From Raja brachyura (taxonomy: Eukaryota): a stretch of DNA of 64,000 bases. Of the stretch, positions 1-64,000 are shown piece by piece. The stretch lies in assembly GCA_963514005.1 (NCBI GenBank), contig OY740792.1, forward strand, positions 35,960,001 to 36,024,000. Reading direction: 5' to 3'. The notes below the pieces were generated by a model that saw only the letters and a program-made list of their open reading frames with translations, was not told the origin of the DNA and made no database searches. How positions within the stretch are numbered: the stretch's first letter is position 1; each line of letters begins with the position of its first letter. A program made the position numbers and the translations under genes.

Positions 1-676
1 TTGATCCGAGCGAGGAAGTTTTATTGAAACGTGGTAGTACGGCAGCAGATTTTAGATCATCAATCGCTGGTTTACTTAAGGTGGTGACACTTTTATCAAA
101 AGGATTGGTTAGCCTGTTCTTCACTTCTCCTACAATGAAAGGAATTGTTGAAATGCAGTGACAATTTTGATTATAATTCTACAGTTTATACCAATCAATT
201 TACAGGCAAGTTGCATTTTTATGAATCCCTGAATAATAGTGGAATCGAGATGTGGAAAATGGAGCAAAAAAAAATTTAAAAATGGTGTTTAAGTAAAAGA
301 CCAGCCAAGACTTCGGCCCACCATCGATCACCCATTCACACTAGTTCTATGTTATTCATCTACTACCTACAAACTACGGGAAATTTACAGAGACCAATTA
401 ACCTCTAAACTTTGGGATGTGGGAGGAAACCTGAGCATCTGTAGGAAACCCACAAGGTCAGAGGGAGAAAGTGCAAATGCTGCACAGACAGAATCCAAGG
501 TCAGGATTGAACCCAGAGCTGTGGCAGAGGCAGCAGCTCTACCAGCAGCGCCAGTGTGCCGTTCTTGATCTTGCTGAATGCAGAGCAGGTCAAGGGGCAA
601 ATGGCCCTTGCCCACTGCTATTTCTTATGTTAATTTGTATTGACAAATTACTGTGAGCTGCGATTGCTTTGTTGAG

Positions 677-863
677 GAAGGAACTGCAGATGCTGGTTTA
701 AACCAAAGATAGACACAAAAAGCTGTAGTAACTCAGCAGGTCAGGCAGCATCTCTGGAGAAAAGAAACAGGTGGTATTTTGGGTCGACCTGAAACATCAC
801 CTATTCTTTTTTTCCAGAGATGCTGCCTGACCTGCTAAGTTGCTCCAGCTGTTTGTGTCTATC
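677..863. mobile_element. Palindromic mini-element built from Penelope terminal-repeat sequence. Further copies at about 25510-25740, 28357-28542, 54408-54636 and 60085-60287.
   Basis: Inverted arms ACACAAA..GTAACTCAGCAGGTCAGGCAGCATCTCTGGA; 14-bp TSD ATTGCTTTGTTGAG (663-676 / 864-877). Confidence 0.75.
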
Positions 864-2495
864 ATTGCTTTGTTGAGATGGTTTCAAAATTCATTATGTA
901 CAATCTGACAGCAGAGTGTACTAACCACAGTTCCTAGATTTTGATCTACTTGTACCTTGTCAGAGAAACTTTCCAAATCCACCAGACCAATGTAAATCCA
1001 GACTGGTTCAGTTATGGGGCGTTCCCCAGTCCTCCACACCAGCCCAGCCCCACCCTCCAAAATTTGTTAAAAACTGTCACTAAAAGGGTGGTGTAAATCT
1101 GAAACTTGACATCAAGTATCTGCAAGAAATTACAATAACTAGACAGCTATCAGCTAACTTTTAAAACCCTTGCTGAGCAGAAAAGCTGTTTCATTTGTGT
1201 GGATTTATAGACCCCAGAACTTTTAAATCAAAACTAGATGCAAATTTATTTTACTAGCAGAATTGATAAAAAAATGTAGGAGCAGCAAGGATTCACTGAA
1301 AAAGTGCTTTCTGGGTTCGATCCCGACCACAGGTCTGTCTGTGTGGAGTTTACACGTTTACCTTGTGACTATGGAGGTTTCCTCCAGATGCTCAGGTTTC
1401 CTCCCACATCCCAAATACCTGCGGACGTAGGGCAATTGGCCTCTGTAAATTGTATAGAGAGTAGATGAGAAAGTGGGATAACATGGAACTAACATGTACA
1501 GGTGATCCAACGTCGGCGTGGACTTGGTGGGCCGAAGGTCCTGGTTCTATACTGCATCTTTAAATCTCTGAAGCTCTTGAGTTCCGCCCGCAATCTTGCT
1601 GCTCATCTTTCCTATCTTAGGACCAACATCATCTCTATTTATGAACCCCAACATGGCTTGGCCGCAACCTTTGTACAATATCCTCCAGTACAGCTCCTTG
1701 GAATATAACTTAGTTTAGACATACAGCGCGGAACAGGCCCTTCAGTCCACTGAGTGCATGCCAACCTGTGATCACCCTGTGCACTAGCACTATCCTACAC
1801 ACTAGGGTCAATTTACAATTTTACCGAAGCCAGTTAACCTACAAACCTGTAAGTCTTTGGAATGTGGGAGGAAACCAGAACAGCCGAAGAAAACCCATGC
1901 AGTCACAGGGAGAACATACAAACACCTTACAGACAGCACCCGTAATCAGGATTGAATCCGAGTGTCTGGCGCTGTAAAGCAGCAACTCTACCCCTGTGCC
2001 GCCCAAACTGGAAGTCATTACCATATAACAATTACAGCACGGAAACAGGCCCTCTCGGCCCTTCCAGTCCGTGCCGACCATTTATTTTCCCCTAGTCCCA
2101 TCTACCTGCACTCAGACCATACCCCTCCGTTCCCTTCCCGTCCATACACCTATCCACTTTACTTTTAAATGTTAAAATCGATCCTGCCTCCACCTCTTCT
2201 GCTGGAAGCTCATTCCACACAGCCACCACTCTCTGAGTAAAGAGGTTCCCCCTCATGTTACCCCTAAACTTCTGTCCCTTAATTCTCATGTCATGCCCTC
2301 TTGTTTGAATCTTTCCTACCCTCAATGGGAAAAGCTTATCCACCATTGAGGGTCAACTCGGTCTATCCCTTTCATCATTTTAAAGACCTCAATCAAGTCC
2401 CCCCTTAACCTTCTGCGCTCGTTTTATTCAATTAGTTTTATTCAAAGATGTACGAGTAAATTCAGTCATTAATTCTAATGAACTAAATACAGTAC

Positions 2496-2622
2496 CTTTG
2501 GCCTGTTTGTCTGAGGCAGTCAGATGCAATGTACTAAGAGCATCCTCCAGTTCTTTAACCTGATTTATTAGCCTTTGACCTTTATCAGGAAGGGCAGTAA
2601 TATTCACTGTTTTCAGAGTATG
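2496..2622 (-). CDS. TTF2: TTF2 coding exon 6 (HTLKTVNITALPDKGQRLINQVKELEDALSTLHLTASDKQAK); no later exon identified in the window
   Basis: tttcag| acceptor, G|GTACTG donor; LPDKG coiled-coil motif of TTF2. Confidence 0.92.
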
Positions 2623-3991
2623 CTGAAAATGAGAATTTCAAACATGAAAAAACAATATTGGCAAATGCTGCTATTTCAATTATCTTTATTTCTAAATTTG
2701 GACAAGCAGCTTTATTTTCCTGTGAAGCAATCACAACTTAATCAAACACCATTAAACAATATCTATCCTCCAGTTGTTGTTCTTCTACCTTGAATCAATT
2801 ATTAATTACTATATACAGTGTGCTCTGCAGGAAGTCACCACAAGAGTGGTAAACAGAACTTCTCTTACCTGCTACCTCTCCTGTCTAGGACCTGCAGTAG
2901 GTGCCCGAAAACAGCAAATCCCTTCAAGTTATAGTCTGTTGAAACTGGGAAATAAACTGCTGTCATTGACTAAATGACAATATGATTATGTAGTTTCCCC
3001 GTAGAGTTATAGTCATAGAGGATAGAAACAGGTTCTTCGGGCCAACTCGTTCATGCCGACCAAGATGCCCCATCTTTTGGTTTAGAAATACAGCCTGGGA
3101 ACAGGCCATTCAGCCCACCGAGTCCGCGCCAACCAACGATTGAATTCATTTTCCCAGTTTCGGATCCTACACACTCGGGTAATTTAGAAGTCAATTCACC
3201 TACAAACGCTGTATGTTTTCGGAATGTGAGCGAAACTCGAGCACTTGTAGAAAATCCACATGATCACATGGAGAACGTGCAAACTCTGTACAGACAACAC
3301 CCGTAGTCTGGATCTCTGGCACTGGAAGGCAGTAACTCTTCCACTACGCCACTGTCCCATTTAACTGGTCCCATATCCTCTAGACTTTTTCTATCTAGTT
3401 CCTAAAGTCCCTTTAGACTTTTCCTATCCATGTACCTGTCCAAGTGTCTTTTAAATGCTGTTATAGTACTTGCCTCATCTCCCTCTTCCGGCAGCTCGTT
3501 TGTGTATATCCACCACCCTCTGTGTGAAAATGTTGCCCCTCAGGTTCCTATTAAACCTTTCCTCTCTCACCTTAAACCTATGTCCACTGGTTCTTGATTC
3601 CCCTACTCCGGGTAATATAGACTCTGTGCATTCATCCTATCCCGTCATGATTTTATACACCTCTACAAGATCACCTCTTAGCCTCCTGCACTCCAAGGTA
3701 TAATGTCCTAGCGTGCCCAACTTCTCCCGATTGCTCAGGTTCTCAGTGCTGGCAACATCCTAGTTAATCTTCTCTACACTCTTTCCAGCTTAATGACATC
3801 CTTCCTATAGCAGTGTGACCAGAACAAAGCACAATGCTTCAAAATGCTTCAAATGTGGAAGAAACAGTACAAAATGAACTTGTCAAAGCAATGAATGATG
3901 GCAATAATGGCAATCCTGACTAACAATGCCCTTAATATCAACAACACTAAATTAACACCGTCCTTTCTTTACCTTTGCTCGTGACTATTAC

Positions 3992-5047
3992 CTTTCTCTG
4001 TTGAAGTTGAACAGTCAGTTGGTTGTGTAGTGCTGCTGTTTTCTTGGTTTCCATCTTTCCTGATGCATACTCAAATCCAGGAAAGGCTGTGAGTGTTGCT
4101 TGTTTATGACTTGTTTTTGGATTCTTTGTAGTTATGCTTTGCTTGACATCCACTGAGTGACTATTGGGCACACTTTGCTCTAATGTGGTATAGATATTTC
4201 CTGCTGCAATACTCACAGAAGCCTTGACATCAATTTGTCTACATGACTCACTTTCCTCATTTGCTGGCTTGTTTGAATCAGATTTATGTGCTGTGAGAAC
4301 AGAACTGGCATCACGTTCAACTTTGGTTGTTTGTTTCCATTGTACATCGTTTTCTGGAGTACATGTTGACTCATTCAGTTGGGATACACTCATTCCATTG
4401 CACTTCTGAGTGCTAAGTGACTTCTCATTTGTACTTTTACTGCTTGATGCCTGTCTATCCTTCGCTATGCCCATTTTCACATGTGCGGCGTTTCCATGAT
4501 GAGACAAACTATTCAATGATCCTTTATGGACATACTTCACCTCAGATTCTAATGATATCTTATCCTCTGCTATGTGTGATACCTTTGAAACCTTTCCTCT
4601 ATCATCTGGCAAGGGATCACCTGGCAAATTGTGATTTCTGCCAGAGTCAATGCCACCTATTCTGGCATCACACTTAAGATGAGGCCTTGTTTCTTTCTGA
4701 GTCTTTTCAAAGTCCTTAATATGAGGTTTTTCACCCTCATCACATAACCTTTCACTGATGTTGAGCCCATTAGAAGACTTCTTTGTTGCTTTCTCGTTGT
4801 ATGTTGGTGGTGACCCACCCAAACCAACCGATTCATCCACATCTTTATTGTGTTTCCCATCTGATTCAGGTTCAGCACCTTGTTTACTGTTGCTATTAGT
4901 AGTAATAGTAGTAGTACAGAGAGTAGGCTGCTTCTGATTCTTGGCTGGTATTCTAAAAGGATTTCGCTGTTGATTCTCAGAAACTAGGGACTGCTGTGTA
5001 TCCTGATGGCCATCTCTATTAGTTGATGAAATCTTTGGATTTGACAC
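3992..5047 (-). CDS. TTF2: TTF2 coding exon 5 (large low-complexity exon, 352 codons, ending LTVQLQQRK)
   Basis: ORF 3947..5047; tttcag|GTG acceptor, AAG|GTAATA donor; 1056 nt, phase 0-0. Confidence 0.9.
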
Positions 5048-5314
5048 CTGAAAAGCAAATATACATACATATTTTTTTTAATGAAAACTGGCATGTTAAT
5101 TGAAAACCAATTGTGGAATACCACTTTTGCATCCCTTCTTCATTAAAGTGATGCATGTCAAAGCCAGAAAAAACATCTTCCATTCCCATATCTTATACAG
5201 CCATCAATTTCTCTCAGGACAGGAGAGACAAATTGAAACACTGACGACATTTGAAAAGAAAATCTCCAAAGAATCCAAAACTTAAATTAAGAATCAGAGT
5301 ATGAACATCCATAC

Positions 5315-5381
5315 CTGCCAAGGCACATTTCCACACCATTTTAGTTTATCTTCCTTCCCTTTAATACACCGATAGTATAAT
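5315..5381 (-). CDS. TTF2: TTF2 coding exon 4 (LYYRCIKGKEDKLKWCGNVPWQ)
   Basis: tgtag| acceptor, CAG|GTATGG donor. Exons 1-4 sum to 28+112+87+67=294 nt, a continuous 98-codon frame. RC..WCG.VPWQ motif. Confidence 0.92.
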
Positions 5382-7120
5382 CTACACGAACAGCACAAGA
5401 CAAATAATCAAAACATCAGAAATCATTCCATTCCTTTCATTATTTCTACTCCTAAAGGAAAATTATTCCATGTGATTCCTATTAATAAATGTAGTGAAGC
5501 AAGATCATTTCATGACATAGGGATTATGCACGATGGAAGACAAAATATATTTCAGCAAAGGCACTATATGTTGTTCACAACTCTCTGCAATTTCTTGAGG
5601 TGTTGGGCAAAGCAGTTGCAATGTCAAGCTGTGATGTATATTGACAGATTGCTGTGAATGGTGCACCTGCAGAAATTAGCAAGTCATTGGAGGGATGCTG
5701 AATTTCCTTAGCTTTGAGAAAGTATAGGCATTGAGGTTTCTTCGCCATAGAATAGTACAAATTGTTGGTGATATTTATATCGGAACTTGAAGCTTTAGAC
5801 AAACTCCACCAGCGGCATTGATAAAGGCAGGGACGTGTACTCTTCCCCGCTTCAATGGTACTTGTCACAATTACCGAGGGACAGTGGAGTTCCTTTTTTG
5901 ATACAGTTCAGTCCAAATTTTACTATACATAAGCACAATTACAGTTAAGTACAAGTGCATAGAAATAGTACAGAGAAGTCTACAACTCCTGAAGTCTTCC
6001 TGAAGTTGATGGCTAGCTTCTTCGTATTGCCAGCATTGAGGGAGAGGCTGTTGTCTTGACACAATTCTATTAAACTTTCTATTTCCTTCCTGTACTATGT
6101 CTTGTTATTATTTGAGACCCAACCCACCTCAGTGGTGTCATCTGCAACTTGTAAATTGAGTTATTACAGAGCTGCAGGTCATGAGTGTACAAGGAGCCGA
6201 GTAGGCAGCCTTGCGGGGCATGATGTTGAGAATTATCATGGAGGAGATGTTGTGGTCTATCCTTACTGATTGGAGGTCAGGAAGTCGATAACGTAGTTGC
6301 AAAAGGGAATGCCAAGTCCAAGAGTCAAGGGTTTGGAGCAGAAAAAAAGGACACAAAGTGCTGGAGTAACTCGTTGGGTCAGGCAGCATCTCTGGAGAAC
6401 ATGGATAGGTGTCATTTAGGGTCGGGACTTCTTCAGGCTGATTGTGGTTGGGAGTAGGGTGAGCAGAGAAAGCTGAAGAGAGGAGGAACAGGACAAAACC
6501 TGGCAAATGATAGATGGGCACAGGTGAGGTTTTGATAGGTAGATGGTTGGACAAAGCTAGAAATGAAGTGATAGGTTAAGGATAGAAGAGGTGAGTTAAG
6601 GATAGAAAAAGTGTCAATGGTGAGGCCAGAAGAAGGAATAGAGGTGGGGGACAAGGAGAGGGGGAAACAGAGAAATGGGTGCAACTCCAGGTGGGGCACA
6701 GAGAAGGGGGAGGGTTGTTACTGGGTTAGTTATCTGGAACTGGAGAATTCAATATTCATACTGTTGGGTTGTAAGCTACCTAAGCAGGATATGAGGTGCT
6801 AGTCCTTCAGTTTGTGTGTGGCTTCACTCTGGTAATAGAGGAGGCCCACAACAACCTTCTGGCTGTTTTTGCATGAATACAGTTACATAGTATTACTGTT
6901 ATTAGTTTAATGTATTTTTGATTATTATCTACTCTGTGTTAACGAATTTACAGTCCTGTTAAGCTGCAGTACGAATTTCATTGTTCCGTTGTCAATGCAT
7001 ATGATAATTAAACGCTCTTAACTCTTAACACATCAAGGAATTCTGCATTACATTGATTCATTGCTCATTAAGTAAAACATGAATGATTGTGGTTTATACA
7101 GCAGGGATAATAAATCTTAC

Positions 7121-7207
7121 CGGTACGATCGAGTGTCGGATTTTTTGTGAATGGCTTGAAGTTCCACAATCGAGTCTTCATGCACCAGACAGTGAGATAC
7201 AGGAATA
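7121..7207 (-). CDS. TTF2: TTF2 coding exon 3 (IPVSHCLVHEDSIVELQAIHKKSDTRSYR)
   Basis: ctcag| acceptor, |GTAAGA donor; 87 nt, phase 2-2; matches TTF2 IPVSHCLLHED..VELQ. Confidence 0.92.
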
Positions 7208-7771
7208 CTGAGTAAGACAGACAAGAACAATTCTAATGGCATTTTTGGGATATCAAAATAACTATCAAACAATCACCATCAAGTGGTTCACATTAAAAGG
7301 ATTACATTAATTCAGCTCGGGATATATAGGCTAGAAAACAGATGGGTGGAAAGCTAGATGGGCATGCTGATCATACAAAGCCATCCAACGAAAATAAACA
7401 AAAATATGGGTCCTCACCTTTAACCCTGCCAATCTCTATATCCACATCAGCCTTATTATCTCTCCCAGCTGTGATCCCACCAATGGTTCCATTATCCCTC
7501 TCCCCACGCCTTTCTGCTTCCCACCCTCCCTCCTGGATCCCAACTGTCTATCACCCTTATACCACTGTGAATTTCCCATCCCCTCCCACAACTGGTTCCA
7601 TCTGCACATCATCAGCCCCTTATTCGATACTGGCCATCTTCCGTCTGCACTCTCAACATTGCTTGACCAAATATCGGGCCTATTTAGAATACTGTTCCTA
7701 AACATTGCTCACTTTCCTGCATTGGTCCTACATGCTCTTGAACATCACAACCCTGAATGATCAATACATAC

Positions 7772-7883
7772 TCAGCAGGCTGTACAAATGAACAATGCGA
7801 AGTCTGCTGAGTTGCACAGAGGTAAAAACTCTTTCCCTTGGTAGCTCCATTTCTCACTCCAGTCTTCAATATACATAGGGCTC
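7772..7883 (-). CDS. TTF2: TTF2 coding exon 2 ([38 protein letters not shown]), GRF-type zinc finger
   Basis: tctcag| acceptor and |GTATGT donor; LKTGVRxGxxKGKSFYxC motif typical of TTF2. Confidence 0.93.
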
Positions 7884-10809
7884 CTGAGAGAAACAAGAGA
7901 ATATGATCAAAAAAGTAGCAAAGGTAAAGAAATCAAAGGAAGTCTTGATCCTCGATCAAAGATACAGCGTGGAAACAGGACCTTCAGCTCACCACATTCA
8001 CCCCTACCAGCGATTCCCATACACTGCATTATCCTACACACAAGGGACAATTTACAATTTTCACTCATTCGCACTAGTTCTGTTACCGCACTTTCTCATC
8101 AACTCCCTACACACTAGGGAGCAATATACAGAGGCCAATTAATCTACAAACCCACACATCCTAGGAATGTGGGAGGATACCAGACACCCGGAGGAAACCC
8201 ACGTGGTCATAGGAAAAAAGTGCAAACTCCACACAGACAGCACCCGACATCAGGATCACACTCAGGTTTCTGGCGCTGAGGCAGCAGCTCTACCAGCTGC
8301 GCCAGTATGTTGCCCTGAATCAAAAGGAGAGAGCAAACCTTGGTGGATCAAAAGGAGATGGAAAGGAGCACAGGGATGGCATTTTATTTGAAATTGGAAC
8401 AGTTAATGTTCACACCATTAGGCAAGCCTACCCTGACAGAATACGAGGTATTGGTTTTCCAGTTTGTATTTGGTCTCACGTTGGCAGTGGAATAGACCAC
8501 AGACATGTCTGTGTGAGAATGGGGAGGGAGTTTAAAATGGCATACAACCAAGTGCACAGTGGGCACACGGCAGGCAACGTGTCGCAGCAGGTAGAGCTGC
8601 TGCCTCAAAGCGCCAGAGACCCGGGTGCTGTCTATGTGAAGATATGTTTTCTCTGTGACCGTGTTGGTTTCCTCTGGGCATGCCGGATTCCTCCTACATC
8701 CCAAAGACAGGCGGGTTTGTAGGTTAATTGGTCCTCTGTAAATTTTCCCCAGTGTGTTGGGAGAGGATGGGAAAGCAAGATGACATAGACCAACAATTAA
8801 TGTGTGGTATGGAGTCAGTAGGCCGAAGAGCCTATTTCTAACACTGTATCTCTAAACTAAACGTAGAGCACACGGAAAATAGTCACCTAGTGTATGCTTG
8901 GTTTCGCCGATGTAGAGGAGGGCACATTAAGAGGAGTGAAGTTGTAGAGATGCATAAAGCCAAGAGAATAGGTAGAATGAATGCATAGCATCTTTTATCC
9001 AGAGTAGGGGAATCAAAAACCAGAGGACATAGGTTTATGGTGAGAGATTTTATAGGAAATTGCGGGGCAATTTTTCATGCAGAAAGTGGCAGGTAAATGG
9101 AATGAGCTGCCAGAGGTCATTGGGGCGGGTACAACAACAACAATTAAAAGACATTTGGACAGGTACATGGATAGGAAAAGTTTGGAGAGATATGGACCAA
9201 ACGCAGGCAAATTGAACCAGTATGGCTGGGGCATACTGTTCCGCATTGACGAGATGGGTCGAAGGGCCTGTATTCGTGCTGTATGACTTCATGACTCCTT
9301 CTTTTATGTTTGACCACACACCAGAAGTAATACGCAGCAGCGATTAGCGTCATAAATATACTATTCAAATACATTATGAGATTAAAGATGTCTTCCTGTA
9401 ATCACACACAACTTGGCGAAACCAGGCATGGTATATCGCAAACAGTTACACTATCCTTACTGAAAATGGGTTTACTTGCTATAGAGGCAGTGCAGCAAAG
9501 ATTCACCAAACTGGGAGATTAGGTTTGTTACATAAAATTAGTTTAAGTTAGGGGAAACTTGGGATCTTGAGCAAAACACATAATGCTGGAGGAACTCAAT
9601 GGGTCAGGTAGCATTTGTGATGGGAATGGACAACCTTTCAGGTCTGGAATCAGTCTGAAGGGTCTCGACCTGAAACGTCACCAATTCCTTCTCTCCTTAG
9701 ATGCTGCCTCTCCTGCTGAGTTAGTCCAGCATTTTGTGCTTACTTTCAGCTCTGGACCGTCTTTCAGACTGTCTGAAAACTCAGGAAACCAACAAACATC
9801 TTGCTGAAGGCAGACCAGAAGCCAATTGAGAAACAAGGAACTGCAGATGCTGGTTTACAAAAAAGGACACAAAATGCTGGAGTAACTCAGCAGGTCAGGC
9901 AGCATCTCAGGACAACATGGATAGTTAACGTTTCAGGTCAGTACTCTTCTTCAGATTGGTCTGAAGGAAGGTCCCACGTTGTGTCTTTTCCAGATGCCAA
10001 TTGGGTATCTGTTGCACCAAATTTACACCAACATACCTGCATCATTCCTAAAATAAAATCTTAAAACTGGCCCTGGTGGAATTTCAGAGGTTTTGGACCT
10101 CAGCAACTGAAGCCAGGTAGGGAAGGGAAGGTGCAGCCACAGGTCAAGGACATCATCAAAGACCCACACCATCCTTGCCACACTCATTTCACCATTGCCA
10201 TCGGGAATAAGGTACAGGAGTCTGAAAACTGTGACGTCCAGGTTCAGGAACAGCTTCTTCCCTGCAGCCATCAGGCTGTTAAACACAACAACGAATAAAC
10301 TCTGAGCTCTGAACTGGAAAAGACTATTATTATTGCCTTATATTTGTTACTTATTGAACTTTTTCCTCTTCCCCCGTTATGTACTATGTTTACATATTCA
10401 CATATTCTGTTGTGCTGCAGGAAGTAAGAATTTAATTGTCTCATCCGGGACATATGACAATAAAACACCCTTGACATCAGTTGGTAGACAAAAATGCTGG
10501 AGAAACTCAGCGGGTGAAGCAGCATCTATGGAGCGAAGGAAATAAGCGACGTTTCGGGCCGAAACACTACTTCAGACATTAGTTGCACCGTTTTTTACAC
10601 CAACATAGTTGCGCCTAAAACATCTAAAACATAGTCATAAAACTACCCTTGGTGGAATTTCAGAGGGTTGGGACCTCAGCACCAGAGGGAGGTAGGCCTG
10701 GGAGTGTGGAGGTCCAGGGCTGGAGATGAGATCCCAGCACCATGGTCAACTACATAACTCAATGCACTGAGGGCAGCTGATGATCAAAGATCCTCTTGCG
10801 TGCTATAGG

Positions 10810-11260
10810 TTGCCGACACGTCACATCCGGCGATCGTTATTTAAAACATCGGCGCCGCTTCCTGAGACATCCGCCAGTTACATGCTCACACTTTTAATGT
10901 CCAATACCGCTATTGCCACGTACCGTGCTCCGTGCACATCACCTTCTCCATGGTTGCTTCCAGCTCGGGGACACGGCGCGAGCCACAACTAAAGATGATC
11001 TTTGGCCACAACTTCAAACACCGGCGGCCCAACGGTCACCAGCCCCGCTCGCCGCACCCGCACCCGCACCCGCACCGACGTCACTCTCGTCCAATCAGTG
11101 GCCAGGATGCGGCTGTAGGGCGGGACCAAACCCCGGCCTCCACGTCGCTCTCGGTGAGCGACGGCCACGAGCACCAATCAGAATATGAGACGAGCAGCGG
11201 GGGCGGGGCGATGCGGGGCGGGGAGAGGTGAGCTGTCCATCCACCCCCCCCCCTAAAACA
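10810..11260 (-). promoter_or_regulatory. CpG-rich TTF2 promoter/5' UTR region
   Basis: High CpG density against an AT-rich background. CCAAT boxes (CCAATCAG at ~11091 and ~11174), GC boxes (GGGCGG at ~11118 and ~11201) and a (GCACCC)n tract upstream of the ATG at 10951. Confidence 0.75.
10924..10951 (-). CDS. TTF2: TTF2 coding exon 1 (MEKVMCTEH-G)
   Basis: Kozak-like gcaaccATGG on the minus strand; 28 nt, then G|GTACGT donor. Resembles the vertebrate TTF2 N-terminus (human MEEVRCPEHG, recalled) and splices in frame to exon 2. Confidence 0.9.
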
Positions 11261-11442
11261 CCAAAGCACTACCTCACCCTAAGATCTCACCTCCAGTGGG
11301 AGGCACTGGAGGTGAGATAGTGTTTTAGTTGTCATTTTGTCCCTGTAACTAAAGTTGTCTTTGTTAGCAAAAAAATGTAAGTTCAGATTATGTTTTAGTG
11401 CTCAATTTTGTACAGGTAACTAGAGTCACCTTTGATTAAAAA

Positions 11443-12482
11443 CATTTTTAACCCTTCGACCATAACCCCACAGACGAGCACCAGGCCATTATCTCAAATA
11501 CCATCACGGGCTTCCAGTTCGAAATACTTCCAGCTTTGCTTCCTGCTCCCTGCCTGCCCAAGCCTTCCAACTTCCATTTACTTTGGAACTGTTGTGCTAC
11601 AATGCTATAATACTACATTCTGTTTTTTTTACATGTATGTTTCCCATTCCTGCACGCCCAATTTTACCTTCTCCCCAAAATCCACAAACCTGACTGTCCT
11701 GGCAGACCCATTGTTTCTGCTTGTTCTTGTCCCACCTAACCTATTTCCACGTACCTCGACTCCATACCTCTTCAAATCCCTCCCTTCCTATGTCCAAGAC
11801 ACCTCACACGCTCTTCATCTCCTCCATGACTTCCGTTTTCCAGGCCCCCACTCCCTCATCTTCACCATTGATGTCCTGTTACTCTACCTCCATCCCCCAT
11901 CATGAGGGTCTTAAAGCCCTCCGTTTCTTCCTCAACCGCACAACCAACCAATCCCCATCTACAAATACTTTCCTCCGCCTAGCAGAGCTGGTCTTTACCC
12001 TCAAAACTTTTCCTTTGACTCCTCCCATTTCATCCAAATCCAAGGTGTAGCGATGGGCATGCGCATGGGCCCCAGCTACGCCTGCCTCTTTGTAGGGTAC
12101 GTCGAACAATCCTTGTTCAAGACGTACCAGGGCCCATTCCCGAACTCTACCTCCGCTGCATTGACGACTGCATTGGTGCTACCTCCTGCACCCATGCAGA
12201 ACTCATTGACTTCATCCATTTCACTACTAACTTGCATCCGGCACTCAAATTCACCTGGATTGACTTCTCCAATTTCAGGTAGTCCTTGCTTTCTCCCTCC
12301 TTCTCTTCCCCTTCCCAGCTCTCCCAAAGCCTACTGTCTCCGCCTCTTCCTTTCTTCTTCCCGCCGCGCCCCACCCCCCACCTCCACATCAGTCTGAAGA
12401 AGGGTCCCAACTTGAAACGTCACCTATTCCTTCGCTCCATAGATGCTGCCTCACCTGTTGAATTTCTCCAGCATTTTTGTCT
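11443..12482 (+). mobile_element. Penelope-like RT fragment with terminal repeat
   Basis: GVAMG.RMGPSYACLFVGYVEQ and IDD motifs; 15-bp TSD ACCTTTGATTAAAAA (11428-11442 / 12483-12497). Confidence 0.85.
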
Positions 12483-14838
12483 ACCTTTGATTAAAAAGAT
12501 AATTTTTCGCTTGTCAATTTGTACATGTGACTAAAGTTGCCTTTGTTAACAAAAAATGTAGGGTGAGATAGTGTTTAATTTAGTTTTAGTTTAGAGATAC
12601 AGCACGGAAACAGGCCCTTCAGGCCACTGAGTCCGCGCCAACCAGCGATCACCCCATACACTAACACTATCCTATTGCACACTAGGGACACTTGGGCAGC
12701 TTACAGACCAGTGGTATGAATAGAATTATCTCAATTCAAGTAACCTCAGCATCCCTCCTCTCTCTATTCTTCCCCCACCCAAGTTGCACCAGCTTCTCAT
12801 TTTCACCCAACAATTAGCTAACAATGGCCTTCCTTTGTCATCGTTACTTTTTTGCATATCTTTCATTCATTGTCCTTTATCTCTCTACATCATCGTCTAA
12901 ATCTCTCGTTTCCCTTTTCGCTGACTTGTCTGAAGAAGGGTATCGACCCGAAACATCACCCATTCCTTCTCTCCAGAGATGCTGCCTGTCCCGCTGAGTT
13001 ACTCCAGCCTTTTTTTTTAAATCAAAATCTTTTAAATTTAGTTTTCAGGGCGTAACAAAGTGCAAAGTTGTCCATTTGTTGCAGACAGAGTGTACGAAAA
13101 GAATAAATACAAAACAACTTATGCCAACATATAACAAGACAACAACAATACAAAAAAAAACGAAATACCAAATATAACCTCCCCAGTCACTGCCAGTGAG
13201 CATTTTGTGTCTATCCTCGGTTTAAACCAGCATCTGCTGTTCCTTCCTACACATGTTACAGGAAAGATGTTGTCAAGTTGGAAAGGGTACAAAGAAAATT
13301 TACAAGGATGTTTCAAGGACTCGAGGATCTGAGCTATAGGGAGGTGTATAAGATCATGGGAGGAATAGATCAGTAGATGTACAGAGTCTTGCCCAGATAA
13401 GGGAATCGAGAACCAGAGGACACAGGTTTAAGGTGAAGGGGGAAAGATTTAACAGGAATCTGAGGGGTAACTTTTTCACACAAAGGGCGGTGGGTGTATG
13501 GAATGAGCCAGAGGAGGTAGTTGAGGCTGGGACTATCGCAACATTTAAGAAACAATTAGACACGCACATGGATCGGACTGGTTTGGAGGGATATGGGTCA
13601 AACGCAGGCAGGTGGGACTAGTGTAGGTCTGTGTGGGCAAGTTGGGCTGAAGGGCCTCTTTCTATGTTCTATGACTCTATGAGTATGTTCTAATTAGTTA
13701 CGTAGAGAATGGGCATAAATGCACACAGAAATAGCTGGCTCATTGTGTCAGGCATACACAAATGACAACAATTTCCATTCAAAATAGAAACACTCAGGCA
13801 TTGAAATTAAAAGCACGTATCACCAGACACAGGAACAGCTAATTTCCCTCTTATTGGACCACTGAATGATCCTCCCATAAATTAGGGTGTAGTCCCGATC
13901 TTCCAATCTACCTCATTGTGGACGTTAGACATTTTCTTTGGAACTGTTATGCTGCAATGCTATAATACTACATATTGGTATTTTTACATGTATGGTTTGA
14001 TCATAGAAACATAGAAACATGTGATCATGGCTGATCATCTCCAATCAGTAACCTGTGTCTGCCTTCTCCCCATATCCCTTGATTCCACTAGCCCCTAGAG
14101 CTCTATCTAACACTCTCCTAAATCCATCCAGTGATTTGGCCTCCACTGCGCTCTGTGGCAGGGAATTCCTCAGTCTTAATCTCACCTCAGTCTTAAATGG
14201 CCTCCGCTTTATTCTAAGACTGTGGCCCCTGGTTCTGGACTGGCCCAACATTGGGAACATTTTTCCCGCATGTAGCTTGTCCAGTCCTTTTATAATTTTA
14301 TATGTTTTTATAAGATCACCCTCATCCTTCTAAACTCCAGTTAATACAAGTCTAGTCTTTTCAATCTTTCCTCATATGACAGTCCCTCCATCCCAGGGAT
14401 CAATCTCGTGAACATACGCTGCACTGCCTCAATCACAAGGATGTCCTTCCTCAAATTACACCATATATCGTACTCATGTATGGTATGATTTTCACTGTAT
14501 CTTTTCACTGTATCTTTTCACATGTGACAATAATAAACTAATACCAATAATGGCTGCAACTTCATGTGCAGTATGATCCAACTTAATTGGATAGCACACA
14601 AACAAAACCTTTTCACTGCTCCCGAGTACATGTGACAATAATAAACCAATACCAAGCATGAGCATGAGGAGAATCTATTATTATTATTATTATTATTGAG
14701 GAAAGGCAATCCCAAATTGTTAAACCTGTATAAATTTATAGTGATACACAAAGTTCTCTAAATGGAGAACAAGGCTGCATGGTTCCAATCTACATTTATC
14801 AAGGACTTTGAAGTGCAGAAAACTCCATTAGAGGGCAG

Positions 14839-15371
14839 GGGGGTTACACAAAAAGCTGGAGAAACTCAGCGGGTGCAGCAGCATCTAAGGGGCGAAGGAG
14901 ATAGGCGACGTTTCGGGTCGAGACCCTTCTTCAGACTGGTCAGGGATCAGGGAAACGAGAGATATAAACATGATGTGGAGAGATAAAGAACAATGAATGA
15001 AAGATATGCAAAAAAGTATTGATGATAAGGGAAACAGGCCATTGTAAGCTGTTTGTGGTGTGAAAATGAGAAGCTAGTGCAACTGGGGAGTGGGGGGGGA
15101 GATGGAGAAGGAATGTCAGGGCCTGAGGGCTGAGGGAGAGGTGGGGAGGTGTGGGGGCAGTCTGGTTTAACAGAATTGGGAAAATTCAATGTTTAAGCCC
15201 AGAGGATGCAGACTCCCCAAGCGGAATATGAGGTGCTGTTCCTCCAACTTGCGGTGTTGCTCACTCTGGCCGTGGAGGAGGCCCAGGACCGAGAGGTCGG
15301 ATACGGAATGGGAGGGGGAGTTGAAGTGCTGAGCACCGGGAGGTCGGAGCATCTGCAGTTCCTTCTTTAAA
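14839..15371 (-). mobile_element. Truncated Penelope-like insertion (GIY-YIG C-terminus, terminal repeat, short inverted end)
   Basis: HFNSPSHS..RKLEEQHLIFRLGSLHPLGLN; 14-bp TSD CCATTAGAGGGCAG (14825-14838 / 15372-15385). Confidence 0.85.
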
Positions 15372-16769
15372 CCATTAGAGGGCAGCCTTTCCCAAATTTT
15401 AAAGAGATGCACTTAATGTGAAAACCAGTTAAAACAAGGAACTGTAAATGCTGCTGTACAAAAAAAGGGCACAAAGTGCTGAAGTAACTCAACGGATCAG
15501 GCAGCATTTCTGGAGAACATGGATGGCTGATGTTTTGGGTTGGGACCCTAGTTTGAAGTTTTGGGGTGGGAAAACTTGGCATTATTGTGGGTAGCTACCA
15601 TCAGGCAATATTGTGGGGTTCTCACCCCCTCTGTGATTGTGGGGTGGTGATCAGGAATCTTGAAGAGGTTCTCAGCGAAATTAGGCCCATCAAGTTTGCT
15701 CCACCATTCGAACATGGATGATCTATTTTTACCCCTCAACCCCATTCTCCTTATTTCTTTCTGTAACCTTTGACACCCATACCAATCAAGAATTTATCAG
15801 TCTCCGCTTTAAAAATATCCAATGACTTGGCATCCACCACTGCCCTTGGCACAGAATTCCACATATTAACTACCATCTGGCTAAAGAAGTTCCTCCTTAT
15901 CTCCATTCTACAGCTACTTCCTTTCATTCTGAGGCTGTGCCCGCTGGACCTGGAGTATAAACCAGCACCTAAAGTTTCTTCCTACACTCTCTGCTCCTAG
16001 ACTCTCCCACTCCCATTCTGCCTCCAACCTTCTCATGATTTATGCATAATTTCTGTTTTGTCTTGAACTCGTTAGCCAGGAATCGTCTTTTGTTTTTGGG
16101 CAACAGCTACACTTCGAAATACACATTTTTGCTCCTGGGTCCTAGAGGCTGTTGCTAGAGATTGCAGAAGCCTGTTCGGTGAAGTACCCCACCTTGATTG
16201 AATGCCCTTAGAAGGGCTCAAAGAGCATTTGCTTTGAACTCATTGCACTAAATTTTGTTTTCAACAAATATTGCCAGGACTACTTTTTGAGGAGTTGCCA
16301 AATTTTTCAGAAAAACACTAGTCCTTACTGGTTTAATTCCATGGCTAGTTACTGCTACTTCACTATTTGTCTGCATACTATTCAAGCTTAAAATCAAAGT
16401 AGATTCACTTGATCGAATTCTGAAATGGATAGGTCGTCCTAAAGGGAGATGTTGTTGAATTTTGGCCTGAACTCAGTTTCAAGAGTCAATAGTGTTGAAT
16501 TGTCACAACAGAACAATGACATTTTTACTTGCTGCTTTTACTTAATAATTGATCATTTTGAGCAAAACACAAAGTTTTGGAGGAACCCAGTGGGTCAGGC
16601 AGCATCTGTAGAGGAAATAGTTTACTGTAGTTTAGAGATACAGCATGGAAACAGGCCCTTTGTCCCACCAAGTCCACACCAACCAAAGATCACCCATGCA
16701 CAAGTTCTATCCTCTGCACTGGGGACAATTTACAGAAGGTAATTAACCTACAAACCTGCATGTCTACCA

Positions 16770-17327
16770 GGGGCGCTGGGGCGATGGCAGCCCTGCTGAC
16801 AGCCTGTTTGTTTTTTTCATCTTTTTGTTATTTTTAGTGTTTGTTAAAAGTTTGTTTTAATGTACTTCAGTTTGTTTTATGTGGGGGGAGGGGGGAGGGG
16901 ATCACTCCCACCGTGGCCTGCAGAATTACCATCAAGGGCTCGCAGTCTTGGGAGAGGCTAGTCGGGAGTTCCAAAACCGCAGAAGGTTCAACCAGCCCCA
17001 ACGCGAGGTTCGATCGCCCGGCACAGGGGAGCTGACAACCCCCCGATGCAGGAGCTGAACGCCTCGATGCGGAGGGCCCAAACGCCGCCGGCTACGGGAG
17101 TCAAGAACGTCCCGTCAACGGAGGGCTCGGGGCCCCCGACCGAGGAAGAACAAAAGGAAGCACTTGAACTTTATTTCTCCTTCCATCACAGTGAGGAATG
17201 TGTAGGAGTCACTGTGGTGGATGTTCATGTTAAAATGTGTTGCTTTTAATTGTATGACTGACCTGGCCAGTGAAATTCCTCGTATGTTGCAAAATATACT
17301 TGGCGAATAAAATCTGATTCTGATTCT
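16770..17327 (+). mobile_element. Non-coding retroposon with a (TCTGAT)n tail; second, 5'-truncated copy at 55769-56143 (-)
   Basis: Near-identical GC-rich body in both copies; AATAAA followed by a TCTGAT repeat tail. One copy interrupts a V-SINE, the other a CR1. Confidence 0.75.
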
Positions 17328-18227
17328 TTGGAATATGGGAGTAAATCGGAGCACACCGGAGAAAACCAACACGATCACACAGAGAACGAACAAACTCCGT
17401 ACAGAAAGCACCTGTAGTCAGGATCAAACCCTGGTCTCTGGCATTGTAAGGCAACGACTCTACCATTGTGCCATTGCACTGCCCTTCAGTAGATGGTCGG
17501 AGGAGAAATGTGGAAAAGTGACGTGGGATGGGACAAAGCCCGGCAAGTGTTTTTCTCAAGATTCCAGCGTCCGCAGTTCTATGTGCCTCATGACCCTGTT
17601 GCCATCTATCGTTTAGGCACAAGATTCCTGATCAGTAGAATAATTAGTTCCCATGTCAATTTTCCTTTGGACCTTAAATATCTGTTCAAGTTAAATCAAT
17701 TAATCAAAGATCTGACTAGATGCATGAGAATTATTAACACATTTGGAGGCTTTGGAGAGGCTACAGAAGAGATTTACCGGAATTTGCTGCCCAGAATAAT
17801 GGGCATTAACTACATGAGTAGGTGGGACAAGTTTGGATTGTTTTCTCTGGAATGCTGAAATTGGAGGGGAGGTCTGATAGAAGTATATATATAGGTAGGG
17901 TAAGCAGTCAGAACCTTCACCCCCCCCCCCCCCCCAGGTGGAAATGTCAAAGACTAGAGGGCATAGCTTTAAGGTGAGAGGGGCAAAGTTTAAAGGAGAA
18001 GTGTGGGGCAAATCTTCTTTACCAAGAGAGTGGTAGGTGCCTGGAATAAACTGTCAGCGGTGGTGGTGGAGACAGATACAATGATGGCATTTAAGCTTTT
18101 AGATACGCACATGGAAATGCAAGGAATGGAGGGATATGGATCACGTGCAGGCAGAAGCGATTTGTTTAACCTGATATGTTCAGCTCAGACATTATGGGCT
18201 GAAGGGCCTGTTCCTGTGCTGTATTGT

Positions 18228-19216
18228 GTAGGAAGAAACTGCTGATGCTGGTTTAAACTGAAGATAGACACATGAAGCTGGAGTAACTCAGCGGGACAGG
18301 CAGCATCTCTGGAGAGAAGGAATGGGTGACGTTTTGGGTCAAGACCCTTCTTCAGACTGGTTAGGGATAAGGGAGACGAGAGATATAGACGATGCTGTAA
18401 GCTGCCCAAACAAAATATGAGATGCAGTTTCTTCGATTTGTGTTTAGCCTCACTCTGTCAAAGGAGGAGACCTAGGGCATAAAAGTCTGTGCAGGAATGG
18501 GAAGGAGAATTAAAGTGTCTGGCAACCGGGAGATCAGGTAGGTTCATGCGGGCTGAGTGAAGATGTTCCGTGAAATGATCACCCAGTCTGCGTTTGGTCT
18601 CACCGATGTATAAGAGTCCACATCTTGAACAATGGATACAGTAGATGAGGTTGGAGGAGGTGCAAGTAAACCTCTGAGTAACCTGAAAGGACTGTCGGGG
18701 TCCCTGGACAGAGTCAAGCGAGGAGGTATAGCGACAGGTGTTGCATCTTCTGCGGTTGCAGGTGAAGGTACCTGGGGAGAGGGTGGTTTGGATTGGATGA
18801 GTGAGCCAGGGAGTTGCGGAGGGAACGGCTCTGTTGATGGCGGAAAGGGGTGGAGATGGGAAAATGTGGCTCGTGGTGGGATCCCGTTTGACGTGGCGGA
18901 CATTTTGAAGGATTATGTGTTGTATGCGACGGCTGATGGGGTGGAAGGTAAGGACTAGGGGGAAGGGGAACAAGGGCGGAGCTGCGGGATGCCGAGGAGA
19001 CACGAGTGAAGGCCTCATCTATGATGGGAGAGGAGAACCCCCGTTCCCTAAAGAATGAGGACATCTCGGATGTCCTGGTATGGAACACCTCATCTTGACA
19101 ACATATGTGGCTTAGACGAAGGAATTGGGAGTAGGGGATAGTATTTGCAGGAAGGAGGGTAGTCAATATAATTGTGGGAGTCAGTGGGTTTGTAATAGAT
19201 GTCAGTCAATAGTCTA
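18228..19216 (-). mobile_element. Penelope-like element, 3' part (GIY-YIG endonuclease and terminal repeat); host of DIRS copy 1
   Basis: C..C..C..FTCTSSNLIYCIHCSRCGLLYIGETKRRLGDHFTEH GIY-YIG domain; IPYSQFLRL motif; continues at 23891. Confidence 0.9.
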
Positions 19217-19422
19217 TTTTACTTCAGAGTCACGTGAGTGACTACGTGAAGACCCCGCCAGCACGCATGCCCGACATATCGTCGAACGCATTGCGGAAGC
19301 GACAGTCGGGAGGAGCGCCGCTCCTTCAGCGTAAGTTAAAAAACTTACTGAAGGTAAGTCTTACCATTCTGGTGAGCGTGGCGACTCGGTGTACTTTGTT
19401 TTTCAGACACGGAGAAAGCACC

Positions 19423-20567
19423 ATGGAGTGGCGAAAATCCAGGAGAGCAGCGGCGAAATCCGCTGCTGTGGAAAGGCCGTCTCTCCAGAGCTGCAGGTGC
19501 TACCAGCAGCTCCCGACTTCTCGCCGCAACAGACCGCAGGTGCGTTGCGGTCCGCCGGCAAAACCATCCGGAAGTCGGACAGGACAGTTGACTCGGCTGG
19601 GTCCGGACCTGAAGATACCCCGTTCGCAGATAGCGATGGCGGGCGTCTTTCCCGCATGGCACGGATGGTGGAGCAGTTGCTCCAGCGTGACCCGCTTAAA
19701 CAGGGGCAGAGTCACGGTGGGTCTCCTCGCAGACCCAAGGCAGAATCCTATCAAGGACTGCCAAATGTCTCACCCTCTTCGCGGGGGAGCATTAGGGGCC
19801 AGAGCTGGGCTGACCCTGAAGAAGGGGCAATGGCTGAACAGTCGCCTGTGTTAGGGGTGCCAGAAGAATTGTTGGGCATGGTAAATAAACATGATGTACC
19901 AACACAGAAAGGACTGCCTATACATCCAAAGCTGGCAGCCGGTATAAATTACATGGCTACAAACCAGCTGCAGGAGCAAGCCATAATCACTATGGCTGAG
20001 AAATACCTCGCTCCAGAGAACTGCATTTCTCTAAATGTACCAGCAGTCAACAACCCCATCTGGGGCAACACGAGCCCCTCTATAAGGAGTCAGGAGGTGA
20101 AACTCCAGAGAATCCTTGAACTGCTGGCTGGCTGAAGCACAGCAGTAACCAGGACAGCTGATGGGGTTGATATGCCTGAAGAGCTACAAGATGCTCTAGC
20201 ACTACTGTGTAATACTCAGTTTGAGATTAACAGTTACAGGAAGAGCATCATTAAGGCTCCACTTAATCCCAAATTTGCGGGATTATGCAGGACGAGTAGC
20301 ACTCAGCCGCCAACTTTGCTGTTTGGGGACAACCTTCTGAAGCAGGTGAAAGACCTGGATGAGGAGGCCAAGGCTATAGGCTTGATCAAGGTGCCAAATA
20401 CCTCTAAAACCCACTATCAGCAGTGGCAGCACCCCTACACATCCACCAGACAACGGTACAACGAAAGACCATCTGGTGGTGAAAGCTCGAAGGCCGGCCC
20501 ACCTGCTCAGCAGTCTTTTTTAGACCATGGCCCAGCCCGGCCTTCTTGGAGTTCAGCATACGCCTAG
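19423..20567 (+). pseudogene. DIRS copy 1 gag-like ORF1 (frameshifted, with stops)
   Basis: gcaccATGG at 19423; fragments ..MARMVEQLLQRD.., ..PENC..LNVPAVNNPIW.., ..LLFGDNL.. are homologous to copy 2. Confidence 0.7.
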
Positions 20568-20569
20568 CC

Positions 20570-22420
20570 GGAAGTTCATACTTTCACAAAAAGAGAGAAC
20601 AGCAGGCCATGCTGAACTGTTAAGACTAAACGCAAAATGGGTAATTGAGAAGACAATCAGAGAATCACAAGAGTTTGTATCAAATATATTTACAAAAAAC
20701 AAAAAAGATGGCGGTTGACACATCATTATAGATTTGACCGAACTAAATACTTCCGTTCAGTATGCCCAATTCAAAAAGGATACGTTTGTCACAGCCAAAC
20801 AGCTAATTTCTGATAGGTACTACATGGCTTGCATCGATCTAAAGCCAGTATAAAACAGCCTGGGTGCTGATGACAACCCATTGGGTAAGGCCTTATATTG
20901 CCATAGCTGTCCCATCCAGACAAATTTCAGGTATTTACGATGATCCTTGTGTATTGGTACTCAATAGTATGCATCTTTTAGATCGATACACAAGGATCAT
21001 CGTAAATACCTGAAATTTGTCTGGATGGGACAGCTATGGCAATATAAGGCCTTACCCAATGGGTTGTCATCAGCACCCAGGCTGTTTACAAAATTGTTAA
21101 AACCAGCTTTAGCATACTTAAGGAAACATAACCATATTGTCATGGCTTAGCTTGATGATATTCTCATTGTAGGAGAGAATTTGGAGATGGCTACATTGGC
21201 AGTATCAGCCACAAAACATATTTTTCAAAGGCGGGAATTTATCATACATCCAGATAAATCAAAAGTGAAACCCTCCACTACCATGGATTATTTGGGGTTC
21301 ACTATTGACTCTGTTCAAATGTCTATCACCTTGCCACCAAACAAAGTGACAGACTTGACGGAAGCATGTAAAAGCCTCACTGGCATCAGGGAACCATCCA
21401 TTCGGCAAGTAGCCAGAGTGATTGGGAAACTAGTGGCTGCATTTCCAGCAGCACAACTTGGACCACTCCATTACCAAAACCTGCAAAGAGCAAACATTCT
21501 AGCTCTCAAAAATCATGCAGGCCATTTCGATAGGCCTATGAAACTACCAGGGAAAGCTAAATTAGAATTAAACTGGTGGATAGAAAATGCTCAGCGTTGT
21601 TCTAACCCCATCACTATCATGAATCCCTTGGTTACATTACAGACTGATGCCAGTGCTAAAGGTTGGGGAGCAACTAATACCACCACAAGTTGCGGTGGCA
21701 GATGGAGTGCACAAGAATTAACCCTGTTTAAAGCACTAGGGATTAACTAGAAATGCTGGGAGCATTTCATGGACTCATGGCCTTCTGCTCAGATATGCAC
21801 CAGTTGCATGTACGGTTACAAATTGATAATACCACAGTGGTGGCCTATATTAATCATATGGGTGGAATAAAGTTGATATCATGTGATGAATTGGCTAATA
21901 ATATCTGGCACTGGTGTCTGGATAGGGAGATTTGGATCTCAGCCACTTACTTTCCAGGTAAGCTAACTACAGTGGCAGACACCAGGTCACGTAAATTCAA
22001 CGACAACATTGAATGGATGTTGGATCGGAAAGTGCTTACAGATATTATAGAACGGTATGGAACACCAGATATCGACCTTTTTGCATCCAGACTAAATCAC
22101 CAACTACCAACATATGTTGCTTGGGAACCAGCCCCGGGGGCAGCAACGATGGATGCTTTCTCGCTGCATTGGGGGGATTTGTTTTGCTATGCATTTCCCC
22201 CCTTCTGCCTCATCAGTCGGGTCTTATAAAAAATTAAACAAGACTCCGCAACGGGTATTTTGGTTGTTCCCGACTGGCCTACCCAACCATGGTTCCCAGC
22301 GGTACAAAAGATGGCCACAGAACCCTGCATCCGGATCAACAAACGGCCGAGTTTGTTGGTACACCCCGTGACAGGGGAAAGTCATCCGTGCCATGACCGA
22401 ATGAACTTATTGATTTGCAG
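20570..22420 (+). pseudogene. DIRS copy 1 pol: RT, RNase H and adenine-methyltransferase-like domain (disrupted)
   Basis: RT: IDL(KDAY), ALPNGLSSAPRLFTK, A*LDD (catalytic Y changed to stop). RNase H: LQTDAS..GWG, IDNTT, VADTRSR. MT-like: IDLFASRLN..DAF..W..YAFPPF..VVPDWPTQPWF. Confidence 0.9.
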
Positions 22421-23398
22421 ATTCTGAACAGGCCATTTCTGGACTACGGACTCTCCAACAGGATGATCAATGTCATCACAGCGTCGTGCAGGGAGTCCAC
22501 CAGAAGACAGTACCTGACATATGTCAGGAAATGGGAAGTGTTCTGCACCAGAACGAACACTTCATATGACTCAGCCACTATCACTGAAGTGCTGGAGTTT
22601 CTGGCCACCATTCATTTTGATGAAGGATTGAGTTACAGTGCCATTAATTGTGCACGGAGTGCCCTATCTAATTATCTGGGCCGAGGGAGTGATCACCTGG
22701 CTATTGGATCACACCCACTGGTATCTAAACTAATGAGGGGTATATTTAACTCTAATCCCCCCAGGCCCAGATACACCCATACATGGGACATAGGCATAGT
22801 ATTAACTACGTCAAGAGGATGGACACCTATATTGGGGCTCACTCTGGACAAACTAACATACAAAATGGTAATGATAATGGCATTTGTAGCAGCACAACGG
22901 GTCCAGTCCTTACAAAAGCTAAGTATGGACGCCATGTATATCACCAATGGCAAGATAACCTTTTTGATACAGGGGTTACTTAAACAAGACCGACCCGGTT
23001 CCTCTGGCCAAAAATTAGAATTTTTGGCCTATCCCGCAGATAGTCGGCTCTGCATTGTGACATATATTTTACGATATATAGAAGTCACCAAGAGTCTTAG
23101 GGGCACGGAGAGAGCTTTACTCATAAGCTACAAACGCCCTCAATATTAGGTCACAGTGCAAACCATCTCCAGATGGTTAAGGGTGGTATTAGGTGCAGCG
23201 GGGGTGGATACTAATGTTTTCAAATCTCACTTCACCAGGGCTGCATCTACATCGGCAGTTAGGATGATGGAAGTTCCTATGGACCACATCCTTGCCACAG
23301 CGGGTTGGAGCAATGAACAAACTTTTCAACGCTTTTATAATAAACCCGTAGCCGCTCCTGAGACGTTTGCAGGAAAAATTTTAAGTTCTGTTAAATAA
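22415..23398 (+). pseudogene. DIRS copy 1 tyrosine recombinase (one in-frame stop at 23147-23149)
   Basis: ORFs 22415..23149 and 23156..23398 share a frame. Catalytic R (AQRVQ), HxxR (SHFTR), W (AGW) and Y (FQRFY) are present. Confidence 0.92.
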
Positions 23399-23890
23399 AT
23401 TACCCAATGTGGGGCATATTATTTTAGGTATGAATAAATACCTTCTTGGTTTTTCAGCACAGTGTCATGTCTGAAATACGTTCATCCTCCTTCCCTAGCA
23501 TGGCAGTGTGTGAGCATGGACTCGTTCCAGGGCATGAAATCACAGAGCTTTGAAATCTTCATGTAGTCACTCACGTGACTCCGAAGTAAAATAGTAAGAT
23601 TAAATGAGAACTTACCAGTTTGAAGTTTGATCTTTATTTTATGAGGGGTTACGATGAGGGATTATGTGCCCTCCGCTCCCAAACCCTCTATTATAAAGTT
23701 CAACTGGTATGAAAGTTCTCTCTTATCTTACTATGTTAGTCTACTCTGGTATCTGTGATTTCACACCACTGCTTTGAAGAATGTCGCGCATGCGTGCTGG
23801 CGGGGTCTTCACGTAATCCCTCATCGTAACTCCTCATAAAATAAAGATCAAACTTCAAACTGGTAAGTTCTCATTTAATCTTTACTATTT

Positions 23891-24045
23891 TCTGTGATGG
23901 AGACTGAGATCAAGAAAGGGAAGGGAGGTGTCGGAAATGGTCCAAGTAAACTTGAGTGCAGGATGAAAATTGGTGGTGAAGTCGATGAAGTCCATGAATT
24001 TTGCGTGGGTGCAGGAGGCAGCACCGATGCAGTCATCAATGCACT
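23891..24045 (-). mobile_element. Penelope-like RT fragment, continuation across the DIRS copy 1 insertion
   Basis: Reverse strand reads ..IDDCIGAASCTH..FLDL..; homologous to 12150-12260. Confidence 0.8.
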
Positions 24046-26639
24046 GAATTATTCTCTGTTCTCTGTTCTATATTAAGTTTATTTTAAATATATTCCTGCA
24101 CTGTTAAAACTGCCCGTGGAATGACTGAGACTCGTGAATTAACAACTATTTAATTGGGAATTTATTTTTAATGCTAGAGATCCAAAGGGTTAATACATTA
24201 CAGTTATGTTTGGTATAAGCAGTTTAATCCTGGATCATTATCCTGTTATTACCTCGAATACAAAGGCAGAGCAATGTTCTGAGGAGACAGTGGCTAGAAA
24301 AACAGCACACCCCCTCCGAGCCTCCCAGGCAGAGGTTGGTGTCTGATCTCATTCTCAAAGACTCCAGCAGTAAGATCGCCCTTCATCCTGCTGCCTTTGA
24401 CATTTTCATCAAACCCTCGCCAATTTGCTACTCTGTTTTCATCCATGCCCAATAATTACAGGAGTTATTCTTAACTCCTGTCAAATCCACTGTGGTAATT
24501 TCAGCTTAATTACCTTGGTTCTTTTCCTGTACTGAGTAGGTAAAATATAAAACCTGTGCACGGTTCAGATAAATGTGTTTAAGAAACTGATACTAGTTTT
24601 TATTTAATATTGAAGCATTAATGAATCTGATCAAAGACAACACCCTTTTAGCAGCTGGAGTATTTAACATGTCAGTAAATGGTCGCTCTGGGTTTGGTTG
24701 ATTCTAGAATTGATTTTACATGATTCGTGTGGAAGATTGGATTAGAGGGTATTAGCTATAAGCAGAGGTTAGAGAAACGTGGATTGTTATCCCTGCCTCA
24801 CTTGGCCTAGGCACCTCATTTGTAGATGGACTTCCGGGGGGGATTTCAAGTGTATTCCCGTAATTTTGTTCGAATTAAATGAGATGCCGGACCATCAGTT
24901 GATGGGAAATCGGTGATGGACCCACAACAGGGAGAAGGCAGGAGAATGTGGTTGAGAGGGAAAAATAGCTCAGCCACTATCAAATGGCAGAGCAGACTTG
25001 ATGAGCCGAATGTTCTCATTCTGTTTTTATATCTTATGATGTGCATTATACCACTGAATAGTAGCTGGTCATGGAATTTCAAGAATTGACCAGGTTTGAG
25101 CCAAGTATAGAGGGTTATATAAAGGTTAATTGATTTAATTGACTAAATTAATCCCATTTAATCACAAATATCTTTATCATAGTAGGACATTTCTATCCTT
25201 TCAATATCACTGTAGTCTGTTGTAATTATAAGAGTTAATTTTTGTTTCTGTATATTAGTCAGACGGTGGTATTTAAATAGATCTGAGTGTTAAAATAGCC
25301 CAGGCTTTGTTTATTCTCAAGTAGTCAGTAAGTTTCCAATTTATTCTTCCACTTACCTGCATCTTCTTCTGCTGCTCGCATCCGATAGAAAGTTCAGAAG
25401 CTTGAAAGTGCACAGCATCAGACTCGGGAACAGCAGAGCCCATTCAGTGGCTTCCATTGAAAATTATTCTGTGATCCCCATGATCCCAGTAAATCAGAGT
25501 TGATCTGGAGACACAAATAACTACAGACAGTGGTCTACAAAATAGACACAAACTGTTGGGAGTAATTTACTGGGTCAGGCAGCATCTCTGGAGAGCATGG
25601 ATGGGTGACGTTTCGGGTCGAGACCACAATCCCTCCCACCGCAATTGGTCTAAAGAAGGGCCCTGAATTGAAATGTCACCTATCTGTCTTCTCCAGAGAT
25701 GCACCCTGACTCTCTGAGTTACTCCAGTGCTGTGTGTCTATTTTTTTATCTTTCATAAGTTTAAAAGACATAGGAGCAGAATTACACCATTCGGCCCATT
25801 GAGACTGCTCCTCCATTCAATCATGGCTGATCTATTTTTCTCACTGAACCCCATTCTCTTGCCTTCTCTCCGTAACTTTTGACACCCTTAGTAATCCAGA
25901 CCATATCAATCAATCTAAAATATAAAAATACCCAATGCTAGCCTCCACCATTGTCTGTGACATGCTTTGACTAAAGAAATGTCTCCTCATCTCCATTCTA
26001 AAGGTACGTCTTTTTATTCTGAGGCTGTGCCCTCCGGCCCTAGACTCTCCCTTTACTGGAAAGATCCTCCCCACATCTAGGTACATAGTTGATCTGATTT
26101 ACTCTGCACCATGCCAGCTGAGCTCACCAGGCAAGGCAAATGCTGATGCATCCTGCCACATATGACAGTAGTGTGAAAAAGGGTCCTGACCCACAACGTC
26201 ATCTGTCCATTCCCTCGACAGATCCTGCTGAATGCATCCAGCGCTCTGTTTTGCTCAAGATTCCAGTTCCTGGTGCCCCCCCAAAATGTATAACCATTGC
26301 CTCCTCTCTGGCGCCATAAATCATTGATACTAATCATTGGTTTAAGGAGAGGGGAGAAAGATTTAAAAGGAACCTGAGGAGCAACTTTTTTTTTAAAGAC
26401 AAAGTGTGGAATGAGCTGCTGGAGGAGGTAGTTGAGGTAGGTACTATCACAACATTTGAAAAACATTTGGACATGTAGGATAGGATCGGTTTAGAAGGAT
26501 ATGGGTCAAACACATGCTGGTGAGATTTGTGTAGAAGAGGCAGGTTGGTTGGTATGGGCAAGTTGAGCCCAAGAGCCTATTTCTGTGCTGCACGACTTAA
26601 TGACTTTAGTTCCCAATTACTGGGCTCTCAGACCTCTCC

Positions 26640-27450
26640 TGGAATAGTTGCTACCAGTGCTATTGTATAATAATTTCTGACCAATATCATATGTCATTTG
26701 GGTTCACCATGGACACTTAGCCTTGAACCTAGTTTAGTTTATTATCATAATCCTTTTTGTAAACACGACTGACTTCCAGAGGGACAGTGAGACTGATTGT
26801 GCTTGACAATGTTTGACTGAGTGCAATACCAAGATCCATAATCAAAATGGTTAGTGGATTTAAGTGGAAAAGCTCTCCAATTGCTGTCTTAACTGTCACA
26901 AATGTAGTTAGCTGTGATGGCTGTGAGCATATCATCTCAATCTCAGGCCATGTATGATTTCTTCAAGCCACCATTCTATATTCTTTGCACATTCACCAAC
27001 TGACAATGTGATGTTTACCATGCTCGAACTGTTCAGCTCAGCTTGTAATTGCAAGATGAAGGTAGTCCATGCTTGTATGCAGGAAGACATAGACAGCATA
27101 CAGAGCTGCACTCGTAAATGACAAACTGTGCTGTACAACTGATAGTCCATTCCAGTCAAGAGAGAACCAAACTACCTCCCATCCAGTGGCACCATCATTG
27201 TTATGCTCTCCTTCCAATAGCATCTTGGGAGTGGCCAATGATTAGAGACTCAACTGGACCAGCTGCAAAGAAAGATGAATTTGGGAGCGAATATGAAAAT
27301 GTACAATGTGCATCACACCAGAATCCTTTGCGTGGTTCCATCATCTGCAGCTATAAGTCAAGAGTATAATGTAATAATTCCCATTTGACTGGAAGGATAA
27401 AGCAACAGCAACATCACATTAAAGAATAAAACAGCCCAGGTGATTAGTTT
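26640..27450 (+). mobile_element. Ancient, highly degenerate LINE RT remnant (clade uncertain)
   Basis: Decayed LD..FD.V..G..GK.LQ-like RT segment with no intact ORF. Confidence 0.4.
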
Positions 27451-30400
27451 CCAATTTCCCAGACAGGGAGAGTCTTGGAGCCATACAACATGGAAACAGA
27501 TCCTTCTGCCCAACACCAGAGTACAGCAGCGTGAGAAATATTAATTTTCAGATAAAATTTTGGCTCTTTGAGCTGGACACAAGAAAGTATAATGCTCTAT
27601 TGGAAGACGAATGAGGAATTTTTCCAATGTTGTGGCTAACACATAATTCACCCAATGTATGCCAGCAATGCAGCTTCTCAGGTTGTTTACCTTGATACCA
27701 TTCGTCAACTATAAAAGCAAAATCAATCACTGGGGTGAGAGAAGAGATGTCAACGAGCCAGCAGGTCTTTAAATAGAAACATTTTGTTTCACAATCACAG
27801 CTGTTTAGACTGAGAGCTGAATCCATTACAATTTTTTTCAAGATCCAACATTTTATTAACAACTAAATTACACGAGGATTCAAACAAAGCGCATCACAAT
27901 GTAAAATTCACATTAAACATTTGTATCACAAAGTAAATTCAGCCGTATCATGCACTATTGATACATAGAAAATTTCTAAAATAGGATGTCCATCCAAACA
28001 ATGTGAAATTGGGAATATCCCAACAAGTTAAGCTATGTTTACATTCCAACTGAAGTGCCCATTGAATATAGGAGTTTTAGATTAGAATACATATTACAGT
28101 GCAAACAGTACGAAAATTTTGTGGTTATGGTTTGCAGTAAAGGCTTCCACCTCACAATAAAAAAATTAACACCGCGATAACTGAGTAACAAGACACGCCT
28201 AAATAATTGCCTGCCCAGCAAGAAGCTTGTGCATCAAGCTGGTGTGTGACACTTATGACCCATAGTTTAATTTTAATATTGCAAAGCTCGTTAAACACGT
28301 TGACTATAAGACTTCAAACCAGGATGGCCATGTTATGTATAACACCTCATAGAATCAAGGAACTGCAGATTCTGGTTAATACACAAAAAAGGACACATTG
28401 CCAGAGAAACTCAGGTCAGGAAGCATCTCTGGAGAACATGGATAGGTGATGTTTAAGATCGAGAACCCTAAACGTCATCTATCCATGTTCTTCAGAAATA
28501 CTGCCTGACCTGCTGAGTTACTCCTGCAATTTGTGTCCTTTTTTAATATATACCTCTCCTTGAAGGCAGTGCAGGGAGTCTAAATTTATGATGATATATG
28601 CCATCACTATAGTTACAAAGTGCAACAGTTTTGTTTAGTGACAACAATACAAATTGACTAGAATTGATCAAATGCAACTTGGCCAAAGCAGAACCTTCTG
28701 ACTGGTCAAATTTGTAAAGATTTGAGAAATCGTGAATTAAAAAAAATTCATTTCTGAAGAAACTCTGGATCCAATTGGATCTAACTTTAGACAATAGACA
28801 AAAGGTGCAGGAGTAGGCCATACGGCCCGTAACGTTTAGAGTTTAGGCGGAAGTTTAGAGATACTGTGTGGAAAGACACCCTTTGGCCCACTGAGTCCAC
28901 ACCGACCATTGATCACCGGCACACTAGTTCCATGTTATCCCACTTTCGCATCCACTCCCTATACTCTGGGGACAATTTACAGAGGCCATTTAACCTACAA
29001 ACCCGCACATCTTTGGGATCTGGGAGTTCCTGGAAAAATCCACGTGGTCATGGAAAATTTGCAAACTCCACACAGACAGCATCCGTGGTCAGGATCGAAT
29101 CTGGGTCTGTGGCGCTGTGAGTCAGCACCTCTGCCGCTGCGTCACTATGCCTGCCGCCTTTAGTGACAAATGATTGTTCTTGTAAGAGAGACACAAGAGA
29201 TTGCAGCTGCTGGATCACGAAAAAGACGCAAAGTGCTGGAACCAGGTACCATTCACATAACCCATCTCCAGCCAGAAGAGCTCAATCCAAAATGTCACCT
29301 ATCCATATTCTCTAGAGATGCCGAGGTACTCCAGCACTTTGTGTCTTTTATTGTTCATGTATAGCCTGTTTAACCCCACATTCCAAGGTCCAGCAACAAA
29401 TGGCATGGAAATTTCAGATTGTGACTGCAAGATTAGGATGAATGCCATTAACGATGGAGTTAGTGTAGTTCTGGGAAATAAATTAAATTTGATAACTGTA
29501 AATTAGATGGGAAGTTTAACGTAGCTTAATTTCACTCATATTTACCTTTCAGCAGGAACATTCATCCCAACCAAATATCCTTTGATCATTCAATTATAAA
29601 TGCACTCCAGTATGCTGATGGAAAAGATGCTGTTTTATTTAAGTATTTAATGAATTTACTATGATGGGTAAGTAATGCAAAATTATGTATTCATGAAGCA
29701 CTGTGTCAAATTTGATTTTGACTTTAAGGATGCATTTAATTATTATTTAGCAAGGGTATGAATTTACAACCTCTTGCCTCTGAAATTCAAATGTACGCAG
29801 GATTGGAGGGGGATTTGGCCTGTCCCTCAGAACATCATAGGATCAGGAAGAGATCATTTGCCTGTTCAAATCTGCTCTGTTCCAAGATCATAGCTGATCG
29901 TCCTTCTCTCTACTTTCCCCAGACAAACAGGCAAGCTAATCCCAGAGCTTGCGTTTCAGCTGATGAAAGAACTGGAAGACCGAGACCTCAGTTTGATTGA
30001 TTGAAAGATACAACATAAAAACAGGCCCTTCGGCACAATGAGCCCACGTTGTCTATTGATCACCTGTTCACACTAGTTCTAATTATCCCACTTTCTCATC
30101 CACAGTACGGGCAATTTACAGAGGCCAATTAAACAATAAACCCTCAAGTCTTTGGGATGTGGGATGAAACTGGAGCACCCGGACAAAATCCATGTGATCA
30201 CAGGGAGACCGTACAAACTCCATTTAGACAGTACCCGAGGTCAAGATCGAACCCAGGTCTTTGGCGCTGTAAGGCGGCAACTCTACCGCTGCTCCACTGT
30301 GCTACCCGTTGTGCCAAAAGGCATAATTCCTTGCTGGATGAGTCTGATTGAATCAATAATGAGAAACATTTCCCACCAAGTGGATAACCAAAATGCATAG

Positions 30401-33400
30401 ATTTAAGCAAAATTAAGAGATGAGATTTTATTTTAAATGGTAACTTTTAACAGTGAATTGTATCTTGCAAAATAATGGGGAGGTATATTTTGGGACAAAG
30501 TAGCGAGCTGCATTTTTTAAAGGAAAAAAAAGAGCTAACAAATGATTGATGGTTAAAGTGTACGATTCTGTGAATGACAGCATGTCTAAAGTAATAAGCA
30601 AACCTGGGAAGCAATGAAGCAGGCGAGGAGACTCCCTGGTTGGAATACTGGCATGCCTTCAATTACTCCTTCCTGACTGGCAGCAATTAAATCCATAGTA
30701 TGTTCCAAAGAGTCAAATTGGTCAAACCAGGCAGGAACAGATTAAAGCACGACGTGAACATTTCAATGAAAAAGATAATCAGGTAATGCTTTTATACCAG
30801 ACATAATCGAATATCATATTGAAAATCACTGTCAGACTTAAAATTGGGCATTTGAATGAATTTAAGCATTGAAAAGTTGTTCATATTCCAACGGGATTCC
30901 ACTGAGATTAGGAGAATTGAGAAATTAACATATTGAAGAAAATAAAAAGAGTTAGAGTTTCAAGTGGTCATCATATTCTGGTCATCATTTTCTATTCAAT
31001 TATACTCGATATGCAATTCTGCTTCAGACTTTAAAAATTGAAGATTAAAAAATACTCACTTTGATTAAATGCTTTAATTCAAAGTAGAAATAAATTATGA
31101 ATTATATTTCTTCACAGATTGTGAAGAAAAACTTGAAATGTTAATTTTTATTTTGTGAAATTAACATTTATTTTTTATTAGCTTACAATATATTTTTTAT
31201 TATTGTCACCTGTACCGAGATATAGTAAAAAGCTTTTTTGTTACGAACTATCCAGTCAGCGAAAAGACTATACATGATTACAATCAAGCAGACCACTGTA
31301 CAGACACAGGATAAAGGGTGCAAGATAAAGTCCAGTAAAGTCTGACTAAAGATAGTTTGAAGATCTCCAATGACGTAGATGGGGGGGGGGGGGGGGGGGT
31401 CAGGACTGTCTCTTCCTCTTTTTTTTAGAATAGTTTATTTCCATCCAGATACATTGATGACAACGAAGAATTTCAATTGGATTTTATATACAGAACCCGA
31501 TTTGAATGGAGGATGTTGGTCTGTATTTCCAATTTATAGAAAACTGCTTTTATCTCCAGTAGATAGTGAAAGCATAAAAAAATATGTTCATAATTATTAC
31601 CCTTGGAAAATTGCAGCATTTGCAATTGTTCCTTCATAATCTATTTCCCTGGAGGGTATGATGAGAATACTGTACATCATTCATGTCATTATACATCCAT
31701 TTAAATATTAATGAAGGAGTATGCTTGCATGACATGTATTGCCAAAATAATGCTGACCATAGGAATTTTTCTACACCGTGCATTGAAGTGCCAAACACAA
31801 ACTTTTAAATGCCGAGTGTTTCATATTCCTTTTCAATTATTCAATCGTCTGCAAAGTATTTGTGCATTCACTCAAGCTCCAAAGGAGATCCAATTATATT
31901 TGCTTTTTGAAGTTGCTATGGTCTTTCGAGCTCTAAAGTCTAGCGCTGAATGGGTTATGTCTTTCTCAGCTTAATCTGCCTAGACTTAATTGGTATATAC
32001 CTGTAATTGCTCCCTTATTCCTGCATTGCTACCGTGGTGCCAAATGTTGCAGTTCATAAATATCAGGATCATTTCATTCTGTTAGACAACTCAGCAGGTC
32101 ATTCCAAGAAAGTTAGAATTTGTTGTCTTGACCTAGTTACAGAGAAGAAGCTGGTTTAGATTTAGTACCTTGGTCGCATGAACGAGTTGGGCCAAAGCCT
32201 CTCCATCATCAACTCCATCTGCCTCAGGAAAGCAGCCAACATATTCAAGGACCTTTCCCCAACCTGGTCATTACTTCTTCTTCCCGCTCCCGTCAGACAA
32301 CAAATACAAAAGCTTGAATGCACGCACCATCAGACTTTCTCCCCTCTGTTATCAGACTTCTGAAAGATTCTCCCATAGGTCAGTCCCAATCCTCCAACCA
32401 ACCTCATTGCAAATATTGTACTTTTTGTCTGGAACTGTAATGCTCCAATGCTGTAAAACTATATTCTGCACTCTGGTATTCTTCTGTTAGCTCTACCCGT
32501 TATACTATGCGTGGCTTGATTGTATTCTTGTATAGTATGATCTGAATGCAGAGCAGCACAGTGGCGTAGCGGTCGAGTTGCTGCTTTAAAGCGCCAGAGA
32601 CCTACATGTGGTGTGTGTATGAAGTTTGAACTTTCTCTGTTATCATGTAGGTTTTCTCCGGGTGCTCCACTTTCATCCCATATTCCAAAGACATGCAGGA
32701 TTGCAGGTTAATTGGCTTCTGTATATGATCCTAGTGTATAGGAAAGAGCTAGTGTGAGCAGGTTATCGCTGGTTGGCATGGACTCGGTGGGACGAAGGAC
32801 CTGTTCCCACGCTGTATCTCTAAACTAACCTAAACAATTAGCTTCTCGTGGAATCTCGGTCCACCAAGAGGGCAAGTAGCAGTGCTGGTTTAAAAGCCTC
32901 ACTCTTGGAGACAGCAAGGAGCTGCGAGATGATAGTAGAGGAATTGAGAGGGTTTGGAAGAGGAATGGGATTAAAAATGAAAGAGGTGAGTGAAGGGAGA
33001 GGGAACCAACAGATAACTTGCACACAGGAGAAACCGTAGAAGCCAGTTAGGGGTAGGGAGAAAATGATTGGGAGACCATGCAAGGGAAACTGCTGGAGGA
33101 AAGAGTGAAGGGGTGGACAGGGATGGACCAAGGAAAAGGATGGGGGCAAGATTATGTGCGTGCATGTTAAGTTGGTGCACAAAAGCTTGGTACCCAGACC
33201 CAACCCCTACCTCTCGCTTTTTTCTTGCTCTCTTCCCTGTACCCAACCCAGATGTTCATCACTTCTCCTACTATCCCCCCCCCACATTCCTCCCCTTCCA
33301 CCCATATCCGTCCTTCCAGCTTCTCTTCACTCCTGTTCTCCCCTTTTATCTCACATCCTTTTGTCTTCTTTTCATCTCTGGCCTTTGTCCACTAATCTGT

Positions 33401-36382
33401 CAATCATTCCCTCACCACCCACCTCACCTGTATCCACCTATCACTTGCCAGGCTTTGTCCTTCCCGCACTCCTACACTGCAATCAATCTGAAGACGGGTC
33501 CAAACCTGAAGCGCCACCTATCTATGTCTTCCACAGAGGTTGCCTGACCTGCTGAGTTACTCCATCACGTTGTGTATTTTTTAGCAAAGCTAGGTTTCCT
33601 GTTGCCTTGGATCTCCCTACCATTGGACCAGAACACTACTCTATCAAGATCATGTGGCTCGCAAAGACCAGCTCACATTACACACCGAAGCATGTCCATC
33701 TCAAGACCATGGTGGAAGCACGTCACATTCTGTTCTGATAGACTGCCTACAAAAGGTCAATGGTTAAATGTCTTTGCTGTTTTGGTAATAAAGATATCAT
33801 GTTACATTGAGCACATACCGTATTCACTTGAAGATCTTTGGGCTACATAGTTAGTCTGACAATGAATCCGACATCTAAATTCAGACTTAGATGACATACC
33901 ATATCTTGAAACAACTCCTGAAACATATCCTGAAACAACTCTTGATCAATAAACATAGTCTAAACGCATGCTTCAAGGAAACTTCAGACCGCCTGGTTAC
34001 CCTGTTGTTAGCCATGAATCATCTCTGCTCGTAAAGTACAGACACCAAAACTTGAACACATTCAACACTTCAAGGAGCAAAATACCGTCTGAACCTCTTA
34101 TTGGTTTTGTCTGGAAGGAACATCTAAGAAAAAAAACAGAAATTGTAAGGATCTGACAAGAACCACCAGCTCTTTTGTTCATTAGTTCTGTTAATGACAG
34201 GATCTGTTGTTGCCAGGGTTAAGGGCCTTTAAGGCCAAGATAAAACTCTATTTTAAGAACTTGAAATCAGGGTCCCAAAACGTGGCGACTCTTTGTGTAC
34301 TGCCTCAGCGTAATCTACTATCCCTCCACTACAATTGTGCCCTTCTTGTACTTGTATGATTGTGCTTATGTATAGTATGATTCTACTGAACTGTACGCAC
34401 AACAAAGAATTTCACTGTATTTAGGTACGTGTGATAATAAAGCACCATTGAACCACTGAATGAGATCAATAGTGCAGAAGCTAAAACTGTTTAAGTTTGC
34501 AGTGATTTACAATGGACTATGTCATTATATAGAGATTATATGCGATACAATAGGAGTATTCTTCACATGGACTAACTATAAAAATAGCTGCTGCTGATCT
34601 GATCAGCTTGCTTGATGTGATCAGCTATGAAATCATTAAAGGCTGTATCAAATAATCAACTATTAATTAAAACCATGTGGTTCCTGCAATAAAAGCATCA
34701 GCTTGGAAACAGGACCATTGGCTTAGAGAGTCCACGCCGACCATCGATCACTCGTTAACACCATGTTATCCCACTTTCTCATCCACTCCCTACACACTAG
34801 GGGTAATTTTACAGAGGCCAATTAACCTACAAACTCGCACGTCTTTGGGATGTGGGAGGAGACCCATGCAGTCACAAGGAGAATGTGCAAACTCCACACA
34901 GACAGCACCCGTAGTCAGGATCGAACGCGGGTCTTCAGCGCCTGAGGCAGCAACAGTACCGCTGTGCTGCCCCATTTGTGTTTTTAAGTTTGATTTTGTA
35001 ATTTAAAATGGAGTTGCTTTGTTGAGAGTTTCTTTGAAGATTCTTCACAGCAAGGATGATGTGATTTAGTTTGGCAGATTTTACAGCAAAGTCTAACATC
35101 CTGGTAACAACTTGAACTCTGTAGGGCATTAGATTTGTTCAGATCTGTAACCCTTTCTCTTGATCAAACAGCACTCTTTCAAATAACACTATTGAAACAA
35201 AACAGGCAAATATAATGAAATATTTTCAAACACGGAATAAAAAGTTATTTCAAAAAGTGCAAAAAAAAGTATTAAAAAAACTGCATGAAAACTCCATTCT
35301 ATAAAGTTGCAGCTTGATCAGACATCCGTATCAAAAATTCATAAACAAGAAAGATTGGCTGTACTTGCTAATAATCTGCTTAATCTTCATCTGTACTCAC
35401 TGGAAGGAATAGAATTTTGTTGTCCCACATTCTGCATTTGGGTAAGTTGTCTCAGTTTGGGTCAGAATGCAATTACAACATTAAGGAACATCATTGCCTA
35501 CACAAAATGTCCTCCTTGGCTTCTCCATTGCACACCCCTTTGATCAAATGTGGAGTTTCGCCTGACACAATATCGATGAACCTTCAGTCCCATGGCTTTT
35601 CCTTGGTTTCCATGAATATCCCACTCTTTTTCCATGCCTTCCATTGTTCAGTATTCAAGTTGTGCTGGTTACCAGGGATCTGACTGGATAACAGTCCATC
35701 CAGTTGCAACTTGCTTTCGATATTACATTGACTCTTCGGTTCATTGACCAAACTGATTGGGCAATTAAAAGAAAAAATATTCTCCTTCATAGTTCAATCC
35801 TTTTTGACCATCGTACAGTTGTGTATTCGTAACATTTAGAAGATTATCTGGTTTTAATGACATCAGACCTATTACACATAGCAGACTAATGTAATACGCA
35901 GAGTGCTCATGCAGTGAAAATAGTTGGCAAATTAGGACTAGAAATTCATCGACAGTCCGAGGCACTAACCCAGCCAAACAGCAGCAATGGTACATTGCGT
36001 TCAGTCTGGAATTTCAGAGGCAAACGCAGCACAGTGTTGCTGATGTATGCTGCAGTCAGTGCTATACAATCAAGAATGAACTTCCATTTAAAGATAAACA
36101 CATTAGTGTGAAACAAAATATACCAGCTACACAAAGTAAGTCTTCTAGGTGCATTTGGGAAGGAGGCCAATTGAGCCAAACATTTTAACGATAAAAGTAC
36201 AATTTCTTCCCCCATTTCTCAATCGATTGACCCTCAGGATCTTTATTCATGATACAAGGGTTGGAGGATGTTGCTTTCAAATTTTGATCATCTTTTTTGG
36301 GGCGAATATTCACCTCTAGTTCAATATTACCTCAGTTGAACATCAATTTATTTGTCCAAAATTATTTTCTCTTTTTCCTTTG

Positions 36383-36633
36383 TTACGCGATGCTTCCTGG
36401 TCCTATTCGGAAATCCGGTGGCTCAAGACTTGTTGGGGAATAAGTCACCGCGGGCTCTTTAATCCAGAGTAGCGGAACACCATTCTTTGCATCAGACTTT
36501 TTCTGCGAGTTTAGAGTCTTGTAGCGTGTAAGTAAAATGGCAATAAGTAGGACCCCAAAAATTGGAAAGGGATAAAAGAATATGAAGTAAAACAGAGCAT
36601 CGTTTGAACAAATCGCTTGATGAAGGGAAGAAC
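36383..36633 (-). CDS. IGSF3: Last coding exon of the EWI Ig gene: transmembrane helix and cytoplasmic tail, IGSF3-like
   Basis: tgcag|GT acceptor, phase 1, ends in TAA. ICSNDALFYFIFFYPFPIFG..KNGVPLLWIKEP..YSPT.LEPP closely resembles the IGSF3 C-terminus as recalled. Orthology (IGSF3 vs CD101) is unresolved. Confidence 0.8.
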
Positions 36634-38044
36634 CTGCAGAAAACAAATACCAAAAAAGATCAGAAACTTGCTTTTAGATTAGTTTAGAAATACAGCATGG
36701 AAACACACCCTTCAGTTTACCAAGTCCACGCCGACCATTGATCACCCGTTCACACTACCGCAATGTTATCCCACTCTCTCATCCACACCCTTCATATTAG
36801 GGGCAATCTAGAGGCCAATTAACCTACAAACCTGCATGTCTTTGGGATGTGGGAGGAAACTGGCACATGGAGAATGTGCAAACTTTACACAGATAGCACC
36901 AAAGAAAAGGATTGAACTGAGATCTCTAGCGCTGTGAGGCAGTGCCTCTACCAGCCACACAAATATCAATTTCCAATTTATTTCCTGTCATTCTCGTTAT
37001 GCTAGTTGATATTTATTTCCCGTCACTAAATTATGAGGCACACACTGTGCCAAAGACAACTCCTTTGTTCTAACTAAAAAACATACTGAGAACAGCACTC
37101 TGCCGCCTCGGCATGTCTTTCATCCAAGGCATTTGAAAGATTATCACCTTGTGATCCGATGGGGGAAAAATAATCAAGAAGGCAAATGTTACTCTGAAAT
37201 TGGTGAAGAGCTCCTGAATAATTATTATCTTTAATTTGAGTTTCCTCCAGGTACAGAAGATTCATTTCATCGGCAGCTAGCATTTAAAAAGGGTAGAGTT
37301 ACCATAATGTTCTACTCTTTGACATAAACCACGTTATTCTGATTTAGCTGCCTTAACAACTCACAAGAAACTGGGTTACAATTATGAGTATATCCTTTCT
37401 AATTGTGAAGAAGGATTATCCCCACAGAAATGGCATAGTCAATTTTCTTACACTGTTTCACGAGACATCCTATTTATTTCTAGCATTTTCTGCTTTCATT
37501 TCAGACGCAGTCTTTTAGGCTTTCTCTCCCAGCAACCGCACAAAAATGCCTTCATTTAAACTAAATCCAAATTGGTAACAAGGCTCATATTCCCAAAATA
37601 AACGTAGTATTTATATTCTGCACTCTCTTTCATTTCCCTCCACCTATTGTACTTGAGTGCGGTTTGAGTGCATTTATGCATGCTATTATCTGGTTTGATT
37701 GGGTAGCATGCAGAACAGTTTTTCACTGTACGCGTGGCAATAATCAATCTAAACCAAGATAATATGATGCAAATAAGAGTCTAGAACCAGAGGGCGTAGC
37801 CTTAGAATAAAATGATGTACCTTTAAAATGGAGATGAAGAGGAATTTCTTTAGCCAGAGGATTGTGATTCTGTGGAATTCATTGCCACAGATGGCGGCGG
37901 GAGCAAGTCAAAGTTATTGGGTATTTTAAAAGCGGAGATTGGCAGATTCTTGATTAGTAAGGGTGTCAAAGGTTACGGGGAGAAGGCAGGAGAATGTGGT
38001 TGAGAGCAAAAAATAGATCAGTCATAATTGAATAGCAGAGCAGA

Positions 38045-38098
38045 AGGGTGGAAGATTGCAACCTTCACCTGGTCCACCCTGCTTCGACTAATGCAATC
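38045..38098 (+). ncRNA. Predicted minimal HDV-like self-cleaving ribozyme (54 nt)
   Basis: P1 AGGGTGG/CCACCCT, P2 GATTGCA/TGCAATC, P3 ACC/GGT, L3 TTCACCT, G after P1', J4/2 CTAA with putative catalytic C38088. Folded by eye. Confidence 0.75.
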
Positions 38099-38182
38099 AA
38101 CCCGACGTGCACAAACAAATAGATCAAATAGAACAAGTTGACTTGCAACTTTAGGCTGTGCACGCTATACGCAAGGAGAAGA
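38045..38182 (+). mobile_element. ~138-bp non-autonomous retroposon with an HDV-like ribozyme head and (AAG)n-type tail, copy 1
   Basis: 11-bp TSD AGCAGAGCAGA (38034-38044 / 38183-38193); homologous to 57979-58112; inserted in a CR1 3' UTR. Confidence 0.85.
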
Positions 38183-38710
38183 AGCAGAGCAGACTCAATG
38201 GGCCAAATGGCCTAATTCTGTTCCTGTGTCTTATGATCTTATGATGAATAAAATGGAAAAGCTGATGAATACACACTTTTCATGCAGTGTGTGGCTCAAT
38301 ATCGGGTACACTTTCAAGTCACTTTGTCTTGGGTGGTTGAGAGAATGTGCGGTGATTGATGCCATGGTGTTGCAGAACAAACAGGCGAAAGAGTATCAAA
38401 AGTAGCTGTTATTGAATCCCACGCTACTGGGTTTTGTACTCGACAAAGAATGAGTTCATTTTTTGATGACCAAAAGAAATGTGAAACTGAAGTACAGGTT
38501 TTAAATTGCACACCTCTATGAACTGCCCTGGGGCACTTTCCCCCCCACAAAAAAACATTAACAATGCTGTAGAACTGCCAACTCCAATAGCTGCACATCT
38601 GTCACCTGCTGTAACTTGCATTTATCTAGCACCTCAAACACTGAAAGTTGCCCTGAGGAATTTCACAGAAGTATAATGTTGGTGTATATAGCTTTATAGG
38701 ACGTTGGTTC

Positions 38711-39279
38711 GTTCATAAGTTTATAGGATCAGAATTAGGTCATTCGGTACATCAAGTCTATTCCACCATTCAATCATGGCTGATCTATCTTTCCCTCACA
38801 ACTCTATTCTCCTACCTTCTCCACATAACCCCTAACACCCTTATAAATCAAAAATACATCAATCTCCGCCTTAAAAATATTCATTGACTTGGTCTCCACA
38901 GCCTTCTTTGGCGATGGATTCCACAGATTCACCACTCTCTGACTAAAGAAATTCTATCCCATCTCCATTCCAAAGGTGCATGTTTTTTATTCTGTGTGTA
39001 TGACCTCTGGTCCTAGACTTTCCCACTAGTGGAAACATCCTCTGCACATTCACTCTATCCAGGCCTTTCACTATTCGGTAAATTTCAATGCGATTTTCCC
39101 CTCATCCTTTTAGTTCCAGCGAGTACAGGCCCAGTGCCGTAAATGCTTATCATATGTTAAACAAATCATTCCTGGGGTCATTCTCTTAAGCTTTGGACCC
39201 TTTCCAATGCCAGCACATCCTTCCTCAGATATGGGGCACAAAACTGCTCACAATACTCCAAATGCGGTCTGATCTGTGA
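38711..39279 (-). mobile_element. CR1-clade LINE fragment, host of DIRS copy 2. Other CR1 fragments at about 2010-2420, 3360-3860, 8960-9300, 13255-13685, 14005-14460, 15680-16010, 17745-18228, 37780-38245, 44355-44795, 48670-49010.
   Basis: Reverse complement of the CR1 RT C-terminus and 3' UTR (RVVNLWN..P). Confidence 0.85.
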
Positions 39280-41774
39280 TTTTACTTCAGAGTCACGTGA
39301 GTGACTTCGTGAAGACCCCGCCAGGCACGCATGCGCGATATATCGTCGACCGCATGCGAGCGACAGGCAGGGAGGAGCGTTGCTCCTCTACTGCAGGGAC
39401 CTGCAGGTAAGGAAAAAACTAACCTGCAGTCTTTTTCTTCCAGGTGACCCTGTCGCAGGGTCTCTAGGCCGCCTCGTATCTGACTGCCGCGGCAGTCAGC
39501 GGCGGCACCAACCATCTGGAGTCGGGCAGCCCGTTGACCAGGAAGGTCCGGGCTCACACACTCGCCGGCGGAGGACGGCAGAGGCAGCCCGACTCTACAC
39601 CGCAGCCCGCAGGGGATGCCGCGGGCTGGCGGCATGCAAAGGAGTGGGGCTTGCCAGCTCGCCGTCAGAAGTTCACAACGGCAGAGGACACCGCGGGCTG
39701 GCGGCGTGCATGTAGGAGTGGGGCTTGCAGGCTCGCCGTGTGCAGTAAACGGCGGCAGAGCAGCAGCCCAACTCTACACTGCAGCCCGCAGAGGACACTG
39801 CGGGCTGCTGGCATTCAGGAAGGAGGGGGCTTGCAAGCAAAGGCAGAGTGGCAGCTCGACTCTACACCGCAGCCGCAGGGATACTGTGGCCTGTCTGCAT
39901 TAAAGGGAATGGTGTTCTCCACTCAGTTTAAGTGAGTGGCTAGGGGCAACCCAGAAATGCCAGTGCCTCTCCTGCATGGTTTGAGGGACTGTGCCCACAC
40001 TCATGGCAAAGACAGCTGCCATGCTACTCCAGGGAATGTGTTGTCTTCAAGAAGTTGAAACTGCCAGCACAAAAAGTTATTAAATCATGAGAGGCTGTTC
40101 ACCATACTTCTTAAAGAGCCTCAGGTAAGATACTAACCTTGAATAGCTAAGTACTAGAGTTTACTTACAGATGGATGGAGACCAGAGTGAAGGCAGCGAA
40201 GCATGCCTCCAAGGGCCATGCAACTTCAGATGGGAGTCAGCGGCCACCATTCTAGGAGCTGCTCATAACACCGGCAGTACCCGCTCTGCGGACCGGGATA
40301 AGAACGCGGAGATCGGGGAGCCCTGCGCAGCCAGGACCCGTCTCTCCACCACAGCTGACCATGGGGCCGGAAAGTGGTGGAGCACCGCGTGGGAGCAGGG
40401 TAGGCAAGACCCTGACTCCCTACCACTGTCACCTAAGCATAGCGACAGTGGAGCAAAGGTGCGTAAACGTGTGACCCGCTCGGCGGCTCATTCTGTCTCC
40501 CCTACTATGCAGGTCACAGAGCAGGGGGAGAGCTGCGCACAGGTCATGCCCCGCTCCAGCGGGAGGCATCGACATACCACCGGGGGTAACCTGCTAGATT
40601 GCGGGCCGGTGATGGATCTGCTGGAAGTCGGGGAGCCCTGCAGGAGCATGAGGTACCGTCATAGCACCGGAACAGGCTGCCGGAGCGCAGACCAGTGGCA
40701 GCAGTTTTCGGCCAGGCCCCCCAGTTGTGACGGGTAAAGCCAGCTATGCGCCGTCACGGACCCATGTGGTCAAGGGTGACGGCAAGCCTGCACGGACAGC
40801 GGAGCCGGTAATGGGGACCGGTACCGATTCATTCCCTCTGCCTCCCCACCAGGCATAGGTGCCGCTTATGTCCAAACGACGGCGGATTAGCGGTACGTCC
40901 GTGCGGGAGTCGTACAGCCCCGCAGGAGCGGCTGCTGACGACGACTTACCAGCGCACTTCGTGGAGGTGCGACCTACTGGTATAAGCCCCAGTGTCTCAG
41001 GAGAGCCTGGGGAAGTCGACCGGTTGTCCGCGTGTAGCGGCAGCGGTCGCATGGCTAGGATGGAGCTAATGGTGGAGCAACTATATCAGCGGGACCTGGA
41101 TCGGCAAGAGCGGCAGTCTCAGCGGTCTGGGAGTCGGATCATGCCGCCACCTTCAATCTCACCTTCATCTATCGGCAGTGCTAGGAGTCAACAGATGGCC
41201 GATTTGACGAAGAAGCGGCAGCAGAAGAGCCCACTGCTCTAGATCCAGAAGAAGAAATGCTGGAGGTAGTGTCGAAATTTCCGAAGCCTGTATCGTCAGG
41301 GGAACCGCTGCACCCTACACTGGCAGTAAGTATCAATTTCCTGGAAATTGTGTTACCCTGAACATCCCGACGGTCAACTCAGCCATCTGAGGGAACATCA
41401 GGTCCAGTGCGAGGGCACAAGAGGTTAAGATGCAGAAAATTCTGAAGCTGTTGACGTCGGACATCACGGCGCTCGCCAGGACCCTCGATGGGGCAGGTGT
41501 ATCCGCAGAGCAGCAGGATGCTCTAGCCCTCCTGTGTAGCACACTTCGAAATAAACTGTTTTAGTCAGAGCTCCATCCGGCCTGACCTTAACCCTACATT
41601 TGCTGGGTTGGGTCGTACCTCCACCACACCACCACCAAGACAGCTGTTTGGGGAGGACCTGCCCAAGCAGGTCAAAGAACTTGATGAGGAAGCCAAAACC
41701 GTGGGGCTGATGAAACCAAGTCATCGTCAAGGGTGCAGATTTACCGAAGACAGCGTTATCCTCCCTCCAAACCT

Positions 41775-41816
<42 letters not shown>

Positions 41817-44349
41817 CCGGAAGACCATCGAGAACATATCCGCCACCAGCTCCCCAACAGCAGAAGCCTTGTTTAGGGCAGGGCCAGCATAGACTACCTC
41901 ACCACACACCAATTGCTGGAACAGGGATTTACCGAGGCGATCGAGCAGCACCCAGCAACAACGGAACACCAGAAACCAGAACATCAGGCCCACCGGTAAC
42001 CATGGATGTAAGGGGGTCTGGTTCTCTTGGAAGTACTGCATGCATAACCTCATAAGTAGGAGGGAGGTTACATACATTCTGAGGCTCTGTTTGTCACTAT
42101 CCCAGGGAACAGAGTAATAGACATAATAGGCACATGTAACAGCCTTGCTTGCGCTAGGGAACCGACTTTAGACATGCTGCTAAGGTAATTGGTAAATTTG
42201 TAGCTACATTCCAGCCACATAATTAGACATCCATCCGTTATGCTATCAAAGCTTGGGAAAAAGCAAAAGTCTCGGCATTAAAAGCGAATGCTGGACATTT
42301 ACGAGCCTATGCAGCTGCCAATCGAAGCATAAATTGAGCTACAATTGTGGATTAGCAATGGTTGTGATTGTTAAATCCCATCATTACATCAAACCCATTA
42401 GTCGCGTTACAAATCGACGCAAGCGCCAAGGGCTGGGGAACTACCGACACCATTCCAGTTGGGGCGGTAGATGGGATTTGCATGAGTCTACTTCTCTTCA
42501 ATCACAAGGAATAAACTGTTTAGAAATGCTGGGAGCATGTCAAGGAGTGCGGGCTTAATCTGTAGCATATGTATGTTCGTCTTCAAAATGATACCACTGA
42601 GGTGGCATATTTAAACCTTATGGGTGGTATCAAGTCAATATCTTGTGATGAATTGGAAACATTAATTTGGCTCTGGTGGATTGAAAGAAATATTTGGGTT
42701 CAGCTACGTACCTTCTGGTTAAGCTAGTGGCAGACACCAGGTCACAAGTATTTAATAACAACATCAAGTGGATTTGAACCTCCAAGTATTTGCTAAAATT
42801 ATAGCCTAATATGGAACACCAGATATCAACCTCCTTGCGTCCAGGTTGAGCCATTGGATACCAACATATGTCTCTTGAGAACCAGATCCTGGGGCAGTGG
42901 CGATGGACGCGTTCTCACTACATTGGGGGGTGGGGGGGGGGGGGGGGTGGAAATGCGGGTTTTCTATGCTTTCCCCATTCTGCTTCATCAGACAGGTGCT
43001 GCAGGAAACGCAACCAGGCTCTGCAACATAAAGGACCATGAACGTCAAACAGCATCATGCAGAGTCCACTAGGAAGCAGTACCTCACCTACATAAGGATA
43101 TGGGAGGTTTTCTGTAGTCGGACCTAGACCATCTACATATCTGCTAAGATCTCCAAGGTGCTGGAATCCTCACGGATCTTCATTATGATGAGTCCCTCAG
43201 TTGCTGTCTGTACACAGTGCCAGGAGTGCACTGTCATCCTATCTCAAGATTGGAGTGGGATCTCACCAGCTGGTATCCAAACTATGAGGGGTATGGTCTA
43301 TCCATCCCTCCCCGACCATGATATTATATTACCTGAGATTGGAGGTAGTGTTGACCCTACTCAGGAGCTGGTCGCCTATGAAGGATTTACCACTGGACTT
43401 ACCTTCAAAGTGGTGATGGTAATGGCACTGAACACAGCACAACGGGTCAAGACTCTACAGGAATTAAACCTGGATAGAATGACCGGCCCATAATAAAGTA
43501 ACTTCTTTATAGAAGAGTTGCTTAAACTACACAGACCTGGGACTACAGGTCTGAAAATGAGCATCAGGTATATGGAGGTCTGTTTCAGCCATGGAAACCC
43601 ATGTCACAGGGTGATCGTGCAGACTATCTCCAGATGACTCAAGGTGGTATTCGATGCAGCAGGTAAGACACTAACATTTTAAATGTCATTCTACCAGGGC
43701 TGCATCCACATCTGTGGCAAGGACCATGGCGGTGTTCATGGATTATGGCATCGCAATAGTGAGCTGGGCCAGTGAATCTACATTTCAGCGGGTTTATAAC
43801 TGACTTATAACAACTCCCGCAACGTTGGCGGATTAAGTTTTAAGTGCTGTTCCCTAAACGTTTGTCCCCGAGTTCAGGGGGTTATTGTTGTATTAACAAA
43901 TGTTATTATTTTTCAGCTTGTTCAAGTCTGAAATACGTTAACATACTTCCTCCATCAGAATTATGGCAGTGTGAGCATGGACGAGGTCCAGGGCATGTAA
44001 TCACAGAGCTTTGAAATCTTCACGAAGTCACTCACGTGACTCCGAAGTAAAATAGTAAGATTAAACAAGAACTTACCAGTTTGAAGTTTGATCTTTATTT
44101 TATGAGGAGTTACGATGAGGGATTTCGTGCCCTCCGCTCCCAACCCTCTATCATAATTTCAACTGGTATGTTAGTTCTCTTAAATCTTACTATCTTCAGT
44201 CATTGTTGTTATCTGTGATTCCACACCGCTGCTTTGAAGAATGTCGCGCATGCGTGCCTGGCGGGGTCTTCACGAAATCCCTCATCGTAACTCCTCATAA
44301 AATAAAGATCAAACTTCAAACTGGTAAGCTCTTGTTTAATCTTACTATT
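39280..44349 (+). mobile_element. DIRS1-type retrotransposon, copy 2 (both termini present; most of RT deleted; heavily decayed), in the last intron of the Ig gene, antisense
   Basis: Left ITR 39306-39341, right ITR 44241-44276, ICR 44017-44129. Remnants of gag (MARMELMVEQLYQRD, LFGEDLPKQVKELDEE), RNase H/MT, and YR (TAQRVKTL; CHSTRAAS at ~43684). Confidence 0.93.
41776..41813. repeat. Poly-G tract inside the DIRS copy 2 gag
   Basis: ~38 consecutive G. Confidence 0.9.
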
Positions 44350-46100
44350 ATAAAGGTTAGGCTGCGTTTGGAGTATTGTGTGTAGTTGTGTTCGCCACAT
44401 TATAGGAAGCATGTGGGGTCTTTGGAGAGGGAGCAGAAGAGATTTACAAGAATGCTTCTTGGGTGAATACCTTAGTTATGTGGGGTTATATGGAGAAGTT
44501 GGACGGTTATCAAAGACTAGAGGGCATAGCTTTAAGGTGAGAGGAGCAAAATTTAAATGAGATGTACGGGGCAAGCATTTATTTTCAGAGTGGTGGGTAT
44601 CAGGAACGCTACCAGGGGTGGTGGTGGAGGCAGATATGATAGTGGTGTTTAAGATACTTTTAGATAGGAACATGGATGTGCAGAGAATTAAGGGGTACGA
44701 TCAGATGCAAGCAGAGGAGTTTAGTTTTACATCACACCCTGTTTGGCACATACATTGTGGGTCGAGGCACCTGTTTCTGCACTGTTCCATGTTCTATAAA
44801 AGTGTGCCAAAGCTACAAGATGTGTCTGAACTCGCATACCAATTTTGTTCCAAGATAAATTTAATATAAATCACATTTATGTTTAGACATAAAAAACAGA
44901 TATTTGGTTAGAATTCATTATGCCTTGGTGGTACAAAATGCTAAAATAAACTTTTGACTCTCAGATTAAGTCATTTTTTATGCACCAATGGGACAAGTTC
45001 AGATACAACGAGACAAATTCAGAAGTAATATATTTTTAATATATTATATAATATATATTTAATATAATATATTAATTATTTTGCAGCCGGATTTCATTGG
45101 ATTCCATTCAATAGTGTTGTAGCTCTATAATAGCTCCCTTATCTCTCGGCCAGATGATTGTGATTTTCAAACCCCACTCCAAGGACCCTGGTCGCATAAT
45201 GCTGCTGACACTTCACTGCAGCTCTAAGGAAACTCTGATGGGTTATTTCCAGAGAGCATTTCAAAATCAGCAAGTCAGTCACTCACACATGGAAGAAGCA
45301 GGTGTTCAATGACCTTTTAAATGTCTAAATCTTTTCATGTTCCCCATAAATCTTTGAGGGCCATAATTTAGTTTTTGAGATGCAGCGTGGAAACAGGGTC
45401 TTTGGCTCATCGAGTCCGCGCCGACCACCAATCACCCCCTACACTAGTTCTATGTTATCCCATTTTCACATTATCCCATCTACACATGTGGGGCAATTTA
45501 CAGAAGACAATTAATCTACAAACCCGCATGCCTTAGGAATGTGGGAGGAAACCGGAGCACCCGGAGGAAACCCACATGATCACAGGGAGCATATGCAAAT
45601 GTCACACAGACAGCACCCAAGGTCAGAAAGTTTACAATTTTACCAAAGCCAATTAACTTACAAACCTGTATGTCTTTGAGAGTGGGAAGAAACCAGAGCA
45701 TCCAGAAAAAAACCCACGCAGAGGTGACACACGGAGAACGAACAAACTCCGTACAGACAGCACCTGCAATCAGGATCGAACCCGGGTCTCTGATGCTGTA
45801 AGGCAGCAACTCTAACACTGTACCAATGTGTTGCCCCAAGATAGGTAAATTGATTTGCAGGAATATGGATCATGTGGGCAGAGGAGATTAGTTAATTTTG
45901 ACATCATGTTTGGCATGGACATTGTGGACTGTACCGTTCTATGTTCCATGTTCTATTTTTCCTATTCCATTAATTAAGAACAGTGTTGGGAAAATCTCTA
46001 AACACAGTGTGTGGTTGGAATCATGTTCTGTATGAGCTTCACTGGACACAATGGGTCAGATAGCAACCTGTGATCATTCTCTATTTCTATGATAAATTAC

Positions 46101-46523
46101 CTTTGCTTTGAACAGTGACAGTAAGCAGCCCAGACTCATCCTCTCCGAGTTTGTACCAGATGTTGTTGGCATTTTGAATCCACTCCTCTACGTTGCAGTA
46201 GTAATTCCCTGTGTCACCTCTGCCTGAATTATGTATCGTCAGAGTGTACAATCCGTTGGATGGCCTCTCGAACTGCAATCTGTCCTTCATGCTTTTAGCC
46301 CTCTCCGTCAAGGTATCGAAACCAAATACCGAATTGTGATCAACTTTCAGAATCGTCTCCTTGACGATCCCATCAATGTCCTCTTTGACCTTCCAAGCAA
46401 ACCAGTTTACAGCAAATCGAGAGTTATCTTGAGTTTGTTGGGTCACATTACAGCTGAGCTGGAACAGGTCCTTCTCTGAGACAGTAATATTCAATTCTGT
46501 TTTATCCAATTGCATTTTAAATT
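46101..46523 (-). CDS. EWI-family Ig gene, V-type Ig exon C (contains a literal EWI motif)
   Basis: aacag|AA acceptor, G|GTAATT donor; 423 nt, phase 1-1; LSC..W..DTGNYYCNVEEWI. Confidence 0.9.
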
Positions 46524-49146
46524 CTGTTTGTGAAATCAAAAATAAAGAGACAGCATATTTTAATGTTCAATGTTTGGAAAGCTGAAAAAGACAGTTTGCC
46601 CTCTATCCATCTTTAAAATAACACGACCAATCTTGAGCTGCCTCGCGAATGTCATGTCCTAAGGTCACACTACTGTGGTGCTCTGAGTTCTGAATCTGGC
46701 TTCCCACTGTGACTAAAGGCTCATTGAATTCACTCTAACGTTGACATCGTCTCCCTCAAGCAAAGACTGAAACAAGTCCCATCATATCAAACAGCTCTGG
46801 CCACGTCAAGCAACCAAGGATAAAAAAACGACTGATGTACCAAAGGCACCAAGTGAATCGGACTCTTGTTGTGGATCCTAGGTGTCCTAGCCAATTAGTA
46901 TACTTACTAATGTACTGCCTATCAAAAGATGGTTGTCAGAAATTACAACAAGATCTTGATCAGCTGGGCAAGTGTGCAGAGGAATGGCTAATTAAGTTTA
47001 TTGCAGATCAGTGGGAAGTCAAAGCGGCTCAGAATTTTAACAGTGAATGGTAAGACCATGGGGAATATTGTAGAGCAGAGTGCAGATACATAGTTCCCTC
47101 AAAGTGGCGTAACAAGTGGATGAGGTGTTAAAGAAGGCTTTTGATGCATTTGCCTTCATCAGTCAGGATACTGAGTATAGAAGTTGGGACAAATGAAGAC
47201 ATAAAGTGCTGGAATAACAGCGGATCAGGCAGCCTCTGCAGAATATGGATATGTGAAATTTCTGGCCGGGGTCCTTCTTCAGATAGCCAATATTTAGCCT
47301 TTCTTAAGGACAAGCTTCTCTACTTAAGTGCGCAAATTGTATTTAACATTCATAATCTCAGTCACTATCCCTGACATAGAATCAAAGAGTAATTAATACA
47401 GCATGGAAATATACCCTTCGGCCCAACTTGTTTGTGTTACCTAACCAAGCTATTCCCACTTCATTAGAGAATATTGCAGTTAAGTACTCTATTCCTCTCG
47501 TGCCTCATTGCACCCAAACGAGCAATGTCTACACTAACCTTCCCTTCCAGGTATACATCCATGTCCCAGTCCCCTGTTAGAAAAGTGTAAACCCGTCCCA
47601 TCTGCAGTGGCAAACTCACCACAAGGATATTGGGCCATTCTGGTTCAGATGCACAGGTGCAGTTTGCAAAGGTCCACAGTAGACCTGCAGATGCTGGAAT
47701 CTTACGTGGAGTATAAAGTGGTGATGTATCTCAACGGGTCAGCCAGTACTTCTGAAGGGTGTGGATAGGTAATGTTTAGGTTGGGGGCCCTTCTTTGAAT
47801 ATGAAGAAGGGTCCTTTTGGCCCTACATGCGCATGCCGACCAACATGCCACTAGTCCCACCAGCCTGCGTTTGGCCCATATCCCTCTAAACTTTCCTTTC
47901 CATGTACCTGTCCAAATGTCTTTTAAATGTTGTTATAGAATCATTAAATGTTGCAGCGCTTGTGTGATATTTCAATTTAATTACTAAAAAACAAAGTCAG
48001 ATTCTGATTCAGTCAATATTAACATCGGTAGTGTTAATGAGTATTTAAAGAGATTGCCTCTGGCAGGACAACACTAAAACATTAGATTTGATTGCTTGGC
48101 TTTGTACATTTAATATCATCTGTGCTTTGCAAGATGACCCCTGTAGCTGATGCCAAATTTACTGTAGACAGCTGGCTGGCCACACTACTGTTTTATACTT
48201 TATCCACACTCCACCTCACTCGTGTGTGTATGTTCACAGACAAAGTAAACCATTTCTTTAGTATAATTTAGTGATACAGCGCAGAAACAGGCTCTTCGGC
48301 CCATCGAGTCCACACCGGCCAGCAATCCCCATACACTGCCACTATCCTACCACTTGGGACAAATTACCAAAGTCAATTAACCTACAAACCTGTACATCTT
48401 TGAAGTGTGGGAGGAAACCAGAATACCCAGAGAAAACTCACATGGTCACAGGGAGAGCGTTCAAATTCCCTTGAGACAGCATCCGAGGGCAAGATCGAAC
48501 CCAGGTCTCTGGCGCTGTGAGGCAGCAATTCTACCGCTGCACAACTGTGCCACCTGTGATACCAATATTGTGCCAAAGGACCTGATTGCATGCTATATGA
48601 ATCTATGATTGAGTCAATAATGAGAAACATTTCCCACTAAGTGGATAACCAACATTCATTGATTTTGACAGGTTATATATGGATGATCTCAAAGATGTGT
48701 ATTAATTGTGGACAATAGATATGGTGAATGCACAGTCATTTACCCAGAGTAGGTGAATCAAAAACAAGAGAGCATAGGTTTAAGGTAAGAGAGGGAAGAT
48801 TTAATAGGAAATCTAAACAAGCTGCCAGGGGAGGTAGTTGAGGCAGGTACTGTAACAACATTTAAAAGACACTTGGACAGTTACATGGACAGGAAAGGTT
48901 GAGAGGAATATGGGCCAAATGAGGGCAAATAGGAACTCACTTGGATGGGGCATATAGACCAGTGTGGACGATTTGGGGTGTTTCGGTGCTGTGTGACTCT
49001 ACGATTCCATGACTATTTGTTAGTAAAAGCTAATTGAACCATACAACTATGAGTTAAACGTTTTTCCAAAGTGGTGACTTGATGATTTAGCATCTCACGG
49101 TAATGGGAAGCACACATTTCCCCACACTGAAACAACTCTACTGTAC

Positions 49147-49557
49147 CTGGTTGCTGCACGGTGACAGTTGTTAATCCAGACCGATCCTCTCCTAGTTTGT
49201 ACCACATATTATTGGGATCGACTGTCCACTCCTCCACATAACAGTAGTAGCTGCCAGTGTCAGAGATGGTGGCCTTCTGAAGTATCAAACTGTACAAATC
49301 GTTGGTAGGTTTCTCATACTGCAGTCTATTCCTCAGTCTCATCCTGTTGTCCATTGAGCTACCATACTGAAAAACAGAATTCCGGTTCAGGCTGAAAATG
49401 GGATATTTGTCTGTATCCAGGGAATTCTGTGCAAACCACACCACTGAGAGTTGGGAGTCCAAGTTGGTTCTGTTGCTGATCTTGCAATCCAATCGAATCT
49501 GACCGTTCTCTGGCACGGAAATAGCCCTTTCCGTCTTCACTGTCTGCAAATTGTTAT
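49147..49557 (-). CDS. EWI-family Ig gene, V-type Ig exon B
   Basis: cacag|AT acceptor, G|GTACAG donor; 411 nt, phase 1-1; LDC..W..DTGSYYCYVEEW. Confidence 0.9.
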
Positions 49558-51439
49558 CTGTGAGAGGTTACAGAAAATTTTAATTTAATTAATAGGAAGT
49601 TTGATTGCTCAAGTTTTATTATTATTCAATCTGGTGGGAAATTCTGCAAATGATGCTGGGCAGGCTAAGTGGAAAATTAGACTTCCTCAGCATCCAGCTA
49701 GGTTTGGATTAGTTGTGTTTGGTTTAGGTGAAGCCCATCAACGCATCTAGTTTGTGGAGCTTTGGTATGTCGATGAATGCATTCTTGGACTTATAAAGGT
49801 GTACAGTAGGGAGTATATTGACTGATTGTGTCACAGCCTGTTTCAGCAATTCGAACGCCCAGGAACAAAAGAGGTTACAAATGGGGTGGACACTGCCTTG
49901 TCCATCACGGGTACTGACCTCCACACCATCAAAGGGATCTATAGGAGGGGCTGCTTCAAAAAGGCAGCCAGCTTCATCAAGGACCCACACCATCAGGAAG
50001 AAGGTACTGGAGCTTGAAAACCATGACCTCCAGGTTCAGGAACATCTTCTTTACAGCAACCATCAGGCTCTTGAGCACTACGAATGCCAACTAAACTCCA
50101 AACTACAAACTGCCTTATTTTCACTAGGAACTTCAGGCTTTGTTTTTGTCCTATATTGTTTTGTCTTAATTGACTGATCTTCGTTTTGTTGTTTATTATG
50201 GTATCTATTGAGCAGTATTTGAGCTGCTGCAAGTAAGAATGCCATTGTTCTGTTTTGGGACACATAACAATAAAACATTTTTGACTATTACGGTATTGTA
50301 TTAGTTTATAGCCGAGCTGACCACCAGTATTCATTGTTATACTCAATGTTCTCACTTTGGGGACCTAACAAAAGTGGATGTTGGTTCTTGGTTCAGATGG
50401 AAATATATAAATTTCTTGTCATACACATCAGAGTACAATGTAATTCCTTGTTTGCATGAAGCTCATTAAGTTCACAGTAAAAATAGTAATGATAGAAACA
50501 ACTATAAATAAAATGACAAATGCGGACACGGCAGAACGGTGCAAAGATTGTAGTGCAAGAAGTTAAACAATACTAACATGCAATAGCGGAATGAGGTCGG
50601 GTCAAGAGCAAGTGAATCTGCCAGCACCTCAATGAAAGGGGAGTGGAAGGCTGACGCAAGACCTGCGGGTTTGGAGGTTAAACGGCCTCTGCAAATTGCC
50701 CCCAGTTTTCAGGGAGTGGAGAGAGTTTTGAGGGAGGGAACAGATCTCGTGTGAATGGGTGATCGATGGTCAGCATTGACTCAGTGGGCCGTTTGCAAGT
50801 TGTGTCTTTAAACTAAACTAAGCTACAGACAAAGTATAATCACCCCGAGGCTGAATCATTCAGTTTAGTTGACATGCAAATCAAAAGAGGCAACTGCTCA
50901 CGGCAAGTCCACTCGGGTGTAATGGTCACAAAATTGAAATTGAGCACCAGAGCATTTTCTGGCATATTACAATTCCATTAACACTGCAAATAACTCTGAA
51001 ATCCTTAGATGATAATAACTAGGACTTAAATTGTAATTAGTCGGATTAATCTGATGTCTTCTGCCAGGAAACAAGATCTGCAATAGCTTTTGAATCTTCA
51101 TTTAAGGCAAGAAAAAAGGACAATTTCAGAAGGATGATACAGACCACCACCCATCATGGAGCAAGGCAAGACAAGTGCGCAACACTATCTGCTCTTTTCT
51201 CAATACTAGCAGAGCCATCAGAAATCAATTGTGCAGATTAACGGCAAGTGCAGTAAGAACTCAGTGGGTCAGGCAGCATCTGTGGAGGGAATGGACAGAT
51301 GAAGTTTCAGATCGGGATCTTTGGTCCGACCGAATCATCGCCTGTCCAATTCCCCCTGCAGATGCTGCCCGACCCATTGACTTACTCAGCAGTTTGTATT
51401 TTCTTGTTGGATTATCAAGGTAGATGTGTGGGAGCATCT

Positions 51440-51562
51440 CAGACAATACTCCAAGCCTCAGAGAATACTCCACACCTCAGATAATACTCCACCCCTCAGA
51501 TAATACTCCACCCCTCAGAAAAATACTCCACCCCTCAGAAAAATACTCCAACCCTCAGATAA
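51440..51562. repeat. Minisatellite, ~19-20-bp unit AGA(T/AA)AATACTCCACCCCTC, about 6 copies
   Basis: Directly visible tandem units. Confidence 0.9.
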
Positions 51563-52326
51563 CACTGTTTCAATATTACTTCACATTTTAGATATTACTC
51601 TATAGATAATACTTCACAGTGTTATTCACAAGTGTGCATCATTTAGAATTTAATGGAAGAAATAAAGGAAAATTGCAGGGGAGAACACAAGAAACTGCAG
51701 TTACTGGTTTACAATAACGTCACAAAATGTAACTCAGGCAGCATCTCTGGAGAACATGGGTAGGTGATGTTTCGGTTCGGGCCCCTTCTTCAGACTGATT
51801 GTAGTGCGGAGGGGGGGGGGGTGGGTGTCAGAAAGCTGGTGGAGAGGTGGGGGCAGAACAAAGCCTGGCAAACGATAGGTGGAAACTGGTGGGTGGGGGC
51901 GGGGGGGTTAATTGACACATGCCTGTTTCTGATTTGATTCTGACTACAGGTGCTGTCTGTATGGGAGTTTGGACGTTCTTCCTGTGACCTGCGTCAGCTC
52001 CCTCCGGATGCTCCAGGTTTCCTCCCACATTCCAAAGTCGTACAGGTTTGCAGGTTAATTGGCTTGGTAAAATTATAAAAATTGTCCCGAATGTGTGTAG
52101 GATAACGTTAGTGTACAGGGCTTGCTGTGGTCCAAAGGGCCTGTTTCCACGTTGTATCTCTAAACTAAAGTAGAGATGAGGAGTGAGATGTGAAGCCGGT
52201 GGAAGGGATCAAGGCGGAAGGGGAGCTGGGTAGGTGACAGGAGCCGGGGGGGGGGGAGGGGGGTCGAGATAGTGAGCGTCCAGTTGAGGCACAGGGAAGA
52301 GAGGAGGGGGATGAAAGATTGAATAC

Positions 52327-52734
52327 CTGGTCGCTGTACGGTGACGTAGGTCATCCCCGACATGTTGATTCCAACTTTATACCAGTTGTTGTTGGGACTC
52401 AGCAGCCATTCCTGCACCAGGCAGTAGTATTTGCCACTGTCATCGACGTCAGCCTTGTGTATGACCAAGGTATAATGGCCACTGGAAGGCTTTGCTGCCT
52501 GCAGTCTCTCCTTCCTCTCGTGCCCTAACAACTCGTTGCCGTATTCGAACATGCAATCCCGGTTTGATCTCAGAATCAGCCTGTCCGCTTCCTCTTGGGA
52601 GCGTTGAACATACCACTGGACAGAAAATTGAGAGTCAGAGCCGGTTTGGTTTGTGATGACACAGCTCAGGCGAATACTGTCATTCTCCGTCACCAGCAAG
52701 TTCCGCTTTAGTTGGCTGACTTCTAGTCTTGCAT
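52327..52734 (-). CDS. EWI-family Ig gene (IGSF3/CD101-like), V-type Ig exon A
   Basis: cacag|AT acceptor, G|GTATTC donor; 408 nt, phase 1-1; LSC..W..DSGKYYCLVQEWL Ig-V signature. Confidence 0.9.
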
Positions 52735-52802
52735 CTGTGAAGACAAACAATGCACTGGTCACTGGCATGACAAAAGTGAACAAATTTTATGAATAATAAA
52801 TT

Positions 52803-53170
52803 GGGGCAGTACAGTGGCGCAGTGGTAGGATTGCTGTTTTACTCCAGAAACCCGGGTTCGATCCTGACTGCAGGTGCTGTCTGTGCGGCTTCCCTGTGAC
52901 CGCATGGGTTTCCTCCGGGGTCTCCGATTTCCTCTCACATTCCAAAGATGTACAGTATAGTGACAGATTTTCATATCATTCAAGGAATCTTTCCATTAGT
53001 CACTATGATTGAAGGTTAAACTAAGTGGCTACCACATACAGGTTTGCAGGTTAATTGACTTCTAAAATTCTAAATTGTCCCTAATGTTCAGGAAAGTGTT
53101 AGTATGCGGGGTGATCACTGGTCGGTGCGGACTCAGTGGGCCGAAGGGCCTGTTTCCGCACTGCATGTCT
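52803..53170 (+). mobile_element. tRNA-derived V-SINE (HE1-like), representative of roughly 20 copies (e.g. 290-560, 1710-2005, 28845-29160, 34700-34972, 45370-45836, 48268-48555 on -; 8570-8860, 32552-32830, 58490-58780, 60325-60575 on +)
   Basis: A box TGGCGCAGTGG, B box GGTTCGATCC, V-domain GGGTTTCCTCCGGG.., CR1-like tail GGGCCGAAGGGCCTGTTTCC. Confidence 0.85.
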
Positions 53171-55636
53171 AATGTCCAAGTCAAAACGTCCTCATTTTTT
53201 CTCTCTCTCAGGCTCACCAACCATAAAGAGGACACCCTTTACCCCAATCAGCACCGAGACTATTGGGTTATTAGCAAGATACTCTATGATTGATTGATTG
53301 ATAAACAAAGCACAGAAACAAAATCAAGGACCTTGATTAGGCTGCCTTTGGAGTACTGAGTGTGGTTCTGGATGTCTATTACAACTAATATAGATCATGT
53401 ATAGGCAGACGAGATCAGCTTAACATGGCATCATGCTCGGCGCAGACATTGTGGGTTGTGCCATTCTATGCTCTCGGCCCACTGGGTTCACACTGACCAT
53501 TGATCACCTGTTCACACTAGTTCTATATTAAGCCTATTTCTCATCCACTCCAGGGGTAACCAGGGGTAATTTACAGAGGCCAATTAACCTAGAAACCTGC
53601 ACGTCTTTGGGATGTGGGGGGAAACCAGGGCACTCGGAGGAAACCCATGTAGTCACAGGGAAACCGTGCAAACTCCACACACACAGGACCAGAGGTCTCT
53701 GGCGGTATGAGAGCGGCTCTACCGCTGCGCCACTGTACCGCTTTCATCTACACCTGCATTCTTCACCCACTGAGTTCCAGGTCTCTAGGGACTCACCATC
53801 AAATAAACATTTCACCACTGTTGCTTGGAATCAACAGATAACACGGAGAATCAAATTTGAAGCTACACTGCCTCAAGAACATATAACAAATGTATCTTCC
53901 CCAGTCAATTAAGTAATTGCACAGGGTGTAAATTATTTGAATAACAGTGGCGCTATGACTTTGTGGGTTTCCTCTGGGTGCTCCTGTTTCCTCCCACATT
54001 CCAAAGACGTGCATGGATGTAAGTTAATTGGCCACCGTAAAATTGCCCTTAGTGTGTAGGGACTGCTTGAGAAAGTGGGATAACATAGAACTAGTGTGAA
54101 CGTGTCATCGATGGTTGGCGTTGACTCGGTGGGCCGAAGGGCCTCTTTCAAAGCTGTATCTTTCAATCAACAAAAACTTGTTTTTAAAATATAATAATAA
54201 GGAACTGCAGATGCTGGTTCATAAAGATAGACACAAAATGCTGAAGTAACTCGATGGTTCAGGCAGCATCCCTGGGGAACATGGACTGGTGATGTTTCAC
54301 GTCAGGACCCTTCTTCAGACTTGTTTTGCCAATGGATAAATTTGGGTTCCTATTCAAACATATGCTGCACAGTTTAGTAAAAGATACTAAACTTTAACCT
54401 GACTTTAGACAGACACAAAGTGCTGGAGTAACTCATCGGATCAGGCAGCATCTCTGGAGAAAAAGGGTGGATGACGATGCAGGTCAGGACCCTTATTCGG
54501 ACTCCAACCCGAAACGCCACCCAAACGCCACCCTTTCTTTCTCCCCAGAGATGCTGCCTGACCCATTGAGTTACTCCAGCACTTTGTGTCTATCTTTGAT
54601 ATAAGCCAGATTCTGCACTTCCTTGTTTCTACATTAAACCTGACTTTATCTAGAAAGCTCCCGAGATGGTATGAAACATAGGTGATAAACAAAAATATAT
54701 TTCCCCCGGTTCCTGCTTTTAACGTTCCCTAGAGCAATTCAGTGCTGACGCTCTCTCTGCCTTGCAATATTCATTGAGGTCATCAATGTGATGTACAACA
54801 GGTTTTATATCCAAAAAGCTGCTGTGTAGTTGCTGCGTTTGCATCTTCCTTGTGCAAATGTGCACCAAATTAATAATTAATCAAAGCACTCACACATTAT
54901 CATGCCAAATGTGATGTTACTCCTGCTGGCGATTTAAAAGTTACTGATGGACTACAGGTTCCTCAGGCTGCACAGTGACAAGTGGCCATGTAATCAAACA
55001 ATTCCTCTTTGTAAGTTGGTTTCTGGGAACAAATTACTGCGTGGAATAGATGCTCAGAAATTTGGAGCTAACAGTTAGGCGCAGTGACCAGGTAACATTT
55101 TGTTCAAGGGCCTAACACTAGAAAATTTGAGCTATTGACTTTATGAAGCATGGTGGAGTACAGGCCCCAATCAGCAACTATGGGGCCGAAGTGGACGTGG
55201 TTGAGCGCTTCAAATTCCTGGGTGTTAATATTATCAGGAGACTCAGGATTTCCAGTATGTCCCCGAATACTCTTACAAAGATGTACCATAGAAAGCATAT
55301 TGTCGGGTTGCATCACAGCTTAGTTTGGGAACAGCTCTGCCCAAGACCATGAGAAATTGCATAGAGTTTTAGATGTAGTTCAGTCCATCACAGAGACCAG
55401 ATGACTCCATCTACACTTCACACTGCCTCTGGAGAGTGGACAGCATAATCAGACTTGTATCATCCTGGTTACTCCTTCTTCTTCCTGCTCCCGTCTGGCA
55501 GAAGGTACAGAAGCTTGAAAACTCGCACCACCAGGCTTGGGAATAGATTCTTCCCCTCTGTTGTCAGATTTTTGCACAATCTATCCATAAACTAGGGCAC
55601 TGTTCTACTCACCTCTACCCCATTGCCGACATTGCA

Positions 55637-56975
55637 CTTAATTTAGATGAAGGAATTAAAAGTAACATTAGCAAATTTGCAGATGACACAAAGTTGTGTA
55701 GCAGTGTGAACTGTGAAGAGGATGCAGAGTGTTTGGACAGGTTGGGTGAGAGAGCAGATGCATGGCAGATCAGAATCAGAATCAGAATCAGAATCACACT
55801 TTATTCGCCAAGTATGTTTTGCAACATATGAGGAATTTCATTGGCCAGGTCAGTCATACAATAAAAAGTAACAGAACAGTCAAAAACACATTTTAACATG
55901 AACATCCACCACAGTGACTCCTACACATTCCTCACTGTGATGGAAGGCGAAATAAAGTTCAAGTCTCTTCCTTCTGTTCTTCCTCGGTCGTGAGCCTCGA
56001 GCCCCCGTTGACGGGACAATCTTGACTCCCGTAGCCGGCGGCGTTCGGGCCCTCTGCGTCGAGGCGATCAAGGTCCCGCATCGGGGGGATGTCAGCTCCC
56101 CCGCGCCGGGCGATCAAACCTCGCGTCGGGGCTGGCCGAACCTGTATGCAGTATAATGTGGATAAATGTGAGGTTATCCACTTTGGAGGTAAGAACAGGA
56201 GGGCAGATAATTATTGGAATGTTGTCAGGTTCGGAAAAGGGGAAGTACAACGAGACCTGGGTGCCCTAGTACATCAGTCACTGAAAGGACGCATACATGT
56301 ACAACAGGCAGTGAAGAAAGCTAATGGCATGTTGGCCTTCATAATGAGGGGAGTTGAGTATGAAGCAAAGAGGTCCTTCTGCAGCTGTACAAGGCCCTGG
56401 TGAGACCACACCTGGAGTATTATGTGTAGTTTTGGTCCCCTAATTCGAGGAAGGACAGTCTTGCTATTGAGGGAATGCAGCTTAGGTTCACAAGGTTAAT
56501 TTCCGGGATGGCGAAACTGTCATATTATGAAAGAATGGAGCAACTGGGCTTGCATTCACTGGAATTTAGAAAGATGACAGGGGATGTTATAGAAACATAT
56601 AAAATTATTAAGGGATTGGACAAGCTAAGTGCAGGAAACATGTTCCCGATGTTGGTGGAGTCCAGAAACAGGGGCCACAGTTTAAGAATAAGGGGTAGGC
56701 CATTTAGAATTGAGATGAGGAAAACGTTTTTCACACAGAGAGTTATGAATTTGTGGAATTCTCTGCCTCAGAAGGCAATGGAAGCCGATTCACTGAATGC
56801 ATTCAAAAGAGAGTTAGATAGAGCTCTTAGGGCTAGTGGAATCAAAGGGTATGGGGAGAAGGCAGGAATGGGGTACTGATTGTGGATGATCAGCCATGAT
56901 TACATTGAATGGGGTGCTGGCTCGAGGCGCCGAATGGCCTACTCCTGCACCTATTGTCTATGTATCTATGTCTAT
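55637..56975 (+). mobile_element. CR1-clade LINE 3' part, interrupted at 55769-56143
   Basis: KFADDTK, QYNVDKCEVIHFG, TFFTQRV.NLWNSLP; 3' UTR hairpin and (CTATGT)-type tail. Confidence 0.9.
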
Positions 56976-57648
56976 GGAACTGATGCGCTACAAAGCTGAG
57001 AACTATATTCAGCACTCTGTATCTTCCCCTTTACTCTATCTATTGTACTTGAGTTTGGCTTGATTGGCAGAAGATCTGAAGGTGTTTGGCTGATCGGGAG
57101 TTCAGAATTGGAGCAAAAAAGCAAAGTGCTGCCAGGACCAAGTGGGTCAGGCAGCATCTATGTAGCGGATGGACAGATGACATTTTATATCAGGTTGATG
57201 GAGTAGGGGGAAAATGCTGGAAAAGAGAGATGGCGCTGGACAAAGCCTGGAGAATGACAGGTGGATACAGGCGAGGGGCACCTGGGGGGAAATTGGTGGA
57301 CTGGGAGATTGGTGGAGTCTGACAAAGGCTAGAGATGAAAATGAGACCAAAGGGCATCAGATAGGAGAGATGAGGAGGAATGGGAGGGGGGGGGGGGGGG
57401 AATAAATGGGAAGGTGGGACTCAGGGATAGGAGATGAGTGTCAGACTGAGGTCAGTCTGAAGAAGGGTCCTGACCCGAAAACATCACCTATCCATGTTCT
57501 CCAGAGATGCTGCCTGACCCGCTGAGCTACTCAGCGTTTGTGTCTTTTTGTGGTGTGTCAAAGTCTGGATTTCACGTAAATTTCTCCAGCTCCTCAAAGA
57601 TTCTTTGTGGTGCTGGTCACAGCTTTCCTGCTCCATCAGGTCTTCTTA

Positions 57649-57875
57649 AGGGCCAGTCCCACTTGGCAATTTTTTCAGCGACTACCGGCATCATTGACTA
57701 ACATATCAGGTCGACGGAAGATTTGCGGCATGATGACGTTTTGACGTGCAGTGTTTTTTCAAGTGTCGCAACATTTTTTTTGTCGCCGCTGGATTTTGAA
57801 ATATTCAAAATCTTTTGCTGACACTGATATGAAGCCGGCAGTCGCCGAAATAAATCGCCAATTGGGACAGGCCCT
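57649..57875. mobile_element. PIF/Harbinger-type MITE
   Basis: ~42-bp imperfect TIRs AGGGCC(A/T)GTCCCA..CCGGC; TTA on both flanks (57646-57648, 57876-57878). Confidence 0.8.
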
Positions 57876-57978
57876 TTAGTCTCCCAATATAGGCAGCTAG
57901 GACCCAGTCTTGACAACATTTTGTTGTTTCTGAACAAGGAGCTTTTATTCAAATAATCACACTCACAAGAACTGGAAA

Positions 57979-58032
57979 GGGGTGGGAGATTGCAACCTTC
58001 ACCTGGGGCACCCTGTTTCGACAAATGCAATC
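57979..58032 (+). ncRNA. Predicted minimal HDV-like ribozyme, partly decayed copy
   Basis: P1 GGGGTGG/GCACCCT (G1-U wobble, one mismatch), P2 perfect, P3 ACC/GGG (one mismatch), J4/2 CAAA. Confidence 0.6.
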
Positions 58033-58112
58033 AACCCGACGTCCACAAACAAGATCAAATAGAACATGTTGACCTACAACTTTAGGCTGTGCACGCCATA
58101 CGCAAGAAGAAG
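57979..58112 (+). mobile_element. ~134-bp non-autonomous retroposon with an HDV-like ribozyme head and (AAG)n tail, copy 2
   Basis: 12-bp TSD AAGAACTGGAAA (57967-57978 / 58113-58124); tail ..CCATACGCAAGAAGAAG. Confidence 0.85.
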
Positions 58113-58149
58113 AAGAACTGGAAATATCAAAACTGCCCCAGCAGATTGC

Positions 58150-58465
58150 AAACATCAATCATTCAATCATGATTACACCATTATCAGCATTATCCACGAC
58201 GCACTCGACCTCTCACCCCCTGACCAGCCTTCACGGAAGGCACCGTGGACACCGCGAGTTCCTTCCCCAGGGACACGCGAGCCCAGGCATGGGCCGGGAA
58301 GAAGGGCAGGCAGTCGACTTGGGCAGGAACCCCGACTGCCTGGACCCGTCAATGGCCATGTTGGCCAGGCCCAGGAGCAAACCAACAGGGGCTTCCAAAC
58401 CCTCGCCGACTGACGGACTCTTCCCCCCTCTATATTGAGTGACCAAAGATCAGGAGCGGGGGTTA
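58150..58465 (-). mobile_element. Tx1/L1-clade LINE ORF2 C-terminal fragment
   Basis: Reverse strand reads VGLLLGLANMAI.GSRQ..DCLPFF..ARVSL.KE.AVST..AFREGW; GC-rich. Confidence 0.6.
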
Positions 58466-59225
58466 AACTGCAGTCAATACTGAGGCTGACACTTGCGCAG
58501 TGGTAAAGTTATTGCCTTACAGCGCCAGAGACCCGGGTTTGATCCTGACTGCGGGTGCTGTCTGTATGGAGTTTGCACGTTCTTCGAGTGACCGCATGGA
58601 TTCTCTAGGGTGCTCCGGTTTCCTCCTACATTCCAAAAATGTGCATTTTTTTAGGTTAAATGACTTCTGTGAATTCTGTCCCTAGTGTTTAGGATAGAAC
58701 TGGTGTACAGGATAATTATTAGTCGCAACCTCGATGGGCCAAAGGGCCTGATTCCACGCTGTATATCTAAACTAAACTAAACCTGGGGAGCAGTCCCTTT
58801 AGATACTCAAACAGGGGCATGTCTTGCCAGCATAATGCAACATCTTGTGTAAAATCTGCATTGAAATATAGTGATCAAATAATCTGCTGCCAACCCCTCA
58901 GTGCCCCCAAAGTCTTTGTCAGGAGGTCAGAGAGAGACAATTACTGGGCTGGTGGACTTCCAGGCCCTCTACACCATGGGACACCTCAGCCGGTACCCGA
59001 CATTCTAAAAGAGATTTCACAATGCAACCAGAAATAGCCACTCCAAGCGCAGCATTTGTTGAGAGTGGATGCTGATCTGACGTTTTTTGGAAGAACATTA
59101 CTGATAATGCCACAGGGTTGTCGCCCACTTCAAACCAGCTGAGTGCTGACTACATTCCACAGTGTTGTACATCACGTTGCAATTAAAACCAGGGACTGCA
59201 CAGATGACAGTTCTCAGACAAATGG

Positions 59226-59228
<3 letters not shown>

Positions 59229-59261
<33 letters not shown>
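59229..59261. repeat. (GA)n microsatellite
   Basis: Directly visible. Confidence 0.95.
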
Positions 59262-59263
<2 letters not shown>

Positions 59264-61199
59264 CTATGTGGCACTCAGGGGATTTTGAAGCCACACAATG
59301 CATCTGCTATACACATTGATTAATAGAAGCCAACGCAGCAGGCATGTATAAATGGATAACGTGTTACAGTGCTACCCTGATGTTTATGTAACAAAGGTTC
59401 ATGCTGCTCATCTATCCTATGCTTTTATCATAGATCTGTCTAACACTAAATTATTTGGAAATGAGGATCAAGTTTTAATTTTTTTTTTAAACAATACATT
59501 TAATCCTCTCACAACAACCTTCGACAATTTCTGCAAGTACACCTTCAAAGAATGTCTCAAATGCAGATCAACACTCGAAGATGCCTCCCCAAGTTACAAT
59601 GCATTCTCCACATGTAATGTTTAATTTTATGGCTCATTTCATAAACAAAAGTGAGTATTCCATCAGGGTGAATAAATTTGTGTAAATTTATGAAAGAACG
59701 AGGTGGAGAAGACAAAGAAGGAAGTTAAAGAGTGGCACGTCTGTATTTTGATCGCCGTACGCTACAAAAAACGTGCAGGGTGTGTAAAGAAAGGATGGAG
59801 AACAATAGATATAATCTCCATTTGTTTGTTAAAAGTATTTCTGAGCAACAGAATAACTAGCCGCACATATGACTTGCTCCACATACGAAGAACAACTCAA
59901 ACAACACATAAAACACGAATGGTAACAAAGATATAACCACACAGGCTGTTACGTGCACAAGGATGAAATTGGAAAGACTGCCAGACAGGCAGTCACAGGT
60001 GAAAAACACATAGACAATCATTGACAGAATTATGCAAATATTGTGCAGCATTCCTTCTACCACAACTAACTACTTTAATATGTAGAAATGAGAAACAACA
60101 GATGCTGGTTTATCAAGGAAAGACACAAAATGCTAGAATAACTCAGCGGGTCAGGCAACTTCCCTGGAGAACATGGATAGGTCATCTTTTGGGTCATGCC
60201 CCATCTAACGGTCCCGACCTGAAAAGTCCATGTTCTCCAAGGATGCTGCCTGACCCCGCTGAGTTATTCCAGCATATTGTGTCTTTTCATCAGAACTGGA
60301 ACTCCTTGTTAAGTTTCCCTACCAACAAGGTAAAGACACTGCCTCACGGTGCCAGAGACCGAAGATCGATCCTGACCCCGGGTGCTGCTGTGTGGAGTTT
60401 GCACGTTCTCCCTGCGACCATGTGGGTTTCCTCTGGGTGTTCAGGTTTCCTCACAGATCCCAAAGACTTGCAAAAGTGGGATAACATAGAACTCGTGTGA
60501 ATGTGTTATAGATGGTCGGCGTGGACTTAACTTTAAAGGCCTGTTTCCATGCTGTATCTCTAAACCAAACCAAACTTTAATTTTCTTAAATGCTGTTTTG
60601 AATAAAGTGCTTTAAATTCACAATTACACTAGATGCTTCTTTAATTTGCTGGGCCTTTAATATTTTGTTCTAATCGCATTTATGCATCAACCCTGCAAAT
60701 TATATGCATCAAATTTTTAAGGAGTAATTTTGAGCAAATCTCAGCAATAACTCCCCAGCATGTAGATCCAAGTACAATCCTGAGCAGTCCTTAATTATTG
60801 GAACAGTGAAAAGATTTGTGATCTTTGAGATTTAGTTATTAATAGGCTAATCTGTAATCCCAATTATAACTCCCCGTTAGTTTGTGGAAATGCAGCCGAT
60901 TAATATAACAATAATAGCACAGGCATGAAATAAGGGTTTTTTTGGCAAACCAAGCTGGGCAAAAACATTAAATGAAAGCATTCAAATTCTGAAGTAGAAA
61001 TTGCTGCTGGCATTACGGACAAGTCAATATGATTACATTATATTGCAATGTAACAATATGGTTATTTATTAGATAATTACTTTCATACCTTCATGGAAAG
61101 ATTTAGAGCAGAATAGATTAAATATGGACACAAAGTTCAGCAGTAGCTCAGCAGGTCAGGCAGCATCTCTGGAGAACATGGAAGGTGACGGATAATCGG

Positions 61200-62120
61200 G
61201 GTGAGTGGGCAAATGCTTGGCAGATGCAGTTTAATGTGGATAAATGTGAGGTTATCCACTTTGGCGGCAAAAACAGGAAAGCAAACTATTATCTAAATGG
61301 TGGCCGATTAGGAAAAGGGGAGATGCAGTGAGACCTGGGTGTCATGGTACACCAGTCATTGAAAGTAGGCAGGGGGTTACACAAAAAGCTGGAGAAACTC
61401 CGCGGGTGCAGCAGCATCTAAGGAGCGAAGGAGATAGGCGACGTTTCGGGTCGAGACCCTTCAGGTGCAGCAGGCAGTGATGAAAGCGAATGGTATGTTA
61501 GCTTTCATAGCAAAAGGATTTGAGTATAGGAGCAGGAAGGTTCTACATCAGTTGTACAGGGTCTTGGTGAGACCACACCTGGAGTTCTGTGTACAGTTTT
61601 GGTCTCCAAATCTGAGGAAGGACATTATTGCCATAGAGGGAGTGCAGAGAAGGTTCACCAGACTGATTCCTGGGATGTCAGGATTGTCTTATGAAGAAAG
61701 ACTGGATAGACTCGGTTTATACTCTCTAGAATTTAGGAGATTGAGAGGGGACCAAAATTCTTAAGGGGTTGGACAGGCTAGATGCAGGAAGATTGTTCCT
61801 GATGTTGAGGAAGTCCAGGACAAGGGGTCACATCTTAAGGATAAGGGGGAAATCCTTCAAGACTGAGATGAGAAAGACTTTTTTCACACAGAGAGTGGTG
61901 AGTCTCTGGAACTCTCTGCCACAGAGGGTACTTGAGGCCAGTTCATTGGCTATATTTAAGAGGGAGTTAGATGTGGCCCTTGTGGCTAAGGGGATCAGAG
62001 GGTATGGAGAGAAGGCAGGTACAGGATACTGAGTTGGATGGTCAGCCATGATCATATTGAATGGCGGTGCAGGCTCGAAGGGCCGAATGGCCTACTCCTG
62101 CACCTAACTTCTATGTTTCT
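61200..62120 (+). mobile_element. CR1-clade LINE 3' part. The same young subfamily recurs at 63722-64000.
   Basis: KANGMLAFIAKGFEYRS..VRPHLEFCVQFWSP..; tail (TTCTATGT)n. Confidence 0.9.
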
Positions 62121-62889
62121 AGAAGGGTCTAAGAAGGGTCTCGACCCGAAACGTCGCCTATCTCCTTTGCTCCTTAGATGCTGCTGCACCCGCTGAGTTT
62201 CTCCAGCTTTTTGTGTAACCCTCGATTCTCCAGCATCTGCAGTTCCTTCTTTAACAATTCTATGTTTCTATGTTTCTATAATGCGTAATGGATAATGTAG
62301 GGTGATTGCTGGTCGGCATGGACTCGGTGGGCCGAAGGGCCTGTTTCCATGCTGTGTCTCTAAAGTCTAAAGTTTAAGTGAATTGGAGGTGATTTAGGTT
62401 GATAAGGGCGGGTTCTCATGTGAGAAACTGAAAGCACATTTAAGGAGAAAAAAAATGGCGTTTGGAAAAACTTTAATGTCTAAATTCTCAACTGAACACA
62501 CGTAGTTAGTGATAGTGAACAATAATTGGTACCAATAATTGGTACCTATCTTTGCCTGGGAGTAGATGGATATTATGCTACTTCCTTCAGCTTCTTGGAA
62601 CCTTGCTAATGAAGGCGTTGAGAGGCTTGCTGCTTTATTACGAAAGACAACACAATTTGCATAATCGCCTTCCCCAGAAGCTAAATCTGGCCGATAGTTT
62701 CATTAGTACACACAAAAGCAGGAGAGTTATTACCCAAACTACAGCTTCTACTTCTCAGACTATGCATATTTCTAGTTTGACTTAACGAGGGCCTGTAAAC
62801 AATCCAAAATTTTGATTAAAGGATTATTATTTGTTTTTGACGGTTGCTACAATTTGTAGTAGTCCAAAATCTAGGTGATTTATCTATTC

Positions 62890-63610
62890 AGAGTCAAAAG
62901 AGAGTCAAAGAGTCAAAAGGGTTTATTGTCATGTGTCCCTGACAGGACAATGAAAATCTTTCTTTGCATAGCACAACAGAACATAGAAGGCATTGACCAC
63001 AATTCTATACGTAAATACACCCATGAATTAATAAATTAATAAAGTGCAAATAGCAGATGGAGGGATATTAATGTTCAGAGTTCCGAGCTAAGTTTTATAG
63101 CCTGATGGCTGTGGGGAAGTAGCTATTCTTAAACCGGGTTGTTGCAGTCTTCAGGCTCCTGTACCTTCTACCTGAAGGTAGCAGGGAGATGAGTGTGTGG
63201 CCAGGGTGGTGTGGGTCCTTGATGATGCTGCCAGCCTTTTTGAGGCAGCGACTGCAATAAATCCCCTCGATGGAAGGTAGGTCAGAGCCGATGATGGACT
63301 GGGCAGTGTTTACTACTTTTTGTAGTCCTCTCCTCTCCAGGGCGCTCAAGTTGCCGAACCAAGCCACGATGCAACCGGTCAGCAAGCTCTCTACTGTACA
63401 CCTGTAGAAGTTAGAGAGAGTCCTCCTTGACAGACCAACTCTCTGTAATCTTCTCAGGAAGTAGAGGCGCTGATGAGCTTTCTTAATAATTGCATCTCTC
63501 GGACCAGGAAAGATCTTCACAGATGTGCACGCCCAGGAATTTGAAGCTCTTGACCCTTTCAACCATCGACCCGTTGATATAAACAGGACTGTGGGTCCCC
63601 ATCCTACTCA
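62890..63610 (-). mobile_element. Rex1/Babar-like LINE 3' fragment. Related fragments at about 5525-6320(-), 10145-10470(+), 32180-32545(+), 49735-50285(+), 55160-55620(+).
   Basis: KKAHQRLYFLRRL..FYRCTVES.LTGCI.AW..IIKDPHHPGH..LPSGRRYRS..TRFKNSYFP.AIRL. Confidence 0.8.
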
Positions 63611-64000
63611 GAATGATTGGTTCAGCGTTTCAGTCAAGTTTCTATTCACACTTGCACCAATTTCTGATTATTTTTTGACTAACCTGTCTACTAGTTCCAC
63701 TGTTCGCATCCTTGTTCGCATCCAGGGGGAAATCCTTTAGGACCGAGATTAGGAGGACTTTTTTCACACAGTGAGTGGTGGGTCTCTGGAACTCTCTGCT
63801 ACAAAGGGTAGTTGAGGCCAGTTCATTGGCTATATTTAAGAGGGAGTTAGATGTGGCCCTTGTGGCTAAGAGGATCAGAGGGTATGGAGAGAAGGCAGGT
63901 ACGGGATACTGAGTTGGATGATCAGCCATGATCATATTGAATGGTGGTGCAGGCTTGAAGGGCCGAATGGCCTACTCCTGCACCTATTTTCTATGTTTGT

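Follow-up and report, generated by a model that had tools for sequence, protein, structure and literature searches.

A candidate short retroelement of skates with a predicted minimal HDV-like ribozyme head, present twice in and around an IGSF3-like gene

The window, by which we mean the whole 64-kb stretch of skate DNA analysed here, carries four minus-strand exons of an IGSF3-like gene. These were matched by mapping onto the window an IGSF3-like protein of Leucoraja erinacea, which shows 96% identity to the window exon translation (the best identity of 10 matches). Protein mapping and splice sites place the exon for residues 673–808, called exon A in the first-pass annotation, at 52328..52735, that for residues 809–945 at 49558–49148, that for residues about 945–1088 at about 46527–46096 and the last coding exon, for residues about 1089–1169, at about 36640–36386, all on the minus strand. 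No exon for residues 1–672 was found within the 64-kb window. Two copies of a short element lie on the + strand. Copy 1 (38045..38182, 138 nt) is inside the last coding intron and copy 2 (57979..58112, 134 nt), which consists of a ribozyme-like head, a short body and a GAA tail, is upstream of the exon for residues 673–808. The protein-mapped exons confirm what had been annotated from the letters, namely that both copies are antisense to the Ig gene and that copy 1 occupies its last intron; copy 2 is intronic, in an intron of more than 11 kb, if the IGSF3-like gene continues past 64000. Elsewhere in the window, an open stretch of 376 codons (3947–5077, −), downstream of the Ig gene and on its strand, probably represents a large exon belonging to a neighbouring gene, and 20853–21087 holds a perfect inverted repeat of 102 nt with 31 nt between its arms, in a region whose open reading frames are DIRS-like in appearance.

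Copy 2 is bounded by a 12 bp direct repeat, AAGAACTGGAAA, at 57967..57978 and 58113..58124 (+), which cannot be extended on either side. Copy 1 is bounded by an unrelated 11 bp duplication (38034..38044 and 38183–38193, +), and the proposal that copy 2 is a second, independent insertion with its own target-site duplication is therefore upheld. The same is true of the shared 5′ start and 54-nt spacing, as both copies begin at position 1 of the predicted P1 helix, directly after the duplication. The body of copy 2 (58033..58103, +), whose 3′ half is presumed to be a LINE-derived tail region, runs into an (AAG)n tail at 58104..58112 (+), which passes into the duplication through 5 nt of microhomology. 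The first 5 nt of the duplication also fit the GAA tail, leaving the 3′ boundary of copy 2 ambiguous by up to 5 nt, and the first 2 nt of the copy 1 duplication likewise fit. Such an overlap of tail letters with both duplications would be expected if the tail pairs with the target and so primes reverse transcription. The window contains exactly two copies of the element, 89.9% identical over 139 nt, and a profile search revealed neither a further copy nor a truncated one there.

Both copies are inserted in repeat sequence for which an unoccupied counterpart could be found. The host repeat of copy 1 has an element-free paralogue at about 24927–25040 which carries the target once. The host repeat of copy 2 (57911..58491, no strand assigned) is tentatively LTR-like, with TG...CA ends and a minus-strand AATAAA at 57944; it is single in the window, has diverged homologues in the genomic runs described below, and has the look of a solo LTR. 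In three of the four mapped runs a contig joins the flanks of copy 2 across a diverged single target, which represents the empty site. Three runs also contain the 3′ junction of copy 2 itself, the differences along about 210 nt numbering 0, 2 and 14, which indicates that the insertion is old and shared. Just upstream of this host repeat, a MITE-like element with 51-nt terminal inverted arms (84%) occupies 57645–57879, and in the right flank of copy 2 a separate depth peak at 58240–58284, seen in all four runs, marks another repeated word.

The first 54 nt of copy 2 (57979..58032, +), from the element start to the end of P2, can be arranged as an HDV-like fold. On the + strand this comprises a 7 bp P1 (57979–85/58008–14), a 2-nt J1/2 between P1 and P2, a 7 bp P2 (57988–94/58026–32), a 3 bp P3 (57995–97/58005–07), a 7-nt L3 (57998–58004) and a P1.1 of one pair, C58000–G58015 (C22–G37), after which a 6-nt linker replaces P4. 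J4/2 (58022–25) begins with C, the cytosine at the C75-equivalent position (58022). In both copies P2 and P3 stand in nested double-pseudoknot order, P1.1 is the single C22–G37 pair, and J4/2 is the catalytic C followed by N-R-A, giving CAAA and CTAA in the two copies. A published descriptor for HDV-like ribozymes fixes two P1.1 pairs (PMC6326823).

The pairing originally described for copy 2 is correct in its details. Position 1 is G opposite U in copy 2 and A–U in copy 1, P2 is perfect (7/7 in both copies), and copy 2 has one mismatch each in P1 (6/7 pairs) and P3 (2/3), whereas P1, P2 and P3 of copy 1 are all paired (7/7 and 3/3 for P1 and P3). The two mismatches are due to substitutions at 58007..58008 (+), by which copy 2 loses the first pair of P3 and the last pair of P1, both of which are present in copy 1 and in the family majority. 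Comparing copy 1 with copy 2 over the 18 pairs, there are no two-sided changes (0/18), one one-sided change, and two pairs broken in copy 2. Thus, of the claim that copy 2 supports both the fold and the boundary, the part concerning the boundary stands and the part concerning the fold does not. Copy 2 adds boundary evidence and no covariation, and support for the predicted fold comes from the family majority instead.

A descriptor of the fold allowing one mismatch each in P1 and P3 matched only the two copies, each at the first base of the element. The same descriptor gave 0 matches in 100 simulated 64-kb windows, and 0.11 per window when P2 was also relaxed; since it was composed after the element had been seen, it is a guard against chance and not a blind test. 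Rfam gave no relevant matches in the window at the gathering score, with the HDV-type model also failing to match, and around the copies, at E values up to 10, no HDV-type family was among the 7 and 4 weak matches. In nested folding, z-scores were not significant for either the head or the 3′ part; pseudoknots are scored neither by this method nor by the Rfam models. The element contains no ORF. With one mismatch allowed, no Pol III A box is present on its sense strand, and B-like words occur only downstream of the head. The lack of A and B boxes in the head speaks against a tRNA-derived (Pol III) SINE. The chimaera and shark SINEs described in PMC5499810 are tRNA-headed families.

To see the element as a family, we turned to genomic sequence runs. 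Of the 22 runs listed, 14 from six organisms contain at least 40% of the sampled words, and four contig runs (organisms A–D) were mapped onto 57880–58300 at 80% likeness; the RNA-labelled runs X15–X20 had small word shares and were outside the mapped set. Each of the four runs gave 10,709–11,330 contigs, nearly all on the element, with depth over the head 4,300- to 6,700-fold higher than over the left flank. In all four, the best-supported 5′ loose end among those listed is 57979 (199, 132, 189 and 149 contigs), which strengthens the 5′ boundary first annotated from two copies. Upstream agreement at this point is 0.35, i.e. the flanks are unrelated. From this modal end and low agreement, the family starts at the predicted cleavage position 1 without a common upstream sequence. 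The 3′ loose ends lie at 58113–58117 and continue in GAA.

The pairs broken in copy 2 are restored by the majority letters, at 91–98% of depth for P3 and 92–98% for P1, where summed contig depth over-weights abundant young sequences, so that these are not per-copy figures. Common variation in the head is of the tolerated kind, with U–A or U·G in P1 and CGAA, CUAA or CAAA in J4/2, and at the catalytic C (58022) the listing, which goes down to 4%, shows no alternative letter in any of the four runs. The family letter counts are unlinked between positions. On this sequence evidence, the family majority has an HDV-compatible pairing scheme with its predicted core intact.

By junction counts alone, each genome has a minimum of hundreds to more than a thousand separate insertions. 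A depth-based estimate of 2–5 × 10^4 copies of the head was distrusted because overlapping contigs inflate depth, and a seemingly weaker CpG decay of the core was set aside on the same grounds. Listed 3′ junctions are about five- to sevenfold more numerous than those at 57979, and the 3′ half of the element is 2.3–4.2 times deeper than the 5′ half, a ratio inflated by overlapping contigs and maybe by mapping bias. Many copies may be 5′-truncated or share only the tail; the 3′ excess could be explained by truncated copies, by truncated partner LINEs sharing the tail, or by mapping bias. In run X3, some joints lead from the tail to 57979 again, which indicates that the element is nested or arranged head to tail at some loci.

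A feature overlooked in the first-pass annotation is position 25 in L3 (58003, +), which is C in both window copies. The U20·G25 reverse wobble of L3 is therefore missing from both (U20/C25), while the family majority has it, with G in 78–89% of summed depth and at least 124–128 contigs per run. The descriptor in PMC6326823 fixes this L3 U·G reverse wobble as crucial. In the antigenomic HDV ribozyme, five of the 16 combinations at this pair are active and 11 are inactive, including U/C (PMC3386971), and a G-to-A change there abolished cleavage in a wasp R2 ribozyme (PMC3774820) and strongly impaired it in a nematode ribozyme (PMC13635239). Since U20/C25 is inactive in the HDV mutants, both copies are probably poor or dead ribozymes, and copy 2 the more so; with C25 and broken P1 and P3 pairs, it probably cannot cleave. 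Copies 1 and 2 also agree in having A at 58072, a position at which T prevails in the family. The simplest reading of these shared letters is that both belong to one C25 subfamily which was still inserted at full length, something that a purely cleavage-defined 5′ end leaves unexplained.

The reading we prefer, with a probability of about 0.75, is that the element is a non-LTR retroelement of skates, non-autonomous and high in copy number, which measures about 135 nt and has a 5′ HDV-like ribozyme and a LINE-type 3′ end with a GAA tail, moved by cleavage and target-primed reverse transcription. The dispersed copies with 11 and 12 bp duplications, the GAA tail and the empty sites are those expected of SIDEs and bipartite non-autonomous LINEs, as is a 5′ end at the ribozyme cleavage position (57979 among the listed ends in all four runs). 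The element would be transcribed by read-through from host promoters or those of neighbouring repeats. The minimal HDV-like head would then cleave just 5′ of G1, as suggested by the fold, the core residues and the modal 5′ end. A partner LINE protein would bind the 3′ end and prime reverse transcription at a nick, with the GAA tail assisting by base-pairing to purine-rich targets. Target-primed reverse transcription would yield the 11–12 bp duplications, for which the products are seen in the window and the enzyme is presumed. Copy 2 would be an old, decayed insertion that has probably lost cleavage.

The partner is somewhat more likely to be a Vingi/Ingi element than an RTE. This slight preference comes from the resemblance to the Vingi-2_Gav 5′ end, judged by eye and not a membership test. 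According to PMC5786205, bipartite derivatives without an ORF have been described only for RTE, Ingi, Vingi and R2. No autonomous LINE partner was found in the window or by pattern scans of metagenomes, prokaryote genomes and viral contigs. The viral contigs gave 74 matches to a 15-mer, none extending past 26 nt, and none to a longer pattern. Metagenomes gave 0 and 10 pattern matches and prokaryote genomes six, and these 16 were treated as chance, as none continues into the P1 and P2 of the element.

It counts against a cleavage-fixed 5′ end that both window copies are full length despite C25. The head might instead be a dual module like trypanosome Pr77, which is both promoter and ribozyme (PMC3383444), with an internal promoter setting the 5′ end at +1, cleavage being secondary and the C25 subfamily spreading at full length. 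That both window copies begin at position 1 and share two family-minority letters (C at 58003 and A at 58072), as in one subfamily, would fit such a module, as would the inactivity of U/C in the HDV series (PMC3386971). The minimal scaffold might, however, tolerate C25, and the G25 form dominates depth, and we regard a dual module as rather unlikely. It is likewise only tentatively that we would entertain a combined case, in which a minimal, theta-sized HDV ribozyme, making up 40% of a ~135-nt vertebrate element present in thousands of copies in skates, is active, and the full-length spread of a G25-less subfamily reflects a second, cleavage-independent job of the fold (promoter, 5′ protection or RT recognition). 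That an ordinary short repeat happens to fit the HDV scheme could be argued from the lack of an Rfam match, the unremarkable stability in nested folding and the absence of covariation between the two copies. Yet Rfam models and nested folding are blind to pseudoknots; all helices, C22–G37 and the catalytic C are present with position 1 at the exact element start, the simulations gave no match at the same stringency, and the majority letters mend precisely the broken pairs and G25. A chance fit is thus very improbable. Even less credible is that copy 2 arose from copy 1 by duplication at the DNA level, with no separate retrotransposition. The copies are 20 kb apart and have two minority letters in common, but their distinct duplications effectively refute duplication, and in addition the flanks are unrelated, similarity ends at the element edges and both hosts have empty sites.

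The suggestion had also been made that sense-oriented self-cleaving inserts may be selected against, sense intronic copies being purged because they cut host pre-mRNA. Both copies are antisense to the IGSF3-like gene (2/2), and purging is plausible in principle for G25-intact copies. With two copies, however, the chance of both being antisense is 0.25, a control tRNA-headed SINE in the same introns has five antisense and three sense copies (eight in all), and an antisense bias is general among intronic retrotransposons (PMC3828378). Moreover, as both copies are probably inactive in either orientation, the window bears nothing on selection against sense cleavers. The suggestion is thus unsupported here, and we think purging an unlikely explanation of the orientations.

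Returning to the reading of the element as a cleaved, non-autonomous retroelement, its close parallels include SIDEs, such as the Drosophila R2 SIDE and R2/R1 SIDE (PMC3414825) and the trypanosome NARTc, RIME and SIDER (PMC4035085). Like these, the skate element is ORF-less and non-Pol III, with a 5′ HDV-like ribozyme fold and a presumed LINE 3′ end, and would be moved in trans; it differs in its vertebrate host, dispersal, length of about 135 nt, GAA tail and 54-nt predicted ribozyme without P4. For the R2 SIDEs, cleavage has been demonstrated (PMC3414825). HDV ribozymes are also carried by metazoan RTE, baggins and SINE elements (reviewed in PMC6765202). Bipartite Vingi and RTE elements (Vingi-1_EE derivatives and RTE-N families; PMC5786205) share the short internal-deletion build and microsatellite tail. 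By eye, the Vingi-2_Gav 5′ end (PMC5786205 supplement) resembles the family majority in helix order, 7-nt L3 and CGAA junction, but has a P4 stem and other helix sequences.

In the fold itself, the skate head is like drz-Mtgn-1 and the theta ribozymes (PMC10879173), which also lack P4 and have a short J1/2 and the catalytic C first in J4/2. In that study, minimal HDV-like ribozymes are about 99% in phages, many beside tRNAs, and the eukaryote set consists of human, mouse and protists. Unlike the theta ribozymes, the skate fold stands at the front of a repeated vertebrate retroelement whose upstream flanks are unrelated. The silkmoth R2 ribozymes (PMC3774820) offer a eukaryotic precedent for the mere loss of P4, being retrotransposon ribozymes in which P4 is likewise absent; these have a J1/2 of 216–498 nt, compared with 2 nt in the skate element, and belong to site-specific autonomous elements. 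The skate head has the missing P4 and short J1/2 of a theta ribozyme, and lies in a skate intron rather than in a phage genome near a tRNA 3′ end.

The mammalian CPEB3 ribozyme has a 7-nt L3 and a single P1.1 pair. It shares this layout and an intronic position with the skate copies, but it is single-copy, sense-strand and has P4, whereas the skate copies are antisense members of a repeat family. The crocodilian Vingi-2_Gav 5′ end (PMC5786205 supplement) closely resembles the CPEB3 ribozyme. On this resemblance, the CPEB3 ribozyme may be a domesticated Vingi head; PMC8233481 has no passage on a transposon origin of this ribozyme.

Ribozyme-plus-tail elements are already known as a kind. In the literature searched we found no report of a minimal-ribozyme element in cartilaginous fish and no precedent for a minimal ribozyme in a vertebrate high-copy element; the repeat libraries (Repbase, Dfam) were outside that search, and the skate family may already carry a name in one of them. 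What makes the finding valuable is the family, with its contrast between G25 and C25, rather than the way in which two copies are oriented, and copy 2 alone is only supporting evidence. If the head cleaves, minimal HDV ribozymes without P4, so far reported almost exclusively from phages, would have a place in a vertebrate genome, where they would be numerous and have an evident function. The element would then also be a tiny RNA template for a protein of the Vingi/RTE type, and proteins of this class now serve in gene insertion (PMC13708176). With thousands of copies that can be dated and carry natural mutations, two open questions would become testable within one genome: whether self-cleavage defines the 5′ end of dispersed retroelements, by comparing the G25 and C25 subfamilies, and whether sense intronic ribozymes are purged, with core-broken copies serving as the internal control for core-intact ones.
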